Of a DNA stretch of 64,000 nucleotides, positions 1-64,000 are shown in pieces. The stretch spans positions 34,996 through 98,995 of the forward strand of contig JASFYY010000133.1 in the NCBI GenBank assembly GCA_045046875.1, read 5' to 3'. The position numbers were made by a program, and so were the translations under genes. This DNA is from Verrucomicrobiota bacterium. GTDB taxonomy: Bacteria > Verrucomicrobiota > Verrucomicrobiia > Verrucomicrobiales > DEV007. Below the pieces are notes generated by a model. The model searched no databases. It saw only the letters and a list, made by a program, of their open reading frames with translations, and was not told the origin of the DNA. How positions within the stretch are numbered: the stretch's first letter is position 1; each line of letters begins with the position of its first letter.

Positions 1-797
1 CGGGTGCCAAGGTCATACAAACTCGCCTTTCCACGTGGCCAGGGCATGCCATGGTCACTGGTCACGATTAACAGGGTATTGTCCAGCACACCGTTTTGCT
101 CCAGCAGTTTCACCACCTTGCCAACCTGCTTGTCAAACTGCTCAATCTCTTGGTAGTAACCGGCCAGATCTTTCCTTACTTCAGGAGTGTCAGGTAGGAA
201 CGGGGGGATTTCGATGGCTCCGAGGTCTCGTCCGTCCACTTCGTAGTGGAATGGGCGGTGGCCAAGGGACGATCCGAGCCAATAACAAAAGGGAGTCTTC
301 CCGGAATGCTCGGCTAAAAATTTGTCCAGAGGGACTTTCTTGCCGGCGGGTGGGGACTCCCACCCACCAAGCTTCCAGTACCCTGGGGCCCATCCTTTAC
401 CCTGGCGGCCAACCTGATACCCGGATTTTTCCAGCAAGCTGGGATAGATCGCATAGCTGTTCTGTAAAGTTCCGCCAAAAACCGCGGCTTCTTTTAGTCG
501 CCAGATTTCCTGCCCGGTCAATAGAACGGATCTGGCAGGATGGCAAATTGGTGAGCCGCAGTATACATTGGAAAAGCGCACCCCTTTCTCCGCCAATTTG
601 TCAATGTGGGGTGTTTTCGCGAAGGAGCCTCCGTAAACGCCCCAGTCCCGCCAAGACATGTCGTCGGAAATCATGAACAGGATGTTTGTCCGGGAATCCT
701 CACCATGCGTTTCCGTCATGGGAGCGGCAAAGGCAATAAAATAAAACAATATGCCTAAATAGGAAGGCGCGAGCTGGAAGGATTTGGATGCGATCAT
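1..797 (-). CDS. Sulfatase (formylglycine-dependent, S1; N-sulfoglucosamine sulfohydrolase-like), 3'-truncated by the window edge
   Basis: Not in the ORF track; translated by hand from ATG 797: signal peptide, NILFMISDD, KTPHIDKLA, CHPARSVLLTG (CxPxR signature), GKGW, DNTLLIVTSDHGMPWPRGKASLYDLGT. Open to base 1. Confidence 0.92.
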   Translation of the reverse strand, partial: MIASKSFQLAPSYLGILFYFIAFAAPMTETHGEDSRTNILFMISDDMSWRDWGVYGGSFAKTPHIDKLAEKGVRFSNVYCGSPICHPARSVLLTGQEIWRLKEAAVFGGTLQNSYAIYPSLLEKSGYQVGRQGKGWAPGYWKLGGWESPPAGKKVPLDKFLAEHSGKTPFCYWLGSSLGHRPFHYEVDGRDLGAIEIPPFLPDTPEVRKDLAGYYQEIEQFDKQVGKVVKLLEQNGVLDNTLLIVTSDHGMPWPRGKASLYDLGT

Positions 798-895
798 GGG
801 TTTGCTACTATAGGCTTATAGCTTAAAGCATTGCATTGGGAAATAAATATTTGGTGAGCGCATTCCCGGTGGTTTGCCATAAGTAAATTTCAGTT

Positions 896-2188
896 TCATT
901 GAATCACTTTTGCGCCACACGATTTGCAAAACTTGTCATTTGATCTGAGTTTGATTCCGCATTTGATACAGAATTTAGGGTTCTGTGAAGCAGCCGGTTT
1001 TGCCTGCTTCTTTACCGGTTGTGGAATAAGAAGCGGGGGATCCGCTTTTTTGTGCATATACGGAGGAGGCGTTTGATCCGACTTTGGAGCATTGCTTGCC
1101 GGGGCTTGGTTGGCTTCCTTCGGTATTTCTGACGACAGGATTTTCACACCACATTCGGGGCAATTATTTGTATTGTCAGGAATTCGTGCGGCACACACCG
1201 GGCAGGAATGTGCGGATGACACGGTTTGGCCGGTTGAGTCATTTGGATGTTTTAGAAAATCTGATATCAGTAACTCAGTATTCTTAAAATCGAGCGATGC
1301 GATCGTTGATTCTTTTCCTCCAAAATCAAAGAGAAACAAGTCCTGCAAGGATCGAACCAAAAGCATAGCTTCGTGCCCTTCGCTTCCCTTATCGGTAATC
1401 CGTGTGATTCGAATGGCTACTTTAGTGAGATGTTGGTGGAGAGCCACCAATATGCGGTATCCGGACGAAGTGAGATGATAATTATCATTCGCAGCAGAAA
1501 TGAGTTTGCGGGAAATCAATTCTTCTAGAGCAGGCTGAACTCTTCCCTCCCATGAGGCTGCATTGCTTGAGAAGGGGAATACTTTATCGAAAAAGAAAAA
1601 CGGCCATCTGAAATCTTCGATCGAGCTGTCATTAATCACATCTTCCACAGTCGATATTTCGAAGGATTGTGTGGGTTCTAGGTGGGAAAGTATGGATGAC
1701 ATCCGCGACTCCCGTAGAAGATGAAGCAAAGCCAGGAGAACAAGACCGGCATCCTGAGAGAAGCTTCCTCTGATATCCACAGGGGAAAGAGGGATTTGTT
1801 CAAGAAGCACTGATGAGATGGTTTTCACCAATGACGAAGTCGGTTCAACACAGATTCGCCAAGTGTTTTCCGCTGATATCATAATGACAACTTGTCCCGG
1901 AGCTTGAGGGCCGTAGGCAAGGATCGCTCGACTGATGGACTCTTCGCCCAATGTGTAATGGAGGACTCCGGCTTGAGTAGGACCGGCTAGAATTGCGATT
2001 GCGTTGCGGTAGGTGATGGCAAAATCTTCAGGTATCTCTGAGAAAAACCGGGCAACCGAGCCCTGATCTTCCTCGGTGGCGGAGATCTGTGGTATTCGCG
2101 ACAGTGGGCCGATCGGCAAGTCTAAAACTGATGGGGCTGAGGTCAGTTCAGGCCCACTTGCAACTAGGTCTCCTTCTTCAAGTTTCAT
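896..2188 (-). CDS. Hypothetical protein with two C-terminal zinc-ribbon modules
   Basis: 430 aa; CPVC..CPECG, a Pro-rich linker, then CIKCG..CKSCG. N-terminal ~315 aa not recognised. Starts 18 bp after the stop of the large gene upstream. Confidence 0.8.
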   Translation of the reverse strand: MKLEEGDLVASGPELTSAPSVLDLPIGPLSRIPQISATEEDQGSVARFFSEIPEDFAITYRNAIAILAGPTQAGVLHYTLGEESISRAILAYGPQAPGQVVIMISAENTWRICVEPTSSLVKTISSVLLEQIPLSPVDIRGSFSQDAGLVLLALLHLLRESRMSSILSHLEPTQSFEISTVEDVINDSSIEDFRWPFFFFDKVFPFSSNAASWEGRVQPALEELISRKLISAANDNYHLTSSGYRILVALHQHLTKVAIRITRITDKGSEGHEAMLLVRSLQDLFLFDFGGKESTIASLDFKNTELLISDFLKHPNDSTGQTVSSAHSCPVCAARIPDNTNNCPECGVKILSSEIPKEANQAPASNAPKSDQTPPPYMHKKADPPLLIPQPVKKQAKPAASQNPKFCIKCGIKLRSNDKFCKSCGAKVIQ

Positions 2189-2206
2189 TGTGTGCAGGGA
2201 TTATTA

Positions 2207-5200
2207 TTAAATACGATTATCTCGAAGGATACTTTTTCCGGTAGGCTTACTGACTCCTTGCAAGAAATTCTGGCTAGCTTTTTCGAAATCAAATTCGCTG
2301 CTTTTAACAGAAGTTGACAGGCTCGGGGGAAAGCCCTGATTAGCGCTCTTGAATTTCTGCAGGCCTTCCAGATTGCTGGACAGCTGCTGCGCCACTTTAT
2401 CAGGAGTGTAACCAATTTTTGCCAGTTTCATTTCCACTTCGGCAGGGGAGAAGCCCGTTTTCCCAGTGTTTTTCATGATATCCACAGCCTCGGTCAAGCG
2501 AGGAGAAATTTCTGCTGTTCTCATGCCACTGATCTTTCCTTGTTCAGTGGTAAACCGGGTTACTTCTTTTGTGTCGATTTGTGGATGCCCTTGCTCGGTC
2601 ATTCTAACCGTGCCGTCACTATTTTTGATTGTAGGCAGTTCTCCCTTTTGGTTCTTATAAAATTCCTCCTGATTCGCGCGAACTCTATTCATGTCTACTT
2701 CCATTTCACCGCTAAGGGGGGGGTTCCGCATCGGGAGATCACCGTTATTATGGTGTTTGTAGAATTCCTGTTGATTGACTGAATCCACTTTCGCTTCCAG
2801 TTGGTTGCCGTATTGTTTGGTGGTCTGACGGTAACCTTCCTCGGTTAGACCTTCCGCTTTGGCTTCGAATGAATCAGCTTGAGTCACCGCTTGATCGGCC
2901 TTGGTGGGGTTGCCTGTAGATTGAAGCTCTTGTGCGTCCTGTCGAAATTTAGCGGCTTTTTCGTTCAAGTCGCTTGCTTCATTGCGCCACTCTCGCTGTT
3001 TGTATTCGCTGGTTTTGGCTACGGCTTCGATATCCGAGGAGTCTCTACCTTTGTAATCGTCCTTTACCGCGGTTTGTAGATCACGGTCTCCTGTTCCATA
3101 CGCCTCCTTATCGAGACGATCCGTGCAGGCTTGATCCATGTCTTTGTTGTATTGATGAACTTTTTCGGTATTGATGACCGGGCGACCACTGGAGTCTAGT
3201 TCAATCTTTCCGCTGGGGTCTGTTTGGTAGGGTAATTTCCCATCATTGCGCGCTTTATAAAATTCTTCTTCATAGATTCGTTTGGTGTCAGCTTTGGGGA
3301 CATCGGCAAAGCCCTTTTCGATTTTTCCGGTTCTTGGATTAATCACATGATCTTGCTCCACCCGGTAGGTGATATCCTGGTCGAAGCTAACCTTGTCGCC
3401 ATTAATTCCCTCAATTTTTCCGCTCGGTTTTGCCTGAGTAAAGTCATCCGTATGAGTCTTCATTGCAGGGTTAGGTTTTTTGGCGAAACTACTTAGATCA
3501 GTAGATTCGATGTCTCCAGTCGAACTGGGCGCATTCGTAGGCTTAACAACTTTTACTTTTTCGACGGGCACACCATATTCTTGAGCGATTCGTTCACGAG
3601 TCGACAGGTGCGCTTGCTCGTATGAGGTTTTGAGATCGCGATTGAATCCTTCTCTGATTTTGTGACTGAGAGCATCGTCACCTCTTTCATTGAGGATATT
3701 CATGGCGTGCTTGTCTTGCTGGACCTTGTCGACCGCTTGCTGGCGTTTTATTACGGCATCAGGTGAGCTTGGATTTTGTTTATATGAGGTAAGGGCTTCA
3801 TCTAATTCTGCGATCTTGTTTGCTCCAGCTTTCCGGCCTTGATTAAAAGCGTCAGTACGTCGCGCCACAGCGCTTTCATCGATCACTAATGCTTTTGGCT
3901 TATAACCAGGGGTGATATCTTTCCCGGCACCCACCAGTTTATTCCCTATATCCTGGTTTAGGAATTTTTTCGTATTACTTAATTTAGCTGTGAATGCGTC
4001 GTCGATGCTACTTCCTTTCACGAAATTATTATATCCGGCACCACTGATTTTACTTCCGGCTTTTATGCCGCTTTCCACCACCCGTCCGGTGACTTCATCG
4101 AATACCACTCGTGTAGCTGCTGTGTGAAAGGCTTCAATCCCTGTTTTCCCTTTCATCACCTCGTCATGCACGACATACATCTTATCCCCAACCTCCATGA
4201 CATACTCGGATTGCCCTCCTGATGCCACTCCCATAAGGCCACGAAGAGCCATGGATTTATAGGAGGTTTCTCCGTTTGCATTGAGCCCGGTAAAAATTTC
4301 TCTCGAAGTAGATTGAGCTCCCTCTTTTACCCAGTTTGTATTCCTCGCTTCATCTCGCATACGTGAGGCATCCATCTCGTTTCGCAAAATGCCTTTGAGT
4401 CTGTCCAACTCTTCCCGGTTGGGCGGGACACTCTCTTTGGAAACCAGGTCCTTGCTCATTTTATCAAGGTGATCAAGTATATTGTCCGTCTGCCCTTCAC
4501 CGTGATTGATGTTGCCTTGCTCGGCAAGATTGCGTGTCGCTTTTGCCATCTTGTGAATATCTCGAAGCAGGTCGCGTTTTTCTTTTTGCTTGCGGATAAA
4601 TTCGTCGTTCTCACTGAAGTCCCAATCTCTTCGATCCCTGGCTTTATAGTTAGTTGATCCGCCAAGTTCATTGACCTGGTCGGCAAAGCGGTTTCGATCT
4701 CTGCGGAGACGTTCGAGCTCTCGATCCTGTGATGATGTGTCTCTTCCTGATTTACGAAGGCCATTTCGGACCGACTCCACAAACCCGATTTGCTCGACCG
4801 TATTTTGGAAATCCCCCTCTGCTTGGCGGACGTATTCCCGGTCGCGCAATTGATCACAAAAATCCTCTGCTTCATCCAGAGTTTTAAAATTGCGCACTAT
4901 TCCATCGGAACCGGTCACTTCCCAACCTGGTTCGTCCAGAGGGAATTCGCTCTCCAAGTCGGTAGGGTAGGAAAGAGGGGGAGGTGCCGCGCTATTTGAA
5001 GCGGGCATTTGATCATCCAGGGATTGGCGTAAGGCATCGCCCAAAGTACCGCCTAGAAGAACTCCTGTGACTGCACCTGCAGTAGCAAATCCACCAGCGA
5101 TTAATCCCAGTCCTATGATTTTCTGCCCTTCGGGAGTTTGTAAATATCCCAGAAGTGTTTTTTTTCCTCCGTTTTTAGGGCTGTATTCATTCCAGCCACC

Positions 5201-6073
5201 GTCATCGGCAAATAACAAAGCCGGAGTAAAAAACAAAAAAGAAATAAAGCAGAGCATCAACAGGCTTGAGATAGAATTTTGGCGACTACTACCGCTTCCT
5301 CCAGCACCTTTGCTGTTATTATTGTCATCTTTCGATGAATGAGTGCGCCGGTACCAGAGGGAAATGCCGACCCCTAGCACCACCATGCCCCAAAAGCTGT
5401 AGTAGAGGTAGGTCAGCAGAAAACCTAGGGAGATGGAGAGCAGCGAAACCCAGAATTGCTTTTCAATGGGTGGACGGGTTGCCCGGGGTCGGCACCACTG
5501 TTCATGAGCCGCTTTTAATCCGGCAAGAATGGTCACAACGACGGCAAGCAGGATGAATTTTCTAAACTGCCACCCAGCGATCTTCAAGACGGTGTCTCCA
5601 GCCATAGCAGCAGCACCACAAGTAATCATAATCCGCTCGTAAAAAGCAGGATTTTTAAAGTATTTTTTCACCGAATCCAAACTGTAACGAAATCCCGATG
5701 GCGCCACTTTTAGCGCGCCCCAAGTGGTTTTGAATAATTGGAAACCGGTTCCTCTGGCAAAGCCATATATTCCAAACAGGAACATAGCCCCAGCAAACCA
5801 GCGAGCTCCTGCAAGTGCATACTCTTCAGGTTGAATATATAACCCGGAGGGGCCGTTCCATCCTCCTGCTTTTGCCTGTAAATAAATATGCCATATGGCG
5901 GCCAGACCGTAAATAAAAGGGGCGAAAAATAGAGCGATAAAGAGCCGGCGGGAAATCGTGCGCCAAATCGCTTTCATGAGATAACGTGGCTTCAGGGCAT
6001 TTTTTAACGCACTTAGATACCGCTTCAAATAAAAGCCAATACCAGGAAGCGAAGGTGCACTTGTTTCACTCAT
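2207..6073 (-). CDS. Large multi-pass membrane protein with long soluble C-terminal region, function unknown
   Basis: ~1288 aa from ATG 6073 (MSETSAPS), overlapping the upstream stop (ATGAGTGA). Several hydrophobic helices in the first ~350 aa, then Pro linker, charged coiled-coil and a C-terminal domain with internal repeats. Confidence 0.8.
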   Translation of the reverse strand: MSETSAPSLPGIGFYLKRYLSALKNALKPRYLMKAIWRTISRRLFIALFFAPFIYGLAAIWHIYLQAKAGGWNGPSGLYIQPEEYALAGARWFAGAMFLFGIYGFARGTGFQLFKTTWGALKVAPSGFRYSLDSVKKYFKNPAFYERIMITCGAAAMAGDTVLKIAGWQFRKFILLAVVVTILAGLKAAHEQWCRPRATRPPIEKQFWVSLLSISLGFLLTYLYYSFWGMVVLGVGISLWYRRTHSSKDDNNNSKGAGGSGSSRQNSISSLLMLCFISFLFFTPALLFADDGGWNEYSPKNGGKKTLLGYLQTPEGQKIIGLGLIAGGFATAGAVTGVLLGGTLGDALRQSLDDQMPASNSAAPPPLSYPTDLESEFPLDEPGWEVTGSDGIVRNFKTLDEAEDFCDQLRDREYVRQAEGDFQNTVEQIGFVESVRNGLRKSGRDTSSQDRELERLRRDRNRFADQVNELGGSTNYKARDRRDWDFSENDEFIRKQKEKRDLLRDIHKMAKATRNLAEQGNINHGEGQTDNILDHLDKMSKDLVSKESVPPNREELDRLKGILRNEMDASRMRDEARNTNWVKEGAQSTSREIFTGLNANGETSYKSMALRGLMGVASGGQSEYVMEVGDKMYVVHDEVMKGKTGIEAFHTAATRVVFDEVTGRVVESGIKAGSKISGAGYNNFVKGSSIDDAFTAKLSNTKKFLNQDIGNKLVGAGKDITPGYKPKALVIDESAVARRTDAFNQGRKAGANKIAELDEALTSYKQNPSSPDAVIKRQQAVDKVQQDKHAMNILNERGDDALSHKIREGFNRDLKTSYEQAHLSTRERIAQEYGVPVEKVKVVKPTNAPSSTGDIESTDLSSFAKKPNPAMKTHTDDFTQAKPSGKIEGINGDKVSFDQDITYRVEQDHVINPRTGKIEKGFADVPKADTKRIYEEEFYKARNDGKLPYQTDPSGKIELDSSGRPVINTEKVHQYNKDMDQACTDRLDKEAYGTGDRDLQTAVKDDYKGRDSSDIEAVAKTSEYKQREWRNEASDLNEKAAKFRQDAQELQSTGNPTKADQAVTQADSFEAKAEGLTEEGYRQTTKQYGNQLEAKVDSVNQQEFYKHHNNGDLPMRNPPLSGEMEVDMNRVRANQEEFYKNQKGELPTIKNSDGTVRMTEQGHPQIDTKEVTRFTTEQGKISGMRTAEISPRLTEAVDIMKNTGKTGFSPAEVEMKLAKIGYTPDKVAQQLSSNLEGLQKFKSANQGFPPSLSTSVKSSEFDFEKASQNFLQGVSKPTGKSILRDNRI

Positions 6074-7100
6074 TGTCGCCTTTGCCTCCTTTTGCTCGCG
6101 GGTTAACAAATCCGTTTTTTTCTACCGCAACAAAAACGCTACGCCAATCAGTTCTTTGAGCTCTAATCTGGTAGAGACCTGGTTTTTTAAAGCTGAATTC
6201 GATAGATTCTCCTGAATCTAAGCTATCTAATGTGCGGTCAGAAAAGGGGTGCTCAAGCACCACGGTCTCTCTGGTCATGTTTTGTATCCTGAATGTGTCG
6301 GTTAAATCAATTTTTGACCATCTTGGATGAATGCCTTGTTCAACCATTTGCAAGTCGTGGGATCCATCGGGAGCAAGGTAACCATCTGGTGGGCGAACCA
6401 AAACCCAAACGCTAAAAACGGCAATGCCAGCTACAAGCGCTGATCCAGCAACAGCTAAAGGACGAACGCTCGAACTCTTTGCAAACCATGCGAGCGGTGC
6501 TCCGTAAAATAAGTGGGCGAAAAAAGCTACGGCCATTCCTGTTGAGTTTGATCGCAGATGGTAAACTTCGCCGAAGACGGTAACGATCGCCAGCCCTTCT
6601 ATAACCAGAGCCCACACCAGTGCCATTACGGCGGTGCCTTTATTTATGCCCATTATCATGGTGAACATGATGCCGAAAAAGATGCCGTTTCCCATGTGGT
6701 AAAAAAGTCCCAACCAGTCTGTATAGAGGTTGCTGTACTCCGCACCTGCCAGAAATACGCCATAGGATTGAATAGCCGCAAATGGGTTTAATCCGCCCAA
6801 ATGAAAAGGGATGCGGATCAGATCATAACCAGCTACCCCCATTAAGCCGCCCGCAACCCCTCTGTCGAAACGGTTTTTCAGCGCAGTGCTGTGTTTGCAA
6901 GCCCACCAGTAGGTAAGAATGTAAATACAGATAACGGGTAGCAACAAAGTAAGTGCCGCCGTATTCATTTTGACTATTCCATAAAGGTAGCCCAGCAATG
7001 GCAGGATCGTCGCCAGCCCAATTAGACAAAGTAACAAACGAACTAAGAATCCGGCATCACGACCTTTTTTCTCCAGTTGATCCATTTCTAATATCTCCAT
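6066..7100 (-). CDS. Polytopic membrane protein with C-terminal cupredoxin-like soluble domain
   Basis: ~7 hydrophobic segments with conserved-looking His (YHMGNG, AHLFYG); C-terminus LDSGESIEFSFKKPGLYQI resembles the cupredoxin beta-sandwich but lacks Cys/His copper ligands. Start uncertain (7136/7100/7085). Confidence 0.65.
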   Translation of the reverse strand: MEILEMDQLEKKGRDAGFLVRLLLCLIGLATILPLLGYLYGIVKMNTAALTLLLPVICIYILTYWWACKHSTALKNRFDRGVAGGLMGVAGYDLIRIPFHLGGLNPFAAIQSYGVFLAGAEYSNLYTDWLGLFYHMGNGIFFGIMFTMIMGINKGTAVMALVWALVIEGLAIVTVFGEVYHLRSNSTGMAVAFFAHLFYGAPLAWFAKSSSVRPLAVAGSALVAGIAVFSVWVLVRPPDGYLAPDGSHDLQMVEQGIHPRWSKIDLTDTFRIQNMTRETVVLEHPFSDRTLDSLDSGESIEFSFKKPGLYQIRAQRTDWRSVFVAVEKNGFVNPRAKGGKGDNE

Positions 7101-7217
7101 CGGGATTAAGTAAAAAATACAGATTAATAGCGACAAGATCTACCTATATATTGCTATAATCGATATAATTTAAAAATTTTGGCTGAAGACGTGGAGATTT
7201 GGTATTAGAAACTAATC

Positions 7218-7871
7218 ATGGGAGGATCTAAAAGTCCGTGTTTTTGTAGCGAGTGTGGCAAGCCTGTGCTTTCGCACGCAGCGTTTTGCGCACAATGTGG
7301 GGCGCCAATAAACCTGGATTCTGAGCAAGCTAAGGTTAAGGATGAGGGGGGGGCTCCAGATTTCACTCAAGAAACGATCCCCCGGGATCTTGTCGCCGGA
7401 AAAAAACGGAGTAAAATTCCATGCGTTTTGTTGGCACTTGCTTCACTTTTGGTTATAGCAACAGCTTTGATTGTATTTATGTTATGGCTGGTTCCGCGTT
7501 TCGAAAAGGAGTCAGGTGACGATGTGAACACCTCAGGGTACCCCGTCGAGTTTTCTGAAGAAATACACCGGCAGTATCCGCAGCCTGCCCAGCTGGTGTA
7601 TTATCATTTTATTTCAAAGTTATACGCTGAAAATCAAGATTCGATCCGAGTGGGGTCCCCGAAAATATCCGATAAGCAGGTTGACATCGATGTGACGATC
7701 GATGGGCAGAAATTCACTTTTAGAACGATTGAAATCACTAATGACGGGAAGGCCGCCGAAGTGTTTGTGGGGCTTGCGGATTCTGAAGCCGATGAAATTT
7801 TTGTACTCCGGAAAACGGGAGGTAAGTGGATCATCGCAGGGACTCGACAGGTGGAGCTAAGGGTCAATTAG
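7218..7871 (+). CDS. Zinc-ribbon + single TM + extracytoplasmic NTF2-like (DUF4878-like) domain protein
   Basis: CSECG..CAQCG, one TM (IPCVLLALASLLVIATALIVFMLWLV), C-terminal FVLRKTGGKWII hairpin typical of NTF2-like folds. Confidence 0.75.
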   Translation: MGGSKSPCFCSECGKPVLSHAAFCAQCGAPINLDSEQAKVKDEGGAPDFTQETIPRDLVAGKKRSKIPCVLLALASLLVIATALIVFMLWLVPRFEKESGDDVNTSGYPVEFSEEIHRQYPQPAQLVYYHFISKLYAENQDSIRVGSPKISDKQVDIDVTIDGQKFTFRTIEITNDGKAAEVFVGLADSEADEIFVLRKTGGKWIIAGTRQVELRVN

Positions 7872-8457
7872 CGGCTTTTGGAAATTTGTATGCTACAATT
7901 TTCCATTCATCCACCTCTTTTTTAAGTTGCACCGCAATTGGGATTTTGGTTCCGGACTTCACGATCAAGTTTCCTTCAAGTATGCCGACGTCATTTTCGA
8001 TCTGGCTGCTGGAAAAGCTGGATCCTGTCACCGTTTTTAAAACCGGGTGTTGTTGTTGGAATTCTTGAAAATCGCCATAGGAGATAGTGGCTTGAAAATC
8101 TACGGCGGTGCCATCGTAGGCGGCTCGTTCATTACCCGCTTGAATCAATGCGAAATGTTGGTCAACTGCCGTTTTAAGAGGTTCATTCATCAAGCTTAAA
8201 AGCATAATGAACCCGCCGATTGCCACAACTCCAAGTATCACCAGACCTCCTAAAACGATTGCCGTGATTTTACAGCCACGATGTTGTTTCATCTGTGGTG
8301 TCGAGATTTTTCGGGCATTGGTTGAGGGTGGCGGAGAAGTGGTTTGCGCTTGCTCTATGGACGAGTCAGAAGAGGGCTGAGGGGCCTTCTGTCCACATTC
8401 GGGGCAATAATGTGCTTTTTGGATCAGGTGAGTTCCACAGTTTGAGCAGTAGGGCAT
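7864..8457 (-). CDS. Zinc-ribbon + single TM + extracytoplasmic NTF2-like domain protein
   Basis: MPYCSNCG..CPECG, Pro/Ser linker, one TM, AVDQHFALIQAGNERAAYD helix, C-terminal LKKEVDEWKIV. Confidence 0.75.
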   Translation of the reverse strand: MPYCSNCGTHLIQKAHYCPECGQKAPQPSSDSSIEQAQTTSPPPSTNARKISTPQMKQHRGCKITAIVLGGLVILGVVAIGGFIMLLSLMNEPLKTAVDQHFALIQAGNERAAYDGTAVDFQATISYGDFQEFQQQHPVLKTVTGSSFSSSQIENDVGILEGNLIVKSGTKIPIAVQLKKEVDEWKIVAYKFPKAAN

Positions 8458-8962
8458 AACTGATATATGGTTAACGTTTGTCCGGGCGGGCTGTTTCAAG
8501 CGAGCCGTAGTTTCTAGTGAAAGAGGGGAGGTAACCCCAGCTGTATAACAAAAGGGCAGGCAGGGTGGAAAAGCAAATTTCTAGCAGTTCAACCGATATT
8601 TGCTAGCTGTTGCCACTGCACTTTTTTGTCCGCTTATAGCATCACGGCAACGAGTGTTTTATTCGACGTGCAATGTGCTTACTGCTTTGCCATCGATTTT
8701 GCCTGGGCGCTGCTACGCTAGGGCACACTGATATTCGGTTCTTTGCTTATTGAGTTTATGCAGACTTTGCGGCGGAAATATTCTGTAATTCAATGTGGAG
8801 AATGATCTGAATGGATCCCTTTATGCTAAGCCTTATCAGCATCAAGTAGGCAAGTTCTACTGACTTGAATCGGGCTTGACGGTTGAAATGACATGTTGAC
8901 CGCCGCCAGAAAAACTAGCCCAAAATGAGTGAGAGGTTTTAGATTAACTAATACCTCAACTC

Positions 8963-9235
8963 ATGAACAAACAAAAGAGAGATAAAGCGGAAGAGATCAT
9001 AGGAATACTGCGTGAAAGTGAAACGGCGGCGGTGAGCCAGCAATCGTTTTGCCAGGAGAAGCAAATATCACTGGCCACGCTGCATCGATGGCGCAAGAAA
9101 TACGGGCAAATGAACGAGTCGGAAGCGAAGCGACTCAAGGCCCTGGAAAAGGAGAATACCGAGCTCAAGAAAATGTATGCCGATGCGATGCTGGGCATCA
9201 AGGTGTTGAAGGAGGCGGTTGAAAAAAAGCTGTAA
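8963..9235 (+). CDS. IS3 transposase OrfA (HTH + leucine zipper)
   Basis: ISLATLHRWRKKYGQMNESEAKRLKALEKENTELKK, ending GAAAAAAAGCTGTAA. Confidence 0.92.
   Translation: MNKQKRDKAEEIIGILRESETAAVSQQSFCQEKQISLATLHRWRKKYGQMNESEAKRLKALEKENTELKKMYADAMLGIKVLKEAVEKKL
9222..9229 (+). promoter_or_regulatory. Programmed -1 ribosomal frameshift site AAAAAAAG
   Basis: A7G just before the orfA stop, followed by GC-rich GCGCGGCGC; standard IS3 arrangement. Confidence 0.8.
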
Positions 9236-10176
9236 GCGCGGCGCACCGGAGAGAACTCGCACAAGAGGCTGCAACCAGTGATGGTTGTAGCCAACGCCTG
9301 ATCTGCAAAGCCTTTGGACTCCATCGTTCGACCTTCCGCTATCGTCCAAAACACCCGAGTCAGCAGAGGGGAAATGCTGAAAAGAGTGTGGTTGAGCTCA
9401 GTTTGGAGCACCCTGAATTGGGTTCGGACAAGGTGGGAAGGATGGCACGGAAACAAGGTTATAGGATCAGTAGCAAACGAGTGCGGGATGTGCGTCGCGA
9501 GGAATGCCTGCAGGTTCCACCACCCCGAAAGAAGAAGTCCCGTTGTGGGAAATCAACAGGGAGGCACCCTCAAATAGCGATGAGACACAACCATGTATGG
9601 AGCTGGGACTTCATCCATGACTACACGGTGAGGGGAGGCAGTATCCGCATCCTGAGCCTGGTGGGCGAGTATACGCGTGAAATCCATGCCCTGCATGTGG
9701 AGCGCAACATAGGGGCACGCAAACTGTGTAAAATATTGGAAAGGGTGATCATGGAACATGGAGCACCCGACTACATTAGAAGTGACAATGGACCCGAGTT
9801 CGTGGCCCGATATTTACAGAACTGGTTGGAGGAAGAGAAAGTGAGAACCCTGTATATTGATCCTGGAAGTCCCTGGCAGAATGGTTATGTGGAGAGCTTC
9901 CATGATAAGTTTAGGAGGGAATGCTTGAGCCGGGAGCTGTTATACACCCTGACGGAAGCCCGTGTAGTGGTTGAGCGATGGAGGCACAAGTTCAACTGGA
10001 TCAGGCCCCATCGGAGGTTAAAAATGAACACGCCCCGGGAATACGCAGTCATGGTGGCGGGGATAACCGGTAGCCCTCAAGATACCAGTTGCGCTTCAGC
10101 CTACGGCTTGCGCTCCACAGGTATCTTGACAAGAAAGGTGCTGGGGGTGTTAAGTGCTTACGAACTTCTCACTTAA
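9229..10176 (+). CDS. IS3 transposase OrfB (DDE/rve), expressed as OrfAB by -1 frameshift
   Basis: The -1 frame is open from the slippery site (AVSAAHRRELAQ...) into track ORF 9388..10176; WSWDF, IRSDNGPEF, PWQNGYVESF catalytic motifs. Confidence 0.9.
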   Translation, partial: AVSAAHRRELAQEAATSDGCSQRLICKAFGLHRSTFRYRPKHPSQQRGNAEKSVVELSLEHPELGSDKVGRMARKQGYRISSKRVRDVRREECLQVPPPRKKKSRCGKSTGRHPQIAMRHNHVWSWDFIHDYTVRGGSIRILSLVGEYTREIHALHVERNIGARKLCKILERVIMEHGAPDYIRSDNGPEFVARYLQNWLEEEKVRTLYIDPGSPWQNGYVESFHDKFRRECLSRELLYTLTEARVVVERWRHKFNWIRPHRRLKMNTPREYAVMVAGITGSPQDTSCASAYGLRSTGILTRKVLGVLSAYELLT

Positions 10177-10203
10177 TTTGGGCCAAATATTGGAAGCAGG
10201 TCA

Positions 10204-10668
10204 GGAGGAATCTGTGCAAAATTTTGACTATCAGGGCAACAGCAGTTTCTTTCCGATTTGCCCTGGGATGATCGTGGCTTGGTTGATCAAAACGCCCAAG
10301 ATGTTGGCGATGTTATAGGCCCATCTGGTGGTAGCTTGGTTATCGATGAAAGCAGTTTCGCTAAGCAATGCAAGATGTCTGTAGGCGTGGCGCGGCAATG
10401 GAAGGGGAGACTTGGTAAGGTTGATAACTGCCAAGTTGGCGTATTTGCCGGTGCTTATTGATGGTAAGCGTGCTAGTATCACCGACTTTCGACGCTACCT
10501 TCTCAAAGAATGCATTGATGATTCGAAACGCTGCTAGAAAACGGGTATTCCTGAAGAGCGTATTGTTTTGAAAAAAAAAATCTGAGCTCTCGGTGGAGAT
10601 GATTAAAGAAGCTCTTGCCCGTGATCTACCATCTTCTTGGGTCAGTGCCGATGGAGGATACGGTTAAA
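10204..10668 (+). pseudogene. IS701-family transposase remnant (frameshifts and stops)
   Basis: Fragments EESVQNFDYQ / QQFLSDLPWD / LVIDESSFAKQCKMSVGVARQWKGRLGKVDNCQVGVF / WVSADGGYG in shifting frames. Confidence 0.85.
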
Positions 10669-10713
10669 TTGTGTAGGGGGTAAGGATGATTTCTAGCAAT
10701 TAAACTAAGTGGG

Positions 10714-11778
10714 TTACTTCCGTTGCGGGAGTTGTTCGATGCATGCATCAAATTTGTTGTTCAAATCCGTCGTATCAATCGACGAGCCAATGGCGACAAT
10801 TTGGCTGTGTGGCGGGCGGGTACCCCAATCATCCAGTTCTGATAGTTCTGTACGGCGTCCGACTGCTTGTAGGCTGAAACGTTTGCCAGGACAATCGGCG
10901 ACATAAACGATTCCTTTACAACGATAAACGGACGCCGGGAGTTCGCGTCTTACCATCCGACGTAGCGTTTCGAGTGAGAATGGCTGGTTGGATTCGTAAC
11001 TCCATGTGTCGAACATCTCGCTGGCAGTGTCGTGCTTATGGTGGGCTTGGTGTCCGTGTTGTTCAGTGTCGCCACTGTTTTCAATTTTCGGACTTACAAG
11101 TGCGGGGTCAAAACGGCCGACTGCCATCAGTATCTCTAAAGGCACATTGCAGCGTGTGGATTCGATAATCCGTATTCTATTAAGGTAATGTCCAACCCAC
11201 TCTCTGATCACTTCTATGTGCTCGGGGCCAACGAGATCGACTTTGTTGAGAATAACCATGTCAGCAAAGCCAATTTGCCGTATTTTGAGTGCCGTAAGTT
11301 CGGCATCGTCTCCATGGGTGAAAACGGCTTCGGCATCGATAAGGCAAGTAATGCTGTCCAGGCGGAGCAATTGCTCGTATTTTTTATCGAGGAATGTCAT
11401 GACAATACCCTCGGGATCCGAAACTCCACTTGCTTCCAAGAGTACATAGTCAATGGCATCTTTTTTCGTGAGGAGCTGCTCTAGGGAAAGGACGAGGTCG
11501 TCCCGGATTTCGCAACACACACAACCGTTGGTGAGGTTGATCGTATTCTCCTCTATGCCATCGACGAGTTCGGCATCGATATTGATGGAGCCGAAATCGT
11601 TGATTAACACACCGACCCGCAGACCATGGTCTCCGTTTAGGATGCGATTCAGCAAAGTCGTTTTTCCGGCGCCGAGGAAGCCGGTCAGCAGGGTGACTGG
11701 GACAGGACTGCGTCCAGGTATCAAAATGGGATCTGTTCTAGGGGCGGGGGCTAGAATTGGCCTAGGGTCTTTGTTCAT
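10714..11778 (-). CDS. COG0523 / CobW-family G3E GTPase metallochaperone
   Basis: GFLGAGKTT, NDFG, GCVCC, EASG, NKVD, short His-rich patch HGHQAHHKH, CobW_C (VYRCKG). Confidence 0.93.
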   Translation of the reverse strand: MNKDPRPILAPAPRTDPILIPGRSPVPVTLLTGFLGAGKTTLLNRILNGDHGLRVGVLINDFGSINIDAELVDGIEENTINLTNGCVCCEIRDDLVLSLEQLLTKKDAIDYVLLEASGVSDPEGIVMTFLDKKYEQLLRLDSITCLIDAEAVFTHGDDAELTALKIRQIGFADMVILNKVDLVGPEHIEVIREWVGHYLNRIRIIESTRCNVPLEILMAVGRFDPALVSPKIENSGDTEQHGHQAHHKHDTASEMFDTWSYESNQPFSLETLRRMVRRELPASVYRCKGIVYVADCPGKRFSLQAVGRRTELSELDDWGTRPPHSQIVAIGSSIDTTDLNNKFDACIEQLPQRK

Positions 11779-11779
11779 A

Positions 11780-13249
11780 CTACTTTTGCCCACCCGTCTT
11801 GTCATCGATATTAATCCCGCGGGCTTCAAGCATTTTGCGGGGGTTCAGTGTGACGCCGGGCCATTTCTGGACAGGCTTGCGATAGGTATCTTCTGGATAG
11901 TATTTTTTTGGGTCGATTTCCAGATCACGGACAAATTGTTCCTGCTGCATTTCGCGTGGCATCTTGGGTGTAGGTAAAGCTATCGTCTCAGGAAGTTCCT
12001 CACCCGGTTTGAGGAACCAGCGTGGATCCATGGCGGTGGGTGCCGCGCCATCGGGCATGAGAGCTTCGCGTGACCAAATAGCGTCCTTGGTGACGTTGAT
12101 TACCTGCACATCAGGGCCGCCGAACATGAACAACCCATCCCAATTGGCACGAATTTCTGCGACTGATTCAGCTGCCAAAGCCTCGCCCGACCATTCGTAA
12201 TGGCAAATGGCGGCCATGCGTGGTTGGGTTTTCTTGAATAGGTAACCTGCGGCGTAATACATCGTATGGAAAATATCAATCGTGTATTCCCAGAGTTCCG
12301 AAGGTGCACCCAGCTTCATAGCCGAAATAGCCGGTACATCTATGGTTCCTTCTGATACAAATACGTCGGCTCCCTTACCGAACTCGGCGGATAGTTCATC
12401 TGGGCGTCCATCTCCAGTAAAGACAAAGGATAATCCTGCGTCTTCCCAGTCAAGTCGGTAGGCTACAGCTCCATCCTTCACATGGGAGCGGGGCCAGGAT
12501 CGAACCACTACCCCGTCTTTGTTGTAAACGATGCCGTTCCGTTGCTTCCAGTCGAACTCAGTAACATCGATCTCGAAGCCGTCGCCGATCGGGCAGGAGT
12601 TGAAATTTTCTTCGTGCCAGCGGTTCATCTCCCGCATATGCTTGATCATGTGTTTGGTTCCCAATTTTGGAGTTCTCCCGGATGGGCCGTAAACTCTCAG
12701 CGGGTCGAACCCGCCTGAGAAAGCTCTGAAGGGATACATGTAGGGTAGGTCGGCAAAATGGTCGGCGTGCAGGTGGGTCAAGAAAATGTCGTTGATAAGT
12801 GGTGCAGGCACCTGCAGGGCGATGGCGTTACGGATGCTGCCATTACCCATGTCGAAGAAGAAACGACGGGGTTGCATTTCACCTGTTCCGAGTTCCACTA
12901 GGATTGAAGTGCCTGATTGCAATTTAGTTGGTGGCCAAGGAGTGCTGCCTAGAAACGAAATACGCATTTCGTTCTTCGGCAGGACTTCTGCCCCAGGCAT
13001 ATAAAAATTATTGTTCTTGATAGCAGGCCACGGCCGGTAGTCGTCCTTCGGTAGGCTTATGCCGCCGCCCGGGTTGGAGCCATAGGGGTTTGTTTCATCC
13101 GGTTTGGATGTCTCTGCATTTGCCGCGTTTGGAACAGCCATCGCAGCAGTTGTTGCGCCGGCACCCAGAGCGCTGTTCTTTATAAACTGGCGGCGACTCT
13201 GGTTTGGGGCAGACGTGTTCTTGGGGGGGGGACCATCGGGATTGTTCAT
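11780..13249 (-). CDS. Tat-exported MBL-fold metallo-hydrolase (RNase Z / AtsA / GntH-like)
   Basis: SRRQFIK twin-arginine signal with ANA cleavage site; ISFLGS, FFFDMG, THLHADH, RSH, FTGD motifs. Confidence 0.88.
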   Translation of the reverse strand: MNNPDGPPPKNTSAPNQSRRQFIKNSALGAGATTAAMAVPNAANAETSKPDETNPYGSNPGGGISLPKDDYRPWPAIKNNNFYMPGAEVLPKNEMRISFLGSTPWPPTKLQSGTSILVELGTGEMQPRRFFFDMGNGSIRNAIALQVPAPLINDIFLTHLHADHFADLPYMYPFRAFSGGFDPLRVYGPSGRTPKLGTKHMIKHMREMNRWHEENFNSCPIGDGFEIDVTEFDWKQRNGIVYNKDGVVVRSWPRSHVKDGAVAYRLDWEDAGLSFVFTGDGRPDELSAEFGKGADVFVSEGTIDVPAISAMKLGAPSELWEYTIDIFHTMYYAAGYLFKKTQPRMAAICHYEWSGEALAAESVAEIRANWDGLFMFGGPDVQVINVTKDAIWSREALMPDGAAPTAMDPRWFLKPGEELPETIALPTPKMPREMQQEQFVRDLEIDPKKYYPEDTYRKPVQKWPGVTLNPRKMLEARGINIDDKTGGQK

Positions 13250-13824
13250 AGTGGTATGGTTATTGGTTATGGTCTATAGCATTCTAAAAATAGCGTCAAT
13301 CTTTTTTTTGTTTGAAAGCAAGAAAGCTTGGCAAGCATTGTAATATTAGAGCGAGCTTTTTAAAATTACTTCGGCAGCGAGTCATGAGGAAAACAAGTCG
13401 ACCAAAGTAAGTCCTTTAGCGACCTTTTCGTCTTGGCTGGCGCCTATCGCGAATGCCCACATCTGGAGTAGAACACCATCGTTGTCTTCAGCAACAAGCG
13501 CTACCGCCGGATTATAGGTTGCTGCCAAACGTCTTGGAAAAGGTCGTTTCAGTTGTATAAAAGTCAGTCCTACTGGTTAGTAGGAAGTCGAACTCCAGTT
13601 CGAAGCCTTATAATCGTTAAGCGATGAAGAGTAAGCTTCAAGCAAGTGGTGTGAGAGCAGTTAATAGAAACATTGAAAAGCACAATAAAATGAATACCGG
13701 GTCATCTGATCTTAATAGTTATCCTTTGTTTCTAGTCATTTGTTTTTTAACTTGTTCTTCCTCTTCGATGGGTCAAGGAGGGGGAGGATCCACTGATTGA
13801 TCATTTTGCGGGAAGGTGGTTTTA

Positions 13825-14175
13825 TTAGTTGCAGGTTTTGATTCGCCCGACAAATATCATGCCCGCTAGTACGAGCAGTCCGGCGGGGACTTGAAGATAG
13901 ATATTATTCAAGACAAACAATGTTGAATAGCTGCCAAAGATTCCCATGGCAGAGAGTGCAATGACTTTGGATTTCAGGCTCATGCAGCGTTTTTCTTCCC
14001 AGTTGCGGATGGAGGGGCCGAAGAGTGGGTGGTTCAATAACCACTGATGCCGTTTTTTTGAAGACTTGGCGAAACAAGCGGCAGCCAATATTAGAAAAGG
14101 GGTCGTCGGCAGGACGGGGAGGAAAACCCCGAGAGTGGCGAGCGCAACAAAAATGAATCCAAGTGCCAGATACAT
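13825..14175 (-). CDS. ybaN: YbaN / DUF454 inner membrane protein
   Basis: LGVFLPVLPTTPFLILAAACFAKSS..HQWLLNHPLFGPSIRNWEE signature. Confidence 0.88.
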   Translation of the reverse strand: MYLALGFIFVALATLGVFLPVLPTTPFLILAAACFAKSSKKRHQWLLNHPLFGPSIRNWEEKRCMSLKSKVIALSAMGIFGSYSTLFVLNNIYLQVPAGLLVLAGMIFVGRIKTCN

Positions 14176-14346
14176 GCGAAATAGTTAATCCAATATATTC
14201 TTAAGGTGAATTGATTTTCGAGCTTAATCAAAATGCGTGCTTCAATATATGGCTGATCTAGGAAACCGCCCTTCAGACCTTATGGCAAGACTGTGATAAA
14301 AATTGCACATGTTCAAAAATGTTTCATGTTTGCAATTGTATCTTAC

Positions 14347-16734
14347 ATGCGTTTTTTGATTCCCCATAACATCAAGTCGCGCTGTCTCATCAGGATTTGG
14401 ACTTTGGTGACCGTTACCATCTCGATTCTTGTGCTGACGGAGAGTGCTGTCTTGAGTGGCGAAACACATTGGGCCTTTCGTCCGGTATCAGATCCGCCCC
14501 TGCCGAGCGTGCGTGACACGGCTTGGCCTCAGCAAGGGATCGACTACTTTATTCTTTCCAAACTCGAGGCAGCTGGAATCAAACCGGCACCTTCTGCTGA
14601 CAAGCACACTTTGATTCGGCGTGTTTATTTTGACCTGATTGGCTTGCCTCCGACGCCGGAGCAAGTTGAGGCATTTCTCGCCGATGATTCTGATGACGCC
14701 TATGCAAAACTGATTGATACACTGCTCGAATCATCTCATTACGGGGAGCGGTGGGGGCGGCATTGGCTTGATGTGGCGCGTTACGGGGATTCGAATGGGG
14801 GTGATGAAAATCACCATTTTCCTCATGCGTGGCGCTATCGCAATTGGGTTATCGATGCGTTCAATCGCGACCTGCCCTTTGATCAATTTTTACGGGAGCA
14901 ACTCGCCGGTGATCTGCTTGAGCCGCTAAGTTCTGATCGGCTTACTGCCACAGCTTTCCTGGCCATTGGTACCAAGGTTATTGCTGAAAAGGACTCGATC
15001 AAAAAGCAGGCGGATATCATTGACGAGCAGTTGGATACGATTGGTCGAGCGTTTCTGGGATTATCCATCGGATGTGCACGATGTCACGATCACAAGTTTG
15101 ATCCGATTCCCACTAAAGATTATTACGCTCTGGCGGGTATCTTCCGGAGTATTGCAATTAAGGATCGTGTGCTGTTGAAGCCGGAGTTGGATGCGTTCAA
15201 GGAATCCTTTAACAAGTCGCTTAAAGAAACCGGCATTCAAATCGCTGATGCTGAGAAGGCATTTGAACCTTTTTCTGCCCCTGATGAGAAGCTTGAGTGG
15301 GAAGCGGAAACATTCATAGCGGGAAACGTTCAAATCGATACCACTAACAAAGGTAAGGGGATTGGGGTTATTTGGGCAAAACAAGGAGGCGAGGTGAAGT
15401 ATTTCGCTGATTATGACATTGAGGTGAAGCGTTCGGCTACCTATTTGATTCGTTTGCGTTATGCGGCACAAAATTTGCGAGTGGGCAAAATATTGATCGA
15501 CGATAAGCTTGTGCTTGAGAAGGCTTTCACAAAAAGAACGGGGGGATGGATGCCTGAGAATCAGCAGTGGGTGGTCGAGGGGCAAGTCGAGTTGCTCGCG
15601 GGGAAGCACAAGTTCGGGATAGAAACCAAGCTGATGATGGCAAACATCGATAAGATGCAATTGATTGCGGTGAGATCAGATGCAGATGTATCCAAAGCAT
15701 TGAAAGCTCTCCAGCAAGTTGATGCGGGGGAAGAAAAGCGAGGTGTCATCATGGCGGAGCAGAATGCGGGCCCTATCACAATGGCGGTCAATGAAAGCAA
15801 GATTCGTGAAGCCAGTGTGAATCTGCGCGGCGATCCGCACGATCTTGGTGAAGTTGTGCCAAGGGGGTTTTTGACCGGAATCGGAGCCAGTGATTCAGCG
15901 CAGCCTGGAAAGCAGAGCGGTCGACTTGAGTTGGCGAATTGGATGAGTGTGGCGGATCATCCGCTGACCTCGCGTGTTGCTGTAAACCGTATATGGCTGT
16001 GGCATTTTGGCAGGGGATTGGTCGGCACTCCTGATAACTTTGGCACAACAGGAGAGGAGCCAAGTCATCCCGAACTGCTTGATTATCTGGCTAGTCAATT
16101 TGTCAAAGATGGCTGGTCGGTGAAGGCACTGCACCGCAAAATCATGTTGTCGAGTGTTTATCAAATGAGCTCGTCCGGGCAGGTTACGGATGGTCAAGAC
16201 GCTAATTATTCGAGTTACAAGATTAGGAGGGTCGAAGCTGAAGCGTTTCGCGACTCGGTATTAAAAGTGTCGGGAACTCTAGTGAAGTCTGCGCCGGCCG
16301 GTGCATCGCCTGAAGTAAATACACGTGGTCCCGGTGCCAATCGCAAGGTTTATGAACAGTATCCTCATCGCAGTGTCTACCTGCCGGTGGTTCGCTCGCA
16401 TGTGTATGATCTGCTGACCCTGCTGGATTTCCCTAACGCGAGTACGCCGGTTGGCAAACGAAACAATACGACGGTGGCTTCCCAGGCCTTGTTGATGTTG
16501 AACAATCCTTTCCTTATTAAAAAAGCGGAGTTGCTGGGTGTTGCGGTTCGACGTGAACAAGATCCGCTGAACGAACTTTATATGCGACTGTTTTCACGTC
16601 CGGTGAGTGATGAAGAGCGGAGTTGGGCAGAGAATTTTCTAAAACAATCGCTAACTCGTGGCACTGATGAGCATGCCTGGACGCTGTTCTGTCAGACATT
16701 GTTGATTTCCAACGATTTTTTATACATCAGGTGA
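14347..16734 (+). CDS. DUF1549 (PSCyt2) + DUF1553 (PSD1) protein with inserted CBM6/35-like domain
   Basis: HWAF, IDYFI, LIRRVYFDLIGLPPT, YGERWGRHWLDVARYGDS, CARCHDHKFDPIP, SGRLELANW, PSHPELLDYLA. Insert begins WEAET. Confidence 0.93.
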   Translation: MRFLIPHNIKSRCLIRIWTLVTVTISILVLTESAVLSGETHWAFRPVSDPPLPSVRDTAWPQQGIDYFILSKLEAAGIKPAPSADKHTLIRRVYFDLIGLPPTPEQVEAFLADDSDDAYAKLIDTLLESSHYGERWGRHWLDVARYGDSNGGDENHHFPHAWRYRNWVIDAFNRDLPFDQFLREQLAGDLLEPLSSDRLTATAFLAIGTKVIAEKDSIKKQADIIDEQLDTIGRAFLGLSIGCARCHDHKFDPIPTKDYYALAGIFRSIAIKDRVLLKPELDAFKESFNKSLKETGIQIADAEKAFEPFSAPDEKLEWEAETFIAGNVQIDTTNKGKGIGVIWAKQGGEVKYFADYDIEVKRSATYLIRLRYAAQNLRVGKILIDDKLVLEKAFTKRTGGWMPENQQWVVEGQVELLAGKHKFGIETKLMMANIDKMQLIAVRSDADVSKALKALQQVDAGEEKRGVIMAEQNAGPITMAVNESKIREASVNLRGDPHDLGEVVPRGFLTGIGASDSAQPGKQSGRLELANWMSVADHPLTSRVAVNRIWLWHFGRGLVGTPDNFGTTGEEPSHPELLDYLASQFVKDGWSVKALHRKIMLSSVYQMSSSGQVTDGQDANYSSYKIRRVEAEAFRDSVLKVSGTLVKSAPAGASPEVNTRGPGANRKVYEQYPHRSVYLPVVRSHVYDLLTLLDFPNASTPVGKRNNTTVASQALLMLNNPFLIKKAELLGVAVRREQDPLNELYMRLFSRPVSDEERSWAENFLKQSLTRGTDEHAWTLFCQTLLISNDFLYIR

Positions 16735-18182
16735 TGACAGAAAATACCCAGCACCCTGTCTTAAGCCGCCGCGCCGCGCTTGACCGGATGTGTGTTGGTT
16801 TCGGCGGACTTGCCTTGAATGCGATGTTTGCTGACTCGTCTATTGCGGGAGCGAATCAGTCTCTTCCTGAAAGTTTGCCTCATATTCCCGCCCGCGCCAA
16901 ACGTGTCATTTTTATGTTCATGCATGGCGGTCCTTCGCAGGTTGATTTATTCGATTACAAACCCAAGCTCGAACAATACGCCGGCAAGCCACTGCCTTTT
17001 GCCGAGCGCAAAGTGCAGTTTGCCAAACGCGGTAATCTCAGACCCTCTCCCTGGAAATTTCGCCAGGTGGGGCAGAGCGGAATGTGGATGTCGGAATTGT
17101 GGCAGCACCTTCCGAAAGTCGCAGATGAATTGTGCATGTTGCACTCGGTGTGCGAGACCAATGTCTCGCACGGTGGTGCCACGATGAAGTTGCATACTGG
17201 AGATGAGACCCTGGTGAGGCCCGGTATGGGAGCATGGGTCAGCTATGGTTTGGGAACCGAAAACCAGAACCTGCCAGGTTTTATCACCATTTGTCCGACC
17301 TCGCTGAACGGTGGGGTCAATAATTTTGGTTCGGCTTTTCTTCCGCCGGTTCATCAGGGGGTGTCTTATGGAACGCCGGCTTATCCCAATACTCTCGCTA
17401 AAAACGCTAAATTTCACTACATGACGAACGCCAGTGCCAGTTCTGAGGATCAGGCTCAGCAGCTCGACCTGCTGCGTAGAATGCGTAACAGACAGGTGAA
17501 AACTGGCGGCAGTCATCCCGAGCTCGATGCGCGTCTTCGATCTTTTGAGTTGGCATTCCGTATGCAGATGGCTGCGCCGGAAGCGACTGATTTGGGGGCG
17601 GAAACCGAAGCAACCCGAAAACTCTATGGGATGGACGATGCGAAGACGGAAAATTTTGGTCGTCAATGTTTGTTGGCTAGACGATTTGCCGAGAGAGGGG
17701 TGCGTTTTATTCAGATCAGTCATTCCCACAGTTTGCCTTTCAGCAATGAGCAGTGGGATCAACACGGTCATCTGGAGGAGGGGCATTCAATCAACGTCGG
17801 CCAAACAGATAAGCCGATCACCGGTCTGATTCTCGACTTGAAGGCTCGTGGACTGCTTGATGATACCCTAGTTGTGTGGGGCGGGGAGTTTGGGCGCACG
17901 CCAACGGTTCAGGCGGGCAAGGGAGCCTGGGGACGCGATCACCATCCTGATGGATTTACGATGTGGATGGCTGGCGGCGGCGTGAAGGGAGGGTTTCGCT
18001 ATGGCAAGACCGATGAATTTGGTTACCATGCGGTTGAGGATCGATGTACAATACACGATCTTCATGCCACTCTTCTGCATTTGCTGGGTCTCGATCATGA
18101 AAAGCTCACCTACCGTGCTTACGGACGGGATTTTCGTCTAACCGATGTCTATGGTGAGGTCGCGCACAAGATACTTGCATAA
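16734..18182 (+). CDS. DUF1501 family protein (Tat-exported, sulfatase-like fold)
   Basis: SRRAAL, AKRVIFMFMHGGPSQVDLFDYKP, CLLARRFAERGVRF, WDQH, GEFGRTP, GRDHH; TGATG overlap with the upstream gene. Confidence 0.93.
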   Translation: MTENTQHPVLSRRAALDRMCVGFGGLALNAMFADSSIAGANQSLPESLPHIPARAKRVIFMFMHGGPSQVDLFDYKPKLEQYAGKPLPFAERKVQFAKRGNLRPSPWKFRQVGQSGMWMSELWQHLPKVADELCMLHSVCETNVSHGGATMKLHTGDETLVRPGMGAWVSYGLGTENQNLPGFITICPTSLNGGVNNFGSAFLPPVHQGVSYGTPAYPNTLAKNAKFHYMTNASASSEDQAQQLDLLRRMRNRQVKTGGSHPELDARLRSFELAFRMQMAAPEATDLGAETEATRKLYGMDDAKTENFGRQCLLARRFAERGVRFIQISHSHSLPFSNEQWDQHGHLEEGHSINVGQTDKPITGLILDLKARGLLDDTLVVWGGEFGRTPTVQAGKGAWGRDHHPDGFTMWMAGGGVKGGFRYGKTDEFGYHAVEDRCTIHDLHATLLHLLGLDHEKLTYRAYGRDFRLTDVYGEVAHKILA

Positions 18183-18280
18183 GGCTTTCAATTGACTTCA
18201 GGTAGAATAGCTAATATCGAAGTCTGTTAGTTTTCGGTAAATGAATCGACCATTAATCCCGCAATTATAGAGAGGAGAAA

Positions 18281-19831
18281 ATGAAAATCCCCAGTGTTCT
18301 AGTTTTCGCAACTGTGATTTTATCGATTTGTTCGATCGGTGCTCAGGATGGAATTGAGATGCCCGGTCTCTACAAAGGCCCGCCAAGCATGTTGGGTATG
18401 GCTGAGGGAGGGATGAAGGCTTCCGTGTCTCCGTATTTTTTGGTCAAGGATGTAGATGTGATTGGTTTCGAGGTTGATTGGGGGGATGGGGCAAAGGAAT
18501 TGGTCGCAATGAGCGCCTTGCCGCGTATTCATGAATACAAGACGAGCGGGCGGAAGGAGGTCAATGTAAAAACAAAACACAAAGACGGAACTTTGTCGGA
18601 AGTCCAGTCAGGAGCGGTGACCGCGAATGCTAATGGAGAGGCTTTGGCAACATACGCTCCCGCTTTTCCGGGAGCTGCTGGTTTTGGTAGCGAGACCCGA
18701 GGAGGGAGAGGGGGCAAACTTTATGAAGTGACTTCGTTATCAGGCGGCAGCGAGAAGGGAACCATTCGTCATGCTCTGGCTGCGCAAGGTGCGCGGAAGG
18801 TGGTTTTCAAAGTAAGTGGGGTGATTGAATTGGGTGGCAAGGTTTTGGAGGTTACGAATCCATATGTCACGATCGACGGTTCATCTGCTCCGGGGCTGGG
18901 AGTGGTGCTGAAAGATGCTCCGCTGGTGATCTCGACTCATGATGTGATTGTTCGGCATTTGAAAATGCGGCCGGGAGATGGTCCTAACGGAGTTCTTGGA
19001 CAGTATCGGAATGCGCTGCAGATCATTGGCCATGATGATGGCAAGGAGGTGAATGATCTCAGCAAGGATCCCTATAATATCATTGTCGATCATTGCAGTA
19101 TGTCGTGGTCAACCGATCAGGTGGCTTCGACCTGGTATGGAGCCAGTCATGTGACATTCTCGTGGAATATATTCAGTGAGGCACTTCATGACAGTATTCA
19201 TAATGAGGGGCCTCACTCCACCTCTTTTATGTATGGTCCGGGCAGCATGAACATGTCTTTTCATCACAATATCATTGCTCACGGTGGATCAAGAAATCCT
19301 CTGGTTTATATCAACTGCTCGGCTGAGGTGATTTCGAATGTGATCTACAACTGGAAATATGTTGGGACCAATTTGGGAGGGATTAGGAAATCAAAAGGCA
19401 TTACCAGAGTGAATTTGATTGGCAATTATTATCTGCCGGGGGTGGATACCGATCCTGAGAGGCTGAAGAAGGCGTTTAACGTGAATACCGGATGGAAGAA
19501 TGAGAGGGTATATGTGCATGATAATTCCGGCCTGATAAACGGGGCTATTAAAACCGATTTGGATTTAGGTCGGTTTGAGATTGATACTGGGAAGTTGGAA
19601 AACACACCGGCTTTGCCTTCGACGAATGTGGAGATCAACAAGTCATCTGAGATTTTAAAAATACTCACAGCTAAGAAGGGGGCGGGGGCTCAATCAAAGC
19701 TGGTCGATCCGGTTGATGCTCGGATTAAGCGGGAGGTGCAGAGTGGGACGGGAAAGATCATTGACTCGCAGAAACAGCGGGAAGGTTATGCGCCTTATCG
19801 GAAATCGGCTGCTTGGATTTTTTCTCGGTAA
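18281..19831 (+). CDS. Secreted pectate lyase (PL1-like) with N-terminal PKD-like domain
   Basis: Signal peptide; VDWGDG..HEYKTSG (PKD-like); AFPGAAGFGSETRGGRGG, IIVDHCSMSWSTD, SRNP. Confidence 0.87.
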   Translation: MKIPSVLVFATVILSICSIGAQDGIEMPGLYKGPPSMLGMAEGGMKASVSPYFLVKDVDVIGFEVDWGDGAKELVAMSALPRIHEYKTSGRKEVNVKTKHKDGTLSEVQSGAVTANANGEALATYAPAFPGAAGFGSETRGGRGGKLYEVTSLSGGSEKGTIRHALAAQGARKVVFKVSGVIELGGKVLEVTNPYVTIDGSSAPGLGVVLKDAPLVISTHDVIVRHLKMRPGDGPNGVLGQYRNALQIIGHDDGKEVNDLSKDPYNIIVDHCSMSWSTDQVASTWYGASHVTFSWNIFSEALHDSIHNEGPHSTSFMYGPGSMNMSFHHNIIAHGGSRNPLVYINCSAEVISNVIYNWKYVGTNLGGIRKSKGITRVNLIGNYYLPGVDTDPERLKKAFNVNTGWKNERVYVHDNSGLINGAIKTDLDLGRFEIDTGKLENTPALPSTNVEINKSSEILKILTAKKGAGAQSKLVDPVDARIKREVQSGTGKIIDSQKQREGYAPYRKSAAWIFSR

Positions 19832-19856
19832 TAAAAAGCTTATTTCCGATTTAGTT

Positions 19857-22800
19857 CTATTTAGGAAACGAGCAATCGAGAAGGAATGATGCTATCTTGT
19901 TTCCTGATTGTTGCGTCGCCTTGTCACAATATTTCCGTAATTCCGAACGAGCTCCTTTGGGAAGTTTGCTTTTCAAGAATTGGGGTTTTTCCCAGCGACC
20001 TTTGCTTTTAAACCATCCAACAAGATAAATCCCGTGGCTCCATTCTGGCTCACTGTTCAGATATCTTTCAATCAGCTGTTCTTTGATTGATTCTAAAATA
20101 TTTGATTTTGTTATTCTGTTGTCGTGTGCGCGTTTGATCTCGATTATGACAGTGATAAGGTTCTCCCCTGAGCTGTCGTGCGGCAATGCTTCTACTTTCA
20201 AATCAACCCTTTGATTGAGGCGATTGACTACGACTTCTCGATTTACCGTTATTCCTTTAAGATCTCTACTCAGCCATTGTTCAATTTCGTGTGATAGTAT
20301 TTCTTCGCGTTTTGGTGAGTCTCCATCCCACACTCTGGAAATATTTTGTCGTTGTAGATTTTCTTGAAAATGTTCAAGGGAATACAGAATCACAGCTTGT
20401 AGATCGTCGCCGTTTCTCACTAGTGAAGCATGGGAGTGTTGGACAAGTTTCAATAGATCCTTGCAAGCGATAGGGGACCATTCGAGACGGTTTTTGTTCT
20501 GAGTTGCTTCGTGCAGTTGCCAACGAATACCACCTTCCTGGTCAGGAGTCAGATGGTTTAGAATTCGACCGAGTTGTTCAGTGTCTCCCCGGCGGGTAAG
20601 TTCACGGGTGCAATCTCCTCGTAGGCTAATGCATTCATCTTCAGGAGTGACGAATGTTGCTTCACGGCTCAGTGGTGGGTCGTCTGAAGGTGGAAAAAGA
20701 TGAATAAGTAATAAATACAAATCGGCAATCTGGTCGGAATCGAGTGAAGATAGAAAAGTAAAGCTTCGTAGGTCGAAATCGGAAACGTTTTCTAGAAATA
20801 GCTTTCGGGTAGACTCTAGATCTGACGCAATCAATGGCCAGATTTGCGTCCACATCTCACTATGTAAAATCAGCAAAGCTGTGCCAGCAAATGCGCGATC
20901 CGATGGAGACTTGAGATTTGTGCATGAGTTTTGAAGTCGCTGCAGAAACGCTTGCGCGAAATCGATAGCCGCTGATCGATCATTTTTGATCAAAAACATG
21001 AGCCCGTCACGCATGGATTGAGGCTTGATGGAAGGTGAGCTTAGAATTTCCGCCAGCAACTCACTGAACGCGCGATCCCATATTTGATTAAAAGCGTGAA
21101 AGTCACTAAACCATCCTTCACTTTCATCGTTAAGGCGTCTTTCGAGCATTGTCTTTAACCATTTACGGCATTCGCTTGGGTTTAATTCGAAAGCGAGTTT
21201 GACCATCTCCTTGTGCTCGTCCTCCGCATTGCTGGAATAATCAATGAGAGCGGCGATCCATTTCTCCCTCACAGCTGCATTTAATTTTTCATCGTCATTC
21301 AATTCATCTCGTAGCCATCTTACAGCGTGATAAGCAGCATTCGAGCCGTTGGTTCTTTGTTCCTCCTTATTTCGCTTATCATTGAATTCTAATAGGAATT
21401 TTTTGGCGGTAGTTCGAAGCAAGGATTTATCTTTAATTGAAAGATTTGCAAAGAGAGGGGCAGAATCGATGTCAAGAGAGGTGAAGTTTAAAGAATCTGC
21501 TTTGGCTAGTAGCGGGGGAATCACATTGACCCATCCGTAGGCGTGACCGCCTCGGCATTGTTCCAGGCCTTCCTCAAACATGTTTTGCCAGGTCGGATTC
21601 TTATTGGAGCGCGCTTTTTGTCTTCGAGCAGATTGTTCACGTCGCCGAGTCAGATGCAGTTCTCCGGCTCGTTCGAAACGCAACATAGTATCGTGGAGGT
21701 CGAGTCCGGCTTTGGTAATCGGGGGAAAGCGATCTCTGATTTCCGGGTATTGTTTATAGCTTTGTTGCAATAATGCGCGGTATTTTTCCCGCGATTCAGA
21801 CCCAGTGTGGAAACGGATGGCCATTGCCCATATCTTACGGCGACTTTCCAGAGCGCTTGAAAGCTGTTCCAATAGCCATCCAAGATCCATCTGAGACAAA
21901 TAGCCGAGAAGTAAAACAACATCTTCAACCTTGGTGTCTGGATGGTTGAGCGCTGTCGAGACGAAAGTATTCACTTGGGCGGAATCAGAGAACACGGAAG
22001 CGATTTCAGATTGATCTGCGACTTTGGGTAAGGGCTGAAATTTCCGGGCCTTGGCGAGCCACATTTCTACCAAGGGGATGGCAATTTCTGGCTGATCAAG
22101 GTTGTCGCAAGCCATTTCAAATACTCGGTCTGCGAATTTCTGAAATGGTGAAAGGGAATCGAAGCAAGCTCGTAAACTACTGAGGAATTCGATTGAATCA
22201 GGTAAATCTTCCGGAAGCAGGTAGCCAGGTAACTGGCGGTAGAGAAATGCCTGATAGGAACCAAAGAAGGATTCTTCCTTGGGGTAGGTGAGGTATGGAA
22301 TTGTCTCACGGACTGAAATGCACGTGGGAACAAGCAGCCGAAGAGCAATTCCCTTCAGAGTATCATCAGTATCGGATACAAGTTCACCTGCGGCTAGTTG
22401 GAGCAATTTTTTTTTCCAAGGTTGCGGATTTTTTTCTATGACACTTAACGCGTAACCGGCATCTCGTCTCATTTCGTCGTGCGGACGTTCCAAAATTTCC
22501 CATAAGGCAGAATCCAAATCAGATAGCTGACATTTTCGGGCGAACTCCAGGGAGAATTGTCTCACCCAGTGATTCCTCGATGAGTCGAGGATGACAGGTC
22601 GCAAAATATCGGAAAGACCTGGGAATGTAATTGTGTGACTTAGGGATGAAATAGATCGGCTGGGCCCGGGGTCCTGGGTTTCCGCTATATCAATCAGACG
22701 TCGAACAAGAGATTCTTTTTGCCCGACTGAGTAAAGGCTCAGATCTGCTTGTAAAAGTGTCTCCGGGTGGTGTTGGAGTAACAACTCGAAAAATAATTCA

Positions 22801-24041
22801 TTGTCAGGGGCGCTGGCAAGCCAGGAGGCGACTTGGATCATTTGCGGGGCCACCATCTCCTTTCCGTCGTCAGTGGGAAGGCAAAGAAGATGTAGGAGTT
22901 CGGTGGAGGGCAAGCTTTCAACATACTCAGCTGCCAATAATTCAGCAAAAGTGTGGTGAGCGAATTTGACGGCAGGGGCAGGAGCTTCAAGACTGGTTCC
23001 AAATGGCTCGAAAAGATTGCTCTGAGCCAATGACTCAATTTCAAATTGGCTAATATCAAAAGTTTTCCCAATATCAAGTATTTCTGCTGACCGCTTCCCG
23101 AGAACATCCGAGTAAGTAAGATGCGCCGGATCAGAAGATCGATCTGATAATACGAGGGCGCTTTTCCCACTGAACATAAACATTGCTGCTATTCGACGTG
23201 CCAGCTGGATTTTTTCTTTCTTACTGGCATTCCCTAGTAAAGATTGGGTTCGTCTTTTTCGCTTGGAGTCCCATTCGTCGATCAACCGTTTGATGGAGTT
23301 TTTGTAAAACTCCCGACGAGTGCCTGCCAAACTCCCTGATTTTTCAAACTGTTCCAAGAGCATATTCAATGTCATCGGCCATCTTGCCAATGGGATTGCA
23401 TCGTTCTTAACAATTTCGTCAAAAAAAGTATCGGCATCCGAATCAGCCGCCAATTTGACATCGTGTCGTCGCAAAGGACAAAGTTCAAAAACGATCTGCT
23501 TCCCTTCGCTGCCCCATAGACGCGCGAGAGTATTCCCTGTCTCGGGTTCCCATGCTGCCGAGCGACATGACAAAACCAAGCGAAGTGTCTCGAGTTGTTG
23601 GTATTTCAACAGTCCTATTAGACTATTGAGTAGAGTTTTCTCACGTAGTAGAGCCTCATCAAGAGCGTCGATTATGAGGATGATTTCCTTCCCTGATTCC
23701 TGGCTTTTTTTCCAGAGCGGGAGGCGAGTAGTCAGATCGGCTAAATTTGATCCCGTGCCGAATTGGCTCGCATGGTAGAAGAGCAGTGTTTGATTTGGCG
23801 TGATGTTTGTTTCTATCTTCTGCCGGAGCCTTTCGAGTTCAGATGTTTTGCCGCTTCCTGGAGGGCCGCATAGAACGAGCACCTGAGACCTGTTAAACAG
23901 ATCTTCGATAACTTGACAGTCTTGGTTGTGAAGTTGTAGTCCATCGGTGTTCGGGTCGACGAAAAAGCCTTCACCGTCTTCTCCGCAGAAGATGGCTGAA
24001 TTTTGTGAATGCCAGTATCTGGGCCAGTCGAACTTTTCCAT
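19857..24041 (-). CDS. STAND/NACHT-like NTPase with helical repeat region and C-terminal PD-(D/E)XK nuclease-like domain
   Basis: 1394 aa; Walker A GPPGSGKT, Walker B ILIIDALDE, LVLSCR sensor-1, WPMTL, FAHHTFAELLAA winged-helix motif; C-terminal NREV..RVDLKV..VIIEIKR..QLIERYL..GIYLVGWF. Confidence 0.85.
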   Translation of the reverse strand: MEKFDWPRYWHSQNSAIFCGEDGEGFFVDPNTDGLQLHNQDCQVIEDLFNRSQVLVLCGPPGSGKTSELERLRQKIETNITPNQTLLFYHASQFGTGSNLADLTTRLPLWKKSQESGKEIILIIDALDEALLREKTLLNSLIGLLKYQQLETLRLVLSCRSAAWEPETGNTLARLWGSEGKQIVFELCPLRRHDVKLAADSDADTFFDEIVKNDAIPLARWPMTLNMLLEQFEKSGSLAGTRREFYKNSIKRLIDEWDSKRKRRTQSLLGNASKKEKIQLARRIAAMFMFSGKSALVLSDRSSDPAHLTYSDVLGKRSAEILDIGKTFDISQFEIESLAQSNLFEPFGTSLEAPAPAVKFAHHTFAELLAAEYVESLPSTELLHLLCLPTDDGKEMVAPQMIQVASWLASAPDNELFFELLLQHHPETLLQADLSLYSVGQKESLVRRLIDIAETQDPGPSRSISSLSHTITFPGLSDILRPVILDSSRNHWVRQFSLEFARKCQLSDLDSALWEILERPHDEMRRDAGYALSVIEKNPQPWKKKLLQLAAGELVSDTDDTLKGIALRLLVPTCISVRETIPYLTYPKEESFFGSYQAFLYRQLPGYLLPEDLPDSIEFLSSLRACFDSLSPFQKFADRVFEMACDNLDQPEIAIPLVEMWLAKARKFQPLPKVADQSEIASVFSDSAQVNTFVSTALNHPDTKVEDVVLLLGYLSQMDLGWLLEQLSSALESRRKIWAMAIRFHTGSESREKYRALLQQSYKQYPEIRDRFPPITKAGLDLHDTMLRFERAGELHLTRRREQSARRQKARSNKNPTWQNMFEEGLEQCRGGHAYGWVNVIPPLLAKADSLNFTSLDIDSAPLFANLSIKDKSLLRTTAKKFLLEFNDKRNKEEQRTNGSNAAYHAVRWLRDELNDDEKLNAAVREKWIAALIDYSSNAEDEHKEMVKLAFELNPSECRKWLKTMLERRLNDESEGWFSDFHAFNQIWDRAFSELLAEILSSPSIKPQSMRDGLMFLIKNDRSAAIDFAQAFLQRLQNSCTNLKSPSDRAFAGTALLILHSEMWTQIWPLIASDLESTRKLFLENVSDFDLRSFTFLSSLDSDQIADLYLLLIHLFPPSDDPPLSREATFVTPEDECISLRGDCTRELTRRGDTEQLGRILNHLTPDQEGGIRWQLHEATQNKNRLEWSPIACKDLLKLVQHSHASLVRNGDDLQAVILYSLEHFQENLQRQNISRVWDGDSPKREEILSHEIEQWLSRDLKGITVNREVVVNRLNQRVDLKVEALPHDSSGENLITVIIEIKRAHDNRITKSNILESIKEQLIERYLNSEPEWSHGIYLVGWFKSKGRWEKPQFLKSKLPKGARSELRKYCDKATQQSGNKIASFLLDCSFPK

Positions 24042-24114
24042 CTTTTTCTAAAATACTCCAATAGAGCTAATTTTTCAAGTTGCTCTATTCGCGAATTGCG
24101 AATACAATAGGTTT
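24042..24114. promoter_or_regulatory. Back-to-back sigma70-like promoters overlaid by two inverted repeats
   Basis: Plus: TTGCTC 24080-85, 17 bp, TACAAT 24103-08, ATG 24115. Minus: TTGAAA 24078-73, 17 bp, TATTTT 24055-50, ATG 24041. IRs AATAGAGC-N14-GCTCTATT (24060-24089) and TATTCGC-N5-GCGAATA (24086-24104). Confidence 0.7.
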
Positions 24115-24684
24115 ATGCTGAAGCCACAAGACATTTTGGTGGTATTAAAACTGATTGTTCAGAACCGTAGTGCAGAGCGGCTTTCCTTTGCGGGTCTTGC
24201 AGAATCGCTGGGAATAAGCGCGTCTGAAACACATGCTGCGGTTAAGCGGGCAATGAAGTGTCATTTGCTCCAGCATTCCACGCATCTTCGAAATCACTCT
24301 AATTTTCCTGCACCGGTGGCCAGTCAATTGATTCGCTTCATTCAGGGAGGGGTGGCCTACGTGTTTCCTGCAGAAAAAGGAGGATTGGCATACGGTCTGC
24401 CCACAAGCATTGGTAGCCATCCTTTGAATGAACAATTCGTTATAGCAACTGATGAATTGCTACCCGTGTGGCCAGATCGAGAAAGCGGTATCAAGGGGTT
24501 GATATTGAAGCCTCTTTACAAGAGTTGCCCGACAGCTGCTCGGAACGATTCCAAATTATATGAACTACTGAGTCTGGTCGATGCCATTCGAGACGATGAA
24601 GTGCGTTTGCGTCAAGTCGCGACTGCTGAATTTGAGAAAACTATTCGGCAACTGGAAAGAAATCCCCCACTGGCAATCTCATGA
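24115..24684 (+). CDS. wHTH protein, putative AbiEi-like antitoxin/regulator
   Basis: KPQDILVVLKL, LAESLGISASETHAAVKR (HTH), YVFPA, GLPT, PVWP, PLY, LYELLSLVDAIR; ATGA-coupled to the next gene. Confidence 0.7.
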   Translation: MLKPQDILVVLKLIVQNRSAERLSFAGLAESLGISASETHAAVKRAMKCHLLQHSTHLRNHSNFPAPVASQLIRFIQGGVAYVFPAEKGGLAYGLPTSIGSHPLNEQFVIATDELLPVWPDRESGIKGLILKPLYKSCPTAARNDSKLYELLSLVDAIRDDEVRLRQVATAEFEKTIRQLERNPPLAIS

Positions 24685-25373
24685 GCACGACTAAAGAGGC
24701 GGTCATAGAAATTTTATTGCCAGTAGTGGAGCGCTTAGAGGATGCAGAGATTCCATTTGTGTTGATTGGAGGGATCACTGTGCCGTTTTACTTTTCTGAT
24801 TTAAGCATCGATCATTTTCGACCGACAAAAGATGTCGATGTGATTGTAGCCGCTACTCAGTTTCTGAGATTTGAACAGGTGGAAGAAAAGCTCAGGCGTG
24901 TTGGTTTTCGGAATCACCCGGAAGTTATTCACAGGTGGCTTCTTGGTGCAACTTTAGTCGATATTATGCCTGCGTCTTCGGATTTGATGGACACAATAAA
25001 CCGATGGTATCCGATTACTTTTGCAACTGCCGAACCATTTGAACTCTCGCCGGCGCAAGCGGCATTGATGGCGAGCCCCGCCTGTTTTCTGGCAACCAAA
25101 ATGGAAGCGTTTGCCAACCGAGGTGGGGGTGACTTTCTAGGCAGTCATGACTTGGAAGATATTGTCTCCGTGATAGATGGACGGCCTGCGATTGTAGAGG
25201 AAGTCGAAAGCCGATGTCCATTTGAGGTTCGGGAGTTTATTCGAGATACGACAAAGAGATTCTTGAGTAATCACGATTTCATGGATGCGTTGGAAGGTCA
25301 TCTCCCTCAGGAACACCGGGAGCCGAAACGTTTGCAAGCTCTGATCGAGAGAATGCAGAGGCTGTCTTCGTAG
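24681..25373 (+). CDS. Nucleotidyltransferase (Pol-beta fold), AbiEii-like putative toxin
   Basis: FVLIGGITV, RPTKDVDV, VDIMP, FLATKMEAFANRG, SHDLEDI. Confidence 0.8.
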   Translation: MSTTKEAVIEILLPVVERLEDAEIPFVLIGGITVPFYFSDLSIDHFRPTKDVDVIVAATQFLRFEQVEEKLRRVGFRNHPEVIHRWLLGATLVDIMPASSDLMDTINRWYPITFATAEPFELSPAQAALMASPACFLATKMEAFANRGGGDFLGSHDLEDIVSVIDGRPAIVEEVESRCPFEVREFIRDTTKRFLSNHDFMDALEGHLPQEHREPKRLQALIERMQRLSS

Positions 25374-25383
25374 ACCAATAATG

Positions 25384-25405
25384 ACAGGTTAAAAACCTGC
25401 CCTAC
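25384..25405. repeat. Single REP-like palindrome
   Basis: ACAGGTT-AAA-AACCTG hairpin followed by CCCTAC (GTAG on the minus strand). Confidence 0.45.
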
Positions 25406-25477
25406 ATTGAGCTGGATTTTGGCCTGTTCTTACTTATTGTATTTTTTCAACAACGCACCCTCAAATCAAAACACCCC

Positions 25478-26113
25478 ATGAAAAAAATAAAATTAATCAC
25501 CACGGCTTTTTGCACTGTTCTTGGCTTTAGTCTGATCGGCTATTCGTTGGCCGCTGACAAAGGCGATTCCAAATTAGCTTGGAAATCTGTGTTCGATGGT
25601 AAATCCCTTGCGGGTTGGCATCAGGTTGGGGACGGGGACTGGGTGATTGAAGAAGGAGCGATTACTGGGAAAACGCAGAGCGCTGCCAAGCTTTATGGCT
25701 TGCTGGTTTCTGATAAAAAATACAAAAACCTGCGGGTGAAGTTTACTTTTAAATCGCTTGAAGGGAACAGCGGTTTTTATGTCCGTGCTCATGTTGAAAA
25801 GCCGGATAAGGCCCATGGCTTACAGGTGGAGGTGGATCCACGCAATAATACCGGAGGCATTTATGAGAGTTACGGTCGTGCCTGGGTGAGTAAGCCTGAT
25901 GAAGCGCTGGTCAAAAAGGCGTTCAAACATGATGAGTGGAACGAGATGGAAATTTTGGCTGATGGCGGGCATATTGTCACCTGGCTCAATGGAGTTCAGA
26001 TTGCTGAATCCAAGAATGATCCTGTGCTTGAGGCGGGGCATCTCATCATGCAAATGCACTCGGGCAACAAGTTGTTGGTGAGGTTTAAGGATATCCAGGT
26101 GGTGGAGTTGTAA
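25478..26113 (+). CDS. DUF1080 (3-keto-glycoside hydrolase/hydratase) family, secreted
   Basis: Signal peptide; VFDGKSLAGW, GNSGFYVR, TGGIY, EWNEMEI, GHLIMQMH, VRFKDI. Confidence 0.9.
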   Translation: MKKIKLITTAFCTVLGFSLIGYSLAADKGDSKLAWKSVFDGKSLAGWHQVGDGDWVIEEGAITGKTQSAAKLYGLLVSDKKYKNLRVKFTFKSLEGNSGFYVRAHVEKPDKAHGLQVEVDPRNNTGGIYESYGRAWVSKPDEALVKKAFKHDEWNEMEILADGGHIVTWLNGVQIAESKNDPVLEAGHLIMQMHSGNKLLVRFKDIQVVEL

Positions 26114-26119
26114 ACGGAG

Positions 26120-26349
26120 CCACGAAAATATTTTTTACTACCACGAAAAACACGAAAGGCACGAAAAAAGAGGGGATGAGTTAAGAGGGGGATGAGTTAA
26201 GAGGGGGGCTTTGTGGGGAAGTATATTTTTTGTCTTGTTGGGAGTTTTTATTTCCTCCTTCTTTTTCATATTCCTTTCGAGATTATTGACTACGTCTGTC
26301 TCCGCTTCGCTCCGGCTGTGTTTTTCGTGGTTAATCAATCTTCGTGGTT
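26120..26349. repeat. 9-bp periodic CACGAAA inverted-repeat pair, 3' of the GxxExxY gene
   Basis: CCACGAAAAACACGAAAGGCACGAAAA (26141-26167) versus GTGTTTTTCGTGGTT (26318-26332); extra copies at 26120 and 26341. Confidence 0.75.
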
Positions 26350-26756
26350 CAGAGGATGAATCTTTGCACAGTGGCTTTGGGCTGGCAGCCGAAATTGACC
26401 AGTAGGCCTAATCGAAGATCTGTGGATTTGAGGTAGTTCAGGATTTGGGCCTGGTGCTCAGGTACGATTTCTTTTACTGCTTTTAATTCCACTATAATTT
26501 TACCGTGGCAGATTAGATCGGGCTGGTATTTTTGTTTGAGCTCGCTTCCTTTGTAGCTCAAGGTTAATTCAGGTTGGGAAACAAATGGAATGTGGCGCTC
26601 TGCCAACTCTCGTTCGAGGCATTCCTGGTAAACTACCTCTAGAAATCCACAGCCCATCTCTCGATAAACTTCGAAGACGGCGCCTTGGATTTGATAACAT
26701 TCATCCTTATACAAAATTTTTTCATTGTTTATGGGTTTTACTACCACGAAAGGCAC
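26349..26756 (-). CDS. GxxExxY protein (PD-(D/E)XK nuclease superfamily)
   Basis: GFLEVVY, PDLIC..IIVELKAV, HQAQILNYLK..LGLLVNFG; start codon ambiguous. Confidence 0.92.
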   Translation of the reverse strand: MPFVVVKPINNEKILYKDECYQIQGAVFEVYREMGCGFLEVVYQECLERELAERHIPFVSQPELTLSYKGSELKQKYQPDLICHGKIIVELKAVKEIVPEHQAQILNYLKSTDLRLGLLVNFGCQPKATVQRFIL

Positions 26757-26886
26757 GAAAAAGTATAATATAAAAGTTAGTTCATAAATAATTATCGTTG
26801 CGAGATTTTGATTTTGGTTTGGCTGTCATAGGGTAAGTATTCCATTTTTTTTCTCTACTTTGGTGGATTTTGTGCCTTTCGTGGTT
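26736..26886. repeat. 9-bp periodic CACGAAA inverted-repeat pair, 5' of the GxxExxY gene
   Basis: TTTTACTACCACGAAAGGCACGAAAAA (26736-26762) versus TTTGGTGGATTTTGTGCCTTTCGTGGTT (26859-26886). Confidence 0.75.
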
Positions 26887-26911
26887 CCATAAAATGTGTT
26901 TTCTTTGTCAG

Positions 26912-28297
26912 ATGAAAACAGAAAGGTTTCTGACTTATTTATTCGCTGTGGCAATGGGGCTGATGATGGTTTCTGTAGATGTTCTGGCGACAGACGGTCT
27001 ACAGCTTGCAACCTTCCAGGTGGACATCACGCCGCCGGTTGGGGAGGGTGTCGGTCTCTTCGATAACAAAACGACGGAGGTCGAGCATCCGCTTTATGCG
27101 CGTGGGGTGGTGTTGAAAGATGGTGGCGGAACTTATGTTCTGTGTTCGCTCGATCTGGGAGGTTTGTGGAATGAAACCCATGCCCTGTTTCTCGACAAGC
27201 TTGCCAAGGCAGCGCAAACAGAGGCGCAGCATGTGGCGGTGCATTCGATCCACCAGCACACCGCTCCGTTTTTTGACGCCACGGCGGCCAGAATGCTTTA
27301 TCAGGATGACTTAAAAAAACAGGCGCTCGGACTCGACTACACAAAAGACGCGACAGACAAAATTGCTGTGGCGATCGAGAAGGCTATGCAGTCGATGCAA
27401 GTTGTCAGTCACGTGGGAACAGCAAAAGCAAAAGCCGAACGCGTTGCCTCCAATCGTCGCGTTCCCGGTCCGAATGGAACTTTGTTGACGCGTTACAGTG
27501 CGGTGCGGGAGGATGACAATTCGGACAAGGATGAGTTTTTGCGGAACGCGCCCGAGGGCTTGATTGATCCCTGGGTGCGTACGGTGACTTTTTACGACGG
27601 GGATAAAGCGCTGGTTCAAATGCACTATTACGCGATGCATCCGCAAACGGTGAAGGGGACAAAAATCACCTATGATGTGCCCGGTCTGGCTGTGGCTAAA
27701 TTGCAAAAAGAAACCGGTGTGCCGCAGATGTATTTTACTGGCTGTGGGGGCAATCTGGCGATGGGGAAATACAATCGTGGGATTGTTGAAGACCGTGCGG
27801 CATTGGCGGAACGCTTGTATCAGGCAATGGCGCGTGCGGCGAAAAGTCGTGAGGACAAAGAAGTGGTGTCACCTATTATTTGGAGAAGCAAAGCAATCGA
27901 CTTTCCATTGCGTGAGGAACCCGAATTTACGTTAGCTGCTCAGCAGAAAATCCTCAACGGTTCGAGTGCGGCTTCCGGTGCCCGGGCGAAAGCGGCCTTG
28001 CTGGTAGCTTGGATCGCACGGGTCAAGACTGGCAAGCCTATCAAAGCAAGCTGCCTGTCGATGGGCAAGCTGCGCTTGCTGCATTTACCAGGTGAGCCCT
28101 TTGTGCAGTTTCAATTGGCAGCGCAGAAAAGTGGGAGTGGTAATTTTGTTGCCACTGCGGCATTGGGTGAACTGGGTCCTTGTTATATTGGCGAAGATCG
28201 AATTTACACCGATGTGGGTGGATATGAACAGTCCTATGCTTTTGCCGGGCCGTGTGAGGAGATGGTGAAGAAGGTCATTGCAAGACTGGTGAAGTAG
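26912..28297 (+). CDS. Secreted neutral/alkaline ceramidase-like amidohydrolase
   Basis: Signal peptide; VDITPP, PLYARGVV, HSIHQHTAP, YAMHP, FTGCGGN, HLPGEPF, GGYE. Confidence 0.8.
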   Translation: MKTERFLTYLFAVAMGLMMVSVDVLATDGLQLATFQVDITPPVGEGVGLFDNKTTEVEHPLYARGVVLKDGGGTYVLCSLDLGGLWNETHALFLDKLAKAAQTEAQHVAVHSIHQHTAPFFDATAARMLYQDDLKKQALGLDYTKDATDKIAVAIEKAMQSMQVVSHVGTAKAKAERVASNRRVPGPNGTLLTRYSAVREDDNSDKDEFLRNAPEGLIDPWVRTVTFYDGDKALVQMHYYAMHPQTVKGTKITYDVPGLAVAKLQKETGVPQMYFTGCGGNLAMGKYNRGIVEDRAALAERLYQAMARAAKSREDKEVVSPIIWRSKAIDFPLREEPEFTLAAQQKILNGSSAASGARAKAALLVAWIARVKTGKPIKASCLSMGKLRLLHLPGEPFVQFQLAAQKSGSGNFVATAALGELGPCYIGEDRIYTDVGGYEQSYAFAGPCEEMVKKVIARLVK

Positions 28298-28386
28298 GAG
28301 AGAGGTGGCGGGCTCTTGGAGGGTTAATAAATCGCCCTTGGTATTTAGCTAGGTTGGCAGCGAATGATGAAATTTGCTTGTATCAG

Positions 28387-28914
28387 TTAGCGTATTTGGA
28401 AGCTGTTTATTATGCTCAGATAATTCTGTTCGTTTGGTTTGGGGGCTGATTTCCCTTCTTTTAACTGAAACATAAATTGAACAAGTTTTCCGTTAATAAC
28501 AAAGTAATAGTTTAGAAATTTTGATTTCACATCAGTGTTTTTCAAGGTGCTTAGAATAAGGGTTTTGTAGCCTTTGGCTCTATTGCCTTCTTTTAATGTG
28601 ATGAGCTCAGGGTCGCTTAATAGTGAGTATTTGATGCCGCCTTTATCGTCTTTCAGGTAAGCATTCACCATTTCTACAATGATAGGTTTGATTTTTTTAT
28701 TAGAGTATCCTGAATAATCACCTGAGAGTATTTGGATTAACCCTCGTTGGCCCTGGTTGTCGACATGATAAAACCCTTTGCTTCCGCTATCTTTTTGAAT
28801 TGTGAAGTTATTTGGATAGTTAAATGATACGAGGTCATCAGAATAAGTGTCAGCGGGAAAGGCGTTGCCTGTCGCAATGCCTAACAGCCATGCAATTATA
28901 AAAACCTTTTTCAT
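28387..28914 (-). CDS. Hypothetical secreted protein (PsbP/Mog1-like), AT-rich
   Basis: Signal peptide MKKVFIIAWLLGIATGNAFP; VSFNYPNNF start and IINSFQI end recall PsbP-like folds. Confidence 0.6.
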   Translation of the reverse strand: MKKVFIIAWLLGIATGNAFPADTYSDDLVSFNYPNNFTIQKDSGSKGFYHVDNQGQRGLIQILSGDYSGYSNKKIKPIIVEMVNAYLKDDKGGIKYSLLSDPELITLKEGNRAKGYKTLILSTLKNTDVKSKFLNYYFVINGKLVQFMFQLKEGKSAPKPNEQNYLSIINSFQIR

Positions 28915-28926
28915 GGCAAGGGGGGA

Positions 28927-29778
28927 TTACAAATCCAGGATTTTGTCCATGCGTTGGGCGATGTCTGCCAGGCGGGTGCGGTCGCCGCCGCGGACTTCGG
29001 CGGTTGCCCAACCTTTGAAGTGGATGCCTTTGAGGGCTGCGCGTACATTGGCCCAGTTGATGGTGCCTTCGCCGAGCTCCTTTGAGAAACCTGCTCTCAG
29101 GCCCTTGCTCTGGTGCAGTTTTTCATCCCACTCTTTGATGTCGAGTTTGCCGCCGATGCGTTGATTGATGAGTTCGATCCAATGTTCGGGAACGCCCCAA
29201 CGCACATTGTTGCCGACGTCAAAGTAGGATCCGAACCAGGGGCTGTCGATTTCATCGACGTAGCGCACCACATCGAGCGGGCTGATCAGGAATCCGGCCC
29301 AGACGTTTTCTACCAGGATTTTGACCTGGTGTTTTTCGGCGACGGGCAGGGCTTTGCGAATGACTTCCTGGGTGCCTTTCCAGCTTTCCATGTAAGGTTT
29401 CTTTTTATCGTAAACCGCAACGACCAGCACGGTATTGCCGCCGAGGGCTTTACTGAACTCGATAGCTCCGGCGATATCTGGATTGCCACCATTGACCACT
29501 CCGTGAACCGGTAACCCGGAGACTTCGATTGCTTTGCTGAATTCTTTTAAGTTAGGCGCGTCGGTGCCGCGCAGTTCGGTGCCGTCAAATCCGACGTCCT
29601 TGAGCATTTTAAATTTGTCGAGGTGCGACAGTTTGGGCTCTTTGACCATCGAGTATTTGACTGCTTTTTTGATCGTGCCGGTGAATTCTCCGGCACGAAC
29701 TGATGAGAGCAAGCCCGAAGAGCTGCCGATCGCGGCGGCGGCCAGGGTGGAGTTTTGGATGAATTGACGTCGTTTCAT
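28927..29778 (-). CDS. Tat-exported sugar phosphate isomerase/epimerase (AP endonuclease 2 TIM barrel)
   Basis: KRRQFIQ, GFDGTEL, LVENVW, YFDVGN, LDIKE, GEGTINW, TAEV. Confidence 0.88.
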   Translation of the reverse strand: MKRRQFIQNSTLAAAAIGSSSGLLSSVRAGEFTGTIKKAVKYSMVKEPKLSHLDKFKMLKDVGFDGTELRGTDAPNLKEFSKAIEVSGLPVHGVVNGGNPDIAGAIEFSKALGGNTVLVVAVYDKKKPYMESWKGTQEVIRKALPVAEKHQVKILVENVWAGFLISPLDVVRYVDEIDSPWFGSYFDVGNNVRWGVPEHWIELINQRIGGKLDIKEWDEKLHQSKGLRAGFSKELGEGTINWANVRAALKGIHFKGWATAEVRGGDRTRLADIAQRMDKILDL

Positions 29779-29801
29779 AGGGGGGATTTATTTGATGTTT
29801 T

Positions 29802-31400
29802 TTATTCAGCGGCGGCCTGGCTGACTTCGCCATCGAGCAGGCGCCAGATTTGAGCTGGGTTGTCATTTTTCAGTTCGGCGGGCAGAGCTTGCTGCGGCCA
29901 GCCTTGATAACAAACCGGACGCACAAAGCGGTAGATACAACGGGTGCCAATACTGGTGAAATGGCTGTGTGAAGAAGCCGGGTAAGGGCCACCGTGGTGC
30001 ATCGCGTGGCAGACTTCGATTCCTGTTGGGTAACCGTTGAAGATAAGTCGTCCGACTTTGGTTTCGAGTATACGGATCAGACCGGCGTGTTCAGCCAGAT
30101 CTTCGTCAGTGCCATGGATGCTGGCGGTGAGCGAGCCTTCGAGCTGGTCGGCAAAGTGTTCGAGTTCGTCAACCGACTGGCATTTGCTGACGGTGGAGAC
30201 CGGGCCAAAAACTTCATCGTAGAGTTGGGGGTGGTCACGCAGGGTGGCGCTGTCGGTTTCGAAGATCGAACAGGCGGCCTGGTTTTTTTCCGCCGAGGCT
30301 TTTTCCCCGGACTGACCTATCAGGGAAAACCCGTCGATGTGGTCGATCGCGTTGACCCCTTTCCAGAAAGCTTCGTGGATGCCGGGGTGCAGCATGGTGG
30401 CCGGCGGTGCCTGTTTGGCACTTTCCGCGGCTGATGCGGTGAAGGTGCCGAGGTCGTCTGAATCGACGGCGAAGACCAGTCCGGGACAGGTGCAGAACTG
30501 ACCGACTCCGAGCGTGACGGACTGGATGAAATCACTGCCGATTTGTGCGGCGCGTTCTTTCAGCGCACCGGGCAAAAGGAAGATCGGGTTGACGCTGCCC
30601 ATTTCAGCGTAGACAGGGATCGGGTGCGGGCGGGCGGCGGCGGCATCACACAGAGCACGTCCTCCGGCCAGTGATCCGGTGAAAGCCACGGCCTGGGTTT
30701 GCGGGTGTTTGACCAGTGCCATGCCGGTATCATGGCTGCGTCCGTGGATGAGGGAAAAAGTGCCTTCGGGCAGGCCGCATTTTTTTACCGCGGCGAGCAC
30801 CGCGCGGGTGGCGAGTTCGCAGGTGGCGGGATGAGCGGGGTGAGCTTTGACGATCACCGGACAGCCTGAAGCCAGAGCCGAGACGGTGTCGGCTCCGAGC
30901 ACGGAAATGGCGATGGGAAAGTTACTGGCGCCAAAAACGACTACCGGGCCAATCGGCAGCATCATGCTGCGCACGTCGGGTTTGGGTAGCGGTTGGCGGT
31001 CGGGTTGGGGCAGGTCGATGCGGGCATCAACCCAGGAGCCGTCGCGGAGGAGTTCGGCGAATTGGCGGGCTTGGCCGATGGCGCGTCCACGCTCGCCTTC
31101 GCAGCGGGGGCGGGGCAGGCCGGTCTCCGCCTGGGCTTGTTCGACAAACTGGTCTCCCAGGGCTTCGACTTCTGCGACGATGGTTTCGAGAAATACCGCA
31201 CGTTGTTCCGCGCTGGTGTGGCGGAATTCGTCAAAGGCGGCGCTGGCCAACTGCAGGGCCTGATCGATTTCGTCAGTACTGGCTTCGTGAAAGTGGGTGG
31301 GCAGAGCTTCGTTACTGGCCGGGTTGATGCTTTGAAAGGTAACAGGGTTTTGCGCAGAGTTTTGACTGCCGATGAATTGTTGTCCGTGGAGTTCGATCAT
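29802..31400 (-). CDS. NADP-dependent aldehyde dehydrogenase (2-ketoglutarate semialdehyde dehydrogenase-like)
   Basis: VFGASNFP, FTGS, AEMGSVNP, GQFCTCPG, EVFGP, HGGPYPAS. Confidence 0.93.
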   Translation of the reverse strand: MIELHGQQFIGSQNSAQNPVTFQSINPASNEALPTHFHEASTDEIDQALQLASAAFDEFRHTSAEQRAVFLETIVAEVEALGDQFVEQAQAETGLPRPRCEGERGRAIGQARQFAELLRDGSWVDARIDLPQPDRQPLPKPDVRSMMLPIGPVVVFGASNFPIAISVLGADTVSALASGCPVIVKAHPAHPATCELATRAVLAAVKKCGLPEGTFSLIHGRSHDTGMALVKHPQTQAVAFTGSLAGGRALCDAAAARPHPIPVYAEMGSVNPIFLLPGALKERAAQIGSDFIQSVTLGVGQFCTCPGLVFAVDSDDLGTFTASAAESAKQAPPATMLHPGIHEAFWKGVNAIDHIDGFSLIGQSGEKASAEKNQAACSIFETDSATLRDHPQLYDEVFGPVSTVSKCQSVDELEHFADQLEGSLTASIHGTDEDLAEHAGLIRILETKVGRLIFNGYPTGIEVCHAMHHGGPYPASSHSHFTSIGTRCIYRFVRPVCYQGWPQQALPAELKNDNPAQIWRLLDGEVSQAAAE

Positions 31401-31426
31401 GGGTAAATATTTTTGATTTTCGAGGT

Positions 31427-32335
31427 TCAGGCCTTGAGTAGATTATTGGCGGCGGTGGTAACTTTTTCTTTTTCGGATTCAGAAAGGTTTGAGAGCAGCG
31501 GCAGGGCGGGACCCATGTTGGCGATACCGCAGAGGCTGACGGCGTCGTGCAGCACTCGCACTGGATTGATCCCGTTGCGTAAGTTCTCGAGTTCTTCGAA
31601 TCCCTGGCGCAATTTTTCGGCCAGTTCGAAGTCGCCGGCCTGAATGGCTACTAACATTTGCTGACTGAGGTCGGGGCGGATACAGACGCAGCCGGCGGTG
31701 AATCCGGTGATGCCAAAATCACGCAGGTGGGTGATGGCGGGTTGCTCGCCGATGCCGCTGACGATGATGCCCGGGTCGATGATGGAAGTGAGTTCTTTCA
31801 GGTAGTTGTCCTCAGCCGGATTGTCACGGACGGTGGCGTATTTGATCCACGAGATCAAGCCGTCGTCGACCAGTCGTCGTGCGTTTTGTGGTTCGAGGTA
31901 ATTGTCGTATTTGATGTAGAGCACGATGGGTTTGCCCAGTGCTTCGGCAAAGTTGCGCACGCCTTTTTCCACTCCTTCGGGAGTGGTCAGGATGGTGTGG
32001 GGCAGGATCATGACGGTGGGGAAGTCGAAGTCTTTGAGCACAGCGACTTGATCCATCATGGTGCCGTAAGCGGGGCCGACTGAGGGGACGATCAGGGTAT
32101 CGGTGGCAGCGGATTCCGCCAGTGAGGCAAGGATGTTGTGGTATTCACTGAGCGCAATGTGGTAAAAATTGGCATTGCCACCATAGAGCAAGGTCGATAC
32201 ACCGCCGGCTTCGATATGGCGGATCAGGCGGGTGTTTTCGACGGGGTCGAATACAAGATCGCTGGTGCGTGCCAATGGGGGCACGGCGATGACGGATTTG
32301 CGGAGGTGCTCAGAAGTGACCGGTGTCGTTTGCAT
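31427..32335 (-). CDS. DHDPS/class I aldolase-family protein (possible 2-keto-3-deoxy sugar acid dehydratase)
   Basis: VIAVPP, LLYGGNANFY, LYIK, Schiff-base IKYA, SGIGE, FTAG. Confidence 0.85.
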   Translation of the reverse strand: MQTTPVTSEHLRKSVIAVPPLARTSDLVFDPVENTRLIRHIEAGGVSTLLYGGNANFYHIALSEYHNILASLAESAATDTLIVPSVGPAYGTMMDQVAVLKDFDFPTVMILPHTILTTPEGVEKGVRNFAEALGKPIVLYIKYDNYLEPQNARRLVDDGLISWIKYATVRDNPAEDNYLKELTSIIDPGIIVSGIGEQPAITHLRDFGITGFTAGCVCIRPDLSQQMLVAIQAGDFELAEKLRQGFEELENLRNGINPVRVLHDAVSLCGIANMGPALPLLSNLSESEKEKVTTAANNLLKA

Positions 32336-32471
32336 GGGGATTAGTCCGTCAGGATGAGGCGCTTGGATAGCATTTTTTGTGGGTTTTTAATTTTTGCCGG
32401 GCAGGCGGGATTTTAGAGGTAAATGTTATTAGCTCTTGCCAGTTACTTGTTTTTTGAGCGATACTTTGTTT

Positions 32472-33026
32472 ATGAATAAATCGAAGAGCGGTGTGGCCAG
32501 AGGCTTGGCTTTTTTTTGTGGGATGTTGATGGTGGGGGTTTTGGCTCAGCTTCCGCTTTTGGCGGAGGAGGACTTTCCTGGCAAAGCGGTGTTTGAAAAA
32601 TTGGTGGGGCAGTGGACCAGTGAAGGGGAGTTGACTGCGATCAACGGGGATGTGATCAAGGTGAGCGAGACCTGGGTGGGCAAGTTTGTGGATGAGGGCA
32701 AAGGTTTTCTGATTGAAGGGGATCGGCTGTGGAACGGGGAGAGTCAGACTTTCAAGTGGGAGTATTCCTTTAATGCGACGCTTCAGTTGCTCGAGGTGAT
32801 TTACAGCTCATCGGATCTCGACAAGGAGCTGCCGATGGAGGTGTCGGTGAACGAAGCAGAGGGCAGTGTCCTGCGCCGGGCACAGATGGGCGCTGAGGGG
32901 GCGGAGATCATGATCGAAACCAAGTTTGAAAAAGGTAAACTGATCAGTCAGGTGACGCTCACCGGAGCTGATGGGCAGACGACCTTGGAAGGAAGCTTCA
33001 AGCACGACCGGAAAGCGGCGAACTAG
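32472..33026 (+). CDS. Hypothetical secreted beta-barrel protein (DUF1579-like)
   Basis: Signal peptide; KLVGQWTSEG lipocalin-type GxW motif. Confidence 0.65.
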   Translation: MNKSKSGVARGLAFFCGMLMVGVLAQLPLLAEEDFPGKAVFEKLVGQWTSEGELTAINGDVIKVSETWVGKFVDEGKGFLIEGDRLWNGESQTFKWEYSFNATLQLLEVIYSSSDLDKELPMEVSVNEAEGSVLRRAQMGAEGAEIMIETKFEKGKLISQVTLTGADGQTTLEGSFKHDRKAAN

Positions 33027-33055
33027 GCGAGCGGTCGAATATAGCGGGTGATGGC

Positions 33056-34273
33056 TCAGCGATAAATGAGATGGCGCTGGCGGCGTTTGAGAAATTGAGC
33101 GGCTTCGGGCTGCCAGCCTTGGCGGATGTCGGCCAGGGAGGACTGTTTGGTGAGGGCTTTGAGGGTGGCGGGATGCAATAGCAGGGTGTTGAGTTTTTGT
33201 TTGGGATCGAATTTGTCTGGATAGAGGGACAGTAAGGTGCGGGCGAGGGCCAGTCCGGTATCGAGGCTTTGATAGGTCTGTCGATCGGTGAGGGTGATTT
33301 TGACTCCGTAGCAGGTTTGCTTGGCGAAGACACTGGAGTCCGGACGGAAGGTGGTGGCTTTGAATTTTACTCCAGGCAGGCGGTAGGCATTGAGCTTTTT
33401 GGTCAATAGATTGGCGTCGATGTAGGGGGCACCGACGATTTCGAAAGGGGTGTTGGTGCCGCGTCCGACGGAGACCTTGGTGAACTCGATCAAGCCGATG
33501 CCGGGGTAGAGTATGGCTTGTTTGAGATTGCGGATGTTAGGGGAGGGATTGATCCAGGGCAGTTGGGTGTTATCGAAAAATTGGGAGCGCTGCCAATTCT
33601 GGATGGGGATGACCGTGAGTTGGGTTTTGAGCTTTTTTTCACTATTGATCATCTGCGCCAGCTCCCCAATGGTCATGCCGTGTTGGATGCTGATGTCATG
33701 ATAAGCGACAAATTTGGACGGCCCGACACGGACTGGGCCATCGACTTTATGTCCGCCAATTGGATTGACCCGATCCAGCACGATGAACTTTTTCCCGGCG
33801 TCTGCAGCGGCTTCCAGGCATAGACCCATGGTTGATATATAAGTGTAAAAACGGCAGCCAATGTCTTGGATGTCAAAGACTAAGGCGTCGATGTCCTGCA
33901 TTTGACTGGGATTGGGTTTACGGATTTTGTTTTTGTATAAACTGAAAATGGGAATGCCGGTTTTGCCGTCCTTGGTGTCGTCAATTTTTTCCTGATCCTG
34001 TTGACCTCGGATGCCGTGCTCCGGACTGAAGAGGGCGACCAGCTTGACTCCAGGAGCCTCGTTGAGCAGGTCGATGGTGGATCGCCCCTGGCGGTCGATG
34101 CCAGTTTGGTTGGTGATCAAGCCGATGCGCAGTCCGGCCAGTGGGGCGAAGTTTTGCGCGGCGAGGTGGTCGATGCCATTGAGCACCGGTTGAGCGGAGG
34201 GAGAAGATTGCGCATGCGGGTGCGGCCAAAGCAGCAGGGTGGCAAGGAGGAGGGCAATCCGGCGGAACTTCAT
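33056..34273 (-). CDS. namZ: Exo-beta-N-acetylmuramidase NamZ (DUF1343/YbbC)
   Basis: GLITNQTG, LFSPEHG, FDIQDIGCRFYTY, HGMTIGELA, PSPN, SVGRGT. Confidence 0.9.
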   Translation of the reverse strand: MKFRRIALLLATLLLWPHPHAQSSPSAQPVLNGIDHLAAQNFAPLAGLRIGLITNQTGIDRQGRSTIDLLNEAPGVKLVALFSPEHGIRGQQDQEKIDDTKDGKTGIPIFSLYKNKIRKPNPSQMQDIDALVFDIQDIGCRFYTYISTMGLCLEAAADAGKKFIVLDRVNPIGGHKVDGPVRVGPSKFVAYHDISIQHGMTIGELAQMINSEKKLKTQLTVIPIQNWQRSQFFDNTQLPWINPSPNIRNLKQAILYPGIGLIEFTKVSVGRGTNTPFEIVGAPYIDANLLTKKLNAYRLPGVKFKATTFRPDSSVFAKQTCYGVKITLTDRQTYQSLDTGLALARTLLSLYPDKFDPKQKLNTLLLHPATLKALTKQSSLADIRQGWQPEAAQFLKRRQRHLIYR

Positions 34274-34294
34274 GAACTTGTTTGCTGCGTGACT

Positions 34295-35128
34295 TTAACT
34301 CGAGCTTTCTTCGTCCTCATCGCCATCTTGTTGGACTTTGAGGCAAGGCAGGCAAAATTCATCACCATCGGCAGCGACGCGGAATTCCAGTGTGGGATCG
34401 GCGATGTCATCGATTCCACAACTGGTGCAGCTGTGGAAAGCCTCTCCGGCAGGAGCTCGGGTATCCGCGATGAATTTGGATTTGCGGTTGGCGGCTTTGC
34501 CACGCTGTTTCATGTCGCGAATGAAGTTGGGGCCGAAAACCACCAGGTAGGGAAGCAGGCCTGCTAATAAAAAAAGCCCGATCAGAGGAGAGGCCAGGGC
34601 GATCAGCAGAAGAATTCCTGCTCCCACCCATGCCAGGTATTTTATTTTTATCGGGATAATCAGCATCAGTAGGATTTCCTGATTGGGGTAGATGCTGGCA
34701 AAAGCAAAAAAGAGATTGCTGTAAACGAGCATGGATAGGAGGGCGCCTGCGCCTGATGCCGATGGAAAGATAAGCCCTATGGCGGTGAGACAAAAAAGAC
34801 AGCCGTAGAGGTAGAGATTGACCCTGAAGCTGCCCCAGGCGGACTCAAGTCCGTTGCTGATAAACCAAAGGAAGAGCACGGCAAACAGAATCCAGATAAA
34901 GCTGGTGGTTCTTGGAAAAAACACATAACTGAATAATCTCCAAACCTGCCCTTCCAGGATAAGGTCCCGGTCAAAGGTGAGCAGATTCATGTAGTTGGGA
35001 TCCAGTTTTGCCAAGACAAAAACGAGGAACTGGAAGCCGGCGAGCCAGTGCAACAAAGAGGGGATGGCGAGGTGACCGAATTTGCGTTCGATATTATCAA
35101 CCAGTCTGGAGCCAGATCCGTAAGCCAT
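34295..35128 (-). CDS. Rhomboid/derlin-like membrane protein with C-terminal Cys-rich motif
   Basis: ILEGQVWRLFSY, LESAWGSFRVNLY, PIKIKYLAW; C-terminal HSCTSCG..EFC. No clear GxSG catalytic motif. Confidence 0.72.
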   Translation of the reverse strand: MAYGSGSRLVDNIERKFGHLAIPSLLHWLAGFQFLVFVLAKLDPNYMNLLTFDRDLILEGQVWRLFSYVFFPRTTSFIWILFAVLFLWFISNGLESAWGSFRVNLYLYGCLFCLTAIGLIFPSASGAGALLSMLVYSNLFFAFASIYPNQEILLMLIIPIKIKYLAWVGAGILLLIALASPLIGLFLLAGLLPYLVVFGPNFIRDMKQRGKAANRKSKFIADTRAPAGEAFHSCTSCGIDDIADPTLEFRVAADGDEFCLPCLKVQQDGDEDEESSS

Positions 35129-35333
35129 GATTTTTTCAATGAATGAGCCGCTGTGACCAGAAGAGGGCAAAGTAGGCGGAACCATCATAGCATGGCTGCG
35201 CGTGAACGAAAGCGGGGGATTGAGAATTTGGTATCAGCTTTGTTGCAGCGTTGACTTCCGGAGGAAATGGGGCAGGTTAGTTTGAACAAGAGTAGGCTGG
35301 TTGCGGCCTCGTTTAATAAAAAATTTACCTGAG

Positions 35334-35708
35334 ATGAGATCTTTACTGCGATCAAAACTCCATTTGGCTACCATCACGGAGGCGAACCTCGACTATGTCG
35401 GCAGCGTCACTATTGATAGCGCCCTGCTTGAAGCGGTCGACTTGTGGCCGGGGGAAAAGGTATTGATTGTGAACCAGACGACGGGGGTTCGTTTGGAAAC
35501 TTATGTAATCAAGGGCGAGGCGGGATCCGGAGCGATCGAGATCAATGGAGCGGCGGCGCATCTGGTGAATCCGGGTGAGAAGGTCATCATCATGGGTTTT
35601 GAGTTGGCGACCAAGCCGATTGTGCCCAAGGTGATTCTGTTGGATGAGCAGAACCGGATTGAGCGTTTTTTGACCGAACAGCCTGCTACGACTCTGGATA
35701 TGGTCTGA
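35334..35708 (+). CDS. panD: Aspartate 1-decarboxylase
   Basis: RSKLH, YVG|SVTID self-cleavage site, RLETYVI, NGAAAH. Confidence 0.95.
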   Translation: MRSLLRSKLHLATITEANLDYVGSVTIDSALLEAVDLWPGEKVLIVNQTTGVRLETYVIKGEAGSGAIEINGAAAHLVNPGEKVIIMGFELATKPIVPKVILLDEQNRIERFLTEQPATTLDMV

Positions 35709-36794
35709 GTGAGGTGGAGCAGAGCAACTTTTTTACCTGTGAAACAAGCTGACCTGACTGTTCTTCCCGCGAGTGATCCGCTGTCGATCCTGCGTTATCG
35801 TGATGGCATCTATGCGGTGGATCTGCTGACGGCGGCGATTTGTGAGTTCGATTTTTTCACCCGCAATGCCGGTGAAGGTGGCACTTTGTCACAGGTTTGT
35901 GAGGAGTTTTCTTTTGCTCCGCGTCTGGCTGACGTGATGCTGACCTTGTTTGTCGCTAATGGCTATCTGGTGTGTGATGATGAGGGGGTTTATCGCAACA
36001 CAGAAACGGCGAACGAGCATTTGGTGAAAACTTCGCCATGGTTTCTGGGGCCGTATTACGACTCGCTGAAAGATCGTCCGGTGGTGATGGATTTTATCCA
36101 GGTTTTAAAAACGGGCAAACCTGCGGTGTGGGGAGGTTATGAGGATCAGCAGGACGATTGGCACGAAGCGATGCACGACGAGGCCTTTGCGCAGTCATTC
36201 ACTGCAGCGATGAATTGCCGCGGATTGTATCTGGGCAAAAAACTCGCGGATGCCTTGGAGCCTTACTTAGAAAATCAAAAACAGGTGCTGGACGTGGGCG
36301 GGGGATCGGGCATTTACGCTTGTGCTTTGGTGGCTAATCATGCGCACTTAAAAGCGCGGGTATTGGAGCAGGCTCCGATTGATCAGATTGCCAGGGATCA
36401 GATCGAGCAGTGTGATTTGGCCGAGAGGATCGATGTGGTGAGCGGGGATATGTTTGAACGCAGCCAGTGGCCGGAGGATTGTGACGTGCATTTGTTTTCG
36501 AATGTGATGCATGACTGGGATGTGCCTGAGATCCGCACTTTGCTCGAGCACTCGTATCAGAGTTTGTCTGCGGGTGGTTTGGTGGTGGTGCATGAGACTT
36601 TTCTTAATTCGGCCAAAACCGGTCCGCTGCCGGTGGCTGAGTATTCCTGCATTTTGGCTCATTCAACCCAGGGTCGTTGTTATTCTACTTTGGAAATGGC
36701 GGATTTTTTGCATGAGGCAGGTTTTGAAAAAATACGCAGCTTCGATACCGCCGGAGATCGCGGGGTGGTATTGGCGCGGAAAATGGATGGCTGA
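35709..36794 (+). CDS. SAM-dependent methyltransferase (Methyltransf_2 with dimerisation domain)
   Basis: VLDVGGGSG, GDMF, SNVMHDW; start may be GTG 35739. Confidence 0.9.
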   Translation: MRWSRATFLPVKQADLTVLPASDPLSILRYRDGIYAVDLLTAAICEFDFFTRNAGEGGTLSQVCEEFSFAPRLADVMLTLFVANGYLVCDDEGVYRNTETANEHLVKTSPWFLGPYYDSLKDRPVVMDFIQVLKTGKPAVWGGYEDQQDDWHEAMHDEAFAQSFTAAMNCRGLYLGKKLADALEPYLENQKQVLDVGGGSGIYACALVANHAHLKARVLEQAPIDQIARDQIEQCDLAERIDVVSGDMFERSQWPEDCDVHLFSNVMHDWDVPEIRTLLEHSYQSLSAGGLVVVHETFLNSAKTGPLPVAEYSCILAHSTQGRCYSTLEMADFLHEAGFEKIRSFDTAGDRGVVLARKMDG

Positions 36795-36811
36795 TAAGCA
36801 GGAGCTTATTA

Positions 36812-36839
36812 TGGACAGTTGGGTGAATGGTCCTAGTGT
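36812..36839 (+). promoter_or_regulatory. Putative promoter for a leaderless transcript
   Basis: TGGACA-16 bp-TAGTGT-6 bp-ATG(36846); conserved upstream of the paralogue. Confidence 0.5.
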
Positions 36840-36845
36840 GGCGTG

Positions 36846-39734
36846 ATGAATCCCCGTTTATTGTTGTTGCTGATATTGCCTGGCATGGTTTTTTCCAGCT
36901 CCTTGCGGTCTGAGGATTGGCCGATGTGGCGTCACGATTCCGGACGGACTGCGGTAGCGAGTGAGAGTTTGGGTGACGGAAAAATGGAGCTGTTGTGGTC
37001 ACGTCGTTTGCCGCTGAACAAGCCGGCTTATCATGACGGACGTTTGCAATTTGACCGGGGGTATGAGCCGGTGGCGGTTGGGGGTCGATTGTTCATCGGC
37101 TCCAATCTGGATGACAGCGTATCGGCTTTTGATGCAAATACCGGCAAGCAGTTGTGGAAGTTCTTCACTGAAGGGCCGGTTCGATTTGCTCCGGTGGTGT
37201 GGCAGGGCAAAGTTATTTTTGGCTCCGATGACGGGCATCTCTATAGTGTGTCAGTGGAGAAAGGGGAGCTTTTGTGGAAGTTCCGCGCAGTGCCCTCAGC
37301 GCGTAAGTTGACCGGCAATCAACGTTTGATCTCGGTGTGGCCGGTGCGCGGTGGTCCGGTGGTGCATCAAGGGCGTATTTATTTTGCTGCGGGTGTTTTG
37401 CCTTTTGAAGGGGTGTTTGTTTATTGTCTGGATGTCGTCAGTGGCGAGGTGATCTGGCTGAATGATCGTACGGGGCATATCTACGGGCAGCAGCCACATG
37501 GCAGTGAAGCCTTGGGGGGATTGGCTCCTCAGGGGTATTTGCTGGTGAATGAAGATGAACTGGTGGTTCCCAGTAGCAATGCATATCCGGCGACCTTTGA
37601 TTTGAAGACGGGTGAGTTGAAAGCGTTTAAGTTGCCTAACGCAGGCAGAAAGCCGGGTGGGTGGTTTGCTTCGACGGCGGCAGCCAAAAAGAAACAAAAG
37701 CAGAAACGCCGGGGTTTGCTGTTCGATGATGAGGTCAATCAAGCTCGTCACGAATATGGGCCTTATAAAGAGGGGGATGCAGGGGTTCGCGATAAAATCG
37801 TCACCGGAACTGTTGAGTGGGATTTCAAAAAGGCCTTTCCAGAGCTTAATAAAGAGGTTTATACGATGTTGGCAGCCGGAGGGAAGTTGTTTGTGGTCAC
37901 CTTGGATGGAGGGATCTATGCCTACGGTCATTTGGATGAACAGACGAAGAAGGATCATAAAATGAACAAGTACCGGGCTGCGTCGAATTCCTTGCCGACC
38001 AAGTCCGCTGCCGAAGCGATGATTTTGCTGGCATCGGTCAAACAAAAACGAGGTTTGATGGTCATGATGGGAGCGGCGGATAATCTGGTTTTGCAGACTT
38101 TGTTGAAGTTCAGTAACTTCCGTATTCTGGTGATTGAGCCCGATGCCGGGCGAGTGAAAAAACTGCGTGATTTTCTAGATCACCGGGGATTGTATGGAAG
38201 CTGGGTGACAGTTTGGCATCGGCCGGGTTTGGAAATGAACCTGCCGCCATATTCGGTTGATGTGATGGTGGTCAATCAGTCGGCTGCGCTCAAGCCTGAA
38301 ACCGTGAGCAAGTGGTATCAGAGTCTGCGCCCTTTTGGTGGAACTTTGTTGGGGGCGGGTAAGTTGTTGGAAGTGGCAAAGTCGGTCAAATTATCTCATG
38401 CTCAGTTTGATGATGATGGACAGGGCTTGGGACAGGTTATTCGTCAGGGGGCTTTGCCGGGGGCGAGCAATTACACCGGAGATTGGAGCCAGAGTCCTGA
38501 TGCCCGGGTGAAAGCGCCGTTGGGAACCTTGTGGTTTGATGACAGCCTTGGGCTTTATAAAAGATCTCCCCAGCCAAAAATCATCGACGGGGTGATGATA
38601 TCGACTAATAAGGATTGGCATGATGACTCGAGTCGCGGCGCCGGGGAGGCGCGTTTGTTGGACGCGCAGTTTTCCAGTGTTTATACCGGGCGGGTGTTTG
38701 AAGCGGATGAGGTGTTGCCTCTGAGGCAGTCCTTTGGAATGGTTGATTTGAAAAGCATGCAGCCGTGGACTTATCGCCCACCGACCCATGAAAAGAATTT
38801 TCGGGCGGGGCCGCTGCAAGCCGGGACTCGAATCAACTTGTTGACTGGTGAAAAGGAACCACGTGTGTTCACCAAGAGGTATGGCTGTGACGGCGGTTTT
38901 GATTATGGCCGGATGTTCACGATGAGATCAGCAACGGCGGCTTTTTATGACAAGACGATCGAGAGCGGGCCGATCAATATCAGTGGCCCCCGATCGGGCT
39001 GCACCAATAGTGTGATTCCGGCGGCAGGGGTGCTCAATGTGCCGTATTTTTATCAAGGCTGCACTTGCAGTTATCCTTTGCCAATAGGTTTGTCGCTGGT
39101 CAGTCAGCCGCAGACTTACGAGCAATGGATGGCGTGGGGAGCGGTGGAGCGTGCTGAGTTTGCTGGTAAAATAGTGCGGTTGGGAGTGAACCTGGGAGCT
39201 TTGGGGGATCGGGTGACGGACGACGGCACTTTGTGGCTGGATCACCCCTCGGTGGGAGGGCCGTCGCCGGATGTGGAAGTGGTGGTCAAACCTGAACAGG
39301 CTAAGCCTTTTTACCATCACTCACTTTGGGTGGAGGGAGGCAGGGGCTGGCCATGGGTGGCGTCGTCGGGTATGCAAGGGGTGGAGCAAGTGGAGATCGG
39401 GGGAGTGAAAGCGGGTGAGTATTCTGTGCGTTTGGTATTTATCGAGCCGGAGAATTTAACGGTTGGGCAGCGGGTGTTCGATGTCTCTTTGCAAGGTAAG
39501 TCAGTGCTTAAATCTTTTGATGTGATGAAAGAGGGGCAGGGACGCATGCGGGCGGTGACCAAAATTATTGGTGGAGTGGTGGTGGCGGAAGATGGGGAAA
39601 TTTTGGTAGCTTTGAAAAGGATCAAAGGCTTGCCGGTTTTGAGCGGAATTGAGTTGATTCGCACGGGCTTGCCGTCTGATCAACCGTTGGCATTGCAAGA
39701 AGTGATGACGCGACCTTTGCAGGGAATTAAATGA
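36846..39734 (+). CDS. Secreted PQQ/BamB-type beta-propeller protein with C-terminal malectin-like domain (paralogue 1)
   Basis: EDWPMWRHD, repeated AFDANTGKQLWKF-type blades, central Rossmann-like segment (LRPFGG), RSGCTNS / GCTCSY, VRLVFIE..GQRVFDVSLQG. Confidence 0.85.
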   Translation: MNPRLLLLLILPGMVFSSSLRSEDWPMWRHDSGRTAVASESLGDGKMELLWSRRLPLNKPAYHDGRLQFDRGYEPVAVGGRLFIGSNLDDSVSAFDANTGKQLWKFFTEGPVRFAPVVWQGKVIFGSDDGHLYSVSVEKGELLWKFRAVPSARKLTGNQRLISVWPVRGGPVVHQGRIYFAAGVLPFEGVFVYCLDVVSGEVIWLNDRTGHIYGQQPHGSEALGGLAPQGYLLVNEDELVVPSSNAYPATFDLKTGELKAFKLPNAGRKPGGWFASTAAAKKKQKQKRRGLLFDDEVNQARHEYGPYKEGDAGVRDKIVTGTVEWDFKKAFPELNKEVYTMLAAGGKLFVVTLDGGIYAYGHLDEQTKKDHKMNKYRAASNSLPTKSAAEAMILLASVKQKRGLMVMMGAADNLVLQTLLKFSNFRILVIEPDAGRVKKLRDFLDHRGLYGSWVTVWHRPGLEMNLPPYSVDVMVVNQSAALKPETVSKWYQSLRPFGGTLLGAGKLLEVAKSVKLSHAQFDDDGQGLGQVIRQGALPGASNYTGDWSQSPDARVKAPLGTLWFDDSLGLYKRSPQPKIIDGVMISTNKDWHDDSSRGAGEARLLDAQFSSVYTGRVFEADEVLPLRQSFGMVDLKSMQPWTYRPPTHEKNFRAGPLQAGTRINLLTGEKEPRVFTKRYGCDGGFDYGRMFTMRSATAAFYDKTIESGPINISGPRSGCTNSVIPAAGVLNVPYFYQGCTCSYPLPIGLSLVSQPQTYEQWMAWGAVERAEFAGKIVRLGVNLGALGDRVTDDGTLWLDHPSVGGPSPDVEVVVKPEQAKPFYHHSLWVEGGRGWPWVASSGMQGVEQVEIGGVKAGEYSVRLVFIEPENLTVGQRVFDVSLQGKSVLKSFDVMKEGQGRMRAVTKIIGGVVVAEDGEILVALKRIKGLPVLSGIELIRTGLPSDQPLALQEVMTRPLQGIK

Positions 39735-39779
39735 TAGGTGGGGAGAGGGGTTTTTCATTTCATCTGCATGAGATTGATA

Positions 39780-39807
39780 TAGACAGTTGGGCGATGTGTT
39801 CTAGGGT
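39780..39807 (+). promoter_or_regulatory. Putative promoter for a leaderless transcript
   Basis: TAGACA-16 bp-TAGGGT-6 bp-ATG(39814). Confidence 0.5.
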
Positions 39808-39813
39808 TTGGGC

Positions 39814-42696
39814 ATGAAACCCCGTTTTTTATTTTCTGTTCTGGCTTTGTTTTTTGTTTGTTCTCTGTCTTCTTTACGATCCGAGGATTGGCCAATGTGG
39901 CGCCACGATGCAGGACGCACGGCGGAGTCGGCGGAGAGTTTTGATGTGGATAAGTTAGAGCTGCTGTGGTTGCGCCGACTGCCGGTGATCAAACCAGCAT
40001 TTCGCGATGGGCGTTTGCAGTTTGATAGGGGATACGAACCTGTGGCCGCAGACAACCGGCTATTCATTGGTTCTAATCTCGATGACAGTGTGACGGCTTT
40101 TGATGCCACGTCTGGCAATCAGTTGTGGAAATTTTTTACTGAAGGACCGGTGCGTTTCGCACCAGTGGTTTGGAAAGACAAACTGCTGTTTGGTTCGGAT
40201 GATGGGCACCTTTATTGTGTGTCGGCAGAGAAAGGTGAGTTGTTGTGGAAGTTCCGCGCGGTGCCCTCTGCGCGAAAGTTGACTGGTAACAAACGGTTGA
40301 TTTCTGTCTGGCCAGTTCGCGGAGGGCCGGTGGTGCATGAGGATAAGGTTTATTTTGCTGCGGGCGTTTTGCCTTTTGAGGGAGTTTTTGTCTACTCTCT
40401 AGATGCGGCGACGGGCAAAGTTCATTGGTTGAACGATAGCACGGGTTACCTTTATGGGCAGCAACCGCATGGCACTGAAGCACTCGGGGGATTGGCTCCG
40501 CAGGGTTATTTGTTGATTGATGAGCAGGATCTGGTGGTGCCGAGCAGTAATGCTTATCCGGCGAGATTTGATTTAAAAACAGGCAGGTTGAAGGAGTTCA
40601 AATTACCGAGTGCAGGTAAAGTGCCGGGCGGATGGTTTGCTTCGACCCCGGCAGCTAAAGCTCAGCAGAAGTTGAAACGACGAGGAGTGATTTTTGATAA
40701 TGCGGTCAACCGGGTGCGTCATGAAGACAAGCCCCATGTGGAGGGGCTGCCGAATGTGAGAACAACAATTGCCACAGGCGATAAGGAATGGTTGTTCTCT
40801 GACGGGTTGCCGAATGTGAAAGGTGAGATTCATACTATGCTGGCGGCGGATGGGAAGTTGTTTGTAGCGACTTTGGAAGGGGGGATCTATGCTTTTGTGG
40901 AGAAAAAGGAAGGAGCGGAAAAGGCTAAGGGTGTGCGTAATTTTATGACTAAAGTCGACCCGTGCAGTATCAAACCATCGAGCCGGGCTTCGCTGTTGTT
41001 GAACAAGGTGAGAAATAAACATGGATTGGTAGTGGTGATGGGAGGAGCGGACGAGGCTTTGTTGGAGGGTTTGATGGAGAATAATAATTTTCGTCTGTTG
41101 GTTTTGGAAGGTGATGCCAAGCGTGCGGCTGAGCTTAGACGTTACTTGTATGGCCGAGGATTGTATGGGCGCTGGGTGACCGTGATGAATCAAAATCCAC
41201 AAGAGGTGGAGTTGCCGCCTTATGTGGCAGACTTGATGATCGTAGGTGAAAAGCTAGTGGTGGAACCAGAGCAGTTGACGCTTTGGTATGACTACTTGCG
41301 TCCTTATGGCGGAGTGATGTTGGGGGCTGAAGCTTTGATCGATGTAGCGGAGGCTTCGTCTTTGCCCAGGGCTCAGTTTGAAGGGGTAGACGGATTGACT
41401 GTGATCACTCGTCAAGGGCCCTTGGTGGGAGCGACGAATTACACTGGCAACTGGGAGAAGAGCGCTGATCAGCGGGTGAAAGCGCCTTTGGGGACTTTGT
41501 GGTTTGATGATGATTTGGGACTGTTCAAGCGGTCGCCACAGCCAAAAATTGTCGATGGAGTGATGATTTCGACCAATAAAGATTGGCATGATATTTCTGC
41601 CCGAACCGGAAAGCAGGATTACCGTTTGCTGCCGCCGAAGTTTTCCAATGTTTACACCGGACGGGTGTTGGCAGCCGACGAAGCGATGTCACAAAGGCAA
41701 TCTTTTTCCGAAGTGGATTTCAAAACCGTTCAGCCGGTTCAGTATCGTCCGTCTACGCAAAAAAATGAATGGAGACCAGAACAGCCGCAACCGGGCAAGC
41801 GCTTGAATTTGCTGACGGGTGAAAAAGAAGTGAGGTCTTTCACCAAGCAGTATGGTTGTGACGGAGGTTTTGATTATGGCAATCTTTACACCATGCGCTC
41901 GGCGACACCTGCTTTTTATGACAAAACGATCGAGAGCGGACCGATCAATCTCAGTGGGCCGAGATCGGGTTGCACCAACAGCGTGATCCCGGCGGCAGGC
42001 GTTCTGAATGTGCCTTATTTTTATGAGGGCTGCACTTGCGCGTATCCTTTGCCAATCGGTTTGTCATTGGTGAACCAGCCGCAGACTTACGAGCAGTGGA
42101 CGGCTTGGGGCGCGGTGGCCAAGGAGAAAACTGCGGGCAAGATTCAGCGTATGGGGATCAACTTGGGGGCGCCGGGTGACCGGGTTACGCATGATGGCAC
42201 CCTGTGGGTGGATTTTCCCTCGGTCGGCGGACCTTCGCCAGAGGTGGAGGTGGTGGTTCAACCGGCCGCGGCAAAGACTTTTTATCATCACTCCTTGTGG
42301 ATTGAGGGCGGCAAGGGCTGGCCATGGGTCGCGGCTTCAGGCATGCGAGGGGTGACGTCGCTTGAGCTCAAGGGGCTCAAGCCGGGCACTTATGCGCTGC
42401 GTTTGGTTTTTGTCGAAGCGGAGAATAAAAAAGCCGGAGAGCGGGTATTTGATGTGTCCGTGCAGGGTCAGGCGGTGTTGAAAAATCTGGATGTGGTGAA
42501 GGAGGGCAAGGGGCGGATGCGGGCGGTGACAAAAATCCAGCCGAAGGTTGTGGTGGCGGACGACGGACGGTTGTTTGTGGAACTGAAAGCCAGCAAAGGG
42601 GAGGCGACCTTGAGTGGTATTGAGTTGATTCGAGAGGGTTTGAAAGCGGACGAACCTCCGGTATTGGAAGACCGAGTGACTACGGTTCTACGTTAG
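39814..42696 (+). CDS. Secreted PQQ/BamB-type beta-propeller protein with C-terminal malectin-like domain (paralogue 2)
   Basis: Collinear with 36846..39734, with long identical blocks. Confidence 0.85.
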   Translation: MKPRFLFSVLALFFVCSLSSLRSEDWPMWRHDAGRTAESAESFDVDKLELLWLRRLPVIKPAFRDGRLQFDRGYEPVAADNRLFIGSNLDDSVTAFDATSGNQLWKFFTEGPVRFAPVVWKDKLLFGSDDGHLYCVSAEKGELLWKFRAVPSARKLTGNKRLISVWPVRGGPVVHEDKVYFAAGVLPFEGVFVYSLDAATGKVHWLNDSTGYLYGQQPHGTEALGGLAPQGYLLIDEQDLVVPSSNAYPARFDLKTGRLKEFKLPSAGKVPGGWFASTPAAKAQQKLKRRGVIFDNAVNRVRHEDKPHVEGLPNVRTTIATGDKEWLFSDGLPNVKGEIHTMLAADGKLFVATLEGGIYAFVEKKEGAEKAKGVRNFMTKVDPCSIKPSSRASLLLNKVRNKHGLVVVMGGADEALLEGLMENNNFRLLVLEGDAKRAAELRRYLYGRGLYGRWVTVMNQNPQEVELPPYVADLMIVGEKLVVEPEQLTLWYDYLRPYGGVMLGAEALIDVAEASSLPRAQFEGVDGLTVITRQGPLVGATNYTGNWEKSADQRVKAPLGTLWFDDDLGLFKRSPQPKIVDGVMISTNKDWHDISARTGKQDYRLLPPKFSNVYTGRVLAADEAMSQRQSFSEVDFKTVQPVQYRPSTQKNEWRPEQPQPGKRLNLLTGEKEVRSFTKQYGCDGGFDYGNLYTMRSATPAFYDKTIESGPINLSGPRSGCTNSVIPAAGVLNVPYFYEGCTCAYPLPIGLSLVNQPQTYEQWTAWGAVAKEKTAGKIQRMGINLGAPGDRVTHDGTLWVDFPSVGGPSPEVEVVVQPAAAKTFYHHSLWIEGGKGWPWVAASGMRGVTSLELKGLKPGTYALRLVFVEAENKKAGERVFDVSVQGQAVLKNLDVVKEGKGRMRAVTKIQPKVVVADDGRLFVELKASKGEATLSGIELIREGLKADEPPVLEDRVTTVLR

Positions 42697-42729
42697 TTTG
42701 AGAGGAGGCAGGTTTTTTGAATACAGGTA

Positions 42730-42861
42730 AACCACTGATGAGCACTGATGTTTTAAGGGGGAGGCGCTTCCTTTGAAATTGGGGTAAGCTTAAATAGCTC
42801 TTCGATTTTCTTTCCCGCAGCTTTGTTGAAAATCAGTGTCTATCAGTGCAAATCAGTGGTT
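42730..42861. repeat. 10-bp periodic CACTGAT inverted-repeat element (MITE-like) between convergent genes
   Basis: AACCACTGATGAGCACTGATGTTTT versus AAAATCAGTGTCTATCAGTGCAAATCAGTGGTT. Confidence 0.7.
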
Positions 42862-42974
42862 AGAACATAAATTAGTTGTTTTTTGGGAAAGGGTGCGTTG
42901 GGGGGCGGGAGAGTAGTGCAGATCTCCATAGCTGCAGGGTGGGGAGGTTGCTGGGCAGATATGGAAATTCTGCC

Positions 42975-44294
42975 CTACGTGGGAGGAGTCAGGTTTTCTT
43001 TGACCCATTGCAGGGCTTCTTCGCGGGTGTTGAGTTTGGACTCGAGTTGTTGGTCTTGGATTTGTAGCAATACTTCGCCCATGGCGGGGCTGGGTTTCCA
43101 GCCGAGCTCTTTGAGGTCGTTGCCGCTGACGAGTGGTGGTGGGATGAGCGGTTCGGCGGAAAATTCGGTCTCTTTTTGCTGTATGAATTCGTAATTATCC
43201 AAGAGGCCGTTGCTGCCGAGGCAGTCGACGCGGTGCAGCTCGAGTTCATCGTTGAAGGTCGGGCGAGCCATCATGCGCTTGAGCTTGGCCGTGCGCATGT
43301 CTTGCACGTTGATGAAGCTCATGTGGTGTTTCACCGCAATGGTGGCATCGTCGATGATGTCGTTTTTGTAGCGCAGGCGCCGTAGGATGTCAGCGGTCAT
43401 TTCAGCTCCGAGCCGGTCGTGGCCATTGAAGCGGATGCGTTGGTCGGCTTCGTCAAAGGTCTGGGTGGCGGGCTTGGCGATGTCGTGGAACAAGACGGAC
43501 AATATCAAAGGTAAAGAATCCACTTCGTCAGGCAAGAGGCTGAGCATCAGGCGGGTGTGGATGAACACATCACCTTCGGGATGGAACTGGGGAGGTTGCT
43601 CGCAGCCTTGCAAATGTATGATCTCTGGAAAAATCGCTTTCATCAGGCCGCTTTCGACCAGCAGGTCAAAACCTTTCACCCGGCGTGGAGACAACCAAAT
43701 ACGGTTGAGTTCGTCGCGGATTCTCTCCGGGCTGATTTGAGTGATCTGTGGGGCGTGTTGTTTGAGTGCCTGCCAGGTGTTTTTTTCGATTTCAAAGTCG
43801 AGAACGGTGGCGAAGCGGATCGCCCGCATCAGGCGTAGGTAATCTTCAGCAAAACGCAGTTCAGGATCGCCGATGGCGCGGATCAGGCCTTTTTCCAGAT
43901 CTTCCTGGCCGCCGACATAATCGATGATTTTTTCTTCAACGGGGTCGAAGAACATGCCGTTGATGGTGAAGTCACGACGCTTGGCGTCTTCTTTGGCGTC
44001 GGTGAAAGTGACTTGATCGGGGTGGCGACCGTTGGAGGATTCGCCGTCGGCGCGGAAAGTGGCGATCTCGAAGTCCCATTTCTGATGACGGATCAGAATC
44101 ACTCCGAAATGTGCCCCGATGGTATTGCCGTCCGGGTAGATTTGCAGGATGTCATCGGGGCGTGCGCTGGTGGCGATGTCGAAGTCCTTGGGCGTTACGC
44201 CGCGCAGGTAGTCACGCACACAGCCTCCGGCGAAATAGGCCTGGTGACCACTTTGACGTAGTTTTTGAATGATTTCCGAGGCGCGTTTTTTCAT
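42975..44294 (-). CDS. cca: CCA tRNA nucleotidyltransferase with HD domain
   Basis: AGGCVRD, KDFDIAT, EIATFR, DAKRRDFTIN, EDYLRLMRAIRF, HPEGDVFIHT, HDIAKP; ATG 44294 overlaps the upstream stop. Confidence 0.92.
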   Translation of the reverse strand: MKKRASEIIQKLRQSGHQAYFAGGCVRDYLRGVTPKDFDIATSARPDDILQIYPDGNTIGAHFGVILIRHQKWDFEIATFRADGESSNGRHPDQVTFTDAKEDAKRRDFTINGMFFDPVEEKIIDYVGGQEDLEKGLIRAIGDPELRFAEDYLRLMRAIRFATVLDFEIEKNTWQALKQHAPQITQISPERIRDELNRIWLSPRRVKGFDLLVESGLMKAIFPEIIHLQGCEQPPQFHPEGDVFIHTRLMLSLLPDEVDSLPLILSVLFHDIAKPATQTFDEADQRIRFNGHDRLGAEMTADILRRLRYKNDIIDDATIAVKHHMSFINVQDMRTAKLKRMMARPTFNDELELHRVDCLGSNGLLDNYEFIQQKETEFSAEPLIPPPLVSGNDLKELGWKPSPAMGEVLLQIQDQQLESKLNTREEALQWVKENLTPPT

Positions 44295-45025
44295 GGTTGC
44301 ACGGTAGAAGGCAGCCGCACGGCTTTGGCTTTCAGTGTTTGTTTGGTGGGTAGTTGGATGCCGAGTTGGTGGGCCGAGATGACCCGGGCGGCGGCGGCTT
44401 CCATGTTGGTGAAATGCCACCACTCGTCATTGATGATGCTGAAACCTGCTTTTTTCATCGCTTTCTGCAGGAGGGTCAAGTTGCGTAAAATCACCGGATC
44501 ACCTCCACTGTAAGTGGAGGCGGCGGCAGGAGTGAACTCGTCGTGGGCAGTGGGCATTGCCAGCTCGCGACCCTTCCGATCCACTAGGGTGACATCCACT
44601 GCGACACCATAACAATGCAGAGAGGTGCCCATTTCGGGTGGTACCACATAAGCGGATTTTTTGGAGGCCTGCCACAGTTGACGGTGCACTTCCGGAGGCC
44701 GGTAGGCGTCCCAGACTTTCAGTCCGAGTTTGTGTTTGCGCAGTATCTTCTGGGCACGTTTCAAGCGAGCCAAAGTCATCCGGTACAACAGGCAGGGCAT
44801 GTCGGGCGGGTATAGCATGCGACCGGTGAAGTTGTTTGCGGTGGCGTATTTGAGTTCGATGAATATGCCGGGGATCAAGGTGTCCACAGGGGCGAGGTTC
44901 ACGGCGGTTGCTTTTTTCAGAATCTCCAACCGACGCATGGTGACGGTGTTTTTTGCAGCCAAGCGGTCAGGGGCGAAAATGGCCATGCCACAGAGAATCA
45001 CTAGGATCAGGGCAGGTGTTTTCAC
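44291..45025 (-). CDS. ddpX: D-Ala-D-Ala dipeptidase (M15D, VanX/DdpX family), secreted
   Basis: YATANNFTG, WDAYRP, SLHCYGVAVD (SxHxxGxAxD), EWWHF. Confidence 0.9.
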   Translation of the reverse strand: MKTPALILVILCGMAIFAPDRLAAKNTVTMRRLEILKKATAVNLAPVDTLIPGIFIELKYATANNFTGRMLYPPDMPCLLYRMTLARLKRAQKILRKHKLGLKVWDAYRPPEVHRQLWQASKKSAYVVPPEMGTSLHCYGVAVDVTLVDRKGRELAMPTAHDEFTPAAASTYSGGDPVILRNLTLLQKAMKKAGFSIINDEWWHFTNMEAAAARVISAHQLGIQLPTKQTLKAKAVRLPSTVQP

Positions 45026-45171
45026 TGCGAGAGAGAGCAGGCGGGTGGGATGCTGGATAAATGCCGTGGACACAAATGGGTTGGGTGGTATAGACTTCAC
45101 AAGAGTTTGAGCGAGGAAACGGGCTCTCGCAAGCAAAGCTCACAAAAATACGAGCTCTTATTATAAATACA

Positions 45172-46308
45172 ATGCTGCCTTTCGAGACATTCTTTCAGAT
45201 CATTTTGCCTGCTACCGCTATTTTCATTGGTGCGTGTGTGGGATCATTTCTCAACGTGGTGATCTATCGGGTGCCGATCGGTTTGAGTGTCAACGAACCC
45301 AAGCGCTCGTTCTGTCCCTCCTGCAAATACGATATTCCTTGGTATCAGAACATACCGATGCTCAGCTGGTTGTTTTTGTGTGGTCGCTGCGCGTCTTGTT
45401 CAAAGCCTATCGCCGTACGTTATTTTGCCGTGGAGCTGCTGACAACCGTGGTGTTTTTTGTGGTGTGGAAGGTGTTTGTACCAGCTTACGGGCCGGGTTT
45501 TGAGATGGGAGTCGGAGTGGCGGTTTCCTATTGGATTTTGTCTGCACTGTTGATCTGTGCGATTTTTATTGATATCGATCATTTGATCATCCCTGATTCG
45601 ATTACCCTGGGAGGGGTGGTCGCGGGGTGGATCGCGGTTTTGCTGGTGCCTGATCTGATGGGGGAGGTGAGCCGCTTGAAAGCGCTGTGGTTATCGGTGG
45701 TCGGCGCGGCGGCGGGTTACGGTTTGTTGTGGGCAGTGGTGCAATTTGGTAAGTTGGCCTTTGGGCGCACCAAGCAGGAGTTTGATCCTCCGGCAGCCTG
45801 GAGCATTGGTCAGGAGGAAGATGCGGACGAACCGATGATCACATTCGACGGAGAGGGGCAGCCGTGGACCGATGTTTTTTATCGAGCCTCAGACCGGATG
45901 ATTGTCGATGTGACCGAGTTGCGTATCAATGGTGAAAATTATGAGGTGGATCAACTGGAGGTGCGGCACGATCGTTTTGTGGTAGGGGATAAGGAGTTCG
46001 CTTTGGAAGATGTGAAACGGGTCGAGGGGAAATGCGTGAAAGTGGTGATTCCCCGCGAGGCGATGGGATTTGGTGATGTGAAATTCATCGCCATGATTGG
46101 AGCCTTTCTCGGCTGGCAAGCGGTGTTGCTGTCGGTGTTTGTTGCATCGATTCTCGGTGCGGTGCTGGGTTTGACGCAGAAGTTGTTGCTGCGGGACAAC
46201 TGGTCACAGCCCTTGCCCTTTGGCCCTTACCTAGCGGTCGGAGCTTTTGTGTGGATGTTTTATGGCGAACGAATTTTTGCCTGGTATCTGCATGGGATTG
46301 GGATGTGA
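45172..46308 (+). CDS. pilD: Prepilin peptidase / N-methyltransferase (A24)
   Basis: GSFLNVVIYRVP, CPSC..CASC, IDIDHLIIPD, MGFGDVKF, PFGPYL. Confidence 0.93.
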   Translation: MLPFETFFQIILPATAIFIGACVGSFLNVVIYRVPIGLSVNEPKRSFCPSCKYDIPWYQNIPMLSWLFLCGRCASCSKPIAVRYFAVELLTTVVFFVVWKVFVPAYGPGFEMGVGVAVSYWILSALLICAIFIDIDHLIIPDSITLGGVVAGWIAVLLVPDLMGEVSRLKALWLSVVGAAAGYGLLWAVVQFGKLAFGRTKQEFDPPAAWSIGQEEDADEPMITFDGEGQPWTDVFYRASDRMIVDVTELRINGENYEVDQLEVRHDRFVVGDKEFALEDVKRVEGKCVKVVIPREAMGFGDVKFIAMIGAFLGWQAVLLSVFVASILGAVLGLTQKLLLRDNWSQPLPFGPYLAVGAFVWMFYGERIFAWYLHGIGM

Positions 46309-46327
46309 TGCAGGAAAATCAGCTGCT

Positions 46328-46753
46328 CTAGGCTTTTGCTTGGCATCGCCGATCTCTAGATAAAACCCAGCACCGAGGTGAATGCTCATAGCCGATAGCT
46401 GGATAATAATCATTAGCAGCAGGAGCTGAGATTAAAATCAAGGTGCAACGTGGTTGAAGTTGATCTTGAGTAATTTGCTGTAATTGGAGGCCGATCCCTT
46501 GTCGCTGATACGACAAATCTACGGCAAGATCAGAAAGGTAACAGGCATAATGAAAATCTGTCATCGAGCGTGCTATACCAATTAGCTTTGATTCATCCCA
46601 GGCGCTTACGATTAAATTGCTATTCTCCAGCATGCCACGAATACACACAAGGTCATCTACGGGGCGTCGTTCTCCAAGTGTCGAGGCATCAAGCAATTGG
46701 AGGAAATCTTCCACAGAAATCACAGCATCAATTTTGTATTCGATCTTCGGCAT
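46328..46753 (-). CDS. GNAT-family N-acetyltransferase
   Basis: LIGIARS, YLSDLAVD..YQRQGIG, YYPAIGY. Confidence 0.9.
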   Translation of the reverse strand: MPKIEYKIDAVISVEDFLQLLDASTLGERRPVDDLVCIRGMLENSNLIVSAWDESKLIGIARSMTDFHYACYLSDLAVDLSYQRQGIGLQLQQITQDQLQPRCTLILISAPAANDYYPAIGYEHSPRCWVLSRDRRCQAKA

Positions 46754-47187
46754 CGGTAATTTACCTTGAGAGAACATTTCGAGCACATGCAACCCGCTAC
46801 TGGCAGCGAGCCTTTGTGTTCTGATTAAGTGTTAAAGTTTTCATGTGAATTTCAACTCTCGGCGGGTAGCCTGTCCGTAGCTACGATTTGGGTGTGCCCA
46901 GCATGCACTTAATCCAAAAGTGGTTCAAGTTCTCTGTTTATAAAATGCACATCATAAAGATGAAAAAAACTACCAGAAGCCTGTTGATCCTGTCTGCTTT
47001 CTCTGGCTATGGAGGAACCTATAGGGGGATTTGTGTTACGGGGAAGGCTTTGCTGGATTGGGGGCGTCATTGCGTGCGTTTATTTGCTGGCGAAGGCGGG
47101 GGGATGCGGCAGGGTGTGGGGGCTTTTTGCCCGAGCTTGGGAAAGAGCGGGAGAATAATGGAATGTAACGATTTTAGGATAGAACGG

Positions 47188-48654
47188 ATGAAGATTTTTA
47201 TTATGAGAACGGTGAGGAAAATGATGTTTGTTTTGTTGGCGGTGTGGCTCAATGGAGCAGGGATTAGGGCTGTCGGAGCCGCGGAGGCCGGTAAACCCAA
47301 TGTGGTGATTGTATTCACGGATGACCAGGGCTATCAGGATCTAGGGGTGTTTGGTGCGCAGGGTTTTAAGACGCCGAATATCGATCGCATGGCTGCCGAG
47401 GGGCGGATTTTTACTCGCTGGTATGCGGCGCAGGCGGTGTGCTCGGCTTCGCGCACGGCGATGTTGACGGGTTGTTATCCTAACCGGGTAGGTATTCATG
47501 GAGCATTAGGGCCGAAGAATACTCATGGCATCAGTGGGGATGAAATGACTTTGGCGGATATGTTCAAACAAAAGGGTTACGCCACGGCTATTTTTGGCAA
47601 GTGGCATCTGGGGCATCACCCTGAGTTTTTGCCTTTGCGCCACGGTTTTGATGAGTATTACGGCATTCCTTATTCCGGTGACATGTGGCCCAAACACCCG
47701 ACTGCGGGAGATCGTTTTCCGCCTTTGCCTTTGATCGAAGGAGAAAAGACCATTGCCCATGTGGGGGAAGAGGAGCAGACCATGATGACCACGCGTTTGA
47801 CCGAGCGAGCGGTGGACTTCATTCACCGCAACAAGGAGAATCCGTTTTTTCTCTATGTGCCTCACCCGCAGCCACATGTGCCGCTGTATGTGTCGGACAA
47901 GTTCAAGGGCAAAAGTGAGCGTGGTTTGTATGGCGATGTGATCGCGGAAATCGATTGGTCGGTGGGGGAGATTTTGAAAGCTTTGAAGGAGGATGGCATC
48001 GATGAGCAAACCCTGGTGATTTTCACTTCGGATAATGGGCCGTGGTTGAGTTATGGAGATCACGGTGGGTCGGCGCTGCCTTTGCGCGAGGGCAAGGGCA
48101 CGGCATGGGAGGGAGGCGTGCGCGAACCTTGTGTGATGCGTTGGCCGGGCAAGATCCCTGCCGGCACGGTGTGCAGCGAGCCGGGCATGAATATTGACAT
48201 CCTGCCGACTTTGGCAAATCTGATCGGGGCCAGGTTGCCTGAGCATAAAATTGACGGGGTGGACATCTGGCCGATGATCAGCGGGCCGATCGGCACCAAG
48301 AACCCGCGCAAAGGTTACTGGTATTATTACAAGCAAAACGAATTGCATGCGGTGTCGATGGGGAAATGGAAGCTCTATTTGCCACATTCCTATCGGACGA
48401 TGGCGGGTCGCGCGGGAGGGACGGGGGGGATTCCGACCAAATACAGTCAGGCAAAAGTTCAACAGCTTGAACTCTATGATCTCGAAGCGGATGTCAGCGA
48501 AACCAAAAACCTTGCTGACCAGCACCCGGATTTGGTGAAAAAGATGCAGGCTTTTGCTGAGGAAGCACGGGTTGAGTTGGGTGACAAGCTCACAAAACGC
48601 AAGGGCAAGGGGGTGCGTGAGGCCGGTAGATTGGTGGCGGTGAAAAAGAAATGA
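47188..48654 (+). CDS. Arylsulfatase (S1 family), secreted
   Basis: KPNVVIVFTDDQG, CSASRTAMLTG, GKWHLG, FTSDNG, WEGGVR. Track ORF start 46888 is over-extended. Confidence 0.93.
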   Translation: MKIFIMRTVRKMMFVLLAVWLNGAGIRAVGAAEAGKPNVVIVFTDDQGYQDLGVFGAQGFKTPNIDRMAAEGRIFTRWYAAQAVCSASRTAMLTGCYPNRVGIHGALGPKNTHGISGDEMTLADMFKQKGYATAIFGKWHLGHHPEFLPLRHGFDEYYGIPYSGDMWPKHPTAGDRFPPLPLIEGEKTIAHVGEEEQTMMTTRLTERAVDFIHRNKENPFFLYVPHPQPHVPLYVSDKFKGKSERGLYGDVIAEIDWSVGEILKALKEDGIDEQTLVIFTSDNGPWLSYGDHGGSALPLREGKGTAWEGGVREPCVMRWPGKIPAGTVCSEPGMNIDILPTLANLIGARLPEHKIDGVDIWPMISGPIGTKNPRKGYWYYYKQNELHAVSMGKWKLYLPHSYRTMAGRAGGTGGIPTKYSQAKVQQLELYDLEADVSETKNLADQHPDLVKKMQAFAEEARVELGDKLTKRKGKGVREAGRLVAVKKK

Positions 48655-48748
48655 CGTTTTTCCGTAATTCGAGCTTCCATTTTGTCGGATTTTGCCTTTA
48701 TACTTAAGACCTGTGAAAGAATTCGCTTATATACACGACGATGCGGCT

Positions 48749-49225
48749 ATGCCGGATGAACTGCGGCAGATTCCATTTTTGGAATCTTTTTCTGAAGAGC
48801 ATTTGAATGCGGTGCTGGATGCCAGTGCGGTGTTGGAATGTGAACCGGGGGATGCGGTGGTCACCGAGGGTGCGGATGCGACGCGTATTTTCATTCTGCT
48901 GACGGGAGAGCTGGAGGTGATCAAGGATGGTGATACGCTGACGACTTTGTCGTCGATTGGCGATATTTTTGGCGAGCTGGCCGCGCTGGAGGATGAAACA
49001 CGCAGTGCTTCGGTATTGGCCAAGAGCAAAGCGTTTTGTCTCGCTGTGGATCAGAAATTCCTTGAGCACATGATGCCAAAGGATGAAAACCCTTCGTTTT
49101 ATGCTGCTCTTTACGAGTTCATTGCCAAATTATTGGCACGACGCTTGAGCGCGACTTCCCAGTATTTGGCTTGTGTGGACAAGGAGTTACGCGAGTTGAA
49201 AAAAGCGAGTATGGCGGAAGCCTGA
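48749..49225 (+). CDS. Stand-alone cyclic-nucleotide-binding domain protein
   Basis: GDIFGELAAL..RSASV; no HTH. Confidence 0.88.
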   Translation: MPDELRQIPFLESFSEEHLNAVLDASAVLECEPGDAVVTEGADATRIFILLTGELEVIKDGDTLTTLSSIGDIFGELAALEDETRSASVLAKSKAFCLAVDQKFLEHMMPKDENPSFYAALYEFIAKLLARRLSATSQYLACVDKELRELKKASMAEA

Positions 49226-49285
49226 TGGTGCTGTGAGGAACAAACATGGCTTGTTTTCAAGAAACAGCATCTTAACCCCCCCCTT

Positions 49286-50755
49286 TTAAACCGCTTCGAA
49301 GGGGAACATAGGGCGGCGGCGGTTTTTGAAATCGAGTTGTTTCATGTCGGCGCAGGTGGAGCCGGGGGTATTGACCTGGATAAATTGATCGCAGACTTCA
49401 CGGTAAGCGGCTTGTGGTGCGATGACGCCCTTGGCGACAAAGATGCGAAAGTCTTGCAGATTGAGATCACAGGAGGTGAGTTGGGAAAGGCTGAAAGGAG
49501 GGATTCTTTTTGAGGTGAGCATGATGGTTATGTCGCAATCCGATTCAACAATGGCGGTCGCCCCCTGGTCAAACTCGGTGAATCCTCCGTGACGGGCCTG
49601 ACTTTCGCTGAAGCGGCCCTGATGCAAGGAGATCAGCTTTACCTCGCAACTCAACGGCTGGCCATGATGGCGGTCGCTGTGCCCACCGAGGGAAAGCTTC
49701 AAAAGCTCACCGGGTTTTGCTGCGCTTGCTGTTTTTACGGCTGCCGGATCAAAGATGCAGACGAAGGCATCGGCGATTTTTTGCTGATGCAGGGCATGGA
49801 GCAAAAAAGTGCTGTCGGCGGGTGATCCGCCACCGACGTTGTCTCCCATGTCGAGCAGGGTGAAACGGGTTTTCGGGGCGGCGCTGATTTTTTCCATTGC
49901 CATTTCGACAGAAATGAAGTCGGGCTCGAATTCGTCTTTTTCGGCGATGAATTTGCGTTCGATCGCCCAGGCAAGTTCCTGCGCCTGCTCGGCTTGGTCG
50001 TCGGTGACAATGATGGCCGATGAGCCCATCTCGGCGACATCGGAGTAGGGGAAACCCAGTAAAATGCTGTGACTGATCACATCCGGGCCGTTACTGGCGG
50101 CATCGACTTGATCGTAAAACGCTGACATCGGGTATTGGTCGGTGTTCTGGCTTTGGATATTGATCGCCAGTGAGGGGAAAGCTGCGGCTTGGCAGGGGTA
50201 GATGGATCCGTGCAAAGTCCGGGACATCAGGTCTGCCGCGCGCATACCTGTCTCGAGTTGGTCAAGGTGGGGATTGCTGCGGTAGGCGATCAGGGCGTCG
50301 GTGGAGTCGACCATTTGGCGGGAAAGATTGGCGTGCAGGTCGAGGGTGGCGATCAAGGGTTTGTCCGGGCCAATGAATTGGCGCACTTTTTCGAGCCAGT
50401 AACCATCGGCATCGCGGTGGTTTTCAGCCACGGTGGCTCCATGGGGAGCAGCGAGGATGCCATCGAGTGGGCCGGCGGCGGCTAGTTCAGTCATCATCAG
50501 CTCGATCAGTTGATCGAAGCTGTCTGCTGCAATGGTACCGTTGGGGTAGGCGCGGGCGGCAAAAATGGGCACCGCTTCGATTCCTGCTTTTTTTAATCCT
50601 TTGAAAAATCCACTGATTTCGTGAGGGGCATCTTTAAAGTGCTGACGAATATCCTCACCGCTTAATAAGACATCCTGGCGAAAATGTTCGAGCGTGGTTT
50701 TCCCCTCAATGAAGGTATTGGATTCGTGGAGCAGAGCTAGGATTCCGACGCGCAT
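49286..50755 (-). CDS. MlrC / M81-family metallo-amidohydrolase
   Basis: HESNTF, PHGA, DLHAN, PHLD, DMGDNVGGGSPAD. Confidence 0.92.
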   Translation of the reverse strand: MRVGILALLHESNTFIEGKTTLEHFRQDVLLSGEDIRQHFKDAPHEISGFFKGLKKAGIEAVPIFAARAYPNGTIAADSFDQLIELMMTELAAAGPLDGILAAPHGATVAENHRDADGYWLEKVRQFIGPDKPLIATLDLHANLSRQMVDSTDALIAYRSNPHLDQLETGMRAADLMSRTLHGSIYPCQAAAFPSLAINIQSQNTDQYPMSAFYDQVDAASNGPDVISHSILLGFPYSDVAEMGSSAIIVTDDQAEQAQELAWAIERKFIAEKDEFEPDFISVEMAMEKISAAPKTRFTLLDMGDNVGGGSPADSTFLLHALHQQKIADAFVCIFDPAAVKTASAAKPGELLKLSLGGHSDRHHGQPLSCEVKLISLHQGRFSESQARHGGFTEFDQGATAIVESDCDITIMLTSKRIPPFSLSQLTSCDLNLQDFRIFVAKGVIAPQAAYREVCDQFIQVNTPGSTCADMKQLDFKNRRRPMFPFEAV

Positions 50756-50788
50756 GGGGGGGAGGTAGGGGCTAGGAGGTAGAGAGAT

Positions 50789-51865
50789 CTAGGGGGTGAC
50801 GATTTTTTTGAAATCCTCCATGGAATCTACGGTGGGGCAGTTGAGGTCATTGGTCATTTTTTGCAGGGCTACATTGTCTTTGAAGCCTGAGCCAGTGACC
50901 AGGCAGACGATTTTATCTGTTTTGTTGATCGTGCCTTTTTGGATGGCTTGCAGGGCTCCGGTTAAAGCTACTGCGCCAGCAGGTTCGGTGAAGATGGCTT
51001 CTTCCCGCGCCAGACGTTTTTGTAAGGCAAACACGGCGTCGTCAGTGACCAGGTGACCACTGCCGCCGGATTGGCGACAGGCGGTGAGAGTGTCGTGGCC
51101 GTCGATGACGCCCGCCACTTGCAGGCCACTGATGTGGGAGGTGCATTCGCCGCAGCTTTGGGCACGGTCACGGCCTTCGTTGAGTGGGCCTGCGATGGTA
51201 TTGTTGCCGATGGGTTGCACACAATGGACCGCCGGGGAATGAGTGTCAGTGGATTCAAAACCACGAGCGACTGCCAAAGTGAGCCCCCCTCCACCGGAAG
51301 GTGAAAACAGGTGGTCGATTCCACCGGGTAATTGCTCAGCCAGTTCCCAGCTGAGGCTTTGCACTCCGGCCATGCCTGCTGGGGAATATTTAAAAGCACT
51401 GATTTGCACCTGGGTTTTGAGTTGGCGGGCGAGATCGAGCAGGCCTTGTGAGATCTCTTTGGTGATACGTGCGTCAGTGCCGAAGCCGCGTATTTTGACC
51501 AGCTGTGCGCCATAAGCGAGCATTTGCTGTAATTTGTCTTGCGGGGCGGTATCGACGATAGCCAGTACGCAGGGGAGGTTGGCGATTGCCGAGTAGGCGG
51601 CCAGGGCTGCGCCGGTATTTCCGCTTGAGGTGCCCAGACAGAGCTGGTTTTTGTTTTTCACCAGGTGGGAAACGGCGCAGGCGGCAAAACGGTCTTTGTA
51701 GGAGCCGGTGGGGTTTGCGCTTTCGACTTTAAAATAGAGCTGCTCGAGTCCCAAGGCGGGACCTATTTTGACTGAGCGAAGCAAGGGGGTATCACCTTCG
51801 CCGAGGGTGATGCGGAATTTTTCAGGGATCGCGGGCAGGCGATCTGCGAATCGCCAAATGCTCAT
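50789..51865 (-). CDS. Threonine synthase-like PLP enzyme (fold type II)
   Basis: TLGEGDTPL, NPTGSYKDR, SSGNTG, PSGGGGL, TGSGFKD. Confidence 0.9.
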   Translation of the reverse strand: MSIWRFADRLPAIPEKFRITLGEGDTPLLRSVKIGPALGLEQLYFKVESANPTGSYKDRFAACAVSHLVKNKNQLCLGTSSGNTGAALAAYSAIANLPCVLAIVDTAPQDKLQQMLAYGAQLVKIRGFGTDARITKEISQGLLDLARQLKTQVQISAFKYSPAGMAGVQSLSWELAEQLPGGIDHLFSPSGGGGLTLAVARGFESTDTHSPAVHCVQPIGNNTIAGPLNEGRDRAQSCGECTSHISGLQVAGVIDGHDTLTACRQSGGSGHLVTDDAVFALQKRLAREEAIFTEPAGAVALTGALQAIQKGTINKTDKIVCLVTGSGFKDNVALQKMTNDLNCPTVDSMEDFKKIVTP

Positions 51866-52674
51866 TTGAACTCGTCCGGATACATTCTCTTTTTCAGAGT
51901 ATTGGACAGATTGTTGTGGGAGATGCCTCCATCAATGGCGATCTCAGTGCCGTTGATGTAACTGGCGTCCGAACTGGAGAGCCAGCGGATGACTTTGGCG
52001 ATTTCGTCCGGACTGGCCCATCGTCCCAAGGGGATGAAGTCTTCACTGGCCGAGCGGAAGTCATTGGTCAAATCCGAGCCTTTTTCACTTTTCAAATTAG
52101 AGCGCAGAGCACTGTCCACTGCTCCCGGGCTGACCGCGACGGCGCGAATCCCTGCTCCGGAAAGTGAGGCGGCCATGTCGAAGGTGAGGCTGATCAGCCC
52201 TCCTTTGGAGGCCACGTAGGCCGGGGCCACGCCTTTGCAAAAGTGGGCGTCGATACTGGCGATGTTGATGATGACACCTTCGCCGGAAGCTTCAAGAAAG
52301 GGAGTGCTGTATTGGGCAAGAAAAGCAGGGATTTTCAGGTTGAGGTGCATGATGCGATCCCAGGATTCAGGAGTCATTTTACGAATCGTGCGAAAATCAT
52401 GCACCGCAGCGTTGTTGATGAGAGCATCAATGCGGCCCCATTTTTTACCTACTTTTGCCACAGCTTGTTGGGCGGCGTCGAGATCGGAAAGGTCGGCTGA
52501 GATAGGGTAAACGGGCACTCCTTTCTCGGAAACGGCTTGTGCGGTTTTTTGCAGATCGTCGGTCATTTTATCAATCATGGCCACGGCATAACCCGATGAG
52601 GCAAATTCATGGGAAACGGCGGCTCCTATGCCGCGAGCGGCTCCGGTTATAAAAGCGACTTTTTTGTCTAACAT
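51862..52674 (-). CDS. Short-chain dehydrogenase/reductase
   Basis: TGAARGIG, NNAA, YVASK. Confidence 0.93.
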   Translation of the reverse strand: MLDKKVAFITGAARGIGAAVSHEFASSGYAVAMIDKMTDDLQKTAQAVSEKGVPVYPISADLSDLDAAQQAVAKVGKKWGRIDALINNAAVHDFRTIRKMTPESWDRIMHLNLKIPAFLAQYSTPFLEASGEGVIINIASIDAHFCKGVAPAYVASKGGLISLTFDMAASLSGAGIRAVAVSPGAVDSALRSNLKSEKGSDLTNDFRSASEDFIPLGRWASPDEIAKVIRWLSSSDASYINGTEIAIDGGISHNNLSNTLKKRMYPDEFK

Positions 52675-53600
52675 GGTATTAATTGAAAGGGTGGGGAAGT
52701 ATCGTTGTGATTTTCCAGAATGACGGCCAAAGCATCGCCTTCGTCAACCTGAGGATAGCTGCGAATCACAATGATTGCACCGGATTGTTTTGAGCGGATT
52801 TCATGTTCAGCGCCAGTAAGGGGATCGATCACTTTTCCCAGTAGGTCTCCGCAGGCAATATTTTGTCCCAATTGGACAGAGTTGATAAACAGCCCTTTGA
52901 TCGGAGAAGGGTTGCAGATTTGCATGTGACCGGAGCTGGGGTGTCCATCTTCGACGATGGTGGCAGCGACGGTCGGGGTGATCGGTTTTTGTTCCAGCAT
53001 GTCAAATTCTGCCATCACGGAAAGGCAGCCATCGACGTAGGCTTGAACGCCTTTGCCTTTACAGGGAGTCGGCCCCCGGTATTCGGTGTAAACCGCCGGC
53101 ACACCGGCATCACGGGCAGCGGACATGGAGCGTCCGTTCAAATCAGCGGATGTTCCCCAGATCAGCGGCAATGCCATCGCCCGGGCCATGCGGCGTTGGG
53201 TTTCCAAGATATTCTGGTCTGCGACCAATCCGTAACCGCACAGCGGATAGACGTCCATGATTCTGCCGCCGGTGTGCAGATCAATATAGAGATCTGCTGC
53301 AGTTATGAATTCATTCACTGCGGCGGCTACTTGCTCGGTCGGGCTGCCGTTGATGTCGCCGGGAAAGGTGCGGGCAAGATTTTCACCATCCGCTCCGCAG
53401 CGTTGATGCAGGTCCACTGCTGATTGATTGGCGATGGGAATGAGGGTCAGGGTGCCACGTAATTCAGCGGCTTTTATTTGTTGAATGAGTTGATAGATGG
53501 CAAAAATCCCCTCGAATTCATCGCCGTGCACACCTGCGGTGATCAGTAGGTGAGGCCCGTCTGCGGAGCCTTTAATAGTGGTGCTCTGTAGCTCGATCAT
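52668..53600 (-). CDS. Succinylglutamate desuccinylase/aspartoacylase-family deacylase
   Basis: HGDE, NLARTFPG, IDLHTGG, C-terminal biotinyl-like hairpin. Confidence 0.92.
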   Translation of the reverse strand: MIELQSTTIKGSADGPHLLITAGVHGDEFEGIFAIYQLIQQIKAAELRGTLTLIPIANQSAVDLHQRCGADGENLARTFPGDINGSPTEQVAAAVNEFITAADLYIDLHTGGRIMDVYPLCGYGLVADQNILETQRRMARAMALPLIWGTSADLNGRSMSAARDAGVPAVYTEYRGPTPCKGKGVQAYVDGCLSVMAEFDMLEQKPITPTVAATIVEDGHPSSGHMQICNPSPIKGLFINSVQLGQNIACGDLLGKVIDPLTGAEHEIRSKQSGAIIVIRSYPQVDEGDALAVILENHNDTSPPFQLIPC

Positions 53601-53636
53601 CGTTTAGTAAAGAAGGGGGTTAGCAGTTTGCGATTT

Positions 53637-54737
53637 TTATAGATCGAGGGGAAAAGAGGACAAACGCTCAACCCCTGATTCCGTCACCAGGTAATTCTGT
53701 TCCAAGCGGATACCGGCATTGAGCTCTTTACCATAGAGCCCCGGTTCGACCGCTACCACGTCACCTACTTGGAAGGTGTCGTCATAACAAGGATTGAGGC
53801 GAGGTACTTCATGCGGATCCAAGCCAATGCCATGGCCAAGGTGGTGTTTGAATTGATAGCCTTTCCAATCATCGAGCTGGGATTCGATTTTTTCAAACAG
53901 GGCACGGCAGCTCTCGCCGGGGCGAATGCTGAGCTCTACTTGTTCGAGCATCCCGACTACCCGCTGATGAGCCTCCAATTGCAGCTCGCTGGGTTTGCCA
54001 TCGACACTGAAGGTACGGCACAAGTCGCTGCGGTAGCCGCGCACTCCGACTCCGATGTCGAAAGGCACTAACTCACCAGGCTGGGCTGCCCGCTGACGGG
54101 CGAGTCCGCCCGGAGTGCCACTTTGAAAGTCATTGCCCCAACCGGAGAGCAAGTCGCCTGCGGCTTCGATCGCACTTGCTTGCAGAGTGGCGTAGAGCTC
54201 GATCTCGGAAATGCCGGGTTGCAGGATCTCCCGTGCTTTGTGATACACCGCATCCGCGGCTTGGATGGTGTAACGGATGGCGGTTATTTCGTCTTCGTAT
54301 TTTTGTCGGCGCAGGTATTGGAAGTCAGTGGTGATGTCCACCCACTCCACCTTATCGGCGATCCAGGGACGGGCAGAGCCATCAACTCCGAGCCTTTTCA
54401 GCTTGTTGAGGAGGGGGATCAGTGGCAGGCACAGGGCCTGGTCGAGATTTTCAACCAGAGTGCAGAGCTTTTGCGGTTGATAAGAAATGAGCTCATCTGC
54501 GGCGGGGGCATCAGCTGGTTGGCAATGGCTGACCAAAAGCGTGTGGCCGTCAGCAAGTAAAAGGGCCGCCGTCGGGGTGAGGATCTGGTCATGCCAGTAG
54601 CCGGTTAGCCAGTAAACGTAGTGCCGGTGGGTGAACAGCACGGCGTCCAGATTTTGCTCCAGCATGTAAGCCTGCAGGCGAGCCTGTCGCTTCCGGCAGC
54701 TGTCGGCATTTAATCGGGGAGGGGAGTTTTTGCTCAT
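53637..54737 (-). CDS. M24 (Xaa-Pro peptidase/creatinase-like) hydrolase
   Basis: FDIG, SDLCRT, HHLGHGIG, VEPG, RLE metal ligands intact. Confidence 0.9.
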   Translation of the reverse strand: MSKNSPPRLNADSCRKRQARLQAYMLEQNLDAVLFTHRHYVYWLTGYWHDQILTPTAALLLADGHTLLVSHCQPADAPAADELISYQPQKLCTLVENLDQALCLPLIPLLNKLKRLGVDGSARPWIADKVEWVDITTDFQYLRRQKYEDEITAIRYTIQAADAVYHKAREILQPGISEIELYATLQASAIEAAGDLLSGWGNDFQSGTPGGLARQRAAQPGELVPFDIGVGVRGYRSDLCRTFSVDGKPSELQLEAHQRVVGMLEQVELSIRPGESCRALFEKIESQLDDWKGYQFKHHLGHGIGLDPHEVPRLNPCYDDTFQVGDVVAVEPGLYGKELNAGIRLEQNYLVTESGVERLSSFPLDL

Positions 54738-54755
54738 AGCGGCTCAGGAAAAATC

Positions 54756-55421
54756 TCAAAGCACGCCGTATTTTTCAAAAGCTGCGGTGGCGGTCATTCC
54801 GTCCCGAATGGCATCGCGGACTTCATTTTCTGCATGGACTTTTTCCCAGGCTCCGCGGATGACTTCGGCTTCCACTTGTTGGGGAACCACCACGATTCCA
54901 TCGTCATCAGCGATCACCAGGTCGCCGGGATTAAAAGTTACACCGCCAATCTGCACGGCAACATCAACGGCGGTGACCCGCTGGCGGTGCAAGCTGTCGT
55001 AAGGGCAGGCTCCGGCGGCAAATACGCCGAATTGCATTTCCCGCATCGGGGCGATGTCGCGGATAGCGCCGTCGATGATCGCTCCGACACAGCCAGAGTT
55101 TCGTGAGGCAGTGGAGAGCAACTCTCCCCAGATTCCAGATTTCATAGAGCCGTCGGCGGCGGCGATGAACAAGTCATCGGGCTGACATTCATCAATGGCC
55201 TTGAGCTCTAATTCATAAGGTTTGAGATCCTCGCTGTCGACTTCTTCCCACTGTGTGGTTTTGCATCTGCCGACCAGTTTAAGCACTCCGGTCATCGGGG
55301 CGAGGGCGGTTGCGATGCATTGTTCGCGGTAGCCGAGTGAGTCGAGAACGTCACTGACAACGGCTGAATAGAAGGACTCGCGCATCATGGCGAGGGTGAT
55401 GGTTTCGGGGGTGTCTGACAT
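54756..55421 (-). CDS. RraA / HMG-aldolase family protein
   Basis: VVSDVLD, WGELL, DGAIRD, PGDLVIADDDGIVVVP. Confidence 0.9.
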   Translation of the reverse strand: MSDTPETITLAMMRESFYSAVVSDVLDSLGYREQCIATALAPMTGVLKLVGRCKTTQWEEVDSEDLKPYELELKAIDECQPDDLFIAAADGSMKSGIWGELLSTASRNSGCVGAIIDGAIRDIAPMREMQFGVFAAGACPYDSLHRQRVTAVDVAVQIGGVTFNPGDLVIADDDGIVVVPQQVEAEVIRGAWEKVHAENEVRDAIRDGMTATAAFEKYGVL

Positions 55422-55467
55422 GATATAAAGGTTATACGATGAAATATCAAAATCGCAAGCGACAGAA

Positions 55468-56631
55468 TCATTGAAGATGCAGGCGTTTGGGGTGCTCGAA
55501 CTGGTAACTTTTATCGTGCATCATTTCGTAGGTCTTTTTGATGCTCGGACGGTCACCATAAAAGGTGCCGTAGTAGGCAAATCGAACGATGCCTTCTTTA
55601 TCGATAATGACGGTGGACGGGCGATTGATGTATTCCGAATGAACGGCAAAACACAGCGGATCTGCGCCATAAGTAGCGGCTACGGCACCGGCTTTGTCAG
55701 AGAGATGCGGCCACCAGATGTTTTTGGTGTAAGTGTCTTTGAATGATTTTTTTGAGAACCAGTGCTTGGGATCCACTTCTTTTCCCACCATCACCCGGCA
55801 GCGATAGCGGTCGTGGATTTCGATGGTGACGACTTCAATGTTCTCGTTTTGGAAATCCTCACGCAGATGCATAAGCTCGCGGAACTCACCGTGACAGACC
55901 GGGCACCAGTCGGCAAAAACCCAGATCAAGAGAACGGCTTTTTTCCCCTTGTGATCGCTGAGCTTCCAAGTTTTATTCTCACTGTTCGACAAGGCAAAGT
56001 CAGGGGCCGCCTGGCCGACTTTGACCGTGTCGAAAGTAGTCTCATCAAGTGAGCTGTAGGCTTGGATCAAATCAGCACTGGCTTTTTTTCCGCTTTCGAT
56101 TTGGTAGATGGAAAGTTCACATTGATGAGTGACATCCCGTGCTTTGTCATTGGCGAGAGCTTTTTTTAATGCCGGCAATGCTTTTTTACTGCCAATCAAT
56201 CCAAGCGAGATCACTGCTTGTGAACGAACCGTGCTTTCATTGGCTGATGCGAGCAATTGTGCCAAGGCAGGAATGGCTTTTTCCTCAGCTTGAATTCCCA
56301 GGGCGGCCGCTGCCAGGTAGCGGACATGAGGGTTTTTGTGAGTCAATGCGGCGATCAGCCCAGGGATGCCTGACTGACCAGCTTTGACAAAATCGCGCAA
56401 TGCAAGGGTGCGGACTTTCCAATCATCATCATTGAGGTCGGCGATGCCGCTGGTTTTCAGTTGGCGATCCTGGGTCATCGCCCGGGAGTCGTGGAAATCG
56501 TGGCTGGTGATTTTATCAATGGTGTTTTTGATTATAGGCAGGGCATCTGCTGACAAGATTGATGAAAGGGGGGCTAACACCAGAGCTGCGATGAAAGTGA
56601 CAGCGGTTAAGGATAAAGATTTGCTTTTCAT
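55468..56631 (-). CDS. Secreted HEAT-repeat + peroxiredoxin/AhpC-TSA fusion
   Basis: Signal peptide, PBS-lyase-type HEAT repeats, VGQAAPDFAL, WCPVC, RPSTVIIDKEG. Confidence 0.85.
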   Translation of the reverse strand: MKSKSLSLTAVTFIAALVLAPLSSILSADALPIIKNTIDKITSHDFHDSRAMTQDRQLKTSGIADLNDDDWKVRTLALRDFVKAGQSGIPGLIAALTHKNPHVRYLAAAALGIQAEEKAIPALAQLLASANESTVRSQAVISLGLIGSKKALPALKKALANDKARDVTHQCELSIYQIESGKKASADLIQAYSSLDETTFDTVKVGQAAPDFALSNSENKTWKLSDHKGKKAVLLIWVFADWCPVCHGEFRELMHLREDFQNENIEVVTIEIHDRYRCRVMVGKEVDPKHWFSKKSFKDTYTKNIWWPHLSDKAGAVAATYGADPLCFAVHSEYINRPSTVIIDKEGIVRFAYYGTFYGDRPSIKKTYEMMHDKSYQFEHPKRLHLQ

Positions 56632-56729
56632 AGGTAGGGGATGGGTGTGCGAAGAAAAAGGCGCGGCCTCAGTATGAGGACGAGGCAGGGGAACAAAGCT
56701 TACGTTGCATTTGTTTTGCAAAAAGCCTG

Positions 56730-57563
56730 TTAGTTTTTAGCCGGGCGGGCAGCAGTTTTGGTGGGGGCAATGACCACTTTTTGTTTGCTGGTGGGAGATC
56801 CGGGCGTCGCAGCTCTTCTGATTGGCTTGGATGGAGGAGAAATCGGCCACGACCCCTTGAGATTGAGAAATTTCGGTGGGCTGACGGCTAACTTCTGTTC
56901 ACCGGCGATTTGATAGTCGCGGCTGACCAGGGGGGTGATGGTGAAACAAGCTTCTTCATCGGCCAGTTTCTCGATGTGTAACAGGGATGCGCAGGTATCC
57001 GAGCGACTGATAGTCAGAGTGTCGCCTACCTTGAAAGGCGACTTTTTCATCTCGGGGATGGGCAGGATGTAATCGATCAGAGCCGAAGGGTAACCTTCGG
57101 CCCGCGCCCGTAACGCTATGCCCGAGGGGAAAACGTCGTCTGGCCCGAGAATTTTGATGCTCTCGATTTGGAAGATTCCGCCGACGTAGGTGATGTCGGC
57201 AAAGCTTTTGTAATTGCCCAGGTAATTGCGTTTGAGGATGGCGTTCAAACCTTTCAGTTTGGCCGGACTGTAATCAAATTGCTCGGCATAGAGTTGTTTG
57301 ACCGTTTTGAACTTGCCTCTCGGTGCGGTGACCGGGGTGAAGCTGGCCAGCGGATCTATTTTTTGCACCTGGGTGAGCAGACGGTAGTTGAACGGCATTT
57401 CCGGGTGACCAAAAACATACATGCAGAATACCCAGGCGATAGCATTGAGCGCCACCAATACCGCGATGGCTACGATCCATAGGAACAAGGTGTCATTCCT
57501 TGAAGTTTTCGGCAGATCCCCTGATTCGGATTGAAAGGGGGAATGTTCGCCAAGGAATTGCAT
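56730..57563 (-). CDS. Hypothetical membrane-anchored protein
   Basis: 277 aa, one N-terminal TM; no motif recognised. Confidence 0.7.
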   Translation of the reverse strand: MQFLGEHSPFQSESGDLPKTSRNDTLFLWIVAIAVLVALNAIAWVFCMYVFGHPEMPFNYRLLTQVQKIDPLASFTPVTAPRGKFKTVKQLYAEQFDYSPAKLKGLNAILKRNYLGNYKSFADITYVGGIFQIESIKILGPDDVFPSGIALRARAEGYPSALIDYILPIPEMKKSPFKVGDTLTISRSDTCASLLHIEKLADEEACFTITPLVSRDYQIAGEQKLAVSPPKFLNLKGSWPISPPSKPIRRAATPGSPTSKQKVVIAPTKTAARPAKN

Positions 57564-57614
57564 CGTTGTTCTTGCTCGTTATTCAGGACGTCAGTTTAAA
57601 GTCAAGTTGCGGGC

Positions 57615-59333
<1,719 letters not shown>

Positions 59334-59475
59334 TGATGAGGAAGGGATCTTTTTTTCTCCGGACTAGGTGGCGATAAATCACACAAGGGCTTGAATCGAA
59401 TTTATCCGCTGACTGTTGAAAACAATAAGGCCAAATATGAAAAATGATAGCCCTTTTACCGAGCCCGTCCCTTAT

Positions 59476-61311
59476 TTAATGGGACATGGCAATATCCTGT
59501 AACTGCTGAGTGAGGTCAAGAAGTTCTTTGGTGAGCTGATGGGCATTTTCAGCGGAGAGCTTAGAATCTTTGAGTAGGGAAAGGATCTCTTTTTTGCGAG
59601 CTTCCAAGCTTTGTCGTTCGAGTGTTGTCAAACACTCGGTGGCACGCTCCACCGAGCTGTCCGGTATGGTTTCGGTCAGCAGGCGGGCGACACAAGCTTG
59701 CTCGGGGCCGGTGAGGCTATTGGCAAAAGCGGCCACGTCGGCAGTGGAGCCGGCGTTGAAGTTTCCCTGCCAGATTTTTGACAACAGTTGGCTACCCGCC
59801 AGATTTTTCAAAAAATCAGGTTCAGGGCTGCTGCAAACCAGGTCGCGGGCTTCGGCCACGGTGAGCAGCATCTGGCATAAAAAACGGATGGCGTGGTTGT
59901 CGATCACCAGTGGTGGCAGGGCAGGCGCTTGTGAAGGGTCGGCTTCTTCTGTCCGGTATTTAGAGCGATTGCTGTAGCGCAGGGCGCGCTTTATTTCCTG
60001 ATCAGATTCGCCGACAAAACGCCGGATGTCATCTGCGGGCACACTGAGGCGGGTGGCAACCCGGCTGATCAGAGAATCCTGGATCATTTTGTCGGTGATG
60101 CGGGCAATGTTCTCCGACACCTCTTTGGCGAACTCAATCCGGTCTCGCATTTCGTCGAGATTGCGCTCTTGAGAAGCGCGATCGATCTGGTAGTCGAGGA
60201 ATTCCGGAGCTTGCTTGATCCTATTTGAAAAGGCTTCAGCGCCTTCTTTTTTGATCAATGAATCCGGATCTTCACCAGCGGGCAGGGGAGCGATTTTGAC
60301 CACCAGGTTGGAAGTCACCATTTGGCGGAAGGCTTTGGCCGCCGCTTTGTAACCAGCCGCATCGGAGTCATAACACAGCACCACTTCATCGGTGTGGCGT
60401 TTCAAAATGCGCGCGTGATCCTCGGTGAAAGCTGTGCCTAGCGCGGCGACCGTATTTTCGATGCCGTTTTCGACACAGGCGATGAGGTCGAGTTGACCTT
60501 CACACAGGATCGCCTGGCCCGCTTTTAAAATAGGTCGCTTGCTGCGGTCGAGGCCGTAGAAGGTTTTGCTTTTTTTGAACAACATCGTTTCCGGAGAGTT
60601 GATGTATTTGCCGCCCTTGGCGTCGGGACTCAGCACCCGTCCGCTGAAGGCGATGACGTTGCCGTAATCATTGCAGATCGGGAACATCAGGCGGTCGCGG
60701 AAGCGAGCGTAAACACCACGCGCAGGGTTGTCGACATCCTGGGGCGCGGCCAGCCCGGATTCGAGCAGCACTTTGTTGGAGAAGCCGGCTTCTTTGGCCC
60801 AGTTGATCAAAGCACCGCCGTTCTGGGGAGCGTAACCCAACTGCCAGCGACGTGCCGTCTCTGAATTGATATCCCGTGCTTTGAGGTAGTCGCGGGCGTG
60901 TTGGGCCGAAGGGCTGCGGAACAGCAGTTGATGAAACCAGGCGCTCGATTCCTTGTGCAGCTTTTCCACCAGACGCCGCAGTTGCAGGCGGCGATCCGCG
61001 TCGGGATCAAATACTTCGTCTTCCAAGCGGATACCGACTTTCTCGGCCAGGCGTGAGGCGGCATCGGGGAAAGTCAGGTTTTCATAACGCATCACAAAGC
61101 GGATCGCGTCGCCCCCTTCACCACAGCCAAAACAATAATAAATCTGTCGCGCGGGCGTGACATTAAACGAGGGCGTCTTCTCGTTGTGAAAAGGACACAG
61201 CGCCAAAAAGTTAGCTCCCGCTTTTTTTAGCGGGAAATAACTGCTGATCACATCGACGATATCCGTCTCGGCGATGATGCGCTGAATCGTTTCCGGTGAA
61301 ATGATGGCCAT
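59476..61311 (-). CDS. dnaG: DNA primase
   Basis: CPFH..CFGC zinc finger, KYINSPET, Toprim CEG..D, YDSDAAG; upstream of rpoD. Confidence 0.98.
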   Translation of the reverse strand: MAIISPETIQRIIAETDIVDVISSYFPLKKAGANFLALCPFHNEKTPSFNVTPARQIYYCFGCGEGGDAIRFVMRYENLTFPDAASRLAEKVGIRLEDEVFDPDADRRLQLRRLVEKLHKESSAWFHQLLFRSPSAQHARDYLKARDINSETARRWQLGYAPQNGGALINWAKEAGFSNKVLLESGLAAPQDVDNPARGVYARFRDRLMFPICNDYGNVIAFSGRVLSPDAKGGKYINSPETMLFKKSKTFYGLDRSKRPILKAGQAILCEGQLDLIACVENGIENTVAALGTAFTEDHARILKRHTDEVVLCYDSDAAGYKAAAKAFRQMVTSNLVVKIAPLPAGEDPDSLIKKEGAEAFSNRIKQAPEFLDYQIDRASQERNLDEMRDRIEFAKEVSENIARITDKMIQDSLISRVATRLSVPADDIRRFVGESDQEIKRALRYSNRSKYRTEEADPSQAPALPPLVIDNHAIRFLCQMLLTVAEARDLVCSSPEPDFLKNLAGSQLLSKIWQGNFNAGSTADVAAFANSLTGPEQACVARLLTETIPDSSVERATECLTTLERQSLEARKKEILSLLKDSKLSAENAHQLTKELLDLTQQLQDIAMSH

Positions 61312-61376
61312 GTGGTGACTTATTGAATTAACTGCTGGAAGGTGGGGCTTCCATCTGTTTTAATTGTTATTCTATA

Positions 61377-63737
61377 ATGCTAGAGACGAAATTAACAAAG
61401 AGTTTGCTGCGACGAAGTATCTATCTGGCCATGGTCGGTGTTGGATTGTTTACTTTGGCGGCAAAAAAGCAGCCTGCGGAAACCCGTTCACCTCAAGGGG
61501 AGGAGCGAGCCGCCAATGGCTTGCGGGATCGAGTGCTTGTCATTCGCATTGAAGATGTGGATATCTCGGATGACCGTCGCTTCAGGAGTTTGCGTCGTTT
61601 GATCTCGGATGCCGCTGCCGCACCTGCCAAGGCGGTGGTTTTTGATCTGAATACCGGCTCGGGTTACTCTGAACAAGTCGCTCGTTTTTTAATGGAGGAA
61701 CTGCCCAAGGTGAAAGTGCCATCGGTGAGTTACGCCAACCCTTCGGCGCTTGGAGCAGGTGCATTGATTGCGCTGGGCAGTGACACGGTTTATTTGTCGC
61801 CCGTTGCGGTGATGGGTGGAGCGGCCCCCTCGCCATCGGGTGGACGGTCGAGTGCTTCGACCGGAGATGATCAGTCGGAGAAATCTTCTGCTGCGCGTCC
61901 TGTGTCAACTCAGTCGCTGTCAATTCTGAAAGCGCAGGCACGCGGTCTGGCCAAACAAAAAGGGCACCGTTCGCAAGTGGCGGAAGCTTTTATCGATAGT
62001 CAGATCGAGGTGAAAATAGGTGATGAAATGATTTCGGCCAAAGGTGAGTTGTTGACGCTGACGGCTGATGAGGCGGTTCGCAAGTTGCCCGACGGGCAAA
62101 CGCTTTTTGGCAAGTCGGTGGTCGGCTCTATTAAAGAACTGCTGAAGCAAGAGGGCTTGAGCGATGGGGAGGAAACTCTTGTTTACACCGCATCGAGTTA
62201 CGAAAAACATTTGAGTCAATTGCGTAGTGGTAAGGGCAAGGCCAAAGGCGCAAAGAGTGATCTTGCCCGGTCTGATGGCAATAACAAGGCCGGTGTGGAT
62301 TCAAAGGAAGTGAAGGGGAATGGCGGCGGCTTGTTTGGCAAAAGAAACACAGGTGATTATGCGGGAAAAATCCTTGTGGTGCCAATTGGCATGGATGACC
62401 TGATGATCACGGCGCGTTTTGAGTTTATGAAAAGGGTATTGAAAAAAGCCCGTCTCGATGGGGCGGAAGCGCTTATTTTTGATATGAATACACCCGGGGG
62501 TCGAGTGTGGGAGACTGGCGAATTGATGATGCGTGAGCTGCAGGAAGTGGATTTCCCGACTTATACTTTTGTGAATACTTTTGCCGAGTCCGGAGGCTGT
62601 CTGGTGGCGATTGCTACCGATCATATTTACATGAAGCCCGCGGCTTTGATTGGCTCGGCTTTACCGGTAACCGCCAGCGGTGACCTGGAGGGTAATATGA
62701 AACAGAAAGTGGGGGAGATGTTGCGCGACTTGGTGCGCAATGTGGCTTCGCTGAAAGGTCATGATCCCGATGTGGCGGAGGCTTTTGTGACGATCGACAC
62801 TGAAGTGATCAAAGACGGTGTCACTATTTCGGAGATGGGAAAGGTGCTACATCTGAGCACTGAAGAAGCCACTATGATCGTTAATGGCAAACCCTTGCTG
62901 GCAAAAGGAGTGGCGAACAGCATCGAGGAAATTATCGAATTGGAGGGCTTGAAGGGGAGCTTGTTGCAGGTGGAGCCCTTGGGCTTGGAGCGTTTTGCCC
63001 ATTTGATTCAGAAGTTTTCTTTTCTGCTTCTCATTCTTGGTTTGGCCGGTGCTTACATGGAGATGAATGCTCCGGGATTCGGGGTGCCGGGAGTGACCTC
63101 TTTGCTCTCCTTTGCCCTGTTCTTTTTTGGCAATAACCTGGCCGGTAATCTTGCTGGTTATGAGCTGGCCGCGTTGCTGGTGTTGGGACTTATTTTGCTT
63201 GCGGTGGAGATATTCATCCTGCCTGGTACTATTTTGCCGGGATTGGCAGGAGGTCTGTTGATATTCATGTCTTTGATTCTGGCGATGGTGGATCGTTTTG
63301 ATTTTCAATTCCACTGGAAAGGTGTCGATCAAGCGCCTTCCCTGGGGGAGTTGCTGAATGGGCCGGTCATGACGCTGGGGGTGGCAGTGGTAGGAGCGGT
63401 GGTGATGGCTGTATTACTGATGCGCTACCTGCCAACGGGTCGCAGATTAGGAGGATTGATCCTGACCCAATCGTTAGCCAGTGGAGCTTCGCTGGATGAG
63501 CTGGAAGATCCGCAAACCGGATCCGATGAAAAAGCAGGGAAACATACAGCCAACGCGAGTGACTTGCTTGGCCGTGAAGGTGTGGTCAGTGCCGATTTGC
63601 GCCCGGCAGGCAAAGGCATGTTTGCGGGTGAGCTGCTCGACATCGTCGCCGACGGTGAGTTCATCGAAGAGGGCACCGCAGTGAAAATCGTCTTACATGA
63701 AGGTTCACGGTTGGTGGTGGCACGAAGTGGCGGGTAG
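61377..63737 (+). CDS. nfeD: NfeD-family membrane-bound serine protease with duplicated ClpP-like domain
   Basis: Two ClpP-class domains (DLNTGSG / DMNTPGG), TM region with PGFGVPG, C-terminal OB fold (DLRPAGKG). Confidence 0.88.
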   Translation: MLETKLTKSLLRRSIYLAMVGVGLFTLAAKKQPAETRSPQGEERAANGLRDRVLVIRIEDVDISDDRRFRSLRRLISDAAAAPAKAVVFDLNTGSGYSEQVARFLMEELPKVKVPSVSYANPSALGAGALIALGSDTVYLSPVAVMGGAAPSPSGGRSSASTGDDQSEKSSAARPVSTQSLSILKAQARGLAKQKGHRSQVAEAFIDSQIEVKIGDEMISAKGELLTLTADEAVRKLPDGQTLFGKSVVGSIKELLKQEGLSDGEETLVYTASSYEKHLSQLRSGKGKAKGAKSDLARSDGNNKAGVDSKEVKGNGGGLFGKRNTGDYAGKILVVPIGMDDLMITARFEFMKRVLKKARLDGAEALIFDMNTPGGRVWETGELMMRELQEVDFPTYTFVNTFAESGGCLVAIATDHIYMKPAALIGSALPVTASGDLEGNMKQKVGEMLRDLVRNVASLKGHDPDVAEAFVTIDTEVIKDGVTISEMGKVLHLSTEEATMIVNGKPLLAKGVANSIEEIIELEGLKGSLLQVEPLGLERFAHLIQKFSFLLLILGLAGAYMEMNAPGFGVPGVTSLLSFALFFFGNNLAGNLAGYELAALLVLGLILLAVEIFILPGTILPGLAGGLLIFMSLILAMVDRFDFQFHWKGVDQAPSLGELLNGPVMTLGVAVVGAVVMAVLLMRYLPTGRRLGGLILTQSLASGASLDELEDPQTGSDEKAGKHTANASDLLGREGVVSADLRPAGKGMFAGELLDIVADGEFIEEGTAVKIVLHEGSRLVVARSGG

Positions 63738-63806
63738 ATTTGGGTGCAGGACAAAAAAGTTAGCCATTGGTTATTGAAAGCTACCTTATCACCCATCAAC
63801 ATCATG

Positions 63807-63986
63807 TCGCCCTTTTAGGGCTGGTAATAAAACCGATCTAACCCCAGCGCTTCGCACTGAGCTATCACATTTTGTCCTTTCGGGACAGTTTGCTTTCATT
63901 TCTTTTGCACCAACGGTGCTCAATGATATAGCCCAGTGCGCAGCACTGGGTAAAAAATCCAATTCTCCCAGCCCTGCAAAGGGCGA
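63807..63986. repeat. REP/BIME-like composite inverted repeat of six small palindromes
   Basis: TCGCCCTTTTAGGGCT, CCCAGCGCTTCGCACTGAGCTAT, GTCCTTTCGGGAC mirrored by GCACCAACGGTGC, ATAGCCCAGTGCGCAGCACTGGGT, AGCCCTGCAAAGGGCGA. Confidence 0.7.
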
Positions 63987-64000
63987 AATGCACAGCGGTC

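Follow-up and report, generated by a model that had tools for sequence, protein, structure and literature searches.

Organization of the locus

The window, a stretch of 64,000 nucleotides, contains a three-gene block in which a large STAND/NACHT NTPase gene lies head to head with a pair of genes encoding an HTH protein and a nucleotidyltransferase (NTase). The three ORFs, their sizes, the ATGA coupling of the pair and the 73-bp spacer (24042-24114) agree in all coordinates with an earlier sequence-only reading of this DNA, as do the two promoter-like elements seen in the spacer. The features are as follows.

18281..19831, (+): pectate-lyase-like gene, left flank, outside the cassette (NCBIfam PelZ, E 2.1e-46, below cut-off)
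19857..24041, (-): STAND/NACHT NTPase gene, 1394 aa, distant Erebus/Hypnos (Avs10) relative
19860..20459, (-): DUF8371 (PF28130) C-terminal domain of the STAND, putative nuclease with PD-(D/E)XK-type residues (ESM Atlas)
21231..21625, (-): sensor-region segment, aa ~806-937, replaced in related populations by an allele of equal length but diverged sequence (reads, runs X1 + X2)
23655..23681, (-): Walker B region of the STAND (D125, D128, E129; D125 and D128 in 80/80 family members)
23844..23867, (-): Walker A of the STAND, GPPGSGKT, aa 59-66 (G64 and K65 in 80/80 family members)
24050..24078, (-): predicted STAND promoter, TTGAAA-17-TATTTT, 8 nt before the ATG
24080..24103: 24-bp palindromic element, predicted operator of the HTH protein, family consensus ATTCGCTATTCGCGAATAGCGAAT
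24080..24108, (+): predicted pair promoter, TTGCTC-17-TACAAT, 6 nt before the ATG, same layout across the family
24115..24684, (+): PDC-M21A, HTH protein, putative antitoxin/repressor, 189 aa (PADLOC E 3.5e-37)
24681..25373, (+): PDC-M21B, nucleotidyltransferase, putative tRNA-modifying toxin, 230 aa (PADLOC E 7.1e-47)
25478..26113, (+): 3-keto-disaccharide hydrolase gene, right flank, outside the cassette (Pfam PF06439)

The earlier statement that the block interrupts glycan-catabolism genes is roughly right, given its pectate-lyase-like and 3-keto-disaccharide hydrolase neighbours; the block in addition falls inside a larger variable region. The hydrolase gene is found without the cassette beside it in four of five same-genus genomes, and empty-site alleles exist at the cassette site of the window. 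Housekeeping genes, rather than defence islands, make up most of the flanks of linked loci.

A distant relative of Erebus/Avs10

The STAND protein carries an N-terminal NTPase (Pfam NACHT, 26.8 bits), a helical, HEAT-like sensor in the middle (alphaRep/HEAT-like matches at profile positions 465-558) and a nuclease-like domain at the C-terminus. The NCBIfam EruA profile (NF058535) aligns over the full length, STAND residues 46-1391 corresponding to profile positions 18-1318, at 192.4 bits (E 1.4e-56), which is below the curated cut-off of 1000. Homologues fall into 1369 clusters at E<1e-30, and among 25 members of the close family EruA matches 24 at E<=1e-5 (best E 7.6e-85) and HyoA 22. Sequence relates the protein distantly, but over its full length, to Erebus/Avs10. 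It resembles Avs10 (Erebus / Hypnos / bNACHT64) over the full length in its order of NACHT, helical sensor and C-terminal nuclease-like domain, but differs by its 192 bits against the cut-off of 1000 and by the divergent toxin-antitoxin pair. Passages of the preprint report that Avs10 senses the major capsid protein, and they contain no occurrence of 'AbiE', 'HTH', 'nucleotidyltransferase' or 'operon' (bioRxiv 10.64898/2026.01.04.697583). Since the EruA score lies so far under the cut-off, the ligand of the present STAND is a guess.

The DUF8371 domain displays an E..D..ExK..Q..Y motif (E1269, D1280, E1301-x-K1303, Q1322, Y1327), the residues of which are kept in 79-80 of 80 family members; the motif is present in 18 of 19 pair-linked STANDs, the exception being a cut contig. 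Profile search returned no solved homologous structure for this domain, for which we infer nuclease activity from sequence.

The HTH/NTase pair is a PDC-M21 candidate

A PADLOC run, one of the checks proposed in the sequence-only reading, identifies the pair as PDC-M21: PDC-M21A and PDC-M21B are adjacent on one strand, in the family gene order and with an ATGA overlap (profiles judged by E-value). PADLOC PDCs are described in the main text of the preprint as untested candidates predicted from their embedding in other systems, and 'M21' is absent from that text (bioRxiv 10.1101/2024.01.29.577857). The pair in the window is like PDC-M21 in both genes, their order, their adjacency and the upstream palindrome, while the STAND-linked members differ in forming their own side of the tree and, within the order, in always facing a STAND.

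The structural model of the HTH protein (pLDDT 92.9) matches winged HTH domains of the MarR/ArsR type at aa 1-84 (Z 7-8). Structural matches are confined to this region when the whole protein is used as query, AbiEi and MenA being absent for the C-terminal domain. The NTase superimposes on MenT1 with Z 15.0 (rmsd 3.2 over 170) and on MenT3 with Z 10.7; a profile comparison with MenT1 gives E 2.2e-6, RFTRDVD aligning with RPTKDVD, and no Pfam match was found for the NTase (P0003). Its active-site residues are G30-G31, T49, D51, D53, K140, D157 and D160, of which T49, D51 and K140 correspond to MenT1 T39, D41 and K137 and are kept in 21/21 STAND-linked NTases. By modelled fold and catalytic residues, the NTase is MenT1/AbiEii-like.

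The earlier reading of the pair as AbiE is corrected: it is a PDC-M21 pair, and its membership of AbiE is not demonstrable. The pair shares with AbiE / MenAT (DUF1814) the toxin fold, the active site, an upstream HTH partner of two domains and a promoter inverted repeat; the C-terminal domain of its HTH protein, again with the whole protein as query, gave no AbiEi/MenA match. AbiEi is described, in the portion of the source used, as a two-domain HTH partner with a promoter inverted repeat (PMC7319586). The anti-phage role of AbiE is less uniform than had been claimed, as S. agalactiae AbiE gave no protection against 32 coliphages.

One predicted operator, two promoter geometries

The 24-bp palindrome, with the core ATTCGCGAAT, sits between the -35 and -10 of the pair promoter and is conserved upstream of PDC-M21A across phyla, also where no STAND is present. 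A matrix derived from 72 pair loci unlinked to any STAND places the site at 24080-24103 as the top match in the 5.59-Mb genome (32.1 bits; next 18.0). Of the two overlapping palindromes proposed earlier, this one alone is beyond chance. The other (AATAGAGC 24060-67 / GCTCTATT 24082-89) was rejected as an operator: it is not scored as an operator by the matrix, which detects no second operator-like site in the window spacer, it arises in 23/600 shuffles and it is unconserved in both related spacers. The pair transcript is, from the position of its promoter, probably leaderless.

In the window the palindrome lies upstream of the STAND -35, without overlapping its -35 or -10. TTGAAA-17-TATTTT is by itself not above chance (0.4+/-0.5 expected). 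A STAND promoter with a TTGAA-type -35 placed back-to-back with that of the pair is found in 3/3 spacers of the window's lineage (lineage I), only three of these being seen as DNA, compared with 0/72 unlinked spacers; among 401 genomes of the class the lineage-I pattern was found in the window alone. Eleven relatives have spacers of 35-46 bp, with the palindrome directly before the STAND start codon and the STAND ATG inside it or at most 8 nt away. Seven of these genomes (35-36 bp) have TTCGAC-16-TATAGT forward and TTGAGC-16/17-TACTAT reverse flanking the palindrome, and four further genomes have 37-46 bp. A sigma-70-like promoter pair was absent, by the same test, from 5 of 15 linked spacers (G727, G731, G709, G621, G584).

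Linkage and co-inheritance

Both modules are linked elsewhere, as the sequence-only reading had required: DNA sequences show the head-to-head arrangement at 21 loci, spread over 20 genomes from four families plus one metagenomic contig, with congruent trees and one conserved palindrome. The frequency of the arrangement among homologues, likewise raised there, is 15/15 pair loci of the window's order (401 genomes searched; one of the 15, G595, supported by a cut fragment alone, E 1e-3), against 0/130 loci outside the order with at least 300 nt upstream of the pair. The linkage counts are not independent, a single genus having supplied 10 of the 13 other loci of the order. In the reverse direction, 13 of 14 strong STAND loci (N-terminus present) are linked in a 91-genome draw at genus level. 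A reading as chance neighbours was dropped, as all order-level pair loci are linked.

The cassettes occupy about 12 different genomic sites, with constant orientation and spacers of 35-80 bp, and the geometry persists down to 24-28% STAND identity. The STAND and its linked partner co-diverge (Mantel Spearman 0.90 for 12 DNA-verified pairs, 0.75 for 19 pairs; 0/5000 permutations), as measured between protein distances, with the host tree outside the comparison. In the NTase tree, 21 linked and 58 unlinked members are split by one branch (SH-aLRT 83). Five of the seven lineage-I pairs were matched through equal-sized contigs; one 39%-identical HTH matched in this way is probably due to chance.

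Outside the order the families part. A 400-genome draw of the phylum contained 20 pair-bearing and 12 STAND-bearing genomes with an overlap of 0, and a STAND stood beside 0/100 non-own pair loci, the STAND-side context coming from genome draws only. A metagenome scan with a single protein gave no match; viral contigs yielded two STAND relatives, both without the pair, and neither the pair nor the spacer pattern. Plasmids gave gene matches to the STAND in 20 records and to the NTase in 112. Each family is widespread alone. Close STANDs in two genomes (G460 and G429; 44-45% identical, motif intact) lack the pair, so that the STAND alone probably works, as far as its sequence tells. As the STAND has its own putative nuclease and also occurs without the pair, it does not require the NTase as effector, contrary to what had been proposed.

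Proposed function and alternatives

Taken together, the locus is best read as a Verrucomicrobiales three-gene anti-phage cassette in which an Avs10/Erebus-like STAND nuclease would stand under the autoregulatory operator of PDC-M21, a reading to which we give a probability of about 0.58. The HTH protein would bind the palindrome and repress its own operon, like AbiEi-type antitoxins, and when bound would also set STAND transcription. As the site covers the STAND start in the short-spacer lineage, repression there would be plain. The earlier claim that the HTH protein controls both arms is argued by this geometry and is weaker in the window, where the element is upstream of the STAND -35; there the HTH protein may occlude or remodel this region, with an effect of either sign. 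On binding a structural protein of the phage, probably its major capsid protein, the STAND would oligomerise, cut DNA and kill the infected cell. The HTH protein may keep the NTase inactive, perhaps through induced auto-phosphorylation at T49; once the antitoxin is lost, the NTase would extend tRNA 3' ends and so block translation. On this view the pair would serve the STAND as an additional layer of control and back-up and would not be an effector that it depends on.

More tentatively, with the balance somewhat against it, the cassette may be a composite immune system in which an NLR-like receptor is transcriptionally slaved to a toxin-antitoxin antitoxin, the loss of which during infection would simultaneously induce a capsid-sensing nuclease and free a toxin that blocks translation. 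As part of this proposal, the promoter may have been rebuilt twice around one operator, face-to-face at 35 bp and back-to-back at 73 bp. If so, the antitoxin would be an early alarm priming the receptor, and the toxin would guard against phage inhibitors of the receptor.

It is unlikely, though worth weighing, that the pair is a stabiliser that prevents loss of a costly STAND by addiction, the STAND promoter being merely packed alongside that of the pair and under no meaningful control of the HTH protein in the window's lineage. The patchy presence and empty sites speak for this, as do a pair that within the order is never without the STAND while the STAND is sometimes without the pair, and a palindrome that is the pair family's own element and in the window is located upstream of the STAND -35. 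However, the STAND ATG is in or within 8 nt of the palindrome in 11 relatives, where repressor bound at this site would almost inevitably affect the STAND promoter too. Also against it are the exact geometry kept at 24-28% STAND identity and the 57 of 89 flank ORFs scanned, in which no integrase or transposase was found. Less probable still is a biochemical coupling, in which the STAND protein is a target of the NTase or the HTH protein, or is monitored by one of them, and the shared promoter just keeps stoichiometry; inhibition of the STAND by a phage product might, for example, free the toxin, or the STAND might be restrained through nucleotidylation by the NTase. The tight co-divergence fits such contact, and three residues near-invariant in unlinked NTases (57-58 of 58) are relaxed in linked ones, which keep R47 in 12/21, S155 in 16/21 and E159 in 16/21; this could mean a changed substrate, but the window's own NTase retains all three residues, the MenT-type substrates on record are tRNAs, and close STANDs persist without the pair. 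That two independent defence modules met once in a Verrucomicrobiales ancestor and were then inherited vertically, uncoupled, is quite improbable: a single origin is compatible with the NTase tree, and neither family shows the linkage outside the order, but about 12 sites in 15/401 genomes with constant orientation and a 35-80 bp spacer are hard to reconcile with it.

Over-expression of STAND/NLR receptors that carry nuclease effectors is lethal, Avs genes have mostly been studied singly and, to our knowledge, little is known of how bacteria tune the level of such receptors. Transcription regulators of defence systems include BrxR, CapW, CapH/CapP and restriction-modification (RM) controller proteins. 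The cassette resembles these, and the lambda PR/PRM switch, in that a repressor at a divergent promoter would keep a toxic immune gene low; it differs from them in that the regulating protein is an antitoxin belonging to another arm, which carries a toxin, and in lacking a WYL or peptidase partner. We know of no AbiE system that controls a neighbouring STAND, and no description of the STAND and HTH/NTase combination was found in the literature covered, the original Erebus paper and the preprint supplements lying outside its scope. The cassette is a new composite of known parts, and its arrangement suggests that the antitoxin may set the dose of a dangerous sensor. It is a small locus in which the apparent control of an NLR-like gene by the antitoxin of a toxin-antitoxin pair can be tested, and it supplies the PDC-M21 candidate with a genomic context and with a 24-bp operator prediction. 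The two promoter geometries and the STANDs without a pair provide natural variants for comparison.

The cassette and its conservation within the order

The layout described by the sequence-only reading is confirmed in the sequence, with three ORFs, an ATGA overlap and a spacer of 73 bp:

19857-24041 (-), P0001, STAND/NACHT NTPase, 1394 aa
24042-24114, spacer
24080-24103, 24-bp palindrome within the spacer
24115-24684 (+), P0002, HTH protein, 189 aa
24681-25373 (+), P0003, nucleotidyltransferase (NTase), 230 aa

By sequence comparison, the STAND gene and the HTH-NTase pair form a real, conserved composite cassette. In 401 genomes of the order, all 15 pair loci, spanning four families and six genera (10 from a single genus), face this STAND; they comprise 12 new loci with a full or long STAND ORF, whose identity to P0001 is only 24-28%, a truncated contig that retains just a STAND fragment (E 1e-3), the window's own genome and G440. 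The latter, of the same family and another genus, carries the head-to-head trio at a different site, and its protein cluster has a Verrucomicrobiales label and consecutive accessions in three assemblies. On the metagenomic contig L131 a STAND N-terminus faces the HTH gene (E 5.5e-6 over 27 residues), and of five close metagenomic loci two are linked (one being the G440 species) and three end inside the HTH gene. In a reverse check of 91 genomes of one genus, 13 of 14 STAND loci (N-terminus, at least 280 bits) face an HTH gene, adding five genomes, and the fourteenth has 141 nt upstream only; none of the six weaker STANDs there faces an HTH gene, two of them being without upstream DNA. Linked loci seen as DNA thus total 21, so that the refuting case named in the sequence-only reading, modules never linked elsewhere, does not hold. 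Indirectly, the longest contig of 7 of the 12 closest STAND clusters has the same size as that of a close HTH/NTase or cluster member, and none of 14 distant clusters shows such a match; one 39%-identical HTH also gives such a match, probably by chance.

STAND and NTase pairwise identities are correlated (Spearman 0.90 with the 12 pairs verified in DNA and 0.75 with 19 pairs, 0 of 5000 permutations; 0.94 on a smaller set of 7 pairs), and the two tree topologies mirror each other. One branch of the NTase tree has 21 linked proteins on one side and 58 unlinked on the other, with an SH-aLRT of 83, by which the split is neither shown nor rejected. Since flanking genes coincide only within two small groups of linked loci, about 12 cassette sites are represented. 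The flank ORFs scanned (57 of 89) are mostly housekeeping genes, with a few defence-like ones and no integrase or transposase among them.

Two STANDs of the window's family (G460 and G429) are 44-45% identical to P0001 with an intact motif, and no pair lies within ~8 kb of them. Nested in the linked clade as sisters, they are read from the sequences as a single pair loss; no operator remnant occurs within 300 nt upstream. Both genes (L216, L217) lie tail-to-tail with gyrA. The more divergent STANDs of G428 and G432 are likewise without a linked pair. Among 400 genomes drawn from the phylum, the NTase occurs in 20, the STAND in 12 and both in none. Genome collections supplied 100 pair loci other than the window's own, 80 of them with flanks of as much as 8 kb and 20 with 1.5 kb, and none has the STAND; nor is it found at any of 75 distant metagenomic pair loci, or at any of 130 pair loci from outside the order draw, a count requiring at least 300 nt upstream and leaving out six fused-architecture and seven close loci.

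Genomic site

The block (GC 43-48%, slightly AT-richer than most of the window) is present in one copy in the genome, with a pectate-lyase-like gene on its left and a 3-keto-disaccharide hydrolase gene on its right, and was not found in the 30 relatives examined. In G001 and G005 a DUF454 gene adjoins the hydrolase gene directly, with no cassette between, and the whole 14.2-25.4 kb stretch is therefore variable. In G003 a lyase remnant is joined to position 25380, 6 nt past the NTase stop. In related populations, sequencing run X1 contains the full cassette on a 7037-bp contig, and joints skipping it are seen in X1 (19804 to 26140) and X4 (19798 to 26146), their short sides being 34 and 24 letters at likeness 80 and each weak singly; depth in X4 is ~0.5 over the cassette versus 18-54 in the nearest flanks. 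A GxxExxY (PDDEXK_3) gene (26349-26756, within 26120-26900) has ACCACGAAA...CACGAA repeats on its flanks along with a tandem duplication of 17 bp, and a similar short repeat fills the empty site in X1/X4. An IS3-family-like integrase-core ORF (9388-10176) lies ~10 kb to the left, with no connection to the cassette seen.

Protein components

P0001 has many relatives of similar size: its family of ~1400-aa proteins comprises 1369 clusters at E<1e-30. Of 80 members aligned, 79-80 retain Walker A/B as well as a motif in the C-terminal domain (E1269, D1280, E1301-x-K1303, Q1322, Y1327). The motif lies in a DUF8371 domain, which we take to be a putative PD-(D/E)XK nuclease; a profile search of solved structures with the C-terminal domain gave no match. 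Close family members match EruA of Erebus (24 of 25) and HyoA (22 of 25). P0001 resembles EruA nearly end to end (residues 46-1391 against the NCBIfam profile, E 1.4e-56), but its 192 bits lie below the cut-off of 1000. Erebus, Hypnos and bNACHT64 are grouped in a preprint as Avs10, activated by the major capsid protein (10.64898/2026.01.04.697583). Residues 801-900 of P0001 are the block least conserved against its closest homologue (54% versus 63-78%), and runs X1 and X2 carry a diverged allele of equal length at 21231-21625 (sensor region, residues ~806-937); alleles may have been exchanged in this recognition region.

P0002 and P0003 match PADLOC PDC-M21A and PDC-M21B, PDC classes being described as untested phage-defence candidates (10.1101/2024.01.29.577857). 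The P0003 model (pLDDT 91) is nearest to MenT1 (Z 15.0, rmsd 3.2 over 170) and shares its fold and active-site residues: a profile aligns RPTKDVD with RFTRDVD of MenT1 (E 2.2e-6), so that T49, D51 and K140 correspond to MenT1 T39, D41 and K137, T39 being the auto-phosphorylation site according to PMC11375011. Three residues that hardly differ among unlinked NTases, R47, S155 and E159, are variable in linked ones (G727, G731, G709, G621 and the short-spacer group), where T49, D51, D53, K140, D157 and D160 are kept. The P0002 model (pLDDT 93) has a winged HTH at residues 1-84; for the C-terminal part there was no match to a solved structure, and the matches listed do not include AbiEi.

Spacer and predicted operator

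In many phyla, pair loci carry a palindrome of 24 bp (consensus ATTCGCTATTCGCGAATAGCGAAT) directly before the HTH start, flanked by a TTG-type -35 on one side and a TAnnnT -10 on the other; 93 of 161 loci are anchored on its core, the remainder having variant palindromes or longer leaders. The window copy is the top site in the genome (32.1 bits versus 18.0 for the next). Because it is conserved across pair loci and is the best site in the genome, the palindrome belongs to the pair family itself and is most simply the predicted operator of the antitoxin; AbiEi is a precedent for an antitoxin operator within a promoter (PMC7319586). The second palindrome of the sequence-only reading is not conserved and provides no second operator site.

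Spacers of 72-75 bp (window, G440, L131) contain a reverse TTGAA(A/G)-16/17-TAnnnT promoter back-to-back with the pair's -35 (3/3, against 0/72 unlinked and 0/13 other order loci), and 38-42 nt separate the STAND ATG from the palindrome upstream of it. From this geometry, a bound repressor is predicted over the UP-element region and could repress or activate the STAND gene; lambda CI, which activates at PRM, is a model for the latter. Seven genomes have spacers of 35-36 bp with TTCGAC-16-TATAGT facing TTGAGC-16/17-TACTAT; here the palindrome comes after the reverse -10 and before the STAND ATG. In four further genomes (37-46 bp) the ATG is at most 8 nt from the palindrome; no sigma-70 pair passed the promoter test in these or in the 80-bp spacer of G584. 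As predicted from the short geometry, a bound repressor would have to cover the STAND start.

The second-best operator-like site (G000:C38:70403, 18 bits) is within coding sequence that has no pair gene near it, and is probably due to chance. At a locus without HTH (L271:1099, G643), a distant STAND is preceded by a core-like ATTCGTGAAC. A proteobacterial pair subgroup has another upstream palindrome, ATATGCTATATGCATAT-like (L013, L014, L016, L021, L024, L029, L050, L058, L059, L072, L079, L086, L087), and acidobacterial loci (L047, L053, L063, L070, L090) carry a further variant in two copies; these variants suggest that operator and HTH co-evolve among subgroups.

Proposed working and relation to known systems

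The STAND protein would act as a self-contained sensor-nuclease, and the HTH protein would bind the shared site, hold down both transcripts and neutralise the NTase. Its loss on infection or stress would allow more STAND to be made and free the NTase as a tRNA-modifying toxin. In the order draw the pair never occurs without the STAND while the STAND sometimes occurs without the pair, an asymmetry compatible with the pair being an accessory control layer. Addiction, protein-level guarding and hitch-hiking are rival explanations of the cassette; regulation and phage defence are what we infer for it.

The sequence-only reading held that AbiE pairs defend against phage; this stands for lactococcal AbiE and SanaTA, but S. 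agalactiae AbiE in E. coli gave no protection against 32 phages, according to a preprint that reports AbiE as now classed as type VII (10.64898/2026.01.19.700257). Both modules are of known kinds. No description of their combination was found in the literature covered, including the accessible text of 10.1101/2025.09.30.679545, with subscription papers (e.g. the original Erebus paper) and preprint supplements outside that scope; ParA systems with captured toxin-antitoxin pairs, as presented in 10.64898/2026.10.19.760177, are differently arranged.

At six loci (L015:8626-12510, L135, L139, L143, L151, L152) the PDC-M21A-like domain is found downstream of the NTase instead of upstream, as the N-terminal part of a ~1290-aa ORF, an undescribed fused architecture; the L015 ORF has no Pfam match. 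PDC-M21A-like proteins are also fused to a Pol-beta/NTP_transf_2 domain (283-303 aa; P0371, P0381), with 52 members in an ESM Atlas cluster.
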